Source: a virus
Reading direction: 5' to 3' (one strand)
Length of the DNA stretch: 64,000 nucleotides
Virus record (IMG/VR): IMGVR_UViG_3300022562_001652
Coordinates: 1 to 64,000 of that record
Part shown: positions 1 through 64,000 of the stretch, one piece after another
How positions within the stretch are numbered: position 1 is the stretch's first letter
How the letters are laid out: every line of letters starts with the position of its first letter
Program-made: the position numbers and the translations under genes
The notes under the pieces: generated by a model
What the model was told of the DNA's origin: nothing
Seen by the model: only the letters and a program-made list of their open reading frames with translations
Databases searched by the model: none

Positions 1-89
1 GGGCAAGGTGCCTACGCCACCTACAGGCACTATCAAGTGTCCGTGGCGCCTCAGTGCTCCGACTACCAGATAGAAGAGGGAGGAAAGAG

Positions 90-992
90 ATGGACATCAA
101 GTGCGTAGTCTGTGGTGAACCGTGGGACGCCTGGGGAGTGAACCACGGCGACATGTCGTTCTGGGAGGCGAATCTGTTCCGCGCCGGAGCTGGTTGTCCC
201 GGATGCAAGGGAGAGGTTCCCAAAGAAGGTCCCTTCGAGCCGAAGTCCCTTGAGGACATCGAGAACGGCGACGGCGATCCGATGGATCGTCTCCTGGCCT
301 ACGAGAACACGCTCGAAGGGCGTAAGCCGGAGTGGGTGGAACCTGCGCCGATCGTGCTCTGGAAATGCGACGGTTGCGGCGTCGAAGTGCACCGGGACCT
401 GGAAGCCTCCCCAGACGGTTCAATCGCCTACGACAAGGCTCCTCTTTTCTACGCCGTGCCCTCCGGATCGAAGGCCAACGACTGGTGGTCGTCTCACCCG
501 TTCTCCAGGGAGCCTGAGCCGGGACCCGAGCCTGACTTCAAGCTCGGAGAAGGAGACAAAGCCCACAGTCTCTGTGGCTTCTGCGCGGACAGCTGCGCCG
601 ACTGTGGCGCCGTGATCACAGACAAGCTCGAGCTGGACACCTACGACGAGGGATGCGCCTTCCCGGCGCCCGGCGACTGGCAGTCGCAGGTCTGTGTCGA
701 CTGCCTCGAGAAGTATTGCTCCACGTGCGAAAATCTTCAAGAGAGCTGCACCTGCGAAGAATACGAAGACGATCAGGTTCTGGCGTCGTTTCACACTGAC
801 CACCCTGAGCATGAAGACGCCCTCGTCGTGCACGAACACGGCCAGAGGTGGATCAGTTGTGGCCCCTGTGGAGCACAGTGGTCCGTCAACATGGCTTCGA
901 AGGACGGCATCGAATCCTACCCCGACTTCGAGCAGATCTCAGATGGGGATGGGTGGTGCCTCGAACACGCCGAAGCCACGGAGAATACGTGA
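90..992 (+). CDS. Hypothetical Cys-rich (multiple CxxC) early protein
   Basis: ORF 54..992; ATG at 90 follows GGGAGG RBS; many CxxC pairs (CVVC, CPGC, CDGC, CGFC, CADC, CVDC, CSTC, CGPC). Confidence 0.7.
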   Translation: MDIKCVVCGEPWDAWGVNHGDMSFWEANLFRAGAGCPGCKGEVPKEGPFEPKSLEDIENGDGDPMDRLLAYENTLEGRKPEWVEPAPIVLWKCDGCGVEVHRDLEASPDGSIAYDKAPLFYAVPSGSKANDWWSSHPFSREPEPGPEPDFKLGEGDKAHSLCGFCADSCADCGAVITDKLELDTYDEGCAFPAPGDWQSQVCVDCLEKYCSTCENLQESCTCEEYEDDQVLASFHTDHPEHEDALVVHEHGQRWISCGPCGAQWSVNMASKDGIESYPDFEQISDGDGWCLEHAEATENT

Positions 993-1489
993 TGAAAATC
1001 CTACTCAAGGCGTTCTCGAGCAACGATCACTGGAACGGCGAATACGATTTCGCCATCGTCGAGATCGATAGAAAACTAGTCGAGAAGATCGCGTCTCGCT
1101 TCAGACTTCTCTGTGAAACAGCGACGAAGGACCCTGAGGTCAGAGCTCTCGAATTCGAAAGTGGTCATGTCTCCTTCTACCGTGCCCCAGAAGAGGACGG
1201 TGGAATAGACGACAGGTTCTTGTCTGCTCTCGAGAAGGTTCTTAGTGGAAGCGCCAACTTCGTGGTGCTTCCCGACGACCTCGATCTCTCCTTCCTCTAT
1301 GAAGAGGCAGAGGAGACGCCAGACATGACGGAAGAATACAAGTTCTTGCGTGGCGTCAGCGACGTGGTGGTGTTCGACGCTTTCTTCATACACCGTGAAG
1401 AGTTTTGCTGGGTTGCCTATCTTGAGGAGACCGAGGTCTCTACTGCTTCGCTTTCGTTGCGAAGCAGCGGTCTCGACAAGCTCCTTTGA
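992..1489 (+). CDS. Hypothetical acidic phage protein
   Basis: ATG overlaps upstream stop (TGATG); GGAG RBS. Confidence 0.65.
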   Translation: MKILLKAFSSNDHWNGEYDFAIVEIDRKLVEKIASRFRLLCETATKDPEVRALEFESGHVSFYRAPEEDGGIDDRFLSALEKVLSGSANFVVLPDDLDLSFLYEEAEETPDMTEEYKFLRGVSDVVVFDAFFIHREEFCWVAYLEETEVSTASLSLRSSGLDKLL

Positions 1490-1503
1490 AAGGAGAACGT
1501 GTG

Positions 1504-2163
1504 ATGAAAAAGGAAGAGAGCATCTCTGATCTCCTATGGGATCTCGACGCATGTGAGCCGGCGCACACTTGGGTAACGATCCAAGAAAGAAGAGGGAACA
1601 AGCCGGGAAAGATATGGAAGTACTGCACTAAGGGAGAGTGGCTTCTTTGGCTGGCTTGTCGTCTTGGCTTCAACTACGAAGTAGCCATGATCGCCGTAGA
1701 AGTTGCCCGGCTATGCGTCAAACGGCACCGCGAATGCTGCAGATCCCGCGACGACTTGCGAACCAACGGCGTCTTTGCTCGCGTACTCTTTCTCACAGAG
1801 GCTCTGGTGTACACCCCCCAGTCTACTTTGGGAAAGTTTACGCAGTCTGATTTGGAAAGCCTCGTCGTCAAATACACCCACGGTGTGGGGGTCGATGATC
1901 CCACTGGAACAACGGCTGACTGCCTACTGGGTATGATCGGCAACGTCTTCTCTGCGCTGGAATGTGCAAGTTACAGGCAATTATACGCTGGGCACGCTAT
2001 CGAGGTTTCGCAAGAACTGCGTAGCTCCCTTACCTGGGCTCTCTTTTCGAGAAGGAACCGATCCTCTTCCACTCTGAAAGCACAGAGGGATCTCGCTGTC
2101 CTTGTCCGCAAGGTCCTCCCGTTCCAGGAAGTCCTGGCAGCGATGAAAGGTGAGTGCAGATGA
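1504..2163 (+). CDS. Hypothetical protein
   Basis: AAGGAG RBS; N-terminal LDACEPAHTW...WKYCTKGEWLLWL pattern of the kind seen in small phage proteins. Confidence 0.6.
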   Translation: MKKEESISDLLWDLDACEPAHTWVTIQERRGNKPGKIWKYCTKGEWLLWLACRLGFNYEVAMIAVEVARLCVKRHRECCRSRDDLRTNGVFARVLFLTEALVYTPQSTLGKFTQSDLESLVVKYTHGVGVDDPTGTTADCLLGMIGNVFSALECASYRQLYAGHAIEVSQELRSSLTWALFSRRNRSSSTLKAQRDLAVLVRKVLPFQEVLAAMKGECR

Positions 2164-2420
2164 ACCAGCTCACGAAAGCTGTCCTACCTATCCAGATAGG
2201 TAATAGGTGGGTCTTGATCACAGTCGACGAATACCGAGGACAGTGTCTCGTGCCCGACGTCGACGGGGGCAGGTATTACGTGAACGGCGTGGGGCCTCGT
2301 TCACAAGAGGCAGCTGCTGCGTACAGCGTGCGGCATGGTCGCTCTTTCGAAAGCAAGGCAGCGGCGCTGGTCGCCTTGTGTGGGCACAACCTACGCATGG
2401 AAGGTGACGGTGGAGAATGA
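2160..2420 (+). CDS. Hypothetical protein
   Basis: ATGA overlaps at both ends. Confidence 0.5.
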   Translation: MNQLTKAVLPIQIGNRWVLITVDEYRGQCLVPDVDGGRYYVNGVGPRSQEAAAAYSVRHGRSFESKAAALVALCGHNLRMEGDGGE

Positions 2421-3055
2421 AACAAGCTGAACTTGATGAAGTCGTGCAGCTTCACACTAAATGGGTTCGAGGTGAAGAAGGAGGGCGAAGAGCATATCTC
2501 CAGGGAGCAGATCTCCGGGGAGCATATCTCCAGGGAGCAGATCTCCGGGGAGCATATCTCCAGGGAGCAAATCTCCTGGGAGCATATCTCCAGGGAGCAG
2601 ATCTCCTGGGAGCAGATCTCCAAGGAGCAGATCTCCAGGGAGCAGATCTCCAAGGAGCATATCTCCGGGGAGCATACCTCCAGGGAGCAGATCTCCAGGG
2701 AGCATATCTCCAGGGAGCATACCTCCAGGGAGCATACCTCCAGGGAGCATATCTCCAGGGAGCAGATCTCCAGGGAGCAGATCTCCAGGGAGCACACCTC
2801 CAGGAAGCATACCTCCAGGGAGCATGCCTAAATTGGCAATCACACAATCTGATCTCTGAAATTCTGCGGCAATCGGCGGGCTCCGATGTAAGAAAGCGCA
2901 AGGTCGCAGGGTTGATCCTAGTATCCCGTGACTGGTGCTGGAAAGACTTTCTAGCCTTCGAAGACCCCGATCGTGAATGGGCTTTAGACGTACTTCGCGA
3001 GTACGTCCGAGAGGGCGACGATGCGCCCGTCGAATTGCGGAAGAGCAGCACGTAG
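2417..3055 (+). CDS. Pentapeptide repeat protein
   Basis: About 22 tandem A(Y/D)L(Q/R)G pentapeptides. Confidence 0.92.
   Translation: MKQAELDEVVQLHTKWVRGEEGGRRAYLQGADLRGAYLQGADLRGAYLQGANLLGAYLQGADLLGADLQGADLQGADLQGAYLRGAYLQGADLQGAYLQGAYLQGAYLQGAYLQGADLQGADLQGAHLQEAYLQGACLNWQSHNLISEILRQSAGSDVRKRKVAGLILVSRDWCWKDFLAFEDPDREWALDVLREYVREGDDAPVELRKSST
2492..2823 (+). repeat. 15-bp tandem coding repeat (GCA(T/G)ATCTCCAGGGA)n
   Basis: Directly visible; encodes the pentapeptide repeats. Confidence 0.95.
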
Positions 3056-3068
3056 GAGGAGACGACGA

Positions 3069-3992
3069 ATGAGCCAACCTAAGTGGAAAGTGATCGTGCG
3101 AACCGACGACTCTCTGCTCTGTGAAGACGAAACTGGACTCTACGATCCTGAGCTCGACATCTTCGAGGGAGTACCTGAGAGTGGAGAATCCGGGCGTCGC
3201 TACACGATCATCCTCGAGCGGTTCCACATGGAAGACGAGCCTTCCGAAGACGGAGATAAGACCATCTCGAAGTTCGTCGACGAGCACGGCCACGTTCCTT
3301 GGTTTGCTAGGGACCTCAAGAAAGTGGCCAACTCCTGCGGCCTGTTCCTGCAGGACCTTCGCAGCTTGTTGCTGTCTCCTCATTCTAGGGATCGAATGGC
3401 TGGGTACCTTCACCTCGTCAGCTACTTCGGATCCCATGAGTTCGATCATGATCCTGTCTCCATGTCCTACGACGAGTGGGAAACCTACTGCGACGAAGCG
3501 GAAGGAAAAGTGCCTCGTGGAACTCCGAAGTTCGAGATCAAGAAAGGGTACCGCACGCACACGATCTCCCAGTGCCGCGTTCGTTGCCCGTACAAGGGCG
3601 GGGAGTTATGGGCGAAGCCGGGCACCTTCATTCGCTTTGGCATGGGAGAAATAGGACGCGTGCTGGGACGTGTAGATGCACCCAGCGATGGTTGTCTTAG
3701 TAAGGTAGAAGGGGAGTTGGCCGTACTCGTGCTGTCGGACTCTCTCTCCTTCCTCAGCTATCGCTTCGTCGATCCAAAGGATGTCATCAGCCGGTTACAC
3801 CCGTCCATAGACCTGCTTCGCTGGTTCCTCCAGCCCGAGCTTCCTAGCCCCGACGTCGTTCTGCAGCTGGAGAAGTATGGGACGCTCTCAGATCACTACA
3901 TCAGCGATCCTAGGTGCGGGCCTGACGACCTGCGTGAAAGCGGCGTGGACAAGAGAGCCGAAGTCTTCGGGTGGAAGAAGAAAGAAGAATAG
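3069..3992 (+). CDS. Hypothetical protein
   Basis: AGGAGGAG RBS before ATG 3069; 307 aa ORF. Confidence 0.7.
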   Translation: MSQPKWKVIVRTDDSLLCEDETGLYDPELDIFEGVPESGESGRRYTIILERFHMEDEPSEDGDKTISKFVDEHGHVPWFARDLKKVANSCGLFLQDLRSLLLSPHSRDRMAGYLHLVSYFGSHEFDHDPVSMSYDEWETYCDEAEGKVPRGTPKFEIKKGYRTHTISQCRVRCPYKGGELWAKPGTFIRFGMGEIGRVLGRVDAPSDGCLSKVEGELAVLVLSDSLSFLSYRFVDPKDVISRLHPSIDLLRWFLQPELPSPDVVLQLEKYGTLSDHYISDPRCGPDDLRESGVDKRAEVFGWKKKEE

Positions 3993-4139
3993 GGGATAGA
4001 GATAACGTATGGCGAGTGTGGCGTCGACCATGAGGTTGGAGACCTGCAACAGGTATTGCAGATAGCCTGGTCGCTGATAACCACGATACAGCGCGCTAGA
4101 TTCAACCGTGAATACTGGGATCTCTCCGGAGAGGGGTGA
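3993..4139 (+). pseudogene. Start-less coding remnant (GIEITYGECGVDHEVGDLQQVLQIAWSL...)
   Basis: 48 open codons in frame right after the upstream TAG; protein-like; no suitable start at its 5' end. Confidence 0.35.
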
Positions 4140-4144
4140 GACTG

Positions 4145-4687
4145 ATGTTCGAGAAGAATGAATACCGAGGTATCGACTACGGCCTCGGACAGACCAACAA
4201 CGACCCGAAGACCGGGATCCGCTTCGGCGTGATCAGCGTCAACTCGCTCGAGAGCTTGATGGATGCCCTCGAGCCTGTCTATCTCAGAGGCTGCCCTGAG
4301 TGCGGCGAAGAACTGGCGATCGCTGAAGACGGGTCGCAAGGAGACGACATCACGCCTGTGCTTTTCTGGCGCTGTGATGGATGCGCTCAGGTTTTCCCTT
4401 TCAGGGAAGACGACGACTTTCTGCCGGACGAACCGGCGTATTTCGAGTACGAAGAAGGGGGGTACAAAATCTCGTCCGAAGACGGCGGAGAAGCAGTGAT
4501 CTTGAAGTCGCCGTACTTCACGCACGCACAGTTCTGTTCGCCGTGTTTTCCCGGAGCGGGGAACCTGAACAACCCTTGCGACTCAGGCCCTGAAACCTAC
4601 TGCCTCGGCCACGACTGGTTCGAGGACGAGAGAGCTCCATACCCCGTCTTCAGCGTGGAGACGGGGCGGGAGATCGTAGCCCAATGA
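4145..4687 (+). CDS. Hypothetical Zn-ribbon protein
   Basis: CPEC...CDGC and CSPCFPGAGNL...YCLGHDWF motifs; RBS upstream. Confidence 0.7.
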   Translation: MFEKNEYRGIDYGLGQTNNDPKTGIRFGVISVNSLESLMDALEPVYLRGCPECGEELAIAEDGSQGDDITPVLFWRCDGCAQVFPFREDDDFLPDEPAYFEYEEGGYKISSEDGGEAVILKSPYFTHAQFCSPCFPGAGNLNNPCDSGPETYCLGHDWFEDERAPYPVFSVETGREIVAQ

Positions 4688-4989
4688 CTAAGAGGTTCAC
4701 GAAGTCTGAGATGGAAGAGACGGTGTCGACACCCCCAGGGGTCACCGAGAAGATCAACACATGGTTGGCTCGTGGTGACGGTGTTGCCGTCTACGAGAAC
4801 ATGGCCATGGACAGCACCACCTTCGGTGCCAGGGTCTTCCTCTCTTTTGGTTCTCTTGAGGCTCAGCTGGATGTTGAGCATCCGCCGGATCGAATGCCCG
4901 ATATCCCCGAACCCTTCGGGTGGAAGTACTGCCTCCAAGGGACGTACCGAGGGGAGGCTCTGGGTTTCCCTCTAGGAGAAAAGGAATAA
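4684..4989 (+). CDS. Hypothetical protein
   Basis: ATGA-coupled ORF, 101 aa. Confidence 0.65.
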   Translation: MTKRFTKSEMEETVSTPPGVTEKINTWLARGDGVAVYENMAMDSTTFGARVFLSFGSLEAQLDVEHPPDRMPDIPEPFGWKYCLQGTYRGEALGFPLGEKE

Positions 4990-4991
4990 GG

Positions 4992-5372
4992 ATGTCTAAG
5001 ACCATCAGCTACTCGACTCAGACAAAAATCGAGTTCAAGGTTCAGCAGTCCGCATCCCAACCAAAGCGGATAATGGTAGCAGGCTTCGATAGTAAGTTCT
5101 TCTTCTTGACGGCGAAAGACGCCCGCCAGATCGCCGCCGCCCTCGTTTCCATGGCTAATACTCTCGAAAAGGACCTGGATATCCGGGAAGAGGCAAAAGG
5201 CGCGGTTGTTTGCTCGAAGTGCGGAGGAGAGGACGTCCACATCGCTTGTTGGGTGAACCTCAGCACTCTAGAGATTCTGGAAAACTTCGGCTCTTGGGGC
5301 GAGACGGATACGAAATGGTGCGTCTCGTGCCAAGAGCATGTTTCTTTGACTGAGAAAAAGGCCACTAAGTGA
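4992..5372 (+). CDS. Hypothetical protein with C-terminal Zn ribbon
   Basis: CSKC...WCVSC; AAGGA RBS. Confidence 0.6.
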   Translation: MSKTISYSTQTKIEFKVQQSASQPKRIMVAGFDSKFFFLTAKDARQIAAALVSMANTLEKDLDIREEAKGAVVCSKCGGEDVHIACWVNLSTLEILENFGSWGETDTKWCVSCQEHVSLTEKKATK

Positions 5373-5563
5373 AGCGCGAGGACTTCGTCCGCATGACGGC
5401 TAACCTCGGTGTCTACGCCGATTGTCCTATTTGCGGCTATTCATGGCCTGGTTGTCGTGGCATGTGCGTTGCTCATCGCGCGATGAACGAGGCCCCTGGT
5501 CCCTACCACGACGATTTCAACGACGACTGCCTCGACTGCGAGGAAGAGAGGAAAGAACCATGA
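5369..5563 (+). CDS. Small Cys-rich hypothetical protein
   Basis: GTGA/ATGA coupling; CPIC and CLDC. Confidence 0.5.
   Translation: MKREDFVRMTANLGVYADCPICGYSWPGCRGMCVAHRAMNEAPGPYHDDFNDDCLDCEEERKEP
5516..5545 (+). repeat. 30-bp direct repeat, copy 1 (TTCAACGACGACTGCCTCGACTGCGAGGAA)
   Basis: Identical to 6028..6057; similarity continues through the next RBS and ATG. Confidence 0.95.
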
Positions 5564-5988
5564 GCGAAGTCACCGTGCCCGAGCTGGACCTGGACAAGCG
5601 GATGCTCGACGAGTTCGGAGAGAAGCTCTCTTCAGAACAGAAACTGGAGCGTAAGATCGTCGCCAACCTCATCCATCACATGGCCGCGAGGAATTTCACG
5701 CTTACAGAGATCGATAATGGGACAGAGGAGGGAGACGTAGTCTTGAAAGGCGAAACACTCGAAGACCGCGTGAAGGAGGCGATGGAACTGGTGTTCGACG
5801 TGAGCGACAGTTTTCTGCACTTTGACGACGCCAACGCACATTGGGCGGGTTGGATTCGCCTGATCCCGGGTACTGGGATCGACATCGTCTGTGACTGGAC
5901 CATAGACAACTCGTGGTTTGACGAGCGCGTCACTGCTTTCGCAGACGGGGTCGATCGTCTTCACGCAGGAACCGACACGTCAGGTTGA
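5560..5988 (+). CDS. Hypothetical protein
   Basis: ATG 5560 with GAGG RBS; lies between the two 30-bp repeats. Confidence 0.7.
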   Translation: MSEVTVPELDLDKRMLDEFGEKLSSEQKLERKIVANLIHHMAARNFTLTEIDNGTEEGDVVLKGETLEDRVKEAMELVFDVSDSFLHFDDANAHWAGWIRLIPGTGIDIVCDWTIDNSWFDERVTAFADGVDRLHAGTDTSG

Positions 5989-6027
5989 CTGAAGGCCGCC
6001 AGGAGGATCTTCTTTTCAGGAGCTCGC

Positions 6028-6057
6028 TTCAACGACGACTGCCTCGACTGCGAGGAA
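6028..6057 (+). repeat. 30-bp direct repeat, copy 2
   Basis: Identical to 5516..5545. Confidence 0.95.
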
Positions 6058-6070
6058 AAAAGAAAGAGCC

Positions 6071-6136
6071 ATGACAGTCAAGCAGCTGATCGAGAAGCTG
6101 GAAAAATTCGATCCGGACATGCTAGTGGTCTGGTGA
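6071..6136 (+). pseudogene. Truncated gene start MTVKQLIEKLEKFDPDMLVVW*
   Basis: Common phage N-terminal pattern MTVxxLIExLxxFDPD cut after 21 codons; stop overlaps GTG of the next gene. Confidence 0.5.
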
Positions 6137-6684
6137 TCGCCGCGCTCTACGTCCAACGAGAATCCGTCTACTCCGACCTACCGGACGTAGACTTGTGGGG
6201 TATAGAGCGCGACGCTCGCCTGTACCCAGGACCATGGCCCGTCGTGGCCCATCCGCCGTGTCAAAGGTGGGGTCGCTATTGGTCGGGTGGCCCGAAAGCG
6301 CGCCAGCGTCGTCGATTAGGCGACGACGGCGGGTGCTTCGTCTCCGGACTCGTGTCCGTGCGGAGATTCGGTGGGGTCTTAGAGCATCCGCACGCCAGCT
6401 ACGCGTGGCGAGAGCACGGGCTGCTTCCACCACGCTTTGGTGGTGGTTGGTCCGAAGCTGGGGACGGTGTCGGCTGGACCTGCTGCGTGGAACAAGGACA
6501 CTACGGTTATTGGTCGCGCAAGGCGACGTGGCTCTACGCAGCGCACGTCGAACTACCAGAGCTCGAGTGGGGCCCGTCCGTGGCCTTCGAGCGTGGCGTG
6601 CACGAGCTCAGTCGGCGACAGCGTTCGTCCACGCCGAAGATGTTTCGCGACGTGCTCGTGAACATGGCGCGCTCGTCGCTCTGA
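6133..6684 (+). CDS. DNA cytosine methyltransferase-like protein (short phage type)
   Basis: AHPPCQ (catalytic PC, motif IV), VLEHP (motif VI-like), KATWLY; FxGxG motif I not evident. Confidence 0.6.
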   Translation: MIAALYVQRESVYSDLPDVDLWGIERDARLYPGPWPVVAHPPCQRWGRYWSGGPKARQRRRLGDDGGCFVSGLVSVRRFGGVLEHPHASYAWREHGLLPPRFGGGWSEAGDGVGWTCCVEQGHYGYWSRKATWLYAAHVELPELEWGPSVAFERGVHELSRRQRSSTPKMFRDVLVNMARSSL

Positions 6685-6697
6685 AAGAGGGAGGAAA

Positions 6698-7033
6698 ATG
6701 AACCCAGGAGATCGTGTCCGCATCGCTCGCGGACTTGGCGTAACGGAACGCAAGTTTCTTTTCCACGTCGGTGAGATTATCTCACTGTTCAGCGGATTTG
6801 CTGTGGTGCACGTCGACTTCGAGCCTGAGGACGTGCTCTTCTATCCCGAGACGCTCGAACCCACGGAGCTGGAACAGCTGGAAAAGGATCCGACCGGAAC
6901 GTGCGTTCTGTGTGGCGGTGTATCGTACGCATTTCGCACGCCTCGCATGCACGGCTATTTCGACTCCTGCTTTCAGTGTGCGCCTGAAGCAGCGAAAGAC
7001 GCAGAAAAGGAAGAGAGGGAAGACGATGAGTAG
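6698..7033 (+). CDS. Hypothetical protein (KOW/SH3-like N-terminus plus Zn finger)
   Basis: MNPGDRVRI start, CVLC...CFQC; GGAGG RBS. Confidence 0.6.
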   Translation: MNPGDRVRIARGLGVTERKFLFHVGEIISLFSGFAVVHVDFEPEDVLFYPETLEPTELEQLEKDPTGTCVLCGGVSYAFRTPRMHGYFDSCFQCAPEAAKDAEKEEREDDE

Positions 7034-8501
7034 AGATATCGCATGGTCCGACGAACAGGAGGCCATCTTCTCCTGGTTCGAGGACGAGGGCGGAAACCTG
7101 GTCGTCCGAGCTCGTGCCGGAACTGGGAAGACGACGACCATTTTAGAGGGCGTGAAGCGAGCTCCTGAAAAGAAGATCCTCCTGGCGGCCTTCAACAAGA
7201 CGATCGCCACGGAGCTGCAGCGGCGCGTATCCAGCGCAGCTGTGGAAGCCAAGACGCTCCACGGTCTTGGCTTCTCCTTCCTGCGCAAGAACTGGACGAA
7301 CGTGCGCCTGGACGAGAAGGGGAACAGGGCGATGGACCTGGCCAAGAAGGCAGCTCCTGATGCTCCGGATCCGATCGCCAGGATCGTGGCGAAGCTTCAC
7401 TCCAAGGCTCGGGAAGTGTCGCCATTCGCCTCCGTCTCCGATCTGGCGGACATCGGGGCTCGGTTCGACATCATGCCCGATAAGGAGTGGGAGCCGTCAG
7501 GCTGGGGCATGGATCACGTCTGCGAGGTGGCGAAGCGCGCCATGGATCTCGCGAAGGAGAGGACGGTGCTGATCGACTTCGCCGACATGATCTACCTGCC
7601 GCTCGTGCACCACATGCTGAAGCCCTGGTACGGCCTCGTGGTGATCGACGAGGCGCAGGACATGACCAACGCCCAGCTCATGATCGCCATGGGCGCGTGC
7701 AAGAAGAAGGGGAGGATCGCGGTCGTGGGCGACGATCGTCAGGCTATCTACGGCTTTCGCGGCGCCGACTCCGGTAGCTTGGACCGCCTGAAGAAGGAGC
7801 TCTCCGCAGAGGAGCTCGGCCTGAAGACGACGTATCGGTGCCCGAAGACCGTCGTGGCGCTGGCAGCGACGATCGTGCCCGACTTCCGCGCCGCCGCCTC
7901 GGCTCCCGAAGGGAAGATCAGCGTCTTGAAAGAAGACAAGTTGGTGGAGAACTCCAAGGAGGGAGACTTCATCCTGTCGCGAACGAACGCGCCGCTGGTG
8001 CGTCATTGCCTGGCTCTGTTGAGAGCTGGTCGCCGCGCAAAGATCAAGGGGAGGGACATCGGGAAAGGGATCATCGCCCTCATCAACAAGCAGAAGGCGG
8101 ACTCGGTGCCCGACCTGGTCGGCTCCGTGGCTGAGTGGTCTGAGCGCGAGAGGCAGACCGCCATGCGTCTGGAGGAGAAGGCGCAGAAGACGAGGCTCGA
8201 GTTCCTCGACGACCAGGAGGAGCTCATCAAGAGCCTGTCGGAGGGAGCAGCGACGGTAGCAGAGGTCAAGGCGAGAGCCGACGCCCTATTCGCGGACGAC
8301 GCGGAGCGCGGCAACGTGATGCTCTCCACCGTCCATAAAGCAAAGGGGCTCGAAGCCGATCGCGTCTTCTTGCTCGAAGAAACGTTCAAGCGATCCAAGA
8401 ATCGGCCAGACGTCATGGCCGGCGGCGAAGAAGCCAACATCCGGTACGTAGCCATCACCAGGGCCAAGAAGGAACTTTTCCTCGTAGGAGGGTCAGAGTG
8501 A
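7026..8501 (+). CDS. UvrD/Rep-like superfamily 1 helicase
   Basis: ARAGTGKTT, AFN, IDEAQD, VGDDRQAIYGFRGA, TYRCP, STVHKAKGLE, YVAITRAK. Confidence 0.95.
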   Translation: MSRDIAWSDEQEAIFSWFEDEGGNLVVRARAGTGKTTTILEGVKRAPEKKILLAAFNKTIATELQRRVSSAAVEAKTLHGLGFSFLRKNWTNVRLDEKGNRAMDLAKKAAPDAPDPIARIVAKLHSKAREVSPFASVSDLADIGARFDIMPDKEWEPSGWGMDHVCEVAKRAMDLAKERTVLIDFADMIYLPLVHHMLKPWYGLVVIDEAQDMTNAQLMIAMGACKKKGRIAVVGDDRQAIYGFRGADSGSLDRLKKELSAEELGLKTTYRCPKTVVALAATIVPDFRAAASAPEGKISVLKEDKLVENSKEGDFILSRTNAPLVRHCLALLRAGRRAKIKGRDIGKGIIALINKQKADSVPDLVGSVAEWSERERQTAMRLEEKAQKTRLEFLDDQEELIKSLSEGAATVAEVKARADALFADDAERGNVMLSTVHKAKGLEADRVFLLEETFKRSKNRPDVMAGGEEANIRYVAITRAKKELFLVGGSE

Positions 8502-8739
8502 TGAAACAAGCCGAACTTGATGAAATTGTGCAATGTCATGCCAAATGGCTTCGGGGTGAAGAAGGAGGGCAAAGAGCAAACCTCTGGAAAGCAGATCTCC
8601 AGGGAGCAAACCTCTGGGGAGCAAACCTCCGGGGGAGAGCGACGAAGAGTTCGCGAAGTGGTGCGAGTCCTATAAACCATGCAAACGCTGTGGTCACCAA
8701 TTCTGGGGCCCTACCTGTTCCTGTGAGGAAGTGAGGTAA
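8498..8739 (+). pseudogene. Chimeric remnant: truncated pentapeptide-repeat paralog joined out of frame to a Cys-rich C-terminus
   Basis: First ~45 codons paralogous to 2417..3055; the -1 frame after GGGGG (8631-8635) reads ESDEEFAKWCESYKPCKRCGHQFWGPTCSCEEVR*. Confidence 0.6.
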
Positions 8740-8744
8740 TAGAG

Positions 8745-17859: not shown

Positions 17860-17937
17860 GCATGCCTACAAGCTAGCCGTTCGCGAGTCGCGAGCCGTCG
17901 TGCAAGGCCTCATCGCGCATGTGTCCCCTCATCGGAC

Positions 17938-18081
17938 TCATCGGGCTGCCCACCAGACCGTCGCCATAGCCCCTACCATCAAGACGGTGATGACGAGCGT
18001 TCGCCAGTCGAACATAGACACCTTCTTCGGCTTCGGCATCTTTTGAATGTACAAGATACGCCCCATCTTGTTGTTCTTCAT
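17938..18081 (-). CDS. Small membrane protein
   Basis: 47 aa ORF not in the track (MKNNKMGR...WRTLVITVLMVGAMATVWWAAR); ATGA-coupled; one hydrophobic segment. Confidence 0.5.
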   Translation of the reverse strand: MKNNKMGRILYIQKMPKPKKVSMFDWRTLVITVLMVGAMATVWWAAR

Positions 18082-18229
18082 CTCTTCTCTCCCGCAGCCT
18101 TCTCCCACTCATCGGCTATGCCCGGCCACGCAGCATACCAATCTACGTCTCTCCACTTCCGCACGCGCATGTACATGCGCCTTGCCTTGATCAGGGACCC
18201 TTTTTGTACAGCTACGCAGTCGACGACAC

Positions 18230-18484
18230 TCATCGCCTCTCCTCTCCCAGGAGATATTTCTTGAACTGCTCGGTTGCCTCGTCGCGATCGTGCTTCATGA
18301 AACGGTCGAACGGCACCCACCCCGCCTCGATCGCCACCACGATCATCGACAACGCCAACGAGAGCGCTAGAAACTCTGGAAACGTGTCAGCAAGATAATG
18401 GTTGAGAGTGTCTCCGTTCGTCAGAATCCACGTCCCGGGGCGCCAATCCGACCACTTGCTGTGCCACGGCGGTGCGTCGTTCAT
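18230..18484 (-). CDS. Small membrane protein
   Basis: Hydrophobic FLALSLALSMIVVAIEAGWV; C-terminus FMKHDRDEA echoes the neighbouring gene (FMKHGRDEA). Confidence 0.5.
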   Translation of the reverse strand: MNDAPPWHSKWSDWRPGTWILTNGDTLNHYLADTFPEFLALSLALSMIVVAIEAGWVPFDRFMKHDRDEATEQFKKYLLGEERR

Positions 18485-18783
18485 CTCGGCTCCAGGTATT
18501 TCTTGAGTTGTGCGCGCTCGCGGTCGATCGCCTCGTCGCGACCGTGCTTCATGAAGTGATCGTGGCTCCGCTTCCGCATCCGGGGCTTGTGCCGCTCGAA
18601 GAAGTCGCTGTTGTTCCGATTGATGAGACGTAGGCCGGGAGCTGAGATCACACGCTCAGCCACGCTGCCACACTGTTTGCACGGCCTCTCCGTCGCAGCG
18701 ATCTCCTCCTCTCCCTGTGCTAGGAATTCGAAGCGAAGATTACAGGACGAACACAGAAACTCGATCATGCGAAGAGCCATCAT
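18481..18783 (-). CDS. FmdB-like zinc ribbon protein
   Basis: MIEFLCSSCNLRFE...CKQCGSVAERVISAP. Confidence 0.75.
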   Translation of the reverse strand: MMALRMIEFLCSSCNLRFEFLAQGEEEIAATERPCKQCGSVAERVISAPGLRLINRNNSDFFERHKPRMRKRSHDHFMKHGRDEAIDRERAQLKKYLEPR

Positions 18784-19082
18784 GTCCTCACTTTCTTCTG
18801 CATCCTCTTCACTATCGAAGCGGGGCACACCTTGTGCTCGAACCAATGTGTCCCTCCTCTCTCCTTCTCAATTCCTTGCCCCGCTTCGATGAACTCTCCA
18901 CATCGAAAGCACCTACCCCTGTGCGTTTCCGCAGAGCGATAGCGAAAGGGACCGAAGAGGGGGTCGTGCGCCTCTTCCCACGCTGTAACGATGATCGGAT
19001 TCTTCCACGCTTCGACCTCAGCGAGCAACTTGCCCACATACTCGCGTAGAAGCTCTGCTGCCAGCGTCTCTACATCTATCAT
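18780..19082 (-). CDS. Hypothetical Zn-finger protein
   Basis: GRCFRCGEFIEAGQ...HKVC. Confidence 0.6.
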   Translation of the reverse strand: MIDVETLAAELLREYVGKLLAEVEAWKNPIIVTAWEEAHDPLFGPFRYRSAETHRGRCFRCGEFIEAGQGIEKERGGTHWFEHKVCPASIVKRMQKKVRT

Positions 19083-19120
19083 CTTTCCCTACCTCTTTCG
19101 CAAGAGGCTGAAGAACCCCT

Positions 19121-19309
19121 TTATTCTACACACCTGCAGAACGGAATATAAAGGGTATCACCAACAAACCCCTCTCCTTCAAGAAGCACGCCATGACGCC
19201 ACCCGCAGCGGACTGTTACATGCTGTCTGTGCTCATCGATTTTCCTTTTTTCGGTAACGAACTGATGGGAACCGATCTGCGTCGAACTCATTTCTTTTTC
19301 CTGTGTCAT
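19121..19309 (-). CDS. Small hypothetical protein
   Basis: GGAGAG RBS; fills the gap in the operon. Confidence 0.45.
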   Translation of the reverse strand: MTQEKEMSSTQIGSHQFVTEKRKIDEHRQHVTVRCGWRHGVLLEGEGFVGDTLYIPFCRCVE

Positions 19310-19325
19310 CTCTCTCCCTCTCTTC

Positions 19326-19778
19326 TTAGAGTTTATCGCGCTTCGCGACGACCTTCAAACCAGGAGCATCTGCGTACCGCTTCTTTATTAGAGCGCACGA
19401 CACCTGAGCATCGTCTTTGTAGACAATCGACGTAAGAGCATCGAGGATCATGCGCGTGAGCTTGTCCACGTCCGGCTTGGCGGTGGGAATGGGAGGAGCG
19501 TCGTCCCGCATGACCTTCGACCTCTTCCCCGTGTAGAAGTGCTTCTTGGGCCGCACGCTGAGGAACGTGAGGTACAGACGTACTGGCCCTTCCGTCATCT
19601 CGTCCCCGTCCATCGCAGCTTCCGCCGCCACGGACACACGAGCCTTCCAGTCTGAGTGCCCTTTGTCGAGGCTCCGCTGGAAACGTCTCCCGTCCTTCCG
19701 AACCCCGGAGATCAGTGTTCCCTTCGGCTTGGCGACCCCGGGAACGAAGAACTCGATCCTCCTCATCTTCGAACCCAT
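19326..19778 (-). CDS. rusA: RusA-family Holliday junction resolvase
   Basis: VPGVAKPKG...KPDVDKLTRMILDALTSIVYKDDAQV. Confidence 0.92.
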   Translation of the reverse strand: MGSKMRRIEFFVPGVAKPKGTLISGVRKDGRRFQRSLDKGHSDWKARVSVAAEAAMDGDEMTEGPVRLYLTFLSVRPKKHFYTGKRSKVMRDDAPPIPTAKPDVDKLTRMILDALTSIVYKDDAQVSCALIKKRYADAPGLKVVAKRDKL

Positions 19779-20392
19779 TCCGTCCTCCACACGTTGTCCT
19801 CCCTCGTCATCTCTCGGTGCAGGCCTTCCGGGTTCAGCTCCACCTCGATGACGTACCTACCAGGATAAACGTCCGTCACGTCGAGCCACTGACAGAGCAA
19901 TTTATGGCCATACACGTCTGCCCACCCTACCGAAATGCCCTGCTCGTCGCACGTATATCGGGCCTCGGAAGTCCCGATCACGCGCTCGTCGTCTCGCAGG
20001 CAGAACGACTGCTTGTGAGTGGAAACCACCTCTTCGCCGTCCTCCTCCCGAAGAAGACGGTAGTCGGCCATGCCTTTGATGTGGACGTGTCCATGCGTCG
20101 GAGAGATCTCACCCAACGTCGGATCGGCGAGAAAGTCGACGGATCCTACGTTAACGATCGCCACGTCGAAGGTGAGGAGCTCGCGGATGCCGAGCTTGGC
20201 GCAGCCTTCGACGTCCACTGACGACCCAGGAAACACTCTGAAGGAGACCAGAGTAGGGGGCGCCATCATCAACGAAGCAGCCGGAACAAGGTTCGGGAGC
20301 TGGGCAGCATCGAACACGGCCGAGGCGTCGGGGAAAGAAACGACCTCGCTCCCCCCGCATGCTGCCAGGAAGATGGGCAGGAGACTACGCAT
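19763..20392 (-). CDS. Lysyl oxidase family lipoprotein
   Basis: Lipobox-like LLPIFLAAC; LLTFDVAIVNVGSVDF, HGHVH Cu site, HKQSFCLRD, YTC..QGISVGWADVY, CQWLDVTDVYPGRY, ELNP...E...DN. Confidence 0.9.
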   Translation of the reverse strand: MRSLLPIFLAACGGSEVVSFPDASAVFDAAQLPNLVPAASLMMAPPTLVSFRVFPGSSVDVEGCAKLGIRELLTFDVAIVNVGSVDFLADPTLGEISPTHGHVHIKGMADYRLLREEDGEEVVSTHKQSFCLRDDERVIGTSEARYTCDEQGISVGWADVYGHKLLCQWLDVTDVYPGRYVIEVELNPEGLHREMTREDNVWRTEWVRR

Positions 20393-20693
20393 CCGGCAAC
20401 ACGACTCCGTCAGCCAAGGCTATCTTCAGATCGGGATCGGAGAAGAGCTTCTTGTACAGAGCGTCAGGATAGGAATAGGTGACACTTACAGTCATTCTTC
20501 CTTGAAGGTCACGCATCTCCTCCTGCTTGACACTCACGATCTCAATATGATCGACCATGCTATGCAGTGATTCGTCCTCGAGCTGCAAGCGGAGCCAGTT
20601 CTTATGCTCCTCGAGCTGTACCTTCGCGTCCTCGAACATGTCGGCCAGGTTCATCTTCCTCATCGCACCCTCCTTTTCCGTTATCTGAACCAA
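20385..20693 (-). CDS. Hypothetical protein
   Basis: Operonic ORF; GGAGGG RBS before an internal ATG. Confidence 0.55.
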   Translation of the reverse strand: MVQITEKEGAMRKMNLADMFEDAKVQLEEHKNWLRLQLEDESLHSMVDHIEIVSVKQEEMRDLQGRMTVSVTYSYPDALYKKLFSDPDLKIALADGVVLPDA

Positions 20694-21364
20694 TGCTTCA
20701 GTGAATGCTCACAGATCTCGTCGACCTCACGTTCGGTGGCTCTCCTTGGTTCAGCAGAGATCCATCCCTGCCCCACCGGCCAAAACACCTTCGCGTGCTC
20801 TCTGTCCTCCCGAAACGTTCGATGCACCACCGTCACCGTCCCCGCGATGCAGGAAGTCCTGTGGATCTCCTCAGCCTTCTGGGAATAGCATGTCCCCGCC
20901 TCATAGATCCCGTCGGAAGTGCCGCTAGACAAAGAAACGTGTCCAAGATGGATCATCTTCCCCGGGTCTCTGAACTGCGCCACCCTCACCTTCTCGTCCT
21001 CGATAGGACCGCATAGGATCTCCTTGGTCATGTGAGGCAGGCAAACAGGAGAAGGTGGTCCTTCCACGTAGAGACGGTTCGAAAGGCGTCCTGCGATCAC
21101 GAATGACGTGAAGTCCCACGGGTGTGTATGGATGTCGGAAACGTTGGAAACACGAAAACGAGCATCCCACACATGGAGATGCACATCCTCTGAAATGTAA
21201 GTACGCAGCACGCCGAAACCTTGAAGGCTCCACTGGTACTCGCGTCTGTTCATCAAGATGCGTTTTGCTTGGACGATTATCTTCTCTTGGATACCTCGCA
21301 GGTCTCCGAATGTTTCCGCTCCTACGCTCACCAGCGTACGCAGGCCTTCATTTTCCGTACTCAT
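20681..21364 (-). CDS. Cupin-fold (double-stranded beta-helix) protein
   Basis: LHVW...DIHTHPWDFTSFVIAG...EIHRT...GTVTVV. Confidence 0.7.
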   Translation of the reverse strand: MSTENEGLRTLVSVGAETFGDLRGIQEKIIVQAKRILMNRREYQWSLQGFGVLRTYISEDVHLHVWDARFRVSNVSDIHTHPWDFTSFVIAGRLSNRLYVEGPPSPVCLPHMTKEILCGPIEDEKVRVAQFRDPGKMIHLGHVSLSSGTSDGIYEAGTCYSQKAEEIHRTSCIAGTVTVVHRTFREDREHAKVFWPVGQGWISAEPRRATEREVDEICEHSLKHWFR

Positions 21365-21987
21365 CTTCTCCCTTCCTCCTTCTTCAGAAGGACCCTCTTC
21401 ATGTCTTCAATTACTTTTCCTCCTTCTTCGTCCTTCTTCAGAAACGACGCTACCTTCTTCAGATCTTCTACGACCTCCCCCGACATCTTCGGATTGCGAA
21501 GTATGTAGGCGGGGTGGTACGTGGCGAACGTATAGTGCCCCCACAGACCCCACATCACTTGACGAGCCTCAGAGATGGGTTTGCTGAGAAGGAACGAAGA
21601 GGCCACGCCCCCCAGAAGAACTATGACCCTGGGTTTCACGGCAGTTACCTGTTCCTCCAGATAGGGCACGCATGCCTTCAGCTCCTCATCCGTCGGATTG
21701 CGGTTGCCGGGCGGTCTGGCCTTCACCATGTTCGCGACGTAGCACATGTCGCGGGATAGACCAGCCACGCGAAGCACCGAATCCAGAAGCTTGCCTGAAG
21801 GACCGACGAAGGGTCTTCCTTCCTGATCCTCCTTCTCGCCTGGTGCTTCTCCGATCACGAAGATGTCCGCGTCTGGTGAACCGGAGCCGAACACGACCTT
21901 GTTCGCACCACGACAGAGACCACAGCTGGAACATCCCTTCACTAGTCCTCGTGTCTCACGAAGAAGCCACACGCTATCGGAGCTCAT
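21361..21987 (-). CDS. udg: Uracil-DNA glycosylase family 4 (Fe-S type)
   Basis: CSSCGLC, VIGEAPGEKEDQEGRPFVGPSG, NMVKARPPGNRNP, ATYHPAYILRN. Confidence 0.95.
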   Translation of the reverse strand: MSSDSVWLLRETRGLVKGCSSCGLCRGANKVVFGSGSPDADIFVIGEAPGEKEDQEGRPFVGPSGKLLDSVLRVAGLSRDMCYVANMVKARPPGNRNPTDEELKACVPYLEEQVTAVKPRVIVLLGGVASSFLLSKPISEARQVMWGLWGHYTFATYHPAYILRNPKMSGEVVEDLKKVASFLKKDEEGGKVIEDMKRVLLKKEEGRR

Positions 21988-23750
21988 CTCGACACCCACC
22001 ATGTAGACACCAACATCCGGGTCGCTCCCTTCTCTTTGATCATGCGTACGATCCCATCGAAGGCGTCCATCGACAAGTCGTCGCGATGAGTGATCAGGAA
22101 CACAGCCTTCTCCTTCGCCTGCTTCCTTAGAAGACTGAGAACACGTCCCGAAGCAACGGAGTCTAGGTTGTCGAACACCTCGTCGTAGAAGACCGCGTTG
22201 GTGGCGAACTTACCCGCCATCACGTGCTGGATAGCCGTCCCCGCCACGATGTCGATCAAGGCCTTCTCCCCCTGACTGCTGGCCTCGTAGTTCTGAGCTC
22301 CGTAGCTCGAGCTGATCCCCACGCCGAGCTCCTCCCTACCTCTCTTCAGGATGCCAGTGTCGAACGACACACGCGTCACCCCTTCTGAAAGTATCTGAGC
22401 AACCTCCTTGGCCTTCCGATCCAGCTCAGGAACGGCGTGTTCGATCGAAGCCACCACGAGCTCAGGAGAGAACGAGTTCTCAAGGAGAAGCAAGGACGCC
22501 ACCTTCTTCTCCTCCGTTCGTGCACGAATCTTGGTCGTCTTCACGAGGCCTCGCGTGTTCTTCACGATGCTTTGTAATTTTCGAAGCCGAGGAGCGAAGT
22601 CATATCTCTCCTCCAAGAGTTCTTGTTCTCGCTCCGCAAGTCTGATCTGCAACATCGTCTTCTCGAGCTTCGCGAGATCCTCTTCGTGACGCCTCGCCAA
22701 GGACATCGTCTTCGAAACGATTGCCGTTAGCTTCGAGATCACATTAGTCTGCTTCCTTCGCTCTTCAGACAGACTGGCTACTCTTTCTCGTTGCTGTATC
22801 TTCTGTTCTTCTGACCAAGAGATCTTGGAACCACAGAGAGAGCATGTAGCTTTCGCGAACATGTCGAGGGTACGTTCAGCGTCCGTTATCTGCGTACCAG
22901 CCTTCTCGAGCCTCGAAGAGGCTCGAGCGATGCGGTTCTCTAGGTCACGAAGCTTTCCCTTCCACTCTTCCAGGCTGTCGCGGGTCTCACGAAGATGTCG
23001 AATCACGCGCCTCTTCTTGGCTATGATCTTTAGCAGCTTGCTCATCCGTTCTTCGTCGACGCCGTGAGCAGATGCCTCTGCTCTGTACTCGCGCAGTTCT
23101 TCCCGCGCCTCTCTCAGTCTCTCTACGGTGGCACTGTGATCCCGAGCAGCTTCGTCTCGAAGAAACTCAGCCCTTCGTCTTTCCTCCTTGACCAACAGAG
23201 ACGCCTTCTCGTACAGAGAAGCTCCAACAGCATCGTCGAGAATCGCGCGTCTCTCCTTAGGGGAGAGCGACGTGAACTTGAGAGTGCTCGAGCCGCCGAA
23301 CACCACGGCCGAGCAAAACATCTTGAGGTCGGCCCCCAGGAGCCCTTCTATCTTCTTCTGCGTCTCCGCGATGGAAGGCCCCGACACATCCTCTGTCCCA
23401 CGACGTAGCGAGAGACGGCTCTTCCTGGGCGACAGGAACCGTGTCCGCTCCACCGTGTACTTCGCCCCATCCTCTACTTCGAGTGAGACAGACACCTGAG
23501 CAGCAGAAGATCCTGTCCGCACCACAGCGTCGGTGTTAGATATGTCTCGAAGTGTTCGTCCGAACAGGCACCAAAGGATCGCCTCGTACAGGGTGCTCTT
23601 CCCGCTCCCATTAGATTTCTTGCAGCTGGCTTCGTCCCTGTTCTCACCCTCCACCAGGAAGAAGCCACGCTTTGGAAGCTGGAAGTCTACACCTGCTACG
23701 GAGAAAAAGTCCTGAATGGAAACCGAGTTGATTGTGGTGGGCTTCCTCAT
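21984..23750 (-). CDS. sbcC: SbcC/Rad50-like (gp46-like) ATPase
   Basis: SNGSGKST Walker A, long coiled coil with CSLC hook, SQGE signature, FYDEVFDNLD, LITH. Confidence 0.92.
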   Translation of the reverse strand: MRKPTTINSVSIQDFFSVAGVDFQLPKRGFFLVEGENRDEASCKKSNGSGKSTLYEAILWCLFGRTLRDISNTDAVVRTGSSAAQVSVSLEVEDGAKYTVERTRFLSPRKSRLSLRRGTEDVSGPSIAETQKKIEGLLGADLKMFCSAVVFGGSSTLKFTSLSPKERRAILDDAVGASLYEKASLLVKEERRRAEFLRDEAARDHSATVERLREAREELREYRAEASAHGVDEERMSKLLKIIAKKRRVIRHLRETRDSLEEWKGKLRDLENRIARASSRLEKAGTQITDAERTLDMFAKATCSLCGSKISWSEEQKIQQRERVASLSEERRKQTNVISKLTAIVSKTMSLARRHEEDLAKLEKTMLQIRLAEREQELLEERYDFAPRLRKLQSIVKNTRGLVKTTKIRARTEEKKVASLLLLENSFSPELVVASIEHAVPELDRKAKEVAQILSEGVTRVSFDTGILKRGREELGVGISSSYGAQNYEASSQGEKALIDIVAGTAIQHVMAGKFATNAVFYDEVFDNLDSVASGRVLSLLRKQAKEKAVFLITHRDDLSMDAFDGIVRMIKEKGATRMLVSTWWVSR

Positions 23751-24103
23751 GAACAGCTCGGATGGAGACGGTGGGCGTCTTGCATGAAAGTGTCTTCTCT
23801 GAGATCGAACCCAAACATGACGTAGGACCACCCACATGGACAACTAGCTAGAAGTCCTCCTGCTGCCTTCCTTATCTTGAAAGCTCTTCGAGCTGTCTCA
23901 GCAGAATGGGATGCGCCGCCTTCTCTAGCTTCGACAGCGAGGACAGATCGCGACTCGTTTCCTTCCGCAACCAGGACAGGCGTGCCCCTGGCTTCGCGCA
24001 GAAGTTCGGAGGACCGACGCACTTTCCGCTCAGAAGGCCGATCCACCCAGGACCGAGAGAACAGCTTACGCAACGACCGAAGTCCAGAGCTTCCCTTCCC
24101 CAT
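23747..24103 (-). CDS. Hypothetical protein
   Basis: GGAGG RBS; ATGA coupling to sbcC. Confidence 0.45.
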   Translation of the reverse strand: MGKGSSGLRSLRKLFSRSWVDRPSERKVRRSSELLREARGTPVLVAEGNESRSVLAVEAREGGASHSAETARRAFKIRKAAGGLLASCPCGWSYVMFGFDLREDTFMQDAHRLHPSCS

Positions 24104-24125
24104 CGTCTTCTTCGCCTCCCCCTCC

Positions 24126-24482
24126 TCAAGAAGCCCCCGCCTCCACGCCCTTCCTGCACTCGCGGCACAAGCCCGTCAGGGACACCACCATCGAAGGCAG
24201 GCAGCATCTGACGCACATGGCGCGCAGATAGGCGTCTCTAGAGCTAGCCATAGGGTGTGGCCACGGCCCATTGAAGAGTTCCCGAAGCCACCGACGCTGT
24301 ATCCTTCGTCTCAAGCGGTAGCGGCTTTGTCCGATCATCGGCATCTCCTCTGCACTAAGCCAACGAACCAACGGAACTTTGGTCTGGTACGTGAGGACGC
24401 GAAGCGTCGCCTCGAGCGACTCCACGCGCAGCACACGCGGATCCACATGGTAGAAGGCCTTGCATCTACGACGACGAGACAA
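24126..24482 (-). CDS. Hypothetical Arg-rich protein with Cys cluster
   Basis: Operonic ORF; CVRC...CREC. Confidence 0.45.
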   Translation of the reverse strand: MSRRRRCKAFYHVDPRVLRVESLEATLRVLTYQTKVPLVRWLSAEEMPMIGQSRYRLRRRIQRRWLRELFNGPWPHPMASSRDAYLRAMCVRCCLPSMVVSLTGLCRECRKGVEAGAS

Positions 24483-24483
24483 C

Positions 24484-25584
24484 TCATACCTCTGAAGCTT
24501 TGCTGAGAAACAACCTTCCCATGTCGAGCAGATCTTTCTTCGAGAGGCCTTTCTCGGCTATCTCCTCTTCCTTCGTCTCTAGAAGAGCTGCCAACGCCTG
24601 TCTTGGAGGAATGCTTGGGTCGACAGAGAACCGCTCTTTCCTATTCTCGTCTTCCTCCTTCTGCCTCGGAATCGTCTTCCAAGCCCGTGCCCCAGCATCT
24701 CGTAGACTCTCGGACACCACGTTCTCTTCTCCAGGAAGAACGTCGACGTCGACGAAGTTTCCGGCTACATCTTCCAGCACACCAGGAAGATCGAAGTCCA
24801 TAGATGATATCCGTAGAAACTTCGGGAGCCGGAGAGGTATCATCTCGAAAGTCAGGCTGTCCAGATCTACGACCATGAACCCCTTATCGTGGAGCTCGTC
24901 GATCGACGCCCGAGTAAACTCCATGGGCGAACCGATGTACCAGCCGTTTTCGATACCACGGATAGGCTGATGTGAGTGGTAGTGTCCCGACAAAACGAGG
25001 GGCCACTCGTTCCCGATTCGTTTCTTGGCGGAGATCGGCTCTCTAACCTCGTACTCTAAGTACGTACCTACCCGAGCTCCGAAGAAGCCAGCGTGGAATA
25101 CTGCGAGGCCTCTTTCTCTGGTCGTCTTCCTAGCGTCGTCGATCCTCTTCTGGAAGAGCGTGCGATCGTCGCAGTAGGAGAACCCGTGCATAGGGACGCC
25201 ACCGAGGTCCCACAAACCGAACCCTTCTCCTGGCGGAATAGCCTCTACGAGACCCGCAGATCGTAACGCTTCTACGGCGTGGATCATGCCTCCGCGATCG
25301 GCGTGATCGTGGTTACCATCTACCACGATCACCCGGATACCACGCTTCTTGTAGGCGGCAAGCTCGGCGACTACAAGGTTCAAAGCCTGCGTCGGAACCA
25401 TGCCTCTCTTGTGGAAGACGTCCCCTCCGATCACGACATGCTTGATGTCGTGCCTCTTGCAATAGCGGCGTGCCTTTTCGAACACTTTCAGGGTATCAAG
25501 TAATCGACTGTTCACCCCATCTACCAAGGTCGCGTGCTCCACGAACGGAAAAACGTGCACGTCGGAGAAGACCACGATCTTCAT
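24484..25584 (-). CDS. sbcD: SbcD/Mre11-like (gp47-like) nuclease
   Basis: FSDVH, GGDVFH, GNHDH, FH, SGHYH, YIGSP. Confidence 0.93.
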   Translation of the reverse strand: MKIVVFSDVHVFPFVEHATLVDGVNSRLLDTLKVFEKARRYCKRHDIKHVVIGGDVFHKRGMVPTQALNLVVAELAAYKKRGIRVIVVDGNHDHADRGGMIHAVEALRSAGLVEAIPPGEGFGLWDLGGVPMHGFSYCDDRTLFQKRIDDARKTTRERGLAVFHAGFFGARVGTYLEYEVREPISAKKRIGNEWPLVLSGHYHSHQPIRGIENGWYIGSPMEFTRASIDELHDKGFMVVDLDSLTFEMIPLRLPKFLRISSMDFDLPGVLEDVAGNFVDVDVLPGEENVVSESLRDAGARAWKTIPRQKEEDENRKERFSVDPSIPPRQALAALLETKEEEIAEKGLSKKDLLDMGRLFLSKASEV

Positions 25585-26081
25585 CAGGCTAGCTGGCTAA
25601 GAGGATGGAAATGCTCGTCAAATACGTCCGACATCGTGTTCTGAAACTCAGACACGTTGTCCACCGTATTCCACCATCTAACCACACCTGACGGATGAGG
25701 AATGATCGTCGCCCACGCCTTGAAAGCCTCGAGATACGTAAACGCCATGAAGGGAAGACGAAGGCCGAATGACAGAGCTACTCTCTTCCCGAGTAGGACG
25801 ACGAGAGTCGGAGACAGTCTCCTGATCCTACTAGCGACGAAGGGAGCCCTCCTCTTGGCCTTCGAGATCGAGAAGCAAGATCCCTTCCCTCCTCTCTCGT
25901 TGTGTCGAGTGGCAGGTCCTTGCCACTCGTTGAAGACGTTCAAGAAGACAGCCTGTTCTTGCAGGTTGGGCACGTCACGACAGAGACGAAGCAGACGCTG
26001 TCCCGACCACCCTTCAAAGCCTTTCTTCCCAGAAGGTCCAGGACACTCGCCCAAGAAGACGATCTTCTTCATCTTAGCCAT
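25584..26081 (-). CDS. UDG-superfamily protein (second, divergent)
   Basis: IVFLGECPG...SGQRL...FLNV...VVLLGKRVA...IPHPSG..RWWN. Confidence 0.75.
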   Translation of the reverse strand: MAKMKKIVFLGECPGPSGKKGFEGWSGQRLLRLCRDVPNLQEQAVFLNVFNEWQGPATRHNERGGKGSCFSISKAKRRAPFVASRIRRLSPTLVVLLGKRVALSFGLRLPFMAFTYLEAFKAWATIIPHPSGVVRWWNTVDNVSEFQNTMSDVFDEHFHPLSQLA

Positions 26082-26093
26082 ACCTCCAAAGCC

Positions 26094-27053
26094 TCACTCA
26101 GGGCTCTCCTCTTCTTCTCCTGCCTCACTAGGCCAGATAGCGTGCACACCCTCAGCAAATCGGCCTTCTAGAAAGACGTCGCGGAATGGAGGGGCTACCT
26201 TGTTCTTGATGCTTCGAACCCGACTCACCGAACCGATGGTCTTGGTTCCTTTCCTGATCTGCTTGATGACCCGAGCATCTAGACGAATGTCCGAGTAGTA
26301 ACGAAGCGCGTTGCCTCCCGTGGTCTGTTCGGGCGGCGGGCCGAAGCGAGAGAAGCCTCCGATCTTCACCCGAAGCTGGTTCACGAAGAGAACGGAGACC
26401 TCGTTCTCGTCGGCCAGCGCCTTCATCTTGCGGAGCGCTTGACTCATGAGACGAGCCTGGAGACCTATGTGTGAGTCTCCCATGTCGCCGCTCACTTCCA
26501 CCTCAGGAACCAAAGCAGCCACGCTGTCTACGATGGCGAGGCCCACGACGCGGTCCTTGATCAGGTAGTCGAGGAGACCGAGAGACTCCTCGGCCGTATT
26601 GGGCTGGTTGAAGAGGAAATGCCGAGGATCGAGAGAAACTCCGATGCGAACAGCGTAGGGGAGCTCGACGGCGTGCTCGGCGTCGATGTACACACAACGA
26701 TACCCAGCTCGCTGCGCAGCAGCGACGATATGGAGGCAGAGGGTGCTCTTCCACGCACCTTCCTTCCCACTGAGCTCGACGATCTTGCCGAGAGGGAACC
26801 CTTTCCCCGTCCCAGTCACGGTGCGTCCCTTCTCGTCCGTCTCACCCGTGAGCATGTCGTCCAGATGTGGGAATCCGGTAGAGAAGCACTTGACGGGAGC
26901 CACGGATCCAGAGAATCGCGCGAACGTATCCTTCCCGAACTTCTTCTCGATTCGCGCGAGAAGGGTTTTGTCCTTGTCGATCTCTGCTCTACGCGTTCGA
27001 ACGTGGTCCTTCCTAGCCTTGGTAATAGCCCTCTTAATCTCCGCTGCTGTCAC
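26094..27053 (-). CDS. recA: RecA-family recombinase
   Basis: YIDAEHA, IVDSVAALVP, IGLQARLMSQALRKM, FVNQLRVKIG, TTGGNALRYY, KNKVAPPF. Confidence 0.97.
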   Translation of the reverse strand: MTAAEIKRAITKARKDHVRTRRAEIDKDKTLLARIEKKFGKDTFARFSGSVAPVKCFSTGFPHLDDMLTGETDEKGRTVTGTGKGFPLGKIVELSGKEGAWKSTLCLHIVAAAQRAGYRCVYIDAEHAVELPYAVRIGVSLDPRHFLFNQPNTAEESLGLLDYLIKDRVVGLAIVDSVAALVPEVEVSGDMGDSHIGLQARLMSQALRKMKALADENEVSVLFVNQLRVKIGGFSRFGPPPEQTTGGNALRYYSDIRLDARVIKQIRKGTKTIGSVSRVRSIKNKVAPPFRDVFLEGRFAEGVHAIWPSEAGEEEESPE

Positions 27054-27068
27054 GACGGTGTCCTCCCT

Positions 27069-27362
27069 CTACAAATCAACTGCGCACTCGACGAGACGGA
27101 ACGCCCGCACGCGAGCTTGGGTATTGTATGAGACGATGCCCCTGAAACCCACGACAGGAGCATCCTCCTTAAACAAGGAAGCGATCTCCGCCTCAGCCTC
27201 CTTGAGAGATCTGTGGAGGAGGAGTTTTCCATCAATGTAGCTGTTACGTCGCCAAGAATCCGGCCAAACCCCATCGTGGCAACGTCTCCATTCGACGAGG
27301 TACATGATCACGTCGTCGATCTTTTCGAGTTTGAGCTCCTGTTCCTCTTCGGACGACGCCAT
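27069..27362 (-). CDS. Hypothetical protein
   Basis: AAGGAG RBS before ATG 27362. Confidence 0.55.
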   Translation of the reverse strand: MASSEEEQELKLEKIDDVIMYLVEWRRCHDGVWPDSWRRNSYIDGKLLLHRSLKEAEAEIASLFKEDAPVVGFRGIVSYNTQARVRAFRLVECAVDL

Positions 27363-27364
27363 CT

Positions 27365-28441
27365 CTACTCCTTGCTTCGAAGAGAACGCTTGAGCTTCCG
27401 AACCTCGTCGGAAGACCCTCCTCCTTGTTCTTCGATGGCCGCACCACACCGCTTCAGGAAAGGACACTCCATGCACACGTCGTCATCAGGATCATGAACC
27501 CCGGGATCAGCGAAGCATGCCGGCTTGGTGGGTCCTTTCTTCTCTTTCGTTCCCTTCTTAGATGAAGACACCTTTCTTCTCGGAGGAGAATCCTCCTCGT
27601 CATCACTGTCTTCACCATCCCCGTCGTCGCTATCCTCGTCGTCGTCATCGTCGTCATCGTCCTCCTCTTCGTCCCGGCGGCTTCTCCTCTTCTTCGACGG
27701 CTCTTCCATCTGGATCGAGAAGGCGTCGACGATCGCCTTAATCTCGTCTGGCTTGAGAACAGGGCCAATAGCCTCCTCGAGATCCGGGAGATCATCTTTG
27801 ATCTGTGACCAGATCTCGCTGATATCCTCACGCGACTTCCCACGAACCACGGAGTACTCGACGTTCCGTAGATCCCGAGAGCCCTTCTTCTGTGCCTTGT
27901 TGATGTACATGGTCCGGCCGTTCTTGACACTGAAGAAGCGGACCCCTGCCCGTGTGTATTCCGTGAGGAGGCCTTGCAAGATCTGGCTGCCGAAGCGGGC
28001 TGGTTCGACGACGGGCTCATCTGCTTCGGGGTTGTACTGAAGGCAGTAGTAGTTGAAGGACGGCCCCCACATCTCCTTGACGGCCTTCCACTTTTCCTTG
28101 GCTTCGTCTGTGCCTCTCTTCGTCGTCTTGTTGACGACGTTCACCTCTTTGAGGTATTGCTTGCAGGCTGGGCACGGGGTCTCCATGCCCGGGTTGTTGG
28201 CCGCCTTCCCGTACCACTTGGTAGTCAGGCATCGGACCCAGTTCCCACCGATGTAGTGGCCTGCTGCCTCAGTGTAGAATTCGGTAGGAACACCACGAAG
28301 AGGAAGAAAGCGTACCGCGTTCATCCCGGTATCCCACTTGCGTAAACCCCCTCCCTCATCGGTACCCTGAAGCTGCGCTAGCTTCCTACGAGCCACGTCC
28401 AGTCCAGCGTCGTCGCTCTCACCTTTTTGCTTTCTCGCCAT
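27365..28441 (-). CDS. Putative single-stranded DNA-binding protein (gp32-like) with acidic tract and C-terminal Cys motif
   Basis: G.NAVRFLP...H...C...CPAC core, Asp/Glu-rich tract, position near recA and polymerase. Confidence 0.75.
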   Translation of the reverse strand: MARKQKGESDDAGLDVARRKLAQLQGTDEGGGLRKWDTGMNAVRFLPLRGVPTEFYTEAAGHYIGGNWVRCLTTKWYGKAANNPGMETPCPACKQYLKEVNVVNKTTKRGTDEAKEKWKAVKEMWGPSFNYYCLQYNPEADEPVVEPARFGSQILQGLLTEYTRAGVRFFSVKNGRTMYINKAQKKGSRDLRNVEYSVVRGKSREDISEIWSQIKDDLPDLEEAIGPVLKPDEIKAIVDAFSIQMEEPSKKRRSRRDEEEDDDDDDDDEDSDDGDGEDSDDEEDSPPRRKVSSSKKGTKEKKGPTKPACFADPGVHDPDDDVCMECPFLKRCGAAIEEQGGGSSDEVRKLKRSLRSKE

Positions 28442-28459
28442 CTTCTACAGCCTCCTTCT

Positions 28460-28825
28460 TCACTTCTCTTTGATCGAAACGAACAGTGCGCTGCGGATGT
28501 GCTTTTCTTCCTTGGAACTGAACGAGGTATTGGCGAATGTATTGCTCTGAATCTGAAAATCGATCGGCAAACCCGTCACGTCGCGACCCAAGGCGCACCA
28601 GGCGCGACACACGGCCCTCCAGCAACGATTATACTCAGGAAGCTCGGGATTACCGAAGCCGAGTAGCACGTAGTCCTCGTCGTCTAGAATGAGACGCACG
28701 TCCACATCGCGCCAGACCTTGTTCATGACCGACGAGCCTACGTGGTAAGGGATCTCGCCGAACGCGTCGCGGATGAGCTCGCCGAACTTCTGCAACAGAA
28801 TCCACCGAGGCATGCCGACGCCCAT
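28460..28825 (-). CDS. Minimal pol-beta-superfamily nucleotidyltransferase
   Basis: YHVGSS...WRDVDVRLIL...PIDFQIQ (GS, DxD, third Asp). Confidence 0.7.
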   Translation of the reverse strand: MGVGMPRWILLQKFGELIRDAFGEIPYHVGSSVMNKVWRDVDVRLILDDEDYVLLGFGNPELPEYNRCWRAVCRAWCALGRDVTGLPIDFQIQSNTFANTSFSSKEEKHIRSALFVSIKEK

Positions 28826-29316
28826 CAGGAATCCCCGAGGCCAGACCCCATCTCGGCAACACGCAGCTTCACCAGAGACATGAGCGTCCAACGCTTCTCG
28901 ATCAGAAGCTCACACACAGACTCCAGCTTCTTCAGTCTATTCTCCGCCTCCATGCGAAGACGAGAAGCCTCTCGAAGCTTCGGGTTCGCCTTAGCGACGT
29001 TCTTGATCTCGCTCTCTGTCAACTTCTTCGCGTCACGGACCTCCGAAAGACCTTCGCGCGTGCTGATGTAGACGTCGGCGTTCACGGCTTCCTCGTGATC
29101 CTTCGCCTGCCTCACCTCTTCAGCAGCCACACTCCGCAGAGAGACGAACCAAGCCATCTTCGCGGGCAGCTCTCTCAGGTCCCTCTCGAGGTCCTTACCG
29201 ACACGAACGGCAGAAAACCACTCCACGGGAATCACTTTCCCTGATACAGGGTGGCGAACGAGCAGTGGTTCAAAATCAACACTCCCGTTTTGACCTTTGT
29301 CCTCCCTATTCTTCAT
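28825..29316 (-). CDS. Putative UvsY-like recombination mediator
   Basis: Helical; KLTESEIKN motif; lies in the SSB/RecA cluster. Confidence 0.5.
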   Translation of the reverse strand: MKNREDKGQNGSVDFEPLLVRHPVSGKVIPVEWFSAVRVGKDLERDLRELPAKMAWFVSLRSVAAEEVRQAKDHEEAVNADVYISTREGLSEVRDAKKLTESEIKNVAKANPKLREASRLRMEAENRLKKLESVCELLIEKRWTLMSLVKLRVAEMGSGLGDS

Positions 29317-29331
29317 GTTTTCCTCCTACCT

Positions 29332-31404
29332 TTATCCCTTCGCCAACGTCCAGTTCTCCGCGCTTTTTCCCTCGGACGACAGCGGTACGAGCATCCGATT
29401 CTTGTAGGGTTGGGACATATGCCAACTCACACGTTCGAGCGCCCATGAAGAAGCCGAACGTGGGCACTCTCCTACGATCTCGTCGTGCACCTGGCTCAGT
29501 TGGCTGAATCCCTTGCTTCTCAGCTCTTCGTCGTTCTCGATGCGGTTCATCGCTTCTTTGATGATGTCGGCCGCGTCGCACTGAGGCATGTTGCAGCAGA
29601 TCCGTTCCCAGTGCTCACGTTCCCGCTTGTCGAAGCTAGCGAGACCCTCAGCAACGTGCACGCGTCTGCCCGAAATCGTCTCGAGGTATCCCTTCTTATA
29701 CCCCTCCGCGATGGAACGCTTCTGAAAGATCACGAGCTCCGGGTACAGTACGTTGAAGAAGTTGTCGACCAGAGCTTCGTTCTCCTCCTGGACTTCCGGA
29801 AGCCGGGTATCCTGGCGACGACGCCTAGCCAAGGTGTACCACGTACCCCCATAGATCAGCCCGAAGTTCTCTTCCTTCCCGATACGGTAGAGGTCCTTGT
29901 ATTTCTTCTTGAAGGCGTCGAGGCTCTCCGGCGAAGAGAAGACGGCGTCCACGTCTTCGTCGAGATTGAACGAGTGGATCGTCGTGAGGACGTGGATCGC
30001 CGACGGCGCTTTGTACTTCAGCATCGTCTTTAGGAGCCTAGACTCCTCGACCGGAACGAAGCGCCCGACCCTGTTGATCGTGAGAACGAGCTCGAAGCCG
30101 GACATGTCCACCACGATCAGAACGTGGTCTTCTTTAGCAGGTACTCCGCGCGCCGTGATCTGCCCCTTCTTGGGAGCTATGAACCGCTCCTTCACTCCCC
30201 AGGGATCTTTTTCCCCAGGGGAGACCACGTTCTGAAGATTGGCTCCTTTCTTTTCCTTCTTGATCTGCGTCTTCGCCTTGCCGGACTTGAGCTTCCTCTC
30301 GACGATCTTGGACACCGTCCACTTACGAGAAGAGATACGACCTGTGCGCGTTCCGTGCTGGTTGTAGTCGCTGCGAAGCCTGCCGTCTTCCGAACACCCG
30401 CTCATGAGACTCTTGAGATCCTTGGCTAGCTTCGCGTAGACGCTTCTTTTTTGAAAGAGAGTAGCTACTTCGATCCCTTCCTTGATCCAGCGTCTGATGA
30501 CAGCCTGCGTGAATTGAGGCTTTCCGGTCTTCTTGGTGACCAAGTCCGCGTACGTAGGCCACCCGAGCTCCTCGATCAGGACCTGTTTAACCTGGTCCTT
30601 GGCTTCTAAGTTCAGATCCGGATAGCCCATCAGTGCGCGAAGAACGTGCTCCGCCCGAGCCTGTGCTACGAGGGACTTAGAACGAACCTGATCCATCCCA
30701 TCGAGATCGATCAAGATGCCACGATCCTCGCAGCCCATGAGCGTAAGCGTGTACGGCCGATCCACACGGAGATAGGTCTGCCAGTACCCTATGCTCTCGA
30801 GATATTTACGGTGTTTCCAGTAGAGACGGATAGTGTCTTCCGCATCGTCTCCACCGTACTCGTCGTAGACGCGTCTCCATTCTTCAGCCGAACGTGTGAG
30901 TAATGCCCCCTCGGGGAGAGGGGCTCTGCCAGACACCTGGGAGGCATTCAGTTGGAGCGCTGTCTTTCGCCCAGGCAGCTTGTACGAGAAGAGGTTCTTG
31001 AACTCGTCCCTCTTCCTGCCAAGGTACCGACGCGTCTGCTGCTTCAAGCCATGCCGCTCGTTGTTCTCATCCCGAAGCCAGCTCAAGGAGACGATGTCGG
31101 CGTGAAAGCTGGGACGAAGATCTAAATTCCAGTTCTTCAGGAAGGTACGAGCATCAGCCTTGAAGAAGGAGTAGACGATGCGCGACTTCTTGTCACCGAA
31201 CCAATCGGCCAAGACGAACAGGTACTCGGCCTCTACTACATAACGAACCCCCAACCCCCAGGAAAAGCTGAACGTCGTAAGAGTAGACCAGGGCTCTGGA
31301 TCAAACTCCGAATCGAGGGCATAGGGGGTACCGTCCTTGGTAGCTCGCCAAAGTGCATCGAGCGCATGAATCGCTTTCCTCTTGGTATCGATGAGAGTGA
31401 TCAT
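29332..31404 (-). CDS. polA: Family A DNA polymerase with 3'-5' exonuclease
   Basis: ALDSEF (ExoI), TRTGRISS...NLQN, DMSGFEL (motif A), RIGKEENFGLIYG (motif B), QVHDEI (motif C). Confidence 0.95.
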   Translation of the reverse strand: MITLIDTKRKAIHALDALWRATKDGTPYALDSEFDPEPWSTLTTFSFSWGLGVRYVVEAEYLFVLADWFGDKKSRIVYSFFKADARTFLKNWNLDLRPSFHADIVSLSWLRDENNERHGLKQQTRRYLGRKRDEFKNLFSYKLPGRKTALQLNASQVSGRAPLPEGALLTRSAEEWRRVYDEYGGDDAEDTIRLYWKHRKYLESIGYWQTYLRVDRPYTLTLMGCEDRGILIDLDGMDQVRSKSLVAQARAEHVLRALMGYPDLNLEAKDQVKQVLIEELGWPTYADLVTKKTGKPQFTQAVIRRWIKEGIEVATLFQKRSVYAKLAKDLKSLMSGCSEDGRLRSDYNQHGTRTGRISSRKWTVSKIVERKLKSGKAKTQIKKEKKGANLQNVVSPGEKDPWGVKERFIAPKKGQITARGVPAKEDHVLIVVDMSGFELVLTINRVGRFVPVEESRLLKTMLKYKAPSAIHVLTTIHSFNLDEDVDAVFSSPESLDAFKKKYKDLYRIGKEENFGLIYGGTWYTLARRRRQDTRLPEVQEENEALVDNFFNVLYPELVIFQKRSIAEGYKKGYLETISGRRVHVAEGLASFDKREREHWERICCNMPQCDAADIIKEAMNRIENDEELRSKGFSQLSQVHDEIVGECPRSASSWALERVSWHMSQPYKNRMLVPLSSEGKSAENWTLAKG

Positions 31405-31413
31405 CCTACCCTT

Positions 31414-31701
31414 TGGGAACGGTGGTGGGAGTCGAACCCACTAAGATGGTTGCCGCCGGGGTTGAACCGAGAACCGGCTGTCGCAGAGCGACACTGCCTC
31501 TGACGTAGCCACGCGACTCTGGGATCCTTCAGAGATTGTCTCGCGCTAATCCGGCTGCTGGAAGGCCCTGCTCGGAACTCAGCGCCCTTGTCGCTTCCGG
31601 GTGCACTGCACGTAATCATCGCCGTCACCGACGACCGCACACCTCGCAACCTTCCCATCATGTCCAGCACCATGCGTGTCTCCGTCCACGCCGCACCGTT
31701 C
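31414..31701 (-). ncRNA. 288-nt tRNA-like RNA with His-type ends and a ~200-nt insert replacing the anticodon loop
   Basis: G-AACGGTG pairs with CACCGTT-C-CCA; D-arm GCGT-GGACGGAGAC-ACGC; T-arm GTGGG-TTCGACT-CCCAC; closing helix ATGGT-GCTG / CGGC-A-ACCAT. Confidence 0.8.
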
Positions 31702-31707
31702 GAGGCC

Positions 31708-32160
31708 CTACTTCGCCTTCTTGGGAATCTTCATGCCCTTCTTAGGGATCTTCACGCCAGACGACTTCTTGGGAGCTTCCTCCTCTTCCTCTTCCTCTTC
31801 TTCTTCTTCTTCTTCTTCTTCTTCTTCTTCTTCCTCGTCCTCGTCCTCTTCTTCCTCTTCTTCCTCTTCTTCCTCTTCTTCCTCCTCGTCCTCTTCTTCC
31901 GGCTCAGGCTTCTTCGCCTTCTTCTTCGCCGTCACCGTCTTCTTTTTCTCCTCCACTTCCTTCTTCACCTTCTCCTTCTTCTCCACGGAAGTAGTTTCCC
32001 CCGTAGAAGCCTGCCCGAGCCGGACGAAGACGGACAGTTCGGGGATGTTGGTCAGGACAACCTGAATGCGGCGGCGAGCATCCTCGCACGCAGCCTTCTC
32101 GTCGGTCGCCTCCACCAAGAGAACTGCCTTCATGGGAACTTCCACGCGATACTCACTCAT
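31708..32160 (-). CDS. Protein with a long poly-Glu/Asp tract flanked by Lys-rich segments
   Basis: About 40 consecutive acidic residues; AAGGAG/AAGGAAG RBS. Confidence 0.75.
   Translation of the reverse strand: MSEYRVEVPMKAVLLVEATDEKAACEDARRRIQVVLTNIPELSVFVRLGQASTGETTSVEKKEKVKKEVEEKKKTVTAKKKAKKPEPEEEDEEEEEEEEEEEEEEDEDEEEEEEEEEEEEEEEEEEEEAPKKSSGVKIPKKGMKIPKKAK
31779..31899 (-). repeat. (GAA/GAG/GAC)n trinucleotide tract
   Basis: Directly visible; encodes poly-Glu/Asp. Confidence 0.9.
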
Positions 32161-32177
32161 CGTTCTTCCTTTCTCCT

Positions 32178-33209
32178 TCACGACAGCCCGAGGGCTTCTT
32201 TGTCTTCGTCACTAAGCTTCGCCAGAACGTCTGAAGGAAGCTCTTCTGGGTAGCAAGCGATGCCGGCGTTACGAAGGTGATCGATCGCCTCCGTCATGGT
32301 TTCTATCCGCATCCCTTCTTTCTTGTACTTCTTGTAGATCGGGACAACGTCGCGAACAGGAGCAGAGCCAAGCTCGAGTACGGCGTTCACGAAGTACCAA
32401 AGCTGCGTAGCTGGCTTCTCTGGGTTTGTGTCGACCTCGAGCACGCAGAGAATGCGATCGAGATCCAGCTTTTTCTTCTCTTCCGCCTTCGGCTCAGGAA
32501 GAGACACGCCCGCCTTCTGAAGGACAACAGAAAAACCGTCCCTCATGTTCCCGAGAAAGCTGCGCACGCACTCTGCCTGGTCGGGACAAGCCGAACATTC
32601 GGCAGAAGCCATGTCCACGTATATCCCGAAGCAACCACAAGCCTTGATGAGCTTGAGAGTCTCTTCTCCAGGAAGACGGCTCAGGATCTCCTTCTTCTCT
32701 GCCTCATCCATAGATGAGAGGATGGAGTGGATCTCCAATCGCAATCCCTCATCAGAGACGTCAGAATTCGCCCTCTCCGAGTAACTCACGAGAGCGCCAG
32801 CCTTCTTGAGCTCGGCGAGCGTAGCTAGCAAGATCTCTCGATCCAGCATCTTCGATGGCTCTAGTTTCGACTCCAGCTTCGGCTTCGGCTTCTTTTTCTC
32901 CCTCTCTTCTTTTTCTTCTTCCTCCTCTTCGTCGTCGTTCTTCTTCTTCTTTCTCTTCTTCTTGACACTGGTCTTCTCTTCCGTCTTCTTCTCGGCGGTG
33001 TCGGGTGCGTCTTCGATCGTGATCCCCTTGTCACGGAAGAAGCGGCGGGCGGCTACGAGCGGCTTCTCCCCTTTCTGAATCGCTTCAGCCATGACGACCT
33101 TCAAGCGACCCGCGTGACGAGGAGCCAAACCACGCCCCTTGAACTTCTTGTCGTAGAGAGACGAAGCCTTGTCGGTGGCTTCTTGCTTAACGTTTGCCTT
33201 CGTTCCCAC
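32178..33209 (-). CDS. Hypothetical Lys/Glu-rich protein with CFG...CxxCP...C motif
   Basis: AAGGAGG RBS; 343 aa. Confidence 0.75.
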   Translation of the reverse strand: MGTKANVKQEATDKASSLYDKKFKGRGLAPRHAGRLKVVMAEAIQKGEKPLVAARRFFRDKGITIEDAPDTAEKKTEEKTSVKKKRKKKKNDDEEEEEEKEEREKKKPKPKLESKLEPSKMLDREILLATLAELKKAGALVSYSERANSDVSDEGLRLEIHSILSSMDEAEKKEILSRLPGEETLKLIKACGCFGIYVDMASAECSACPDQAECVRSFLGNMRDGFSVVLQKAGVSLPEPKAEEKKKLDLDRILCVLEVDTNPEKPATQLWYFVNAVLELGSAPVRDVVPIYKKYKKEGMRIETMTEAIDHLRNAGIACYPEELPSDVLAKLSDEDKEALGLS

Positions 33210-33240
33210 TCATATCCTCCTTGTCAAAAAGAGCAAAACT

Positions 33241-33269
33241 ACTCTACGTCTGATAAAGACGACCTGCAA
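33241..33269 (-). promoter_or_regulatory. Putative sigma70-type promoter
   Basis: TTGCAG-17 bp-TAGAGT in an AT-richer intergenic gap upstream of a strong RBS. Confidence 0.45.
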
Positions 33270-33292
33270 GTCTTTTCGATCCCTTATTTCGT

Positions 33293-34303
33293 TTAGAAAC
33301 GCGCTAGCTTAGCACGCACGGTCTCTCGGAAGACGTCTCCGCATCCTAAAGGAACGCTTTTCGCGATCAAAGATCGGAGTTCTTCTCTGGGAAGATCGTC
33401 GGGGTCTTTTCCTTTCGGAAGAACGATCACGCGAACGAGCCAAACTTCGCTCAGGCGTTCGGCCAAAGCGTACGCCTTTTCCAGAGCATCCGGATCCCAC
33501 ATCACGACGATCTCGTTCGCGGCCGTCCTCGCCAGCAAGGAAAGCTGGGTCTGTGAAAAGTGCGTTCCGAAGGTTGCTACAGCTCCGGGACCAACGTGTA
33601 TGGCGGAAAAGACGTCCTCGACAAGGACGACTCTCTTTTTGTCGGCCAGAAGCTCTATCCCGTAGAGATCCTCAGAAGCGTGGGAAGCGATCGAGTTGAG
33701 ATACTTCTTCACGCCAGAAGGAGGCTTCGAAGCCATCCACCGTCCCTGAAACCAACGGAGCTGGTTTCCACGGTAGACAGGGACAATGAGCCGGTTCGCG
33801 TACCGACCGTGAGAACACCAGCCGATCTTTCTCCGCTGCCCTTCGCGTTTGGAAATGCCACGCTCTCTCAGGTAGGAGGGTGCTTCTTTTCCAACCTCCA
33901 CAGGCGTAAAGCTCTCTGGTAGAAAGCACGGATCGACGGCTAGAGGTTCAGAAGGTTCTGGCAGACCTCGAAAGGCTCGCTCGACGACATCGGCCAGGCT
34001 GGATGTGTCTCCCTCGTCAGTAGAAAACTCCTTGAGTATGTCGATCGTACGTAGGACGTTCTCTCCTTCGAGCCTCCCGATCAGATCGAAGGCGGTGCCT
34101 GCTTCATCGCAGTAGAAGCAAAGCCATGTTCCTGGCGGTCTGTCCTTCTTCTCACCTACCAAGACCCAGAGCTTGTCTTTCTTTCCGCAGACCGGACACT
34201 CGAGGCTCCAGTTGTCTCCGTGTTCTTTGTACTCGAACCTCTCGAGATAGCGTCTCGCATCGAAGTCCTTCTCGATCGATGCAACGACGTCTCGGAAACT
34301 CAC
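33293..34303 (-). CDS. DnaG-like primase (Zn finger plus TOPRIM)
   Basis: CPVC...CFYC, YLRERGI, RLIVP, KYLNS, LVEDVFSA, WDPDA, KDPDD. Confidence 0.92.
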   Translation of the reverse strand: MSFRDVVASIEKDFDARRYLERFEYKEHGDNWSLECPVCGKKDKLWVLVGEKKDRPPGTWLCFYCDEAGTAFDLIGRLEGENVLRTIDILKEFSTDEGDTSSLADVVERAFRGLPEPSEPLAVDPCFLPESFTPVEVGKEAPSYLRERGISKREGQRRKIGWCSHGRYANRLIVPVYRGNQLRWFQGRWMASKPPSGVKKYLNSIASHASEDLYGIELLADKKRVVLVEDVFSAIHVGPGAVATFGTHFSQTQLSLLARTAANEIVVMWDPDALEKAYALAERLSEVWLVRVIVLPKGKDPDDLPREELRSLIAKSVPLGCGDVFRETVRAKLARF

Positions 34304-34632
34304 CCCCCCTCCTTGTGCAACATGAGATCCATCACGGTGACTGTACCGTCTTCCTTCTTGAAGCCCATTATAGATACGTAGAAGTTCTCTACCCCGATCG
34401 CTTTCACGTAGTCACTAGAGGGTGTTCCATCGATAAGTATCCAGGAAAGACGAACTTCTTCAGAGGACATCACCAGACTCTGAGGAACGCCAATGGGCAC
34501 TACGTCCCCTCTAAACTGGAACTGTATCCAGCCAAAGCGCATGACGTTCGACCACCCTAGAAGGCTCTCGTAGGGCATGCCGAGAAGATCCAGTCGCGAA
34601 GTGATCGCCGTAGGGCTCTGCTCTTCCTTCAT
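34300..34632 (-). CDS. Hypothetical protein
   Basis: ATGA-coupled to the methyltransferase stop. Confidence 0.5.
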   Translation of the reverse strand: MKEEQSPTAITSRLDLLGMPYESLLGWSNVMRFGWIQFQFRGDVVPIGVPQSLVMSSEEVRLSWILIDGTPSSDYVKAIGVENFYVSIMGFKKEDGTVTVMDLMLHKEGG

Positions 34633-36056
34633 GACTGCCTCCAATACCTGTTTCGAAGATGGGACACCGTCACGAACTCGTGTTCCTTTTCGAAGCCGAG
34701 GAAGCGCATCCCTTCCAGCCCTGCGGCACATCCCGTCGTTCCAGAGCCGCAGAATGGGTCGAGTATTAAGCCACCGGACGGTGTGATCAAGCGAATGAGC
34801 CAACGCATGAGCTCGATCCCCTTCAAAGTCGGGTGTCGGTTGTGGCGACCACCACGCCTACCAGCTCCAGCACGAGGATCGTTCAGTCCCAACGATCCGT
34901 CCTTCCGATCGGTGGCTTCGCCACCACTCCTGGTCGGCAGTGACTCGCACCCTGCGTCGCGCTCCTTGGACGACGGCTTAGCAACGTAATAGAAACGCGA
35001 TGCGCCACCAGCAGAAGCGTAGCCTTGATCAGCTCTGGGTCTTCCTTGACGTTTGCCATAGGTGTTGGCTTGTTTGTTACCCCCACCGTTACGCTGCACA
35101 GCGGTACCGTCTCTCTTAAAGCCACTCTGCTCATCGAGAAGTTTCACAGGACACCCTGGAAGACAGTCCCAGACCACCACGGTCTGCTCGCCGTGCAGCA
35201 CGCCGTTAGGCTTCGGGTCCCCGCTCGGGGCAAGCGGCTGGGCGAAACCCCCTCCACGCTTGCCGCTGTGAAACGTCTGACCAAGAGTTTTGTTCCCATG
35301 GCCTCGGCAAGCCTCGCCACGCTTCAGGTACTTGCAGGTCTGGGCCCGGGAGTCCCCTTTCAAAACGACCTCTCCCACAGGCGCGCACCACTCCGTGTGC
35401 GAGAAGACGAGGTGAGCAGGCCATCTCCCACCATCCTTGCCTGCGATAGGAGACCTGTTGATGCTTCGCCATCCGCTAGGACCGACCGTGGTCTTGCCGA
35501 GAACGCGCTCGAGCTTCTCCGTCGTCGCGATGCGACAGGCATCCACGTTCAGAGCTCCTGTTCCATAGATCTCCATGACCTGATCGACGGTCATGCCTTT
35601 TGGAAAAGGCTTGCGTCCCAAGATCCAGTGCTCCGCCGCCGGCTTCATACATGTTCCCCTGCTGCCTTTACGTGGTCCCTTGGCGAAGCCTGTTCCGAAC
35701 AGGTGGTGGACGATGTCCCTGATCTCGAAGCCCGCGTCTTCGACAGCCGTCCCCGTGCGATGAGAAGTTCGAGGAAGAGCCCATACGAGAGAGTACCCAC
35801 CTGGCTTGAGCACGCGAAGGCACTCTCTCATGATCGACGACAGCCACGACGTCCACAGCACACGGCCGCCTCTATCGCTGTCCCACGCCTTGCCCATGAA
35901 GCCGATGCCTGCGGGCGGGTCCGTCACGACGGCGTCGACGCTTTTGTCTGGGAGAAGACGAAGGAGATCGAGGCTGTCGCCCTGCACGACCGACCATCCT
36001 GGTTTCCCAGCGACAACGGACGAGAAAATCCTTTTCTTCCTCTTCCTCATCCTCAT
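34629..36056 (-). CDS. N4-cytosine/N6-adenine DNA methyltransferase (beta class)
   Basis: GDSL...VTDPPAG, HPTLK, ILDPFCGSGTTG. Confidence 0.93.
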   Translation of the reverse strand: MRMRKRKKRIFSSVVAGKPGWSVVQGDSLDLLRLLPDKSVDAVVTDPPAGIGFMGKAWDSDRGGRVLWTSWLSSIMRECLRVLKPGGYSLVWALPRTSHRTGTAVEDAGFEIRDIVHHLFGTGFAKGPRKGSRGTCMKPAAEHWILGRKPFPKGMTVDQVMEIYGTGALNVDACRIATTEKLERVLGKTTVGPSGWRSINRSPIAGKDGGRWPAHLVFSHTEWCAPVGEVVLKGDSRAQTCKYLKRGEACRGHGNKTLGQTFHSGKRGGGFAQPLAPSGDPKPNGVLHGEQTVVVWDCLPGCPVKLLDEQSGFKRDGTAVQRNGGGNKQANTYGKRQGRPRADQGYASAGGASRFYYVAKPSSKERDAGCESLPTRSGGEATDRKDGSLGLNDPRAGAGRRGGRHNRHPTLKGIELMRWLIRLITPSGGLILDPFCGSGTTGCAAGLEGMRFLGFEKEHEFVTVSHLRNRYWRQS

Positions 36057-36655
36057 GGTCCTGAAGGAGGAAGGGTACAATGCGTCTGCGCAATGCGCAG
36101 GATCTCGTCCCAGTCAGATGACCGACGGAAGCCTGTCCAAAAGATGCTCCCCACCACGTTGTAGGGTGTCGCCCAGAGCACAGGCGTGGTGCCTTTGAAT
36201 CGCCAATACTCTCCCCAGGCCGCTACGTGCTTCTCTTTGTCGTCTACGAACACGTCTCCGTGGATGAAGTACTTCTGCGCCGTGAAGATGATCTCGTCGT
36301 CCGCGAAGCCCATGCGCTTGCGGAGCCACGTATGTCTCTCGTAGTGCCAGTACGGGCTCGAGTGCCACGGAGTCGTGACACAGAAGACGTCGGCCACCTC
36401 GCGCAGAGCCTGTACACCATCTTTGGCTCCTGGTAGTACAGCAAGAGAGGCACAAAACCCTTGCGAGGTGACAAGGCTATTAACTTCTCTCTTTTCATTA
36501 GGGGTCAGCTCGCAGAACTCGTGAAGCTCGTACATGTTTATGTTTTCATGGTCATACGATCTGCCGGTCGCAATCTGTACTGCTTCGATGTAACTTTTTC
36601 CGAAGTCGGCGAAGACACCGTCGCAGTCTAAGAGAACACGCGCTCTTCTCTTCAT
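36053..36655 (-). CDS. 5'(3')-deoxyribonucleotidase (HAD family)
   Basis: LLDCDGVFADF, VTTP, K...GDVFVDD, PYN. Confidence 0.88.
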   Translation of the reverse strand: MKRRARVLLDCDGVFADFGKSYIEAVQIATGRSYDHENINMYELHEFCELTPNEKREVNSLVTSQGFCASLAVLPGAKDGVQALREVADVFCVTTPWHSSPYWHYERHTWLRKRMGFADDEIIFTAQKYFIHGDVFVDDKEKHVAAWGEYWRFKGTTPVLWATPYNVVGSIFWTGFRRSSDWDEILRIAQTHCTLPPSGP

Positions 36656-37302
36656 CTCTTCTTTCTCCTTCCACGACACCTAGAACACGTCAGGTAACCC
36701 TTGGTTCTCTTCCTACCACAAGCGCAAAAGCCCGCCTTTCGACGAGCCGTCCTTCTCTCTCGTGCTTTCTGATTCTCCTCGAGAACACAACCTCTGCATA
36801 CTCGTGTAAGACTACCCCACCCACAAATCACGCAGATTCCACTCCGTGCCTCTTCGTCTCGACGACGTCTCTTGCGCTCACGCTGTCGAGCAGCCATGGC
36901 TCCCTTCGTGTGCTCCTCGCATCGGTTTCCTTCGTGAGCAGGACGAGAGCACCAAAGAAGGTCACAGAGGCCCATGCTTCGACGTTCCTCAATACTGTGC
37001 AGAAAATTATTCCTGACTTCCTTGTTTCGCCGTTCGAGAGCCCTCTTACGAGAATCGTGGTTCTTCTTCTCCCTGTGCCTTTCACAGAGAACCTTGCCTC
37101 CGGTAGAAGCACCACACTGCAAGCACAGCCCTTGCCTTCTACGCTCTCTTCGAAGCTGTCGGTGTTTCTCGTTGTTCTCTTCCAAATGTCTTGCACAGAA
37201 CTGACGCCCTTTGAGAGGCTCTGTGCAGCTGATTACTCGACAAAGACCTGCTCGGCGTTTTTCGTACTCACGTTCTTTCAGCTTCTTGAGCTGACGCTTC
37301 AT
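36652..37302 (-). CDS. Cys/Arg-rich repeat protein (RRxxGLCxxC...CxxH units)
   Basis: Five repeated Zn-finger-like units. Confidence 0.7.
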   Translation of the reverse strand: MKRQLKKLKEREYEKRRAGLCRVISCTEPLKGRQFCARHLEENNEKHRQLRRERRRQGLCLQCGASTGGKVLCERHREKKNHDSRKRALERRNKEVRNNFLHSIEERRSMGLCDLLWCSRPAHEGNRCEEHTKGAMAARQRERKRRRRDEEARSGICVICGWGSLTRVCRGCVLEENQKARERRTARRKAGFCACGRKRTKGYLTCSRCRGRRKKR

Positions 37303-37618
37303 CGTCCTTGGCCTCTTCGTACTCCACGATGACGCAAAGCCTCTTCAAACGCTTACCTACGAGAGGACGAAAGGCCTCCTGTAAGGTACTACAGCAGAGA
37401 CGCCTCCTGATAGACGGATCGGGAGGAGCGACCAGGTGTTCGCTGTCGGAAGAACACTCGTCGATCACAATTCGTTGCTCAGGACCCGCCAAGCGCACTA
37501 CTGACGGCCGGCCGACATAGCGCTGAAACTGGTATTCGTAGTGACTGCTGATAGGAACCCCGTTTTCACAGAACGGACATTTGAAATCATCAACGCGTAC
37601 AGGGACGCCGCTACTCAT
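37268..37618 (-). CDS. Hypothetical protein
   Basis: AAGGA RBS; CPFC. Confidence 0.5.
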   Translation of the reverse strand: MSSGVPVRVDDFKCPFCENGVPISSHYEYQFQRYVGRPSVVRLAGPEQRIVIDECSSDSEHLVAPPDPSIRRRLCCSTLQEAFRPLVGKRLKRLCVIVEYEEAKDDEASAQEAERT

Positions 37619-37826
37619 CACAGATTCCTTCTTTCTTGGCAAACCACATCGGCACTTCGATCTCCTCCCGTTCGTCCCCCTCTTCCAGATCATCCGGATC
37701 AGGGTCTGTGATGATGCTCTTGGGGATCCACCGCTCTTCGCCTTCGTAAAGCACGAGAACTGCCTTCTCAGTGACCTTGATCACGTCTACGTCCTCGAGC
37801 CTGTAGAGCTCGTCATAGTCACGCAC
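37611..37826 (-). CDS. Small conserved-looking phage protein
   Basis: TEKAVLV...WIPKS...IEVPMWFAKKEG motif; GGAGG RBS. Confidence 0.75.
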   Translation of the reverse strand: MRDYDELYRLEDVDVIKVTEKAVLVLYEGEERWIPKSIITDPDPDDLEEGDEREEIEVPMWFAKKEGICDE

Positions 37827-38400
37827 CGTCTGTCTCCTCCGCCTGTTCGTTTTCTGTCTGAGCTTCCTCTCCGAAGAACTTCTTTTCCAGGTAGCGAGCG
37901 ACAAGATCCAGGACTGAAGCTGCGTACTTGAGATCCTTGTCAGGATCCCCTGTCATACCCTCTGGGGGAAAGCGCGTCCCTCGAAGCTTCGAGGTAAAGG
38001 CCTTCAGTGGAATACCATACTGCAGACCGATGGAGAGCACGATCGCCACAGCATCCAGAGCGCCGCGCGCCAAGCCTCCGGTCTGTCCAACGCGGAGAAA
38101 GACCTCGCCAAGCCTCCCGTCTTCATATGTGTTGGGAGTGATGTACACGTCGACCGGACCGTCTGCAGAACGGATGGTGAAGTGCCTGGTAAAACCATTC
38201 CTCTCGTCAGGCAGACGTTCTCGGAATCTTTTCTTCTTGACGGATCTTTCTACCTCAAGAATAGCGGCTGTCTCTATCAAATCGACTACATCGAATATTT
38301 CTTTGAGAAGAGGCCTGCTCTTCTTGCATTCCGCATCCACCTTGTGGAGGTAGGTCCTGAGTAGAACGAACAAGTCCAAGTCGCTAACCTTGTCGTTCAT
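37819..38400 (-). CDS. Stand-alone TSCPD-domain protein (class II ribonucleotide reductase C-terminal domain)
   Basis: RERLPDERNGFTRHF...YIT...YEDGRLGEVF...SIGLQYGIPL...F.P.G...SVLD. Confidence 0.85.
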   Translation of the reverse strand: MNDKVSDLDLFVLLRTYLHKVDAECKKSRPLLKEIFDVVDLIETAAILEVERSVKKKRFRERLPDERNGFTRHFTIRSADGPVDVYITPNTYEDGRLGEVFLRVGQTGGLARGALDAVAIVLSIGLQYGIPLKAFTSKLRGTRFPPEGMTGDPDKDLKYAASVLDLVARYLEKKFFGEEAQTENEQAEETDGA

Positions 38401-39716
38401 ACGCCACGATCCACAACTCGGGCTCGAGACCAGTCCATCGCCACCGGCAGCTCGAAGCCAGCGGGACCTCCCCGGTTCTTGTCCAGATAGATTCTCCCGA
38501 TCATGGCCTTCTTCTCCTTGTCGTCTTGGTTGAGGACGAGCATCAAATCGCAGACATGCGCTTTCTTGATCGAATCGGACACGTTCTTCCCTGTCGCCGT
38601 TCCCCGCCCGATCCCCTCCCTGTTGAGCTGCGAAGCCGTCCACCCTGCCAGATTGCGCTCTCCAAGCAGAGCACGCGTCTCGACATAGACGCTGCCCTGA
38701 TCTTCGTAAGCGTCGTTCTTCTTCACTTCCGCAGAGGGAACCATGAGCTCGCACGTGTCGATCACCAAGAGATCTGGATAGAAGCCTATCTGCCCTTCCA
38801 GACGCAGCAGGTGAGATCGGAGAGCACTGACAGTGAGCGACATGGGAGGAAAGTACTTCACGACGAGGAACTCCCCCAACTTCGTTCCCAGATCGTTCAC
38901 GTTCTCCCGAATCACGTTCTCCTCTTCTATGATATCGGAGAGGGAGACGTCGGCGAACCCGGCGTCGAAGCGTTCGCACACCATGTCTTCGTCGAGCTCC
39001 ATGGTGACGTAGAGCACCTTCGCGCCGCTCTCCAGGATAGCAGCACGACTAAACGAGATCAGTGTGCTCGACTTTCCCGAACCATAAGCCCCAAGGACGC
39101 AGCCCAACGCCTTTCTCCAAATCCCTCCAGCACGGGTGTATTCATCCACGCGTGTGCCTGTAGAGATTCCCTTTTCCACGGCTTCCTTCCTCCTCTCTAT
39201 CCGGCTCTCTAGATCACGCACATACAACTGCCCCACCCCCCCGGCACGTGCAGCGTTCACGTTCAGGATCCGACTCACTTCACGATCCACAGATTCGAAG
39301 TCCTGGATCTTGAGATGGTCGACGCTCTTGATGATAGCGTCGCGAATCACCTGGTTCTTGACGAACTCGAAGATCGCGTCCTTCACGAAGGAACGATCCT
39401 TCACCGTCTTCTTCAAACGAAGTATGGCCGCCTCCGCCTCTCCTTCGTTTTCTTTGTGCAAGAGGCGGCCGATCTGCATGTCCTTCCTGAGACGCATGCG
39501 AATCGCGTCCAGACTCGCCCCCGTCCCGTACCTCCGAGCATGAGAAAGCAAGACGTTAGCAAGCCACCTCCGCACTCTGCCATCGAACAGCCGATGATCC
39601 AGGTACTCGGCTATCGCACAACAGAAATTCGGATCTTGGTACAAGGTCCGAAGCACGCGTCCTTGAAAAGCGGTATCGAACTCAACGCTCTTCGGCTTTT
39701 CGCCACCCTCTGCCAC
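38397..39716 (-). CDS. Replicative DnaB-like helicase
   Basis: GAYGSGKS, YVTMEL, LLVID, WTASQLNR, SDSIKK, DKNRGG. Confidence 0.9.
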   Translation of the reverse strand: MAEGGEKPKSVEFDTAFQGRVLRTLYQDPNFCCAIAEYLDHRLFDGRVRRWLANVLLSHARRYGTGASLDAIRMRLRKDMQIGRLLHKENEGEAEAAILRLKKTVKDRSFVKDAIFEFVKNQVIRDAIIKSVDHLKIQDFESVDREVSRILNVNAARAGGVGQLYVRDLESRIERRKEAVEKGISTGTRVDEYTRAGGIWRKALGCVLGAYGSGKSSTLISFSRAAILESGAKVLYVTMELDEDMVCERFDAGFADVSLSDIIEEENVIRENVNDLGTKLGEFLVVKYFPPMSLTVSALRSHLLRLEGQIGFYPDLLVIDTCELMVPSAEVKKNDAYEDQGSVYVETRALLGERNLAGWTASQLNREGIGRGTATGKNVSDSIKKAHVCDLMLVLNQDDKEKKAMIGRIYLDKNRGGPAGFELPVAMDWSRARVVDRGV

Positions 39717-39720
39717 TTTT

Positions 39721-40227
39721 CTACCCGCCGCAAGCAAACGGGAATCTTCGCAAGACCTCTTCAGGGGTGATCCCTAACAAACAGGCCATGCTCTTGAGCT
39801 TCCTGTCGCGGCGAATCTCGGCCGCAACGAGTGCGTCTGGGTTGAACCCCTTCTCCTCGCCTCCTGGTCGACTACGTCGATCATGGGCTATAGACTCCGC
39901 CTCTGTTCTCTTGGCCTTCCCACCCTCTTGCACAGAACGCAACCTTCGTTCAGCTCCTGGTCCTGTCAGATGACCCGGCTTGGGGAGGAGCGTCTTTCCT
40001 TTGATGGAGGACACTGCATCGAACACCTCGAACTGTGCGCTCACCCACTCTAGTGGGGTAACGCCCAGTCTGGCGCAGTCATGCGCCGCTTCACGAAAAC
40101 GTCCATGATCGCGTTCGATCAGATCCGCAAGAATGACGCTTGGTCTTTTTTTGACGAAGCGATTGATTCGAACATAAAGGCTTTCTGTATAAAGAACCCG
40201 AATCTTTCGAGTCGTTTTTCCTCTCAC
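39721..40227 (-). CDS. Hypothetical protein upstream of the helicase
   Basis: GGAGG RBS before GTG 40227. Confidence 0.55.
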   Translation of the reverse strand: MRGKTTRKIRVLYTESLYVRINRFVKKRPSVILADLIERDHGRFREAAHDCARLGVTPLEWVSAQFEVFDAVSSIKGKTLLPKPGHLTGPGAERRLRSVQEGGKAKRTEAESIAHDRRSRPGGEEKGFNPDALVAAEIRRDRKLKSMACLLGITPEEVLRRFPFACGG

Positions 40228-40238
40228 GTAAAGACCTC

Positions 40239-40586
40239 CTAGCTCGAAGCATCCTCTGGGTAGTAAGGTTTCGCCTTGAGAAAGGCCCTGTTCCGTTCGA
40301 TCCTTTCTTTCCTCCTCTCTAAGCAAAAAGAACACAGAAATGGCCTCCCCGCATGCCCGAAGATCACGTGTCGTGTTCCCTTCCTCCTTCGACATGACAT
40401 GCACAGACCGTCCTCAGGATCGTCAAAGACGATCCGATCGCAAGCCTTGGTGGTGCTTCCATAAAGAGGTACGGGAGGAGGGGCTTTACCAGACCCTGTT
40501 CTGCACCACGGGTCTTCGTGACTCGGGGCTGTCCTAGGCAACGCTGGGAATGGGTTAGGGAGACGGGCGCCAGGACGACTCCTCAT
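40239..40586 (-). CDS. Hypothetical protein with CxxC...CxxC
   Basis: CMSC...CSFC; fills the operon gap. Confidence 0.45.
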   Translation of the reverse strand: MRSRPGARLPNPFPALPRTAPSHEDPWCRTGSGKAPPPVPLYGSTTKACDRIVFDDPEDGLCMSCRRRKGTRHVIFGHAGRPFLCSFCLERRKERIERNRAFLKAKPYYPEDASS

Positions 40587-40587
40587 C

Positions 40588-41202
40588 TCAGAACCCCCAG
40601 CGAGGAAAAAGCTTCCCACTACGAGCCTCCTCCACAGTAGCTCGCACCCACTTCTCTGCTGAACTGGAGCGCCACATCCATAGGTAGCCGGAACCCGCGA
40701 AGACGTCGGTGAGGAACTTGATGTACGACCCACGAGCTTCTTCGCTGCCCAGCCAACCAAGAAGGTAGGCAACGGCTATGCTCTCTCGATAAGCCTCTCG
40801 TTCGAACTTGGCGCGCAACGTGTAGAAAAACGGAAGAGGGAGAAAGAGGTAGGCAAAAGAGAACAACGGGATGTTGAAACGACCTGCCCAGCTCCCAAGA
40901 GGCCAGGAATATGCTTGGACGACGTGTACTGCTTCATGGTGAAGGAGAGACCACCTTCTTTCCGGAGACCACGAACCGAAGTTCTCAGGAACAAAGGTCG
41001 TAGCCGCAATCGTAGTCGCGTAGCTGGAAGCGTATCGTTTGTTGAACAAGCCTATGAGGAACCACAGCGCTCTCCAAAACCAAGAGCTCTCGCTTCGCTT
41101 CACGATCTTGTACTTGCCAGCGTATCGGCTTCGGATTTCTAACACGAAGCCATCCACTGCTTTGTCGGACACAGCGATCAGGTTGGTTGATCCCGTACTC
41201 AT
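40588..41202 (-). CDS. Membrane-associated zincin metallopeptidase-like protein
   Basis: LHHEAVHVVQ and FEREAY; hydrophobic segments. Confidence 0.75.
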   Translation of the reverse strand: MSTGSTNLIAVSDKAVDGFVLEIRSRYAGKYKIVKRSESSWFWRALWFLIGLFNKRYASSYATTIAATTFVPENFGSWSPERRWSLLHHEAVHVVQAYSWPLGSWAGRFNIPLFSFAYLFLPLPFFYTLRAKFEREAYRESIAVAYLLGWLGSEEARGSYIKFLTDVFAGSGYLWMWRSSSAEKWVRATVEEARSGKLFPRWGF

Positions 41203-42617
41203 GAAACCACCACCTTGAAGAATTCACGCTGATACGTCGAGATGCGTTCACGAGAGTGCTTGGCCAACAACGGGTGTGCTGTATCGGCTAGATCGACGAC
41301 AAGTACCACGTTCTCTCCCTCTTTCTTCTTGCGAAGCCCTCGTCCCACTTTCTGAAGAGTACCTCGGAATGACTTACCACCATCCGCGATGATCAAAGCT
41401 TCGATGATCGGAATGTCCACGCCTTCGCCGAACACTGGGGACGCTATGAGAACAGGGAAGATACGTTCGGCGAACTCCTCTTTGACCCCCTCGATCACCG
41501 ACACAGGTACTCTGGCATGCACGAACTTGTGGCGGATCTTCTGCACTTCGAAGAGAGATGAAAGAATCTCCCCGTGCCACACCTGCGCTACGAGAATGAG
41601 TACCTGCTTCCCGTCGTTCACCAGCGAAGTTGCCTTCCGCACAATCGTGGCGTTTCGATCGGGGTTTTCGACGATCCCAGTCTTGTAGATAGCCGACCAC
41701 TTCCACTCCCCGTCTAACGAAGGGGTGTCGTATCGCAGAATCTCGACCGTGGGTTTGGCGAGGTACCCAGCCTTGATGAGCTCGTCGCTCTTCACCTCCA
41801 AGAGGACGGGCCCCGTCGCTGCTTCGACCATCATGCGATCACCTTCGTTGGCCCAGGGCGTGGCAGATAGTCCGAAACGAAAAGAGGCACTGCTGCAAGC
41901 CTGAGATACAGGGAAATGCGTAGCTGCTCGCTGATGGTGCAGCTCGTCCAAGATCAACACGTCTCTCTTAGGAAGCCACGATTTGAAAGGGTTCTTCAGT
42001 CTCTTGCGAAAGAGACTGTTCACGATCCCTACGGTGATCTGTCTTGGGAAGAAAGCCCCGTTCCCAGCCAGGCCTATGTCCCCATGTGGGATCCCGAGGT
42101 ATCTGCTGAGATCCTTACGTGCCTGCTCCATGAGCACGCGCGTGTGGACCACGTATAGGATCTCGACATCCTCGTTGTTTGCGAGAAAGTTCTTGATCAA
42201 GGCAGCAGCGACTGCTGTCTTTCCCGCCCCCGTCGCCAGTTTGAGGATGCCCCTTCTGGCAAGAAGGGCACGCCGTACTGCTTCGATCTGGTAATCACGA
42301 AGATCTACGCCGTGGAGCATATTTGGTCCAACCTCTTCCACGTTGAACCGAACCTTGCTCAGCTTGCGCTCGTCTATGACGGTGGTCCTCTTTTTGGGCA
42401 GCACCGAGAGGGCTCGAGAAACCAAGCCGGTAGGAAGGGTCCTCTTCAAAACACTAAACAGGTGTTTCTTACCATCCCAGATCCCATTCTTGAAGAGAGT
42501 AGAGAACTGCGCCCCAGGGACATCGAAAGACAAAGCCTGGTCCACAACCAATAGCTCTTTGGCTGTGGCCTCCTCGATGAAAGCCTGGGTCTCAGACAAG
42601 ATACGGACGATCGACAT
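41199..42617 (-). CDS. Superfamily 2 helicase (UvsW-like)
   Basis: LRDYQ, ATGAGKT, DELH, LSATP, GEGVDIP, QKVGRGLR. Confidence 0.93.
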   Translation of the reverse strand: MSIVRILSETQAFIEEATAKELLVVDQALSFDVPGAQFSTLFKNGIWDGKKHLFSVLKRTLPTGLVSRALSVLPKKRTTVIDERKLSKVRFNVEEVGPNMLHGVDLRDYQIEAVRRALLARRGILKLATGAGKTAVAAALIKNFLANNEDVEILYVVHTRVLMEQARKDLSRYLGIPHGDIGLAGNGAFFPRQITVGIVNSLFRKRLKNPFKSWLPKRDVLILDELHHQRAATHFPVSQACSSASFRFGLSATPWANEGDRMMVEAATGPVLLEVKSDELIKAGYLAKPTVEILRYDTPSLDGEWKWSAIYKTGIVENPDRNATIVRKATSLVNDGKQVLILVAQVWHGEILSSLFEVQKIRHKFVHARVPVSVIEGVKEEFAERIFPVLIASPVFGEGVDIPIIEALIIADGGKSFRGTLQKVGRGLRKKKEGENVVLVVDLADTAHPLLAKHSRERISTYQREFFKVVVS

Positions 42618-42657
42618 CGGCTAGGTGTCTCCCTCCACCCACCGGGTACGAAAAAAC

Positions 42658-42687
42658 ATGGTGTCAGATACAGCAGCGCCGAGTCAA
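42658..42687 (-). promoter_or_regulatory. Possible sigma70 promoter at the start of the replication module
   Basis: TTGACT-18 bp-CACCAT in the intergenic gap; -10 is weak. Confidence 0.3.
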
Positions 42688-42694
42688 GGAAAAG

Positions 42695-43096
42695 CTATGT
42701 GAGCGCACACAAAACTACGAGAATCTCCGCTGCGACTCCCGCACTCCGCTCTAAGGTCATAGCCGTGATCGGCGACGTCGACGACGTCAGGAAGAACATA
42801 GAAGAGAACGGAATCGCTTGCAGCGTCCCATCAGCGTGCGTGAGACGGACCAGGATGTTGCCGGATTCGAGAGAACGCACGTACAAGAAGACGGAATCGG
42901 CCTCGACGACATCATCGAAAGCCACCGCTTCCTGGCCGTCGGCATCCAGCGAAATCACCGTGGTCTTGTAGTTCGAAATCTCGAGCTCTTCGAGGAGGTC
43001 CACCTTGAATAACGTCTTGCCTCCCGCCTTGGACACGACAGCCGGCGGAAGCGCGATCTCGAGAGTTCCTGAGAGGACATATCCGTACGTGGTCAT
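42695..43096 (-). CDS. Hypothetical (probable virion) protein
   Basis: AGGAG RBS; beta-rich; end of the structural operon. Confidence 0.6.
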   Translation of the reverse strand: MTTYGYVLSGTLEIALPPAVVSKAGGKTLFKVDLLEELEISNYKTTVISLDADGQEAVAFDDVVEADSVFLYVRSLESGNILVRLTHADGTLQAIPFSSMFFLTSSTSPITAMTLERSAGVAAEILVVLCALT

Positions 43097-43105
43097 GTTG
43101 ATCTC

Positions 43106-43522
43106 CTAGAAACGCGTGATGCTGGGACGTAGAAAGAGAGGAGAGTTACGAACTATGGGCTTCGTCTCTCCTGTGGGAGAAACGACCCAAGCGTCCCATC
43201 GAAGAGGGCCTTTTTTGTAGTCGAGCAGGTAGCTATCCTCGTACACGAGGTAGACCTGCCAAAGTCCAAGGCTCACGTTCTGATCCAAGATCAAGGCTTG
43301 AGCATCGCTGCCGCCAGCGTTCGTGGTTCGCTTCTTGATCGTCGCGACAGTGTCTTCGACGGACACGCGCGCCGTGAAGAAACCCTGCCACCCCGCAATG
43401 TTTCGCAGGTTCTTGGTGAGTGTCTCCCGGACTTCCAGGTTGATGATCTTCGTCTCCCCGATCATGAGATAGAGCGGAACCTCCGGATAGAGTTCTTCTT
43501 CGGTAGTTAAGGAACAGCCCAT
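43106..43522 (-). CDS. BppU N-terminal-like beta-sandwich virion protein
   Basis: IGETKIINLEV...NIAGWQGFFTAR...GLWQVYL...WDAWV pattern. Confidence 0.55.
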   Translation of the reverse strand: MGCSLTTEEELYPEVPLYLMIGETKIINLEVRETLTKNLRNIAGWQGFFTARVSVEDTVATIKKRTTNAGGSDAQALILDQNVSLGLWQVYLVYEDSYLLDYKKGPLRWDAWVVSPTGETKPIVRNSPLFLRPSITRF

Positions 43523-43543
43523 CTCACGAAGCCTCCGTTGAAG

Positions 43544-46500
43544 TTACACGACACTTATCACCGACACGACCGCGTAGAGCTCTCCTTCTATCGTGACCGT
43601 CGCGTAGAGCTCCCCTCCTATCGTGACCGCCGCCTGCAGATCTGGGGTATTGACCGCAGCAGCTCCTCCTAAGACACCGATCGAGAAGGCGTCATCGAAC
43701 TCGACGACAGATCCGACGCCCAGCCTCTTAGCGTGGGCCATCGAAGAAGACTGATCAACCTCGACGGCCTGCCCGAGAAGACGCAGTTGAATCCTGACAA
43801 TAGATCGCGCGTCGTCAGTCTCAAGCGCCTGGACAATTGCACGGACTTTATAGTGTCCAGTAGACGTCGCACTATCCTGCTCGAGAGCTTGGCCAACCAT
43901 CCTCGTCTTGACGATCGTCATAGCTCGGGACGACTCTGTCTCGAAGGCCTGCAACAACACTTTGACCTTGACAGAAGATACAAGACGAGCGTCGTCGAGC
44001 TCCAAAGCTTGCTGCACCGATTTCAACTTGGAATGATCTATAGAGAACGCGGCTTCTTGTTCAGACGCCTGCGCTACCAAGATCACGTGACTTGCAGAAA
44101 ACGTCTGCGCGTCGTCTTGCTCCAGGACCTGGCTAATCTGCTTGGTCTTGACTGAGCTGATCGCCTGGGCATCGTCTTGTTCGAGAGCCTGAGCTAGGGT
44201 GTAACCTAAGGAGGTGGTTACCGTCTGAGAATCATCCTGCTCGAGAGCCTCGGATACGACGAGCACCTTTCCAGGCCCAACGGGCTGCACGACATCCTCT
44301 TCCAAAGCTTGGGCGACGGCGAAGGTCCCTGAAAAACGCGTAATGTTCTGCGACCCGTCTTGCTCGAGAGCCTGCGAAAGCAGGTACTCCCTAGACGGCG
44401 CCGTCGCATGTGCTTCGTCCTGCTCCAAGGCTTGGTTAACCTGCTTGGCTTTGGCCGAGCTGATCGCCTGGGAATCGTCTTGCTCAAGAGCCTGAGCAAC
44501 GGTGCGCTCCTTGACGACAGTCAAGGCCTGGGAGTCATCCTGCTCGAGAGCCTGAGCAACTTGCTTGGTCTTGACGACAGTGACCGCCTGAGAATCATCC
44601 TGCTCGAGAGCCTGAGCAACAGTTTCCGCCTTAGCTGAGCTGATCGCCTGGGAATCGTCTTGCTCAAGAGCCTGGTTAACGAGACGAGCCATGGGGTTCC
44701 ATGCGATCGCCTGAGAATCATCCTGCTCGAGAGCCTGGTCGACAACTTTTGCAGTAGAAACAGACATCGCCTGGGCATCGTCCTGCTCGAGGGTCTGTCC
44801 TACTGACTTTGTCTTAACAGCGGTGACAGCTTGGGCGTCGTCTTGTTCGAGAGCTTGGTTGATCTGCTTGGTCTCGAGAGAGTTGATCGCCTGAGCGTCG
44901 TCCTGTTCAAGAGCCTGGCCAAGAGAAGCGCTCTTGACCGAGCTGATCGCCTGGGAATCGTCTTGCTCAAGAGCCTGAGACACTGCCCTCGTTTTGACAG
45001 CAGTGATGGCCTGAGAGTCGTCTTGCTCAAGAGCCTGGGCAATGGTGTTCGATGCTGGAGACGTGACCGCCTGAGCGTCGTCTTGTTCGAGAGCCTGGAC
45101 TATTGCCCTCGTCTTGACCGAGTTGATCGCCTGGGCATCATCTTGTTCGAGAGCCTGGTTAACGAGACGAGCCATGGGGTTCCATGCGATCGCCTGAGAA
45201 TCATCCTGCTCGAGAGCCTGGGCAACAGTTTCCGCCTTAGCTGAGCTGATCGCCTGGGAATCGTCTTGCTCAAGAGCCTGAGCAACTGACACGCTCTTGA
45301 GCGGACTGATCGCCTGCGCGTCGTCTTGCTCCAGGACCTGGCTAATCTGCTTGGTCTTGACTGAGCTGATCGCCTGAGCATCGTCTTGTTCGAGAGCCTG
45401 GCCCGTAAAGATGTTAACCGGATTCCGAACGATGGCCTGCGCGTCGTCCTGCTCGAGGGCTTGGGTTACCGCCTTGTTCTTGAGGGCTGCTATCGAAAAA
45501 GCATCATCCTGCTCGAGAGCCTGGTTCAACAACCTAATCTTCGGGTTCCAGACAATCGAAAAAGCGTCGTCCTGCTCAGAAACTTGACCAATGACCAGTG
45601 CTTTCAAAGGCACAATCGAGAAAGCGTCGTCTTCTTCAGATGGTTGTCCTATAGCCAGCAGCTTCAGAACCACGATCGAAAGAGCGTCGTCCTGCTCAAA
45701 AGCCTGCCCAACGACCTCTGTGATAGTCGTAGACGGAGCCCGGAGCTCGATAGCGCAAACCCCAAGCCATGTAGTGCCCCCCGAATTGATCGTGAGAGCA
45801 CTGTCGGGTGAATCAAACCACGCCACGGCACAGGTTCCGATGTTGGCGTCCTCCGTGTGATATACCCTCTCGTACTCTGTCTCGTCGGTCGTCAGGGCCG
45901 TGACATCCCAGTCACCGAAGAAAGCAAGGGTCTTGCTGGTAGAAGCAGGTGTTGCGTCGAAAGTGTCCGTGATCGAGCTCGTCTTGCTACTCGGATACGT
46001 CGTAGCGTCCTTGAACTGGACAACCGGATCCGTCGGATCGACCTCGGAGTCGTTGAACTTGAGCACCTGCCAGCGTGTAGAACCCTGTGTCGTGGACCCA
46101 AAATCAATCGTCTGCGCCCCCGAAAACGATCCATGCCTACGAAACACGGTCATGCCAACGGAGACACCGGAGCCGATCTTCACATGAGAAACCTGTGTCC
46201 ACCCAGAGATCGATGGCACCGTCGTGTCTGTCCCACCGCCTCCACTATCCCACGACCACACGCCGAGAAAGGCGACTTCGTCGGAAGCAATGCTGATGGA
46301 GGCGGTGTCGAAACTCGTTCCAGAGCTACCTGTACCCTCTGTAACTTTCCGCTGTGATACGAACGTGATCTCGGCAGCGATAACGATACATGGAGCGGGG
46401 ACGTTTACGCCTCCCATGAAAGAAGTATCGGAACCTAGTCTCCAAAACGAATGTATGGAATTATACGGAAAGGACTCGTTGCTGAGATCTTCAACGTTCA

Positions 46501-47710
46501 AGTGACCGATGCGACTGTATCGGACTTCAGGATCGATAATGGAATTCAGCATGTGGACAACGCCAATGGCGTTGTTGTGAATGTGTCCAAAGGCACTGAG
46601 CGTAACCGACGCACTGTAGGGAGCCGTTGTGTCGAGCGCAGTTGCCGTTTGGACAACACTTCCTCCGTGGATGTATTCCTCTACGATCCATCCACAGTTG
46701 TCCACAGCGTTACTAAAAGAGATAGTGATCGCCCCAGGGGTTGGTGCAGACGCGCCGCTGCTCGCCGACACCATCCACGCACGCACGTGATCGTCAGGAC
46801 CGCTGGTTACAGCAACGATCTCAGACGATGTACTGTCCGTATTCCAGGTTAGGCTCATTCCTGAAACAGAACTCAACGAGATCGCGGAAGTAGTATTGTC
46901 GAGAGCGAAGATCCAGACGACGACGCGAGTGTTGGCCGCAGGTCCTACGCTCGCTGTGTTAAAGGAGGACGAGTCGAGACCAAACCCTTGAGTGAGGCGA
47001 CGCGGATACGTGAAAGGCATCGACACGAGACGCAGCGCCGCATACACGTTGGCATGGTCCGCTGTACTCGTCGTAGGGTTGCTGGTGTCACCGGTCCCAG
47101 TGAGTATTCTGAACTCACCGCAGGAATTCACATTGGTGTCGTCTGCTCCTCCGGACGTGGCTTCCGATGTGAGCGCCGTGTAGTTCGTCGTCGCCGTGTA
47201 GCTCGTAGAAGCACTCTCTCGACCAACCCCTCTCACGAATAGGTATTCGCGGCTTGTGAGAGAAGAAAGGCTTTGTGACGGAGCATCGGCTGATGTCGCC
47301 GTTGTCACAACGACATCAGCTACGTAGGCAAACTTTCCGTTGGTATCGAAGACCCACCCTGTCAGTGCCTTCGCAGTAACCGCCTTGTAAAGTGTGATCG
47401 TGAACGTACCGGAAGTAGAAAGGGTAGCCGCAGCGACGGTGAACCAGACAGATGTCGTACACCCGGAACCAGAGGACCCTGAACCAACGGAAGACTCCCC
47501 GGCCTTGTACCAGGCGTTGCCTGCAGAATCGACAACCGCCATGTGGAAGTTGTCTTCGTCTACGAAGGAAACGAGGTTGTCGGTAGTGAGTACAAGAACA
47601 CCGAGCTGACCAGCGTTAAGAGCTCGGGTGAGTGTCCCACTCGTCGTCCAGGTGGCAGACGAAGTCTTGTCGTTCTCCGTATGGAGCTCGCCGACAGAAG
47701 AAAGTGCCAC
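43544..47710 (-). CDS. Large fibre/whisker-like virion protein: N-terminal Ser/Thr-rich beta domains plus repeat shaft
   Basis: 1388 aa; about 34 copies of xxQALEQDD(A/S)QAIxxxKxxx. Confidence 0.75.
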   Translation of the reverse strand: MALSSVGELHTENDKTSSATWTTSGTLTRALNAGQLGVLVLTTDNLVSFVDEDNFHMAVVDSAGNAWYKAGESSVGSGSSGSGCTTSVWFTVAAATLSTSGTFTITLYKAVTAKALTGWVFDTNGKFAYVADVVVTTATSADAPSQSLSSLTSREYLFVRGVGRESASTSYTATTNYTALTSEATSGGADDTNVNSCGEFRILTGTGDTSNPTTSTADHANVYAALRLVSMPFTYPRRLTQGFGLDSSSFNTASVGPAANTRVVVWIFALDNTTSAISLSSVSGMSLTWNTDSTSSEIVAVTSGPDDHVRAWMVSASSGASAPTPGAITISFSNAVDNCGWIVEEYIHGGSVVQTATALDTTAPYSASVTLSAFGHIHNNAIGVVHMLNSIIDPEVRYSRIGHLNVEDLSNESFPYNSIHSFWRLGSDTSFMGGVNVPAPCIVIAAEITFVSQRKVTEGTGSSGTSFDTASISIASDEVAFLGVWSWDSGGGGTDTTVPSISGWTQVSHVKIGSGVSVGMTVFRRHGSFSGAQTIDFGSTTQGSTRWQVLKFNDSEVDPTDPVVQFKDATTYPSSKTSSITDTFDATPASTSKTLAFFGDWDVTALTTDETEYERVYHTEDANIGTCAVAWFDSPDSALTINSGGTTWLGVCAIELRAPSTTITEVVGQAFEQDDALSIVVLKLLAIGQPSEEDDAFSIVPLKALVIGQVSEQDDAFSIVWNPKIRLLNQALEQDDAFSIAALKNKAVTQALEQDDAQAIVRNPVNIFTGQALEQDDAQAISSVKTKQISQVLEQDDAQAISPLKSVSVAQALEQDDSQAISSAKAETVAQALEQDDSQAIAWNPMARLVNQALEQDDAQAINSVKTRAIVQALEQDDAQAVTSPASNTIAQALEQDDSQAITAVKTRAVSQALEQDDSQAISSVKSASLGQALEQDDAQAINSLETKQINQALEQDDAQAVTAVKTKSVGQTLEQDDAQAMSVSTAKVVDQALEQDDSQAIAWNPMARLVNQALEQDDSQAISSAKAETVAQALEQDDSQAVTVVKTKQVAQALEQDDSQALTVVKERTVAQALEQDDSQAISSAKAKQVNQALEQDEAHATAPSREYLLSQALEQDGSQNITRFSGTFAVAQALEEDVVQPVGPGKVLVVSEALEQDDSQTVTTSLGYTLAQALEQDDAQAISSVKTKQISQVLEQDDAQTFSASHVILVAQASEQEAAFSIDHSKLKSVQQALELDDARLVSSVKVKVLLQAFETESSRAMTIVKTRMVGQALEQDSATSTGHYKVRAIVQALETDDARSIVRIQLRLLGQAVEVDQSSSMAHAKRLGVGSVVEFDDAFSIGVLGGAAAVNTPDLQAAVTIGGELYATVTIEGELYAVVSVISVV
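43672..45714 (-). repeat. Tandem 60/63-bp coding repeat array (~34 units)
   Basis: Recurring CAGGCTCT(C/T)GA(G/A)CA(G/A)GA(C/T)GA core on the - strand. Confidence 0.92.
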
Positions 47711-47754
47711 GCATCACCCTCACGACCCCACCTCTTAAAGATGGGGCCAGCCTC

Positions 47755-48231
47755 TTACACCGGAGAAGCTCTGAAGAACCCGGTGCTGGCGATCTGCGCC
47801 GTGATGTCCGAGCCGTCGGGAGTAACCACGAAGTCGTGCAGCGTCATAGGAATCATGTCCGTGGTCGTCTGGGAACCGACAGGGTCGTAACAGATCACGA
47901 TGTCGTTCCACCCATCTCCGGCAGCCACGGCCGTCCACGTTTGATCAGGGATGTCCAGATCCACCCGATCGTTCGTGTCGTCAGGCGCGTAGGCCACGAG
48001 AACGGTGTCGTCCAGAACCTTCACGGCATAGTTCGTGTTCGTGACTTCGTTGGTGGTACCGGACACGACGTCGGAGAACGTATCCTTGTCCCGCAGAACG
48101 GCGTCCGTCTCGATGCCGGAAGTAGCGAGAACAGAGACTGTGAGCTCGGAAGCCGCCGGGTCGTTGGTCTTGACCCTGTTGTAAAACTCGGCCGCGCGGC
48201 CGAGTGCGATGTTGAAGACCAGGTCCGCCAT
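47755..48231 (-). CDS. Virion structural protein (fibre-associated)
   Basis: NEVTNTNYA...DDTNDRVDLD...TWT...VTPDGSDIT pattern, of the kind found just upstream of phage fibre genes. Confidence 0.65.
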   Translation of the reverse strand: MADLVFNIALGRAAEFYNRVKTNDPAASELTVSVLATSGIETDAVLRDKDTFSDVVSGTTNEVTNTNYAVKVLDDTVLVAYAPDDTNDRVDLDIPDQTWTAVAAGDGWNDIVICYDPVGSQTTTDMIPMTLHDFVVTPDGSDITAQIASTGFFRASPV

Positions 48232-48245
48232 GTTCGTTTCCCTTT

Positions 48246-48761
48246 CTACTCCAGCAGCTCGTCAGGAGCCGACTCGAGCTCGCACTCGTAGTAGTTGTCG
48301 CACAGATACCCCGCCGGATACTGAGGATCCGGTGACGGCTTGTTCCCGTGGGTCGACGCGACGTGTGCACGAGCAGCGCGGCCCTGGGGATCGTCGGGAA
48401 GCTTGGCGTCGCAGTGGCAGCACCACCGTCCGGGCTCGTAGAGGATCTTGTACACGACCTCCCCGTTGCTGCCATGAATGGTCAGCTTCTTGCGACCCAC
48501 GCTCATCCACCCTTGCGCGAGGCCAGCCTGCACGGTTTCCGTGGGAAAACCCTGCTTGGGGATGATCCGATGGACCTCGACGCCGATCGGAACCGGAGAA
48601 GGGATCTTGAGGTCAGCCTTCCGCGCCAAGGCCTCCGCCTCCTCTTTATCCATGCCCGCGCTGAGAAGAGCCTCGGCGATCTCCTTGATCCGAGCCTCTT
48701 TCACCGCCTTGTAGGTCACGATCTCGTCGGGGTCATACAGTCTCTTCAGCTCGATTCCCAT
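48246..48761 (-). CDS. Hypothetical protein with C2H2-like motif
   Basis: AAGGAG RBS; WCCHC...H...H. Confidence 0.65.
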   Translation of the reverse strand: MGIELKRLYDPDEIVTYKAVKEARIKEIAEALLSAGMDKEEAEALARKADLKIPSPVPIGVEVHRIIPKQGFPTETVQAGLAQGWMSVGRKKLTIHGSNGEVVYKILYEPGRWCCHCDAKLPDDPQGRAARAHVASTHGNKPSPDPQYPAGYLCDNYYECELESAPDELLE

Positions 48762-48786
48762 CGTCGTCTCCTTTCTTCGAATCTTC

Positions 48787-49254
48787 TCACGTCTGCTGTT
48801 CCCACGGAAGTCCGTGAGGAGCGACCATGGCAATCAGATCAGGCCGTCTGCGAATGTTCCTCACCTTCACGAAGGCGTTGCGCTTCGCCGCCGTCTTCAG
48901 ATCCTTCGTGTCCCTACCGCCTCCGCCGGCTTCGATCATGCGAAAACCGTCCAGGGCTACTCCAACATGGACAATTTCTCGGATTGATCTTCCGTAGAAG
49001 CAGAGAGTTGCGAGGTCTGCGACCGGCACGACCGCCCCATTCTCAGGTTTCACGAAGTGATCGAAGAGTCCCTGCGCTGTTTGGTCACCTTGTGGATCGA
49101 GACCAAGCCACTGGTAAAGGTCCTGCGTAATCCCAGAACAGTCAAACCCCAAGATGGGGTCGTCCCCTCCCCAGTAGTAAGGGATATTCAAGAACGTCAA
49201 GGCGTACGCTTCGAACCTCTCCCGCTCTCTTTCTGCCGTGTAAGTACGATTCAT
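48787..49254 (-). CDS. NlpC/P60 peptidoglycan hydrolase (endolysin candidate)
   Basis: PYYWGGD...GFDCSG...LCFY...HVG...MIEA. Confidence 0.92.
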   Translation of the reverse strand: MNRTYTAERERERFEAYALTFLNIPYYWGGDDPILGFDCSGITQDLYQWLGLDPQGDQTAQGLFDHFVKPENGAVVPVADLATLCFYGRSIREIVHVGVALDGFRMIEAGGGGRDTKDLKTAAKRNAFVKVRNIRRRPDLIAMVAPHGLPWEQQT

Positions 49255-49266
49255 CGTTGTTCTCTC

Positions 49267-49746
49267 CTACGGAGCTCCTGGATCTTTTCGAAGGGGCTCG
49301 AGCAGACGCCTGTTAATTTCCGAAAGCCTACGATTCACCTGGATATCGATCTCGATCACGCCGATCCGCTGCATCAGTACCTGGAACTCGTCGCGAGTCG
49401 GGTACCGAGAAACGTATAAGACGATCGTCACGACGGCCCCGATGATCGTCACGATCAAGGGAACAATACGCCAAGCGAACGAGACAGCAGTCATCGGTCT
49501 AAGATCCGAAAGTTTTCTTTCGATCTCCGATCGCATCTCATGGACTTCTTTGCGTAGATCTGCTGTCTTCTCAACGAGAGCTGAGAACTGAGGCTTGAGA
49601 CCTGCGTCTTCGTTCTCCAGCTTCCTAATTCGTTCATCAAAAACAGCATGCGCCGCCTTGTTCTCTGTATGATGGCGCTCGACCGTCGCGTACGCCGCCA
49701 TAAGAGGTACTCCTTGGACAGGAGTAACGTTGCCTTCATCGCTCAT
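49267..49746 (-). CDS. Holin-like membrane protein
   Basis: Coiled coil plus one transmembrane helix (IVPLIVTIIGAVVTIVLYV); directly upstream of the hydrolase. Confidence 0.45.
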   Translation of the reverse strand: MSDEGNVTPVQGVPLMAAYATVERHHTENKAAHAVFDERIRKLENEDAGLKPQFSALVEKTADLRKEVHEMRSEIERKLSDLRPMTAVSFAWRIVPLIVTIIGAVVTIVLYVSRYPTRDEFQVLMQRIGVIEIDIQVNRRLSEINRRLLEPLRKDPGAP

Positions 49747-50060
49747 CCTGCTACCAAAGCCTCGACTTCGTAGTCCGTGGTGGAGGCGGCAGCTACCAAC
49801 GAAAGGCGTTCGATCGGACCGAAGAACTCTCTCGAGCCGCTCGCAGCCACGACGACGAAGTCGTCACCCCCTCCTTCAGCGGCCACGCTCTTCGCCCGAG
49901 GAAGGTAGACGTTGAGCGCATTCGTGGATCCTAGGTTCCTCACCACAACCTTGCGGGCGAAAGCGGATCTTCCCGTCAAAGGACTTACCATCCGAATATG
50001 GGTCACAGCCGACGACGCCGTTCCCTTGAAGATCGTCTCGTTTCCGTAGAACCCGTACAT
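49743..50060 (-). CDS. Small beta-rich virion protein
   Basis: GGAGG RBS; VVVRNLGSTNAL jelly-roll-like pattern. Confidence 0.55.
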   Translation of the reverse strand: MYGFYGNETIFKGTASSAVTHIRMVSPLTGRSAFARKVVVRNLGSTNALNVYLPRAKSVAAEGGGDDFVVVAASGSREFFGPIERLSLVAAASTTDYEVEALVAG

Positions 50061-50075
50061 CAGAAACCTCCTCGA

Positions 50076-53000
50076 CTAGTTGTTGTCTACCCGAAGACTC
50101 GTAGACCAGTTAGTAGCTGCGGGTACCGACGGATACGTAACTCCGTATGAGCCATCGTTCGTGAACTCCGTGTACATGACAGGATCCGTGGCAGCCCCTG
50201 GTACAGAAGCCACGATGCGATCGAAGATCAAGCTCCTCACGGTGATCTCGGAACTGAAGAACCACCCTTTGGTGGAGGCGAATTCCCCGCCTGTAACTGT
50301 GATCACCTCATCAGACACACTGACAACCTCAACGGTAGCACTCCCCGAGGCTGCGACGCGTAGTACGAACCAATCCACGTTGAGGGTCCCTGCGGGAGAG
50401 TCGATGAACCAGTCGTTACCATGCACGTGAAGGTTGTCGTTTACAGACGCAGTGCCCTCTGCCCAGATGTTCCAGCCATAGGCAGCAACGGACGTGGATG
50501 TCACGCTAGACGCAGTTCGATGCGTGTTGTTCGCGATCTTCAGCGAACCAATCTGGAGACCGGTCGTCGAAGACCCAACCTGAAGAAAAGAGCAGCGCGA
50601 ATTTGAGTCACCGAAACGGTTTCCTGTGATCGCACACCGCTCCAACACGGATCCGGCATCTACCGTCCCACGGAGCTTCACTCCTGCGTCGATGCACGTG
50701 ACTTGTTGGAAGTTAGCTCCTGACGAACTTGCACCGAGGAGCTCTCCTACGTTGTTCGCGATCGTCCACCTGTGAACATGTGCGTCGAGCTGGATCAGAC
50801 GATTCGGTCCTCCGTCATCCGGATCTGCCGTAGAGCCTGTGTAGACGACATTGTCGTTGGCTCGTCGAAAGGCGTTACCTTCGATCAAGGCGTCTATCTC
50901 GTAGGCCACCATGCGCAATCCGAGCCAGGTTGCCGCGCTCCCGTCGTTCGAGTAGCCCGAGTGAACGTTCCCTCTCCAGGTAGCTCTCGAAACGCCGTCC
51001 GTAGTGCTCATGGAGATGATAGGAGCTTGGAGACCTGGATAAATCGACAGAGACGCGAAGAACACGTTGCCTTCGACGATGAGGCCACCAAGCGTGAAAA
51101 CCACGCTATGTGCGACAATCGCGAACGTACCGTTCAAGAAAGTGCACCCTCGAACGACGAGTCCAGATACGTCGTAACCAGATGTCTGGAGGGCACCAAC
51201 CGTGAACCCTACCGAACTGAAGGCGCAGCTGTCCACGATGGTGTTGATCGCCGCTACGTCAAAATGGACTCCTCTGCAGCTCGACTGGTTCGATGCTGAA
51301 GCACCGACGAAGTGAGATGAAGAGATCACCAGGTTACCCGCAGTGTTACTCGCACCAGTCACCCGCACCCCGGAGAGGACGTGGTCGAATACGCAGCTAG
51401 AAACAACGACGGAACCGGCGTCGTACATCCTGACGCCTGTGTAGTTTGCCCTCCCTGCGTCGGTCAGACTCCCTCGAAAACGGCACCCTGTGACGGTCGT
51501 ACCTCGTCCGAAGTTACCATTCCTCAGGTAGATCATAGCCGTGTCGGCCGAAAGGTCCGACCCGTGCTCATACCCGAACACGAAGTAGCAACTGACGAAG
51601 CGGCCCCCGCTCCGAACCTCGAAGTCGTAATCGATCGTCACCGTCCGCTGCAGACTCCTGTTGTAGAAAGTGCAGCTATCGAACACCACCTCGCAGTTGA
51701 AGAGGGTGCCGGACGCGACGTGCACAGCACTCGTCGCCGTGTCATCGGCCGTATCGAGTGATCCCTCGAAGTAGCAGTTGAAGAAGCGAAGGTGTTCGAC
51801 GCTCGTAGCACCGGAAGTAAGGACGCTGGCTCCATCGTTGCTGACATTGCCAAACGAACTGTCGTGTGCCTCGAAGCGACCCCGTACCAGAAAGGCAGTC
51901 CCGTCGGCATCGACAGACAGATTTCGAAGAACCAGAAGGCCCCCGCTAGTGGGGGTTAGTATCTTGCGTCCTCCGAGCTGGATCATGCTGTAGGACGTCG
52001 GACCAAGAAGGCCTCGACGCCATCCCTCCAGCACGACGTCTTCCGTGCCATTCCCCTGATCGAAGGTCACATCGGCCGCGAAGTTGTCCAGCACCACACC
52101 AGGTTTGATAACGATGGTTCCGCCACCACGCGCAACCACGTCGTTATACGCCGCCTTGAGGAGAAGATCGTCGCTAGCGAAGTCAGACTGATCGAACGTC
52201 CCAAAGGAAACCACGCCGTCTCCGACGGTCACCAGATCCTTCGAAGCACGATCCACAGAATCGAGGCCCCTACGAACCTCGCTGTAGGCTCCGTAGTTAG
52301 TGGACTGTTGAGGAGGATCCACCCCACCAGGCAAGTCGTGCGCCAGCACAGACCAGACGATGGATCCATCGTTGGCGTCGGGCTGGACGGCGTTCTTGTT
52401 GTAGACGTCGACGGTGGTGCTGTTGATGTACCCCGTGATTCTGAAGACGCCGTTGTTCCCAGAGGACGCCGCGCCGGAAAGAGAGAGGCTCTGACCGACG
52501 AGTGCAGCGTTCATGCCAGAAAGTCCGGATATGCGGATGTGGCTCGTCGCCGCTCCGGTAGTGGTGCTAGCGGCAGAACCTGACAGACCACCTTGGTCTG
52601 TGAACTTGGCTCGCGCGAGCTCATAGAGCGTGCCTTGGGAGACGTCGTGGAGTGTTCTAGCAGATCCGCTCGAGGAAGAGCTGCTCGGACGAGCTGTCGG
52701 CGGTTTGACCGTTCCGATCCGGTTCTCAGTCGCTGAGCCGTCGTATGTCACGACGCCAGCAGAATTGGAAGCGATGCCCAGGAACAGCAAAGCCGTCGTC
52801 ACGCCGTTCACGGCATCGGAGGCCACCACCGTCCCTAAGGTTCCTGCCTTCACGTAGATCCCGATCGCCCCTTGGAACCTCGTGTAGGGAGTGATCGTGA
52901 ATTCCGTGAAGGGGGAAGTGGCAGGAATAGCTCTTCGCTTGGCTGCCTTGGTCGTGTCGTCGAGGTAGTAGAGGTAGACCTGGTAAGAGGCCCCACCAGC

Positions 53001-53315
53001 AGGAATCGCTACGGTGATGGCCGTCCCCTCAGGCTTGATCAGAGTCCGGCCGTCGGAATCAAGACCGACGAGCAACGTGGAATCCACACGAAGCAAACCA
53101 TCGGTTCCAGAGGTCGGGTTGACTGTGATCGACCCGCCTGCCAAGAGCATCCCCACAGGAGCAGCGGAAGAAGCCAAAGGCGTGGCCAAGACAGCCTTCG
53201 AGGAGGCGTCTGCGTAGGCTCGGGCCTGTTGCGACAGGTGGTCGGCGTCTACATGATCGAGACGTTCGTTCGCAACAAAGCGGACTCGCTCAGGGTTTTC
53301 GACTTCTCCCGCCAT
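50076..53315 (-). CDS. Tailspike-like protein with right-handed beta-helix (possible depolymerase)
   Basis: GGGTIVIKPG followed by many (V/I)xxCxF and IxGNxF repeats. Confidence 0.75.
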   Translation of the reverse strand: MAGEVENPERVRFVANERLDHVDADHLSQQARAYADASSKAVLATPLASSAAPVGMLLAGGSITVNPTSGTDGLLRVDSTLLVGLDSDGRTLIKPEGTAITVAIPAGGASYQVYLYYLDDTTKAAKRRAIPATSPFTEFTITPYTRFQGAIGIYVKAGTLGTVVASDAVNGVTTALLFLGIASNSAGVVTYDGSATENRIGTVKPPTARPSSSSSSGSARTLHDVSQGTLYELARAKFTDQGGLSGSAASTTTGAATSHIRISGLSGMNAALVGQSLSLSGAASSGNNGVFRITGYINSTTVDVYNKNAVQPDANDGSIVWSVLAHDLPGGVDPPQQSTNYGAYSEVRRGLDSVDRASKDLVTVGDGVVSFGTFDQSDFASDDLLLKAAYNDVVARGGGTIVIKPGVVLDNFAADVTFDQGNGTEDVVLEGWRRGLLGPTSYSMIQLGGRKILTPTSGGLLVLRNLSVDADGTAFLVRGRFEAHDSSFGNVSNDGASVLTSGATSVEHLRFFNCYFEGSLDTADDTATSAVHVASGTLFNCEVVFDSCTFYNRSLQRTVTIDYDFEVRSGGRFVSCYFVFGYEHGSDLSADTAMIYLRNGNFGRGTTVTGCRFRGSLTDAGRANYTGVRMYDAGSVVVSSCVFDHVLSGVRVTGASNTAGNLVISSSHFVGASASNQSSCRGVHFDVAAINTIVDSCAFSSVGFTVGALQTSGYDVSGLVVRGCTFLNGTFAIVAHSVVFTLGGLIVEGNVFFASLSIYPGLQAPIISMSTTDGVSRATWRGNVHSGYSNDGSAATWLGLRMVAYEIDALIEGNAFRRANDNVVYTGSTADPDDGGPNRLIQLDAHVHRWTIANNVGELLGASSSGANFQQVTCIDAGVKLRGTVDAGSVLERCAITGNRFGDSNSRCSFLQVGSSTTGLQIGSLKIANNTHRTASSVTSTSVAAYGWNIWAEGTASVNDNLHVHGNDWFIDSPAGTLNVDWFVLRVAASGSATVEVVSVSDEVITVTGGEFASTKGWFFSSEITVRSLIFDRIVASVPGAATDPVMYTEFTNDGSYGVTYPSVPAATNWSTSLRVDNN

Positions 53316-53337
53316 GTGGGGCCTCTCCTTTTCTGTA

Positions 53338-53346
53338 ATTCTACCA
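53338..53346 (-). promoter_or_regulatory. Possible extended -10 promoter element (TGGTAGAAT)
   Basis: TGn-TAGAAT in the intergenic gap just upstream of the AAGGAG RBS of the tailspike gene. Confidence 0.4.
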
Positions 53347-53376
53347 TCTTCTGGAGATGTCCCACTCTTCGCCTTC

Positions 53377-54444
53377 TCACACCACTTCGAAGCGAACCAC
53401 GACCCCGGCCGCTTTCAGCACCTCCAGAATGTACTGCTTCGCGATATCCAGGAGACCTTGCCCTTGAAGATAGACACGGTCGTCATGGACAGGCGTCGTG
53501 GCCGTGTCCGACTGCTCATCGGCATCCGCAGGAGACGCTACGACGGCGTAGAACCCTGCAGGAGGCGTCGCTCCGTTCGCTCCAAGCGTAAAAGTGTCCG
53601 ACGTGTGAGAGAGAATCGGATAGAAGATCGCTCCGTCAGCAAGACGCAAGAAATAGCTGGCATACTGATCAGGAGTGAGGGACAGACCAGAATCCGTAAA
53701 GGTGTCAGGACCTACTGAAGTCGCCTCCCCGGTGACGTACCAGATAGGGGATATGTAGTCCCCTCGATAGCTGGAGGTGCTGTCTCCGGGAACCGTGACG
53801 AAGAACAGAGCCCCTGCCGTAGGCGTGTTCGAGTACGCGGACCCAACGGTGATCTCCGTTTCGTCGGATACGGCGTCGTATGTCGCGGTAGAAATCGTCT
53901 GCTCTTCCCAAGCCCCGTCGATGAGAACAGAACACCCCAAGCCAACGAGGTCGTCGGCCGCCGCGAGCGCGTTGCCCTTGGTCTGGAACACGGTGGTGGT
54001 CGCTCCATCAAGCACGACCCCCGACCAACCATGGAGGTAGGAGGCCGTCTCGTTCGTCGTTCCCAAGAGATCGAACGGAACCTCGATGATCGTCTCGTTG
54101 GGATTCACCTCGTAGACGCGCCACGGCCTTTTTCCATCTGTTACCAGGCTCCCCTGAGAACCGAACACTGCCTCGAGAAGAAAATAGAGCGTGGAAAGCA
54201 GCGTCTTGGGCCCAGGACACGCGATCGCCTGGATGATGCGTCTGTAGAGATCATCGTCGAAGGGTGAGAGATCCGGCCTGCGAATCCGGTAGTTCTGCCC
54301 AAGGGCTGTCAAAAACTTCCCGAGAGACGTGTCTACGAAGAGCATGTCTCTCAGAGAATCGACCGCGCTCTGCTCCTGCTCCGGAATCTCGGTCGAAGGC
54401 GGAACGATCGTGGGGGAGTCAAAGTAGCTACCTGAGGTAGGCAT
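53377..54444 (-). CDS. Baseplate wedge protein (P2 gpI-like)
   Basis: LFVDTSLGKFLTALG...IRRP...DDDLYR; C-terminal LKAAGVVV. Confidence 0.65.
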   Translation of the reverse strand: MPTSGSYFDSPTIVPPSTEIPEQEQSAVDSLRDMLFVDTSLGKFLTALGQNYRIRRPDLSPFDDDLYRRIIQAIACPGPKTLLSTLYFLLEAVFGSQGSLVTDGKRPWRVYEVNPNETIIEVPFDLLGTTNETASYLHGWSGVVLDGATTTVFQTKGNALAAADDLVGLGCSVLIDGAWEEQTISTATYDAVSDETEITVGSAYSNTPTAGALFFVTVPGDSTSSYRGDYISPIWYVTGEATSVGPDTFTDSGLSLTPDQYASYFLRLADGAIFYPILSHTSDTFTLGANGATPPAGFYAVVASPADADEQSDTATTPVHDDRVYLQGQGLLDIAKQYILEVLKAAGVVVRFEVV

Positions 54445-56394
54445 CTATTCCTCCTCCAATCCAAGAACGGTGATCGGGTATACAGTGAACTCAGGAGGAG
54501 CCGGCCATCCCCCATCTCTGAGAACCGTGAACTCAAACCCAGGAGTCGCGGAATCTAGAGAAACGACACCGTTGACGACTCCCTGAAAATTCGGCCCAAA
54601 CTCCGTTCCGTCGTACAGAAAGTCCCAACCCGCACGTCCAGCATAGCGAGCTCGCACGAGCATGCGGCGCATGGGCGCGCTACACAGAACGCGGAAGGTG
54701 ACAGCCGTGTAGCGGTAGACTGCCTGGCCAAGCGGAGGAGACACGAACTGGACAGTTGGCCTGTTTCCCGACCCTCCGGGGTTAATGCACGTATCGAACG
54801 CCGGCTCAGCGACACCCCACGAGAACGTTTCGACCGTCAGATGCCCTTCTGAGTCAAAAGCGTAGGCAGTCAAAGACATGTTCGCAGGCCAACCCCCTCG
54901 ATCAAAACTAAAACGCCAACCGTTCGTGATGGCCACCAAGGTGGAGTTCGTTATGTAAGCAGGCTCGAAGCCCACACCCCAAACATGAGCGAGCTCCCCG
55001 GAGTGCCCTGTAAAGGTAAAAATAGGAATGATGAACGTGATGTCGTCGTCTACGTCCGTAAAATCGACAATGATGACATCGTCTGGATCTATCGCGCCTT
55101 CCGGAGGATCGACGAGAGTGATGACAGGCGGAGAACCACTGAACTCCTCGGTTCCAGCAAACTCGAAAAAGATTCCGCCGGCTACCACTGTCCCACCATC
55201 AAGGTAGACCGACGGCGCATCGTCCGCGTTGGTTCGCCACAGACCACCAAACCCTGATGTGCCTGTGGAATAGCCCTGTTTCCACCCAGTAGGTGGGTTA
55301 GAGGTACCAAAACCAACAGCCATGATCAACATACCGTTTGCTCGATCAGACACGGGGTCATCGAGCGTGAAGGAAAACTCACCGTTGGCGTTGACCGTCT
55401 CGGCCTTGCTCTGAATGATGCCTGTACCACTCCCCACGCTAGGATCGAAGTTGGCCACCTCGATGATACGAAAATCGTGAATCGAGCCTGTAGACGAGCG
55501 TGTCAATCGTATCGTAACCGTCGACGACACAGTTGGGATCGACATCCTCCAGACGTAGTGCTTCCTGGATGTTCCGCTCGTCGCGAACGACTGCTCCACC
55601 GTGAAGGTGTACCCCGTCGCGTCGATCGTCGCAGATTGTGGATGATTGAGGCAGAAGTGAACGAAGTACTGTCTCCCTTTAATCACGTCTACGTTATGGA
55701 TGAAGACGGTAGAAGAAGCCGCTCCTGTGTCGAATGCGAAAGCAACGCGGAAACTAACAGGGTTGGCTCCGTGAAGAATCTCCACGGCGATACCACACCA
55801 TGACGTATTAGGCCCTGAGGCAGACACTGAACCAGTAGGGTCAATTCCTTCGAGAGCCTGAAGCTCTAGTCTGTTGCTAGACGCCCCAAGCTGTATGTCC
55901 AGCGTCTCTGAAAAACCCGTCCTAGGAGTAATGGCGGACGTCGTACTGGCAGCAAAGAAAGCAGCTGTACCATTACGCTGATCGGTGCCGGTAAGACCGA
56001 AAGAAAAAGAGGTTCCGGATCCTGTTCCCTTTGTAGCCGTCCCGACAGCGTTAGCCCCCCAAGTACCGGTAGTGTCAACACCGCTCCACCACTGACCACC
56101 CCAACCGATCGCCGTCTGAGAGGCACCAGCATTTATGGTGACGGCGGTCAGTGTGTCCGTGTCCATCATGGTCCGGAAAAGGCACAGCCTTCTAGTAGTG
56201 CTGATCAGGACCGTGTCTATGAAAACCCACGTCTCTCCCCCATTGCCGGTCAGCGTGGGTTGTGCCGGAGTTGTGTCGTTGGTAAGGGTTGCTACAAGAC
56301 AGACGCAGTTAGCCGGAAGCGTCATGTTCCCGACGATCGAAGAAACAGACGCCCCGCTTCCAGAACCAAGACTTCCTGAAAAAGGTGCCGTCAT
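54445..56394 (-). CDS. Multi-domain beta-rich virion (fibre/baseplate accessory) protein
   Basis: Ser/Thr/Gly-rich domains resembling the N-terminus of 43544..47710; two C-terminal Ig-like repeats each containing GGWPA. Confidence 0.6.
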   Translation of the reverse strand: MTAPFSGSLGSGSGASVSSIVGNMTLPANCVCLVATLTNDTTPAQPTLTGNGGETWVFIDTVLISTTRRLCLFRTMMDTDTLTAVTINAGASQTAIGWGGQWWSGVDTTGTWGANAVGTATKGTGSGTSFSFGLTGTDQRNGTAAFFAASTTSAITPRTGFSETLDIQLGASSNRLELQALEGIDPTGSVSASGPNTSWCGIAVEILHGANPVSFRVAFAFDTGAASSTVFIHNVDVIKGRQYFVHFCLNHPQSATIDATGYTFTVEQSFATSGTSRKHYVWRMSIPTVSSTVTIRLTRSSTGSIHDFRIIEVANFDPSVGSGTGIIQSKAETVNANGEFSFTLDDPVSDRANGMLIMAVGFGTSNPPTGWKQGYSTGTSGFGGLWRTNADDAPSVYLDGGTVVAGGIFFEFAGTEEFSGSPPVITLVDPPEGAIDPDDVIIVDFTDVDDDITFIIPIFTFTGHSGELAHVWGVGFEPAYITNSTLVAITNGWRFSFDRGGWPANMSLTAYAFDSEGHLTVETFSWGVAEPAFDTCINPGGSGNRPTVQFVSPPLGQAVYRYTAVTFRVLCSAPMRRMLVRARYAGRAGWDFLYDGTEFGPNFQGVVNGVVSLDSATPGFEFTVLRDGGWPAPPEFTVYPITVLGLEEE

Positions 56395-56403
56395 TTTTCT
56401 TCT

Positions 56404-57282
56404 TTAGACCTCGTCTGGAAGGAAGTCTTCGTCGCCGAAAAGACCGCCCAGATCGTTGTCGCAGCCTCCGATCGCCGTGAGTAGATTCGCCGTGAGCTCG
56501 CCGTAGGTAACATCAAAGGCAGGAGGCATGAACTGGTGTCTCATGATCTTCGCCTTGTACGTATCGTAGGAGTCCGCCGCCTCGACCAGAGGCTCGAAGA
56601 CCCGAACGAGCCCGACAGCGCCAGAAAGCGTCACCGACGCGTTCGACGCGACGGATGAAAGAGGACTCGTGTGCGGGTTCGTCTGAAGAGAGTCGACGAG
56701 CATCGCCGACGCCTGTGCCGATTCCACGCGTGATCGAATCGCCAGAAAAGGGGACGGATCGGAGAGCTTCGGCGTGAGCGAGGCATGCGTAGCTCCGAAG
56801 AAGAAAAGAGAACGTGAGTAGGCCTTGAAGCTCGACGACCCTGAGGAAGGAGTCGACACGGACGTGACGCCGGTCTGTGTGTTGGCCGTCCCCACGCTCC
56901 CTCCAGGAGCGTAATACCCAAACGGGTAGTTGACCGGATCATACAGGATATCCTGCTGCACGCCTCGACAGGCCTCTACGACGCACACCATCGGCTTGGA
57001 TGCCGAGTAGCTGAAGACGGACGAGGTAGGGCCTTCTTGATCTTCTTCATCCACACTCACGTAGTGAAGAGCGGTGAAGACGATCTGATCACCTATCTCG
57101 ATCGGGTTCGGCTCCACGACCCATGCAGACGGCGGCGTAAGCACCGTCCCCACATATCCCTGAACGACGATGTAGGCGAAGAGGAGATCTCCGGCCTTCA
57201 GGCTCTCAAAGGCAGGCGTAGCCACCTCTATTGAGGAGCCCACGACGGCGCTAGACGTGCTTCCGAGGAACTTGACCGACAT
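56404..57282 (-). CDS. Virion protein downstream of baseplate J
   Basis: AGDLLFAYI...TPPSAW beta-sandwich pattern; helical C-terminal segment. Confidence 0.6.
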   Translation of the reverse strand: MSVKFLGSTSSAVVGSSIEVATPAFESLKAGDLLFAYIVVQGYVGTVLTPPSAWVVEPNPIEIGDQIVFTALHYVSVDEEDQEGPTSSVFSYSASKPMVCVVEACRGVQQDILYDPVNYPFGYYAPGGSVGTANTQTGVTSVSTPSSGSSSFKAYSRSLFFFGATHASLTPKLSDPSPFLAIRSRVESAQASAMLVDSLQTNPHTSPLSSVASNASVTLSGAVGLVRVFEPLVEAADSYDTYKAKIMRHQFMPPAFDVTYGELTANLLTAIGGCDNDLGGLFGDEDFLPDEV

Positions 57283-59603
57283 CAGAACACGAACACGTTG
57301 GCCCCAGTGATGCGGGCCAACTGGCTATCGGCAACGGGTACGTTGGATGACGGAGACACGATCCTCACGTCCGCAACGTCGCGAAGCGCCTTCGTCCTAT
57401 GAATGATCTCGGAAAGAATGATCTCATCCCCCATGCCGAGGTTGTTCACGTAGGCCTGCACCACCTGCTTCACGAGATCGTAGAGAGGGCCAGCCGACAC
57501 ACCGGATCTTGGAAGAACAGCGATCTGGAAAGTCGGGACAATGACCGTCGGCGCCACCACGAGGACTTTCACCCCGTGAGAGCGCACACCCATGAAGTCC
57601 GCGAAGTCGGTCGGATCTCCGTTCACAGCCCGCTGGACCAAAGCAGCCAGCCCTTTAGCGAATGAGTAAGCTCCAACACTAGGAGACACGTTGTCGCCCG
57701 CCGCCACGACGGCGTCGTGGTCCAGGAGAGGATCGGCGACCTCCAAGTCCCCGTTGGCCTCGTTGAAGTTGAACCCCTCTCCAGGAACCAGAGGAAGGCT
57801 CTTTTCAGAAAAAAGAACCTGGTAGGGGCCAGATGCCGGCGTGGCTCCTCCTGCGTCGAGCGTGAAGGTATCAGCCGTGTTGGAAACGATCGTCCAGAGA
57901 TCCTCGTTTGAATCGAGCAACACACGGTTCGCATGCTCGTTCACGGTCATGGTCTGCGTGGTGTCTACGAGCGTATTGGCGCTGGTACCAGTGCTACTCG
58001 AGGAGACGTATGGGGACGAGGCGAGATCGAGAACGGCGTACGCTCCAGACGTGGGGGTACCGCCCGAAGCATCCAAAGTGAAGCGGATCGCCGTGTTCGA
58101 CAGGATCTCGTAGAACTGATCGTCCGCCGTTTTGAGGAACATCCCCGCGAAGGCGTCCGTCGTCATATTTTGCGTCGTGTCTTCCAGGTAATTCGTCCCT
58201 ACGCTCGTGGATTCGCCACGGTTCACGCTCACGTAGACGCGAGGAGTACGCGACACCAAGGGCTGCTCTTGCACGAGGAAAGGAGCGGCAGCATGAAGCC
58301 TCCCTCTCCGATCTCCGGACGTCGCATTGGAGATGAGCACGTCCCTCCCTGTAAACGTCTCTCGCTCCACGACAAAGCTCGTGGATCCGTCGGAGATGTA
58401 CAAAAGAGAGGTCCCAGTGGGAAGAACAGGCTCGATCACCTGTGCGAACCGAACCCTGCTGTTAGACACCTCGTCGTATAGACGAACAACGTGCGTTTCT
58501 ATAGAGAGCGCCGTCCTTCCTCCGAAGCTGGCTACGAAGTTCTCGATCCTCTCGGCGTACTCCTCGTCTTTCTCCCGATCGCGGCCTCCGCCTGCAGGAA
58601 GCGGGTTAGACACCACGGCGCCAGAGAAGGGTGCGGAGGTGATCTTGGAGATCGTCCCAGATCCGACGTTCGTGTCCAACCCGACCACCGAACACAGAGC
58701 GTCTACGAGCTCCGTCCAGAACTCCCCGTCACGAAGAGTGACAGCCTCCAGCGTCTCGAAGGTAACCTGCTTGGAGCTCTCCGTAGCTGGAACGTAGACC
58801 AGCGTCCCTGTGCCCACCACACGGTCACTTCCGAACGTGCTTTGAACGACCACGGTATCGGCCAGATGTGCGAACGTCGTACCAGAACCCAAGGAAAGCA
58901 CGTCTCCAGCACGAGTGAACGTCCGTGCCTCCTCCTGCGCCGTCCCCTGCTCGAAGATCACGGTTCCGGACAGGTTCCACGCTGCTCCGGTCCCAGACGC
59001 GAGGGTAGCCGTCATGCCGCCGATGCTGATGCCGCTCGCCAAGGAGCTGTGCACGGCCGCGAGAGCGACCTCTCCGTATATGGCGTGCGGGTACGCGAAC
59101 GCAGCCGGAGGCCACACTCGCGTGAACACATCTCCATTCCTAGTGAAGACCACGCGCTCGTACCGAGCCGTGCCTCTTTCCACGTCCAAGGCACCTGACG
59201 AAGGAAAGACGTCACCTTCTCCGACACCCAACGTGAAAGTGGTATCGGAAACAAGAACATCTGCAGACAGATGCCCGGATACGAGCAACGTACCGTCCCC
59301 GAACGTAACCTTGGCCGTAGACCCCTCTGCCTGAAGGCGTCGTAGGTTCTTGCGAAGGAGAGTGCCGAAATCCAAAGCCCGACGATCTAGGTCTTCGCCA
59401 CGACAGCTACGGAGACTGAAGAGCTTCGGAATCTTGGACATCTGGACATGGATGTCCGCATCGGACATGGCTGCGGCCTGCATGACGCTGAGGAGCCACG
59501 AACCTATGGTGAAGTCCGAAGTGAGACCCTGCAGCTTGCGAAAGCGCGCGACCATGTTGTCGAGCACTTCCGGGAAGGTCTTGGGTCTATAGATCGTCGT
59601 CAC
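57282..59603 (-). CDS. Baseplate J-like wedge protein
   Basis: SDFTIGS, GEDLDRRA, G...NV..GTI, GGRDREKDEEYAERI, YVNNLGMGDEIILSEI. Confidence 0.9.
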   Translation of the reverse strand: MTTIYRPKTFPEVLDNMVARFRKLQGLTSDFTIGSWLLSVMQAAAMSDADIHVQMSKIPKLFSLRSCRGEDLDRRALDFGTLLRKNLRRLQAEGSTAKVTFGDGTLLVSGHLSADVLVSDTTFTLGVGEGDVFPSSGALDVERGTARYERVVFTRNGDVFTRVWPPAAFAYPHAIYGEVALAAVHSSLASGISIGGMTATLASGTGAAWNLSGTVIFEQGTAQEEARTFTRAGDVLSLGSGTTFAHLADTVVVQSTFGSDRVVGTGTLVYVPATESSKQVTFETLEAVTLRDGEFWTELVDALCSVVGLDTNVGSGTISKITSAPFSGAVVSNPLPAGGGRDREKDEEYAERIENFVASFGGRTALSIETHVVRLYDEVSNSRVRFAQVIEPVLPTGTSLLYISDGSTSFVVERETFTGRDVLISNATSGDRRGRLHAAAPFLVQEQPLVSRTPRVYVSVNRGESTSVGTNYLEDTTQNMTTDAFAGMFLKTADDQFYEILSNTAIRFTLDASGGTPTSGAYAVLDLASSPYVSSSSTGTSANTLVDTTQTMTVNEHANRVLLDSNEDLWTIVSNTADTFTLDAGGATPASGPYQVLFSEKSLPLVPGEGFNFNEANGDLEVADPLLDHDAVVAAGDNVSPSVGAYSFAKGLAALVQRAVNGDPTDFADFMGVRSHGVKVLVVAPTVIVPTFQIAVLPRSGVSAGPLYDLVKQVVQAYVNNLGMGDEIILSEIIHRTKALRDVADVRIVSPSSNVPVADSQLARITGANVFVF

Positions 59604-59628
59604 GCCTGCCTCAGCTTTCTATTATGCC

Positions 59629-61821
59629 CTATCGGGACAGCTCCACAGAACTCGCTCGTTGAGCGTTGACGGGACGCACGTTCATACTCACACGAGCGGT
59701 TCCGGAGCTAAAAGAGAGCTTCAAGTCCGTCACGGTGTCTGTTCTCACGTCCTCCAGAAGGGACTGGCGAGCATAGAAGGTGTACAAAGGCAGGATTTCC
59801 GTCGAAGCAGGACGACCAATCGGTAGAGAAAGCCCGTAGAAAGAATCGAACGGGTGCCCGCCACGGTTGGTCGCCATCCGAAGACGGAGGGCTTGGATGT
59901 AGTTCTCGAGTCCTGCTAGGGTCGCCACATCGCTCAAGCTGTTCAAGACAGCCTTAGCCTTGAGGGGGCTCTTCGTGACCCCGTTCTTGACGTCGAACAG
60001 CAGAAGAGCATCTCGTCCGTACGCGATCTCCTCAAGTGAAGGAGGAGATCGCAGAACGAACTCATCCAAGAAGAGGGAGAAGTCGTCGCCGATCGTGGGG
60101 GTCACGGCCCACGCCCGATTCAGCGTAAGCGTGTCTTCTGTGTTCGAAACCACGTATCTCACAGGATCGACAGTCCCCGATCCCGACAACAGCGTGACCG
60201 TGAAGCCGATCCACTGATCTTCACGCCACGGATCGTGGCTCGCACACACGACCTCCAGGCTCGAACCCGTAGCTGTGATACTGCCTGCGAAGCTAGCCAC
60301 TGGGGGTGTCGGAGGATCGTTTGCGATCGTACTCCCTGTCCCCGTCCTCACAGGAACCTTGATGTACTCACCCCAAGCGATCGTACCGGAAGGCTTTCCC
60401 ACGAGCTCGGCCACGATGTAGGGAAACGAGAGGTCGTTCACGAAGACGAGATCCGTAAACGCATAGATCGTCCCCATCGTCCTGCGAGCCACGTCGTAGA
60501 TCGTCTCTCCCCTATTCACGACCACGCTTCGAAACCCGTCTGTCGAAAGCAGACGAGCGCTATCCGCAACCGGGGACCTGTCCTCTTCTCCGACGAACGG
60601 GTTCACAGGGAGAGGAGATCCCTTCTCCGGCATGAAGTCAGTCGTGAATCCTTCCTTACCACGCACCTCTGCGAAAGAAGACACCCCTTCCACAACCTTG
60701 GAAGAAAGGGGACTCTGATCCCCAAGTGGTGACACCGCGAGGTGATCCACGAGCGACGTGGCTTCGATCACCCACTCGTTCCACTCGAACGCCGGACCAT
60801 CGGACATCTCCTCGTACGTGTAGAGACGCGGCATCTCGTTGAACAAGCGATCCTTGGCTGCTTCGAAAGCCGCGATGGAAGACTGCACGAGAAGCCCCAT
60901 CGAATGCACGAGAGAGGTTCCCTCATCATACAGAGACACGATCTCGTGCACGGCGTCGACGGCCTGGTTGGCTAGCTCTCCGATCGCATACGGAACCGCA
61001 CCGACAGCAGCCCTTCCGTTAGCGACGAGCTCACGCATCCTTCCGATGGCCGATCGTACTGCTGGAAGACCTACAGCGCGTGATAGCCCCGACGCGAAAG
61101 AGCCATCGAGCAAGGAGGTACCGAACGCGACAGTACCAGGGGAAAGAACCGCGTCGGTGATCCGATCGAACAAGGAGATAGACGAACGTGGACGACGGGT
61201 CACGATGGAAGATCCGGATGGCTCGATGCATGTGAATCGGATCTCGTAGTCGTGCAGAAAGTTTCGCCCAGAAGAAAGGCGGAGAACGAACACCTGAGGC
61301 TCGATCAACCAGAACTCATCGTACTTCGTGTCGAAGTAGTGCATGCGTACCTGGTTCCCTTTCCTCTTTTCGAGCCCAAACTTGTTGAAGAGGTGCTTGA
61401 GTTCCAAGAACGCCTTGTAGCCGCTTCGGTTGGCCCTGCTCTCGTTCGCAGCAGTACTCTCGTCGACCAGCCTCCCAGAAAAACGCGTAGAAGACGCGAC
61501 CCCAGCAGCTTCTCTACGTGACAGGAGAGGATGAAGTCCCGTCGTTCCGACGATGACGGCGCTCTTCACGAGCTGTCCTCTCGACTCGATGATCTTCCCA
61601 CCTCCCTGCGAGAAGGTGATAGCTGTCGCAAACGGCTCGCTATAAGAGACCTGCTGCGGATTCAGCGCAAGGCCTACGTAGTCCGAAGATCCGACAACAT
61701 CGTCGATGTTCGCACGGAAACGAGCATCCTGATCACTGGGATCGAACTCCAAGTAGAAACCGTACATGGAAGCATCGGCCCAACGGGAAGCCGGAGGTGG
61801 AGGAGGGAGACGGAGCGTCAT
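59629..61821 (-). CDS. Baseplate protein with LysM-like and C-terminal gp25/GPW-like domains
   Basis: VVNRGETIYDVARRTMG...LVFVNDL; GLENYIQALRLRMATNRGGHPFDSFYGL...LLEDVR. Confidence 0.7.
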   Translation of the reverse strand: MTLRLPPPPPASRWADASMYGFYLEFDPSDQDARFRANIDDVVGSSDYVGLALNPQQVSYSEPFATAITFSQGGGKIIESRGQLVKSAVIVGTTGLHPLLSRREAAGVASSTRFSGRLVDESTAANESRANRSGYKAFLELKHLFNKFGLEKRKGNQVRMHYFDTKYDEFWLIEPQVFVLRLSSGRNFLHDYEIRFTCIEPSGSSIVTRRPRSSISLFDRITDAVLSPGTVAFGTSLLDGSFASGLSRAVGLPAVRSAIGRMRELVANGRAAVGAVPYAIGELANQAVDAVHEIVSLYDEGTSLVHSMGLLVQSSIAAFEAAKDRLFNEMPRLYTYEEMSDGPAFEWNEWVIEATSLVDHLAVSPLGDQSPLSSKVVEGVSSFAEVRGKEGFTTDFMPEKGSPLPVNPFVGEEDRSPVADSARLLSTDGFRSVVVNRGETIYDVARRTMGTIYAFTDLVFVNDLSFPYIVAELVGKPSGTIAWGEYIKVPVRTGTGSTIANDPPTPPVASFAGSITATGSSLEVVCASHDPWREDQWIGFTVTLLSGSGTVDPVRYVVSNTEDTLTLNRAWAVTPTIGDDFSLFLDEFVLRSPPSLEEIAYGRDALLLFDVKNGVTKSPLKAKAVLNSLSDVATLAGLENYIQALRLRMATNRGGHPFDSFYGLSLPIGRPASTEILPLYTFYARQSLLEDVRTDTVTDLKLSFSSGTARVSMNVRPVNAQRASSVELSR

Positions 61822-62690
61822 TGAAGAACCACCACGTCGGAGAGATCGTCCTCTTCCATGCTCTTCGCACTAGGAAGAGTAATAGGACTACCAAAACCAC
61901 TGGTACCGGCACTCGGGTCGAACGCCGGTTTAGAAGTAGGTGCACCAAACACAGAATGCAGGTGGCTTAGAAACTTGTCCTTCAGGTTGTTGTGATCACT
62001 CACGAGAGCGTTGAACCGCTCGAGCAGGTTGTCCCCCTTCACGGCTGGATGCACCGCGTCCATTCCGAGCTGGATGGAGCCAGTTCCTTCTAGCTGCACA
62101 TGGAACGACCGATCCGTAGGACCTTCGACCACGATATTCCCTTCTGGAGTGATCGTGACTTTTGTCGGAGAGCTGCCGACGATGCGTGTGATGGACGCCG
62201 TGCCGTCCTCCTTCACCTCGAACACTGTGTCGTAGTGGCGCACCACCCTACGTTCGCCGTTCGAAGAAGCAGACGCGTAGCTCGATGACGTGCCGCGTGG
62301 GATCGCCCCCAGGATCACTGCCCTCTCCCGAGAACCGTTCAGGAAACCCACCAGAACGATGTCTCCGTCCGTGTCCCGCGCTCGTGTCGTCGTCTTCGAA
62401 AAAGAACCACCGTTCAGATTGCGGGAAGCAGGGTGGTAGACGACCTCTTCTCCGTTCGACACGCCACCGCTCCGCTCGAGAGATCGGGCTCCGTGGATAG
62501 GTTGTCCCGTAGCCGTGTCTCGGAGGTCGTACTCTACTCCTGTCCTGTTTCTGTTCCCGTCCTCGTCCACGAAGCGTCGATCGATCACAAGCGCCTCCAC
62601 CAGGCCACTGATGGAGTACCCAGAAAGACTACCAACAAGGACCGTCCCGACCCCCGCTTGCCTCGGATGCCCGTCGTACGCGTCGCTCAT
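61818..62690 (-). CDS. Baseplate central spike (gpV/gp45-like)
   Basis: GDIVLVGFLNG...AVILG OB-fold pattern; IQLG...AVKGD; HLH tip motif. Confidence 0.75.
   Translation of the reverse strand: MSDAYDGHPRQAGVGTVLVGSLSGYSISGLVEALVIDRRFVDEDGNRNRTGVEYDLRDTATGQPIHGARSLERSGGVSNGEEVVYHPASRNLNGGSFSKTTTRARDTDGDIVLVGFLNGSRERAVILGAIPRGTSSSYASASSNGERRVVRHYDTVFEVKEDGTASITRIVGSSPTKVTITPEGNIVVEGPTDRSFHVQLEGTGSIQLGMDAVHPAVKGDNLLERFNALVSDHNNLKDKFLSHLHSVFGAPTSKPAFDPSAGTSGFGSPITLPSAKSMEEDDLSDVVVLQ

Positions 62691-64000: not shown

Follow-up and report, generated by a model that had tools for sequence, protein, structure and literature searches.

Lysyl oxidases (LOX) are copper enzymes that cross-link collagen in animals. 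Prokaryotic members of the family are widespread, and their function has been termed enigmatic or cryptic (PMC4448552, PMC6452851). In the literature we searched, the only prokaryotic lysyl oxidase with a biochemical characterization was HTU-LOX of the archaeon Haloterrigena turkmenica (PMC6452851). HTU-LOX is active and sensitive to BAPN, needs copper and the removal of its signal, and uses lysine polymers, simple amines, aminoglycosides, and polymyxin as substrates (PMC6452851). By analogy, a prokaryotic lysyl oxidase of the kind described below can be an active, copper-dependent, BAPN-sensitive amine oxidase. Viruses are not mentioned in the main evolutionary survey of the family (PMC4448552), and we found no report of a phage lysyl oxidase in the literature.

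We analyzed a window of 64,000 nucleotides at the start of a viral record of 113,815 bp and identified within it an open reading frame (ORF) at positions 19763 to 20392 of the minus strand that consists of 209 codons and a TGA stop. The gene assignment rests on the ORF list, a Pfam match, and a fold match to human LOXL2. The protein matched the Pfam profile PF01186 (Lysyl_oxidase) with an E value of 4.6e-28 and a score of 98.7 bits, far above the cutoff of 20.4, over residues 66 to 203 (profile positions 48 to 189 of 204), and a search at the genome level gave the same result. A phmmer search of PDB sequences matched LOXL2 (5ZE3) at an E value of 1.4e-16, with the histidine triad, the lysine, and the tyrosine in register. 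An earlier note on this DNA had proposed a lysyl oxidase domain from a set of short motifs, and we found all of them: LAAC at residues 9 to 12, THGHVH at residues 99 to 104, HKQSFC at residues 126 to 131, GWADVY at residues 156 to 161, and CQWLDVTDVYPGRY at residues 167 to 180. The mature protein is acidic, with a pI of 4.7. The product of this ORF is a genuine lysyl oxidase family protein, and it adds a divergent member to a family already known from bacteria. Encoded by a complete phage genome, it is a predicted lipoprotein and probably an active enzyme.

We built an AlphaFold2 (AF2) model from 28 homologues. The model had a mean pLDDT of 89 and a pTM of 0.80, with disorder confined to the first ~30 residues. 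Its top structural match by Foldseek was LOXL2 5ZE3 (E value, 1.5e-13; TM score, 0.76; rmsd, 2.2 Å). VIA-align placed residues 30 to 209 of the model on residues 545 to 737 of LOXL2 with a Z score of 21.8 and an rmsd of 2.0 Å over 177 aligned residues, and the second-best VIA match, to a generic beta-sandwich, had a Z score of 8.9. The model therefore folds like LOXL2. From the Pfam match and the structural alignment, we place the catalytic domain at residues 34 to 209 (positions 19766 to 20293, minus strand).

The residues that carry out lysyl oxidase chemistry are all in place in the sequence alignment with LOXL2. The predicted copper-binding histidine triad, H100-G-H102-V-H104 (positions 20081 to 20095, minus strand), aligns with His626, His628, and His630 of LOXL2. 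The two residues predicted to form lysine tyrosylquinone (LTQ), K127 (positions 20012 to 20014, minus strand) and Y161 (positions 19910 to 19912, minus strand), align with Lys653 and Tyr689, respectively (LOXL2 residue numbering and disulfide map from PMC9180022). In the family alignment, H100, K127, and Y161 are invariant across homologues, with conservation of at least 90% for H102 and H104. The catalytic residues, which had been described as apparently intact, thus appear so by their register with LOXL2 and by their conservation in the family.

The N terminus of the protein has the features of a bacterial lipoprotein signal. A basic residue (R2) and nine hydrophobic residues lead into a canonical lipobox, L-A-A-C12, in agreement with the pattern [LVI][ASTVI][GAS]C closing a hydrophobic N-terminal segment after a basic residue. 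The predicted signal peptide with its lipobox, MRSLLPIFLAA/C, covers residues 1 to 12 (positions 20357 to 20392, minus strand), and its layout of MR, a hydrophobic stretch, and AAC is also found in homologues. It is followed by a predicted flexible tether, residues 13 to 33 (positions 20294 to 20356, minus strand), which would connect the lipidated cysteine to the catalytic domain; the pLDDT is ~55 over the first 30 residues, and the fold alignment begins at residues 30 to 34. By a simple rule, a lipobox N terminus is present in 19 of the 28 aligned homologues, including all of the closest ones, and in roughly half of 80 bacterial genome loci. Because the lipobox recurs in this way, lipidation looks like a family trait, consistent with the short lipoprotein signal ending in LAAC that the earlier note had read from the sequence.

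The signal is very short, with the cysteine at position 12 and only 9 uncharged residues after R2. A PROSITE-type lipoprotein rule expects the cysteine beyond about position 15, with six uncharged residues before the lipobox. This atypical length could be explained if translation started at the internal methionine M42 or M43, which would give a cytoplasmic protein without a signal peptide. We consider an internal start very improbable, since the first ATG, which a GGAG precedes, is coupled to the stop of the upstream gene, the N-terminal lipobox is conserved among homologues, and the folded domain begins at residues 30 to 35, so that a start at M42 would remove its first strand. Moreover, the predicted disulfides and the copper and LTQ chemistry suit an oxidizing compartment. 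Two homologues (P0003 and P0007) have equally short signals. A stop 10 codons upstream leaves no ATG, GTG, or TTG from which a longer form could start.

The genomic context identifies the gene as part of a phage. The source record carries the direct-terminal-repeat classification and a completeness rating of 100%, and we confirmed an exact 144-bp terminal repeat in the 113,815-bp sequence. The LOX gene sits 4 kb from the gene for the large terminase (TerL; positions 13891 to 15780), which is distantly SPO1-like (35% identical), in a long codirectional minus-strand block of phage genes. Besides TerL, the block encodes a RusA resolvase, a family-4 uracil-DNA glycosylase (UDG), SbcC, SbcD, a UvsX-like recombinase, a DNA polymerase, helicases, a methyltransferase, and baseplate proteins. 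The RusA gene (positions 19326 to 19766, minus strand; PF05866, E value of 1.5e-17; phrog_140) lies immediately downstream of LOX, and its likely ATG, at positions 19766 to 19764, overlaps the LOX stop as ATGA. Upstream of LOX is an ORF for a 102-residue acidic protein (positions 20385 to 20693, minus strand), which appears in the ORF list and had no match in Pfam or PHROG. The stop of this ORF overlaps the LOX ATG (ATGCGTAG), and a GGAG is located 12 nucleotides upstream of that ATG. Read from the sequence, the overlaps with both neighbors are a signature of translational coupling. We detected no promoter or terminator dedicated to LOX around the gene beyond the level found in shuffled sequence.

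The composition of the gene agrees with its position. LOX has a GC content of 0.598 and a GC3 of 0.729, compared with averages of 0.577 ± 0.034 and 0.657 ± 0.074 for the genes of the phage, and its codon-usage likelihood is at the 65th percentile of phage genes. An identical LOX protein is recorded on three contigs. These data bear on the alternative that the gene is an assembly chimera or a piece of host flank, an idea that gains something from the facts that the relatives of the protein are nearly all bacterial and that we did not find other viral contigs with LOX. However, because the genome is complete and closed by its direct terminal repeat, because TerL is only 4 kb away in a codirectional phage block with overlapping start and stop codons, and because composition and codon usage are phage typical in a protein seen on three contigs, a chimeric host fragment is very improbable. 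LOX is truly phage borne, as the earlier note had it. A search of the phage genome for tyrosine and serine recombinases (PF00589 and PF00239) found no integrase. A virulent lifestyle is therefore probable, and LOX would serve lytic growth and not lysogenic conversion.

We looked for related genes in other viruses. A tblastn search of 50,697 GenBank phage records, which may mask records close to the genome of the window, gave no match. No PHROGs family matched at E values up to 1, and the BFVD collection of structures gave no match below an E value of 0.007. Three scans of IMG/VR, one with the LOX protein and two with alignments, also found none; these scans are based on motif patterns that other LOX subfamilies may escape, and near-identical records may be masked. 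That no phage lysyl oxidase had been characterized was already the impression of the earlier note, and it holds for the literature and the phage databases that we searched. A phage context for LOX is rare and, in the literature that we searched, unpublished.

In bacteria, relatives are numerous but distant. The phage protein is only 36 to 46% identical to any bacterial member (best matches, 42 to 46%), and the nearest protein in a database of 5.8 billion clusters is 42% identical and encoded on an 887-bp contig. A scan of prokaryotes with one genome per species found at least 572 LOX loci, the best 80 of which come mostly from Myxococcota and also from Verrucomicrobiota, Burkholderiales (Sphaerotilus), Binatia, Planctomycetota, and others. 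A metagenome scan with a subclade alignment returned 151 relatives, all with no more than 47% identity, and an exact-word scan of metagenomes found no close orthologue. We built trees with IQ-TREE (95 rows) and FastTree (168 rows). The phage protein lies on a long branch at the base of the main clade without a supported placement, and it groups with the homologues P0002 and P0004 with an SH-like support of only 71. Because the branch is long, basal, and poorly placed, no donor can be named.

We reject the suggestion of a Myxococcota-like host, made from the sequence earlier, as unsupported. In addition to the basal placement, the Myxococcota LOX loci have a median GC content of 0.70 versus 0.572 for the phage, and the phage TerL matched only 1 of 401 sampled Myxococcota genomes, weakly (25% identity). 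Three loci among the best metagenomic matches (L082 to L084) have a GC content of ~0.57 and lie in bacterial contexts, one of them with a pseudopilin-like N terminus of a kind associated with PVC bacteria, which we take as a hint only. At about 91 to 92 kb of the phage genome, a holin-like gene is followed by a gene for a protein with a transmembrane segment and a coiled coil and then by a small, Cys/Pro-rich, lipoprotein-like gene that starts at an ATGA overlap. Such a gene order is expected of a spanin cassette and hints that the host is diderm; the spanin annotation had no PHROGs profile support.

The divergence of the phage protein raises the question of whether it still has a function. 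Its terminal branch is 1.0 to 1.2 changes per site, compared with a median of 0.24 to 0.31. It keeps 82% of the columns that are conserved at 80% or more (the family median is 94%), which is the third lowest retention of 93 sequences. Two pairs of cysteines that form disulfides in LOXL2 have equivalents in the phage protein, C64 and C167 for C579-C695 and C131 and C148 for C657-C673. The equivalents of C573-C625 are S58 and T99, so that a cysteine pair retained by 91 to 98% of homologues has been jointly lost. The C663-C685 pair is absent in all bacterial members, and the phage protein has R137 and W157 at these positions, the latter being invariant. The long branch, the low retention, the missing conserved cysteine pair, and the absence of a close orthologue from the viral and metagenomic contigs searched would all fit a passenger with little or no function for the phage, either a drifting captured bacterial gene or a pseudoenzyme that only binds.

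We regard a passenger as improbable, however. The frame is intact, and 24 of the 26 columns with 95% or greater conservation in bacterial homologues are kept, every catalytic position among them. The AF2 model is confident, codon usage shows full adaptation to the phage, and translational coupling links the gene to both neighbors. The cysteine pair is also jointly lost in the nearest relatives, P0002 and P0004, and its loss is therefore a trait of the lineage and not decay. By these sequence measures, the phage protein appears to have diverged fast without decaying. The adapted codon usage and the coupling on both sides imply long residence in the phage under selection.

To look for partners or substrates, we compared all phage ORFs by tblastn with 160 bacterial and metagenomic LOX loci. 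LOX was the only gene in common, with two exceptions. One, L153, is a 1.8-kb contig that carries a partial LOX gene and, after it, a gene whose RusA-like product has 29.5% identity to that of the phage, so that the gene order matches; this short contig is a weak hint of another phage or prophage. On the other, L114, the gene after LOX encodes a family-4 UDG that is 38% identical to the phage UDG; this synteny is probably a coincidence, as the neighboring genes look bacterial. No real gene of the phage has a collagen-like Gly-X-Y run, there is no obvious lysine-repeat protein, and the phage genome has no second lipobox protein. Nothing that travels with LOX indicates its substrate.

Based on these results, the protein is likely a catalytically competent, exported amine oxidase of the lysyl oxidase type that is made during infection of a probably diderm host. 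The family, the fold, the catalytic residues, and the phage ownership are shown by the analyses above, and the following course of events draws on what is known of lysyl oxidases and of lipoprotein biogenesis. LOX would be cotranslated with recombination and repair genes from the long minus-strand operon. The 11-residue signal and the LAA/C lipobox would direct Sec export, lipidation of C12, and cleavage, and the glycine at position +2 would sort the protein to the outer membrane if the rules of E. coli hold. The tether of ~20 residues would keep the catalytic domain in the periplasm or at the surface. There, H100, H102, and H104 would bind Cu(II), K127 and Y161 would self-process to lysine tyrosylquinone, and the predicted disulfides C64-C167 and C131-C148 would stabilize the fold in the oxidizing compartment. 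The acidic enzyme (pI 4.7) could then turn primary amines into aldehydes, giving off H2O2 and NH3. Its most likely targets would be lysine side chains in envelope proteins, and the aldehydes may condense into covalent cross-links.

What such an enzyme would do for the phage can be narrowed to some extent. Its retention by a lytic phage, with adapted codons and in an early or middle operon, suggests a payoff inside a single infection cycle and therefore restricts the possible roles to fast chemistry on the envelope or on small amines. We favor a role on envelope proteins because LOX is predicted to be membrane tethered and would be made within the lytic cycle. Modification or cross-linking of these proteins might mask receptors, exclude superinfecting phages, or keep progeny off debris, a purpose that we put forward as a possibility and hold weakly. 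The strongest form of this proposal, which we consider doubtful, is that an enzyme and not a binding protein rewrites the host envelope, with the lipid-anchored LOX turning lysines of the outer membrane or periplasm into cross-linking aldehydes that mask receptors or harden the envelope.

The main rival to an action on envelope proteins is an action on small or soluble amines. In this alternative, LOX would oxidize periplasmic polyamines, or it would oxidize cationic antimicrobials such as aminoglycosides and polymyxin-type lipopeptides and so save the infected cell from dying ahead of burst, or H2O2 itself would be the useful product, as a weapon or a signal. The relaxed specificity of HTU-LOX, which accepts many primary amines, several aminoglycosides, and polymyxin (PMC6452851), is in keeping with such a role, as are the pI of 4.7, which suits cationic substrates, and the lack of a protein substrate encoded nearby. 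Nevertheless, tethering by the predicted lipid anchor fits an action on the envelope at least equally well, and a short lytic cycle would gain little from slow detoxification. We consider soluble amines or H2O2 an unlikely answer.

If the action on envelope proteins is correct, covalent exclusion of superinfecting phages or covalent protection of progeny would be a new mechanism and the first physiological role for a lysyl oxidase of the prokaryotic type. An enzymatic class would then join the tools with which phages remodel the envelope; if exclusion or cross-linking does not occur, LOX would be one more accessory gene. The patchy distribution of LOX has been put down to horizontal transfer, and the phage gene shows a concrete carrier for it.

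The phage protein shares with human LOXL2 (5ZE3) and the other animal enzymes (LOX and LOXL1 to LOXL4) the fold, the copper-binding histidine triad, and the lysine and tyrosine of LTQ. It is only ~30% identical to LOXL2, has no SRCR domains and no propeptide, and keeps two of the five LOXL2 disulfides (the equivalents of C579-C695 and C657-C673) but not C573-C625, C663-C685, or C732-C746. Whereas animal lysyl oxidases are secreted into the matrix, the phage protein is predicted to be lipid anchored and has no collagen or elastin substrate. HTU-LOX resembles it by description, without a sequence comparison, as a single domain of the prokaryotic type with a hydrophobic N-terminal signal, but HTU-LOX is archaeal and not a phage gene.

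The closest counterparts are small, uncharacterized bacterial PF01186 lipoproteins or secreted proteins of Myxococcota, Verrucomicrobiota, Burkholderiales (Sphaerotilus), Binatia, and others. Like the phage protein, these are single-domain proteins of ~200 to 260 residues with a short N-terminal lipobox or signal, and they have the HxHxH motif, the lysine, the tyrosine, and the invariant tryptophan W157 where LOXL2 has Cys685. Both the bacterial and the phage proteins are without the extra first histidine of animal LOX (PMC4448552). The phage protein differs from them in being encoded by a phage that is probably virulent, in its identity of 36 to 46%, in its long basal branch, and in the missing cysteine pair at positions 58 and 99, which 91 to 98% of the members keep.

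T5 Llp and the Cor family are phage lipoproteins that the infected cell produces and inserts into its envelope, where they block receptors by binding to them. The phage LOX has no sequence or profile similarity to these exclusion lipoproteins: no PHROG matched at E values up to 1, LOXL2 was the sole structural relative, and BFVD held nothing below an E value of 0.007. The likeness is thus a functional analogy only, between proteins that bind receptors and a lipoprotein that would instead oxidize its targets.

The gene order of the phage lysyl oxidase (LOX) lipoprotein gene and its downstream RusA gene was also found on a 1,787-bp metagenome contig (Ga0247727_10206949, locus L153). At positions 2 to 1356, this contig has a partial LOX gene and after it, in the same orientation, a RusA-like gene, the order seen in the window. 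The partial LOX was 36% identical to the phage LOX and carried a long insert resembling that of the LOX homologue P0029, and the RusA-like gene showed 29.5% identity to phage RusA. Locus L153 may be a piece of another LOX-carrying phage or prophage. Among the bacterial loci, several from myxobacterial genomes (L009, L011, and L028) had two tandem LOX domains, encoded within a single frame or by neighboring genes, which indicates that the LOX family has duplicated locally in Myxococcota.

Two genes upstream of the phage LOX, on the minus strand, we identified a 227-amino-acid ORF (window positions 20681 to 21364) with a cupin-like HTHPWDF motif and no signal peptide. It weakly matched two PHROGs phage protein families, phrog_4784 of unknown function (E value, 1.2e-7) and phrog_4786, annotated as cysteine dioxygenase (E value, 4.6e-5). 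Searching Pfam with this ORF matched nothing, and it did not co-occur with LOX in the bacterial loci.

Outside the window, at about 90.9 to 92.0 kb of the full phage record (L162 positions 4916 to 5981, minus strand), the gene layout contained a three-ORF candidate lysis cassette. A 140-amino-acid holin-like gene with a duplicated transmembrane module was followed by a 114-amino-acid i-spanin-like gene with an N-terminal transmembrane segment and a coiled coil, and then by a small Cys- and Pro-rich o-spanin-like ORF. An internal ATG of this last ORF overlaps the preceding stop codon as ATGA; starting there, its N terminus reads MRALLLVTLLLEAC|C, a noncanonical lipobox. A PHROGs search gave no support for a lysis cassette in this region. 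If real, the cassette would imply a diderm host.

Just upstream of the terminase block, ARAGORN predicted a tandem pair of minus-strand tRNA genes (window positions 16945 to 17101), one for tRNA-Ile(aat) and the other for a suppressor-type tRNA whose tta anticodon would read TAA. There was no sign of wholesale recoding in the phage genome, since ORFs are long under table 11. The large terminase itself (window positions 13891 to 15780, minus strand) was most similar to those of SPO1-like Bacillus myoviruses (Herelleviridae-type), at 34 to 35% identity. Because the exact terminal repeat is only 144 bp and the GC content is 57%, this phage is only very distantly related to cultured phages.

Follow-up and report, generated by a model that had tools for sequence, protein, structure and literature searches.

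The locus examined here raises a simple question: what lies in the gap between the gene for an acidic protein and the gene for the DNA polymerase of a phage? The host record is a complete IMG/VR virus genome of 113,815 bp with direct terminal repeats, and the window, by which we mean the whole stretch of DNA that was analysed, comprises its first 64 kb (64,000 nucleotides). The gap had been predicted, from the sequence alone, to encode a giant tRNA-like RNA with a histidine-type acceptor, intact D and T arms, and a large insert in place of the anticodon loop. Reading of the - strand together with an inverted-repeat scan recovered G-1, the acceptor, the D stem, the T arm, C73 and CCA as described. 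The claim that the element almost fills the gap is also correct, as only 6 nt separate its 5' end from the stop codon of the acidic-protein gene (31708) and 9 nt separate its CCA from the ATG of the polymerase gene (31404). The features of the region are as follows.

31708-32181, - strand: upstream gene, encoding a 157-aa acidic, low-complexity protein (from the ORF list; Pfam matches of low complexity only; coding by codon statistics)
31414-31701, - strand: the complete tRNA-like element (288 nt), with G-1 at one end and the encoded CCA at the other (strand reading, fold and inverted repeat)
31694-31701, - strand: G-1 (31701) and acceptor 5' strand AACGGTG (31700-31694) (strand reading, inverted-repeat scan)
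31674-31691, - strand: D arm, with stem GCGT/ACGC (31691-31688 / 31677-31674) and the 10-nt loop GGACGGAGAC (pairing probability 0.6-0.68)
31665-31673, - strand: 5' strand of the proposed extended anticodon helix, ATGGTGCTG (low ensemble probability, ~0.06)
31456-31664, - strand: orphan insert of ~209 nt in place of the anticodon loop, with several local hairpins
31446-31455, - strand: 3' strand of the proposed anticodon helix, CGGC-A-ACCAT, shared with the strand GCAACC of a rival helix
31442-31445, - strand: variable loop CTTA (strand reading)
31425-31441, - strand: T arm, GTGGG-TTCGACT-CCCAC (strand reading and fold; part matched by the family model R1, see below)
31414-31424, - strand: acceptor 3' strand CACCGTT (31424-31418), discriminator C73 (31417) and encoded CCA (31416-31414)
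31401-31673, - strand: 90-aa ORF overlapping the element, judged spurious (no homolog, codon statistics)
29332-31404, - strand: downstream gene, encoding a family A DNA polymerase (PF00476, 2.4e-38)

The acceptor end of the element corresponds to inverted repeat I5, whose 8-nt arms are 100% complementary and lie 269 nt apart. The acceptor helix has 8 bp, G-1:C73 followed by AACGGUG/CACCGUU, and its 3:70 pair is C-G. The dinucleotide CG (positions 8-9) connects the acceptor 5' strand to the D stem, and the GG in the D loop GGACGGAGAC occupies the position of G18 G19. Compared with canonical tRNA (RF00005), the element has the 7-bp acceptor stacked on a 5-bp T stem and the T-psi-C loop, but the 5-bp anticodon stem and 7-nt loop are replaced by ~220 nt, the size of the insert once its closing helix is counted. 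None of the four helices contains a mismatch, and the T loop is canonical. By our own rough estimate, reasoned over the ~45 T-arm-like motifs of the phage genome and not the output of any tool, a perfect 7-mer partner within 600 nt combined with a D arm and a closing helix, each correctly offset, G-1:C73 and CCA would arise by chance with a probability of ~1e-8 or less.

In the unconstrained thermodynamic ensemble the acceptor, T stem and D stem form with probabilities of 0.99, 0.92 and 0.65, respectively. The extended anticodon helix of the original prediction, ATGGT-GCTG / CGGC-A-ACCAT, is possible in that forcing it incurs a penalty of only 2.4 kcal/mol, but it does not dominate the ensemble, where its probability is ~0.06 against 0.86 for the rival helix GGUUGC/GCAACC. 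The hairpins listed for the insert are present, three of them in the minimum free energy (MFE) fold. The MFE of the whole element is not better than that of shuffled sequences (z = 0.30).

The source annotation places a gene, the 90-aa ORF, across most of the element. We rejected this ORF as a protein gene. In each of the three frames its codon log-odds fall below zero, and its GC content by codon position is 0.56/0.62/0.65 as against ~0.6/0.4/0.68 in the neighbouring genes. Pfam and PHROG gave no matches to it, and no homolog was present among 5.8 billion proteins. Nor does the element belong to a known RNA family. ARAGORN called neither a tRNA nor a tmRNA at the element with default settings, and did not call it at the default threshold with introns allowed. 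Rfam gave no match at gathering thresholds over the whole window; that scan is filter-limited, since it missed a 48-bit tRNA-like match of another tool, and the relevant negative is therefore a permissive search of 601 nt, in which no tRNA (RF00005), tmRNA, group I intron, ribozyme or Y RNA rose above noise. The element at 31414-31701 is thus a non-coding, unclassified tRNA-like RNA, as had been proposed; group I intron and bacterial Y RNA, both named at the outset for the Rfam check, find no match.

Is the element one of a kind? A scan of the phage genome for a T arm followed by an acceptor strand revealed a paralog of 88 nt outside the window (110417-110504, + strand), as well as four shorter acceptor/T-arm elements at 105-107 kb. 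The paralog reads G-1, AACGGCG ... CGCCGTT, C73, CCA, so that its acceptor is that of the giant element with a single compensatory change, U6-A67 to C6-G67. It scores 44.7 bits against Rfam tRNA, with 19 nt where a 7-nt loop is expected, and 70.7 bits against model R1. Relatives elsewhere were sought in two ways: a 3'-anchored search for a T loop followed by YRCCGTTCCCA in IMG/VR, metagenome and genome contigs, and a 5'-anchored search for the motif AACGGTGTAGCTCA in IMG/VR. A covariance model, R1, built from 15 members, was then run over the loci already collected. Leaving aside a few ordinary tRNA(CAU) genes and fortuitous matches within coding sequence, the matches with structure fall into a single family, the His-type anticodon-variable tRNA-like elements, which we define by alignment A3 and model R1. 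It has 33 distinct members from phage, metagenome and bacterial contigs.

All 33 members have an AACGGUG-type acceptor (consensus AACGGYG / CRCCGUU), which no canonical tRNA shares in any of the collections searched. The T arm is normal in every member except one, whose T loop is off consensus (L064b, GTCGTCG). Most members outside the 5'-anchored set have a normal D arm, and in a few the D hairpin is reduced or missing. It is the anticodon arm that varies. It is absent from the shortest form, a 35-nt, 13-bp minihelix (the L025 type, on five contigs), and elsewhere is a 3-4 bp stem capped by GAAA, GCAA, GUAA or GAGA, or carries loops of 4-5 nt, loops of 7 or 9 nt, or inserts of 20-75 nt. Tetraloop caps and missing arms mean that this is not a decoding family. 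The homolog search and covariation check proposed at the outset yielded a family with support for its structure: in alignment A3, pairing holds in 99.2% of cells and compensatory changes occur at five pairs, values reached by 0 of 500 shuffles, and sliding the structure by 1-3 columns lowers the paired cells to 30-57%. This covariation holds at the level of the family. Inserts can also be under selection, since two members of 128 nt from another sublineage (L042 and L079) share a ~60-nt insert of two hairpins that has been kept with four compensatory pairs.

How well does the giant element fit this family? Its acceptor matches the consensus in 7 of 7 pairs. Its D arm, CG-GCGU-...-ACGC, departs from the consensus UA-GCUC-A..GG..A-GAGC, and positions 8-9 are off consensus as well. 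Model R1 matches only the 3' part of the element (17.6 bits, E = 0.07) and not its full length; because the model is unable to span the insert, membership rests on the manual parse. On that parse, the element would be the largest member seen of a family of anticodon-less, histidine-type tRNA look-alikes. What is unusual about it is the size of the insert and its tie to the histidine-type subfamily.

The histidine mark deserves separate attention. G-1 is present in 25 of the 33 members and was imposed by no search. The 3'-anchored pattern imposes C73 and CCA, so its matches are uninformative on these; C73 is, however, also present in the 5'-anchored matches. Neither base was imposed on 13 members, of which eight came from the 5'-anchored scan and the other five were extra copies in fetched contigs; among these 13, G-1 and C73 are each found in 12. 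The giant element and its 88-nt paralog both have the G-1:C73 pair, and the acceptor is therefore not a one-off. The premise that this pair marks a substrate of histidyl-tRNA synthetase (HisRS) is borne out by published work: HisRS charges 13-bp minihelices and 8-bp microhelices bearing G-1:C73, and the transplanted pair confers histidine acceptance (PMC9976931), while irregular tRNAs with G-1 are charged by E. coli HisRS and remain unused in translation (PMC5389517).

The second regularity of the family is its position relative to genes. An ATG follows the 3' end by 13-23 nt, via an A/U-rich leader, in 19 of the 22 relatives checked, and the 9 nt of the giant element were counted as fitting this short distance. 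Two contigs (L192 and L026) carry a row of small, mutually unrelated ORFs with one element per ORF, which ties the element to gene starts and not to one protein. A minihelix lies between an Enc34-type SSB gene and PolA, within a replication module, and two long-insert members lie 3-6 nt past DnaD-like genes. This fixed place ahead of start codons points first to a role in cis, in mRNA processing, a possibility that the original prediction had not raised. The features kept throughout the family, namely the 12-bp acceptor/T stack, the T loop, usually the GG of the D loop, and the NCCA tail, are those by which bacterial RNase P, and the enzymes that mature and read tRNA ends, recognise a substrate. 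The family elements probably recruit the tRNA-processing enzymes of the host.

We favour, with a probability of roughly 0.55, the reading that the giant element is a tRNA-like processing element lying within an operon and bearing a greatly enlarged anticodon arm, whose released RNA may be chargeable by HisRS. What the sequences show directly is the anatomy, the non-coding status, family membership through the shared acceptor, the covariation of the family and its spacing to start codons; that the RNA is transcribed, cut and charged in the manner set out next, and that the insert has a function, is inferred. The replication operon would be transcribed through the element between the acidic-protein and polymerase genes. 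Host RNase P would cut at the 5' side, probably leaving G-1 as in tRNA-His, and a 3' endonuclease followed by trimming would define the CCA end. The two cistrons would thereby be separated, and the polymerase mRNA would be left with a very short leader. The RNA set free would be a CCA-ended species of ~288 nt, in which G-1:C73 could permit charging by HisRS but no decoding, and in this copy the anticodon arm would have expanded to an orphan domain of ~220 nt. Beside the element, no sigma-70 promoter or intrinsic terminator consensus was found, and the element region has no direct repeats or iterons suggestive of a replication origin. In a search of sequencing runs, the sequence was present in one DNA run only, from a marine sediment metagenome that is probably the source sample; in the runs that matched over a small share, RNA runs included, the match was limited to a low-complexity acidic repeat at 31906-31998.

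Elements with such a role are known from organelles. In plant mitochondria, RNase P and RNase Z recognise t-elements and thereby set the ends of mRNAs (Forner et al., 2007, PMC1920247). CCA is added to these structures, yet they are not charged with an amino acid and stand outside translation (PMC11658184). Unlike the giant element, they are organellar, derive from recognisable tRNA genes, and lack an encoded CCA and G-1:C73. The proposed punctuation of mRNA is a functional analogy only. A bacterial precedent is YrlA of M. smegmatis (Chen et al., 2014, PMC4201824). Its tRNA-like module has an acceptor stem of 7 bp, undergoes RNase P cleavage in vivo and is there given a CCA end; the tRNA fold has been proposed to protect the RNA. 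Bacterial and phage Y RNAs of this type resemble our element in having a D arm, a T arm and an acceptor-like stem without an anticodon, but differ in that the RNA ends form the Ro-binding stem, the acceptor is capped and the topology is permuted. Neither a Y RNA family match or Ro-binding motif at the giant element (Rfam, 601 nt) nor a TROVE gene in the phage was found.

A further likeness is to the G-1 tRNA1 species described by Mukai et al. (2017, PMC5389517), which combine a tRNA body and G-1 with a non-His or unusable anticodon. These come from soil bacterial metatranscriptomes, possibly acidobacterial, and occur in arrays (polycistrons of irregular tRNAs); they are charged by E. coli HisRS in vitro with no use in translation. 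They differ from the giant element in still having an anticodon loop of 7 nt (GGU); of the two that were tested, one has an 8/4 structure. They also have neither a large insert nor a fixed place before start codons, unlike the present family.

A processing signal by itself does not explain two observations, the retention of 220 nt and the conservation of G-1:C73. Both fit better the alternative that the element is a trans-acting non-coding RNA built on a tRNA body. The top half would then serve for excision, CCA acquisition and nuclease resistance, the 220-nt insert would be cargo, and the G-1:C73 end would allow histidylation or binding to HisRS or EF-Tu; such an RNA might, for instance, be a decoy against toxins that attack the acceptor end of tRNAs. 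RNAs have been placed in the anticodon stem of tRNAs in engineered tRNA scaffolds for the sake of processing and stability, and the giant element resembles such a scaffold. The L025-type relative is, likewise, exactly the 13-bp G-1:C73 helix with CCA of the synthetic histidine minihelix (PMC9976931). Minihelices and scaffolds are laboratory constructs, however, and a natural role of this kind is hypothetical. The conservation of G-1:C73 exceeds what the searches imposed, and paralogs within one genome keep the acceptor while their D, T and variable regions diverge; the conserved insert of L042/L079 and the charging of G-1:C73 minihelices and of untranslating irregular tRNAs by HisRS agree with action in trans as well. 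Against it, the insert of the giant element has neither a homolog nor a family match nor excess stability, and of the eight relatives that lack G-1, seven are long-insert members (93-128 nt). The plant t-elements, moreover, show that an RNA can gain CCA without being aminoacylated (PMC11658184). Genes for HisRS, a CCA-adding enzyme, Thg1 or Ro60/TROVE were not found in the phage, so any processing or charging would rely on the host. We consider a trans-acting RNA unlikely on this evidence. Its most explicit form, a natural tRNA-scaffolded RNA in which a His-type top half gets a 220-nt cargo excised, CCA-ended, stabilised and possibly histidylated, with the cargo or the charged end acting in trans, e.g. 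as a decoy for acceptor-end toxins, HisRS or EF-Tu, is about equally unlikely, and the decoy or capture functions first proposed for the element are speculation.

The element could also be a decaying relic, either a former family member or a tRNA gene into which unrelated DNA was inserted. We found no homolog of the insert, the D arm is off the family consensus and the MFE is unremarkable, all of which a relic would explain. Four helices without a mismatch and a canonical T loop are hardly those of a decaying gene, however, and the acceptor agrees with the consensus at every pair and the spacing to the ATG follows the rule of the family. In a variant, the 90-aa ORF would be a real orphan gene; a gene caller does call it, but the ORF fails codon statistics in every frame. 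Decay in either version strikes us as improbable, more so than action in trans.

Group I introns interrupt bacterial tRNA genes within the anticodon loop, as in cyanobacterial tRNA-Leu and Azoarcus tRNA-Ile, and the present arrangement, tRNA halves flanking ~200 nt at the anticodon position, is superficially the same. An intron, whether group I-like and self-splicing or of another kind, would on splicing restore a decoding tRNA. ARAGORN does propose a 199-nt intron after U33, ending in G, when run with -i -ps80, but only at the price of mismatches in the anticodon stem and an unusual variable arm of 15 nt. Where group I introns in tRNA genes match the group I core, the 601-nt search gave no match to group I (RF00028) or a ribozyme at E up to 10, and no P1/IGS pairing was evident on manual inspection. 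The relatives, tetraloop-capped or armless, are non-decoding and do without anticodon loops altogether, so that we regard an intron as very improbable. The reading first offered, a ribosome-rescue RNA akin to tmRNA but with His instead of Ala identity, can practically be dismissed: the element shares with tmRNA (RF00023 and relatives) the layout of tRNA-like ends, with acceptor, T arm and CCA, around a large internal domain, but has C3-G70 in place of the G3:U70 alanine identity and a true D stem that tmRNA lacks, the pseudoknots and tag ORF of tmRNA were not found in it, neither ARAGORN -m at -ps60 nor any Rfam tmRNA family recognises the element, and a tag ORF would not fit into the relatives, the smallest of which is a minihelix of 35 nt.

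If the processing reading is true, phages from sediment, ocean, soil and gut have in common a compact RNA device ahead of their genes, consisting of the top half of a tRNA, often His-marked and without an anticodon. The logic of organellar 'tRNA punctuation' would then extend to phage operons, and the family would offer a natural set of testable substrates for HisRS and RNase P, from a 35-nt minihelix to a 288-nt giant. Should the scaffold reading be the true one, the family would provide phages with a general means of producing stable small RNAs. The giant element would indicate that the anticodon position tolerates very large inserts, which bears on the origin of non-coding RNAs from tRNAs. 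The family also bears on annotation, because scans for tRNAs and Rfam families miss such elements and gene callers put false ORFs in their place.

When the insert was compared by BLAST with the full phage genome and every fetched locus, nothing beyond chance matches of 11-13 nt turned up, and a permissive search gave no Rfam family match. An exact scan of IMG/VR with 28 nt of the 3' end of the element had no matches, and the element with 5 kb around it, compared by DNA similarity with GenBank phages, returned nothing useful. The polymerase has no cultured relative, as the identity in tblastn was at most 27%. Closer polymerases are known as proteins, one with 63% identity (P0002) and others with 44-48% (P0004-P0007); protein-pattern scans of genome and metagenome contigs for polymerase relatives found none. 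We compared 22 relatives from IMG/VR, at 35-41% identity over most of the polymerase, with two weaker partial matches at 22% and 28%, and none has a tRNA-like element ahead of the polymerase gene. At the equivalent position in a 37%-identical relative (L012) there is a 350-nt gap with a T-loop-like hairpin only, which is not tRNA-like. A distant member of the His-type family, L216, adjoins a Ro60 gene. Two of the relatives of the phage, L004 and L018, do carry tRNA-like elements, with other acceptors, between a homolog of the 358-aa protein of the window and RecA.

The phage carries further tRNA-like elements besides the 288-nt giant, both in the window and elsewhere in its full record (G000):

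Window 16943-17101, - strand: tandem pair of tRNA-like genes, called Ile(aat) and Stop(tta) by ARAGORN
G000:110417-110504 (= L024:6917-7005, a stretch of the same record), + strand, outside the window: 88-nt paralog that shares the giant's acceptor, G-1, C73 and CCA
G000:105090-105141, 105785-105845, 106793-106930 and 107119-107165, + strand, outside the window: four more acceptor/T-arm elements, in intergenic gaps

Both genes of the tandem pair have a 9-nt anticodon loop, and one of them scores 48.1 bits on the Rfam tRNA model (RF00005), a match that the whole-window Rfam scan at the gathering threshold did not report. The 'anticodon' arm of the 88-nt paralog is an 11-bp helix ending in the loop UCGUAA, and a Cys-rich 98-aa ORF begins 34 nt after the element. 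The four elements at 105-107 kb have acceptor sequences different from that of the giant; three terminate in an encoded CCA and the fourth (107119-107165) in CTA, and one of the four gives a weak match (27.8 bits) to the mascRNA model.

Several members of the His-type family also carry long inserts:

L042:617-745, - strand: long-insert member
L079:298-425, + strand: long-insert member
L248:5650-5757, - strand: long-insert member, Trinickia symbiotica isolate
L216:858-1163 and 1272-2912, Abditibacteriaceae MAG: 146-nt member with a 75-nt hairpin insert, and the neighbouring Ro60/TROVE gene

The inserts of L042 and L079 are homologs of each other and show four compensatory pairs. DnaD_N/HTH_36 replication genes end 3-6 nt before the L042 and L248 elements. 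In three members (L084:371-480, L248:5650-5757 and L250:7098-7213, all - strand) the anticodon loop is replaced by UUCNCUAC, a hairpin and GG(G), and this shared sequence motif suggests a conserved extra arm. Two Ro-binding-like stem-loops (RF01656 matches, 30.5 and 39.4 bits) flank the 146-nt member, which lies directly upstream of the Ro60/TROVE gene; the locus possibly encodes a Y RNA of an unusual kind.

Other elements are found in replication modules or before small ORFs:

L056:4782-8105, + strand: His-type minihelix of 35 nt, a 13-bp helix that includes G-1:C73 and is followed by CCA, and its module
L004:8038-8092 (55 nt) and L018:7928-8078 (150 nt), + strand: tRNA-like elements of two relatives of the phage
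L192:4040-5650 and L026:517-2990, + strand: cassette arrays of tRNA-like elements

The minihelix module, ordered Enc34-type SSB gene, minihelix, 58-aa ORF and PolA, is present in five contigs (L056, L025, L054, L077 and L091). The elements of the two relatives have A73, lack CCA and separate RecA from a gene whose product is homologous to the 358-aa protein of the window; the equivalent gap in the window (27054-27364) is occupied by a small ORF instead. Each array cassette runs from a tRNA-like element through a 13-21-nt A/U-rich leader, in which a Shine-Dalgarno motif is absent, to the ATG of a small ORF, except that one L192 copy has no nearby ATG. The ORFs belong to at least four unrelated families, and most encode 57-116 aa.

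The scans also met irregular tRNA-like RNAs and tRNAs of other kinds:

L032:12572-12648 and L141:8067-8143, - strand: a further conserved irregular tRNA-like RNA

This RNA has a short acceptor and an arm capped by GCGAAAGC, and adjoins a His-type family member in both contigs. Phage tRNA(CAU) genes in five loci (L028-L031 and L088), matched by a 3' pattern that itself imposes C73 and CCA, combine an N1xU72 mismatch with C73 and an encoded CCA; the N1xU72/C73 acceptor end is odd for Met/Ile2-type tRNAs.
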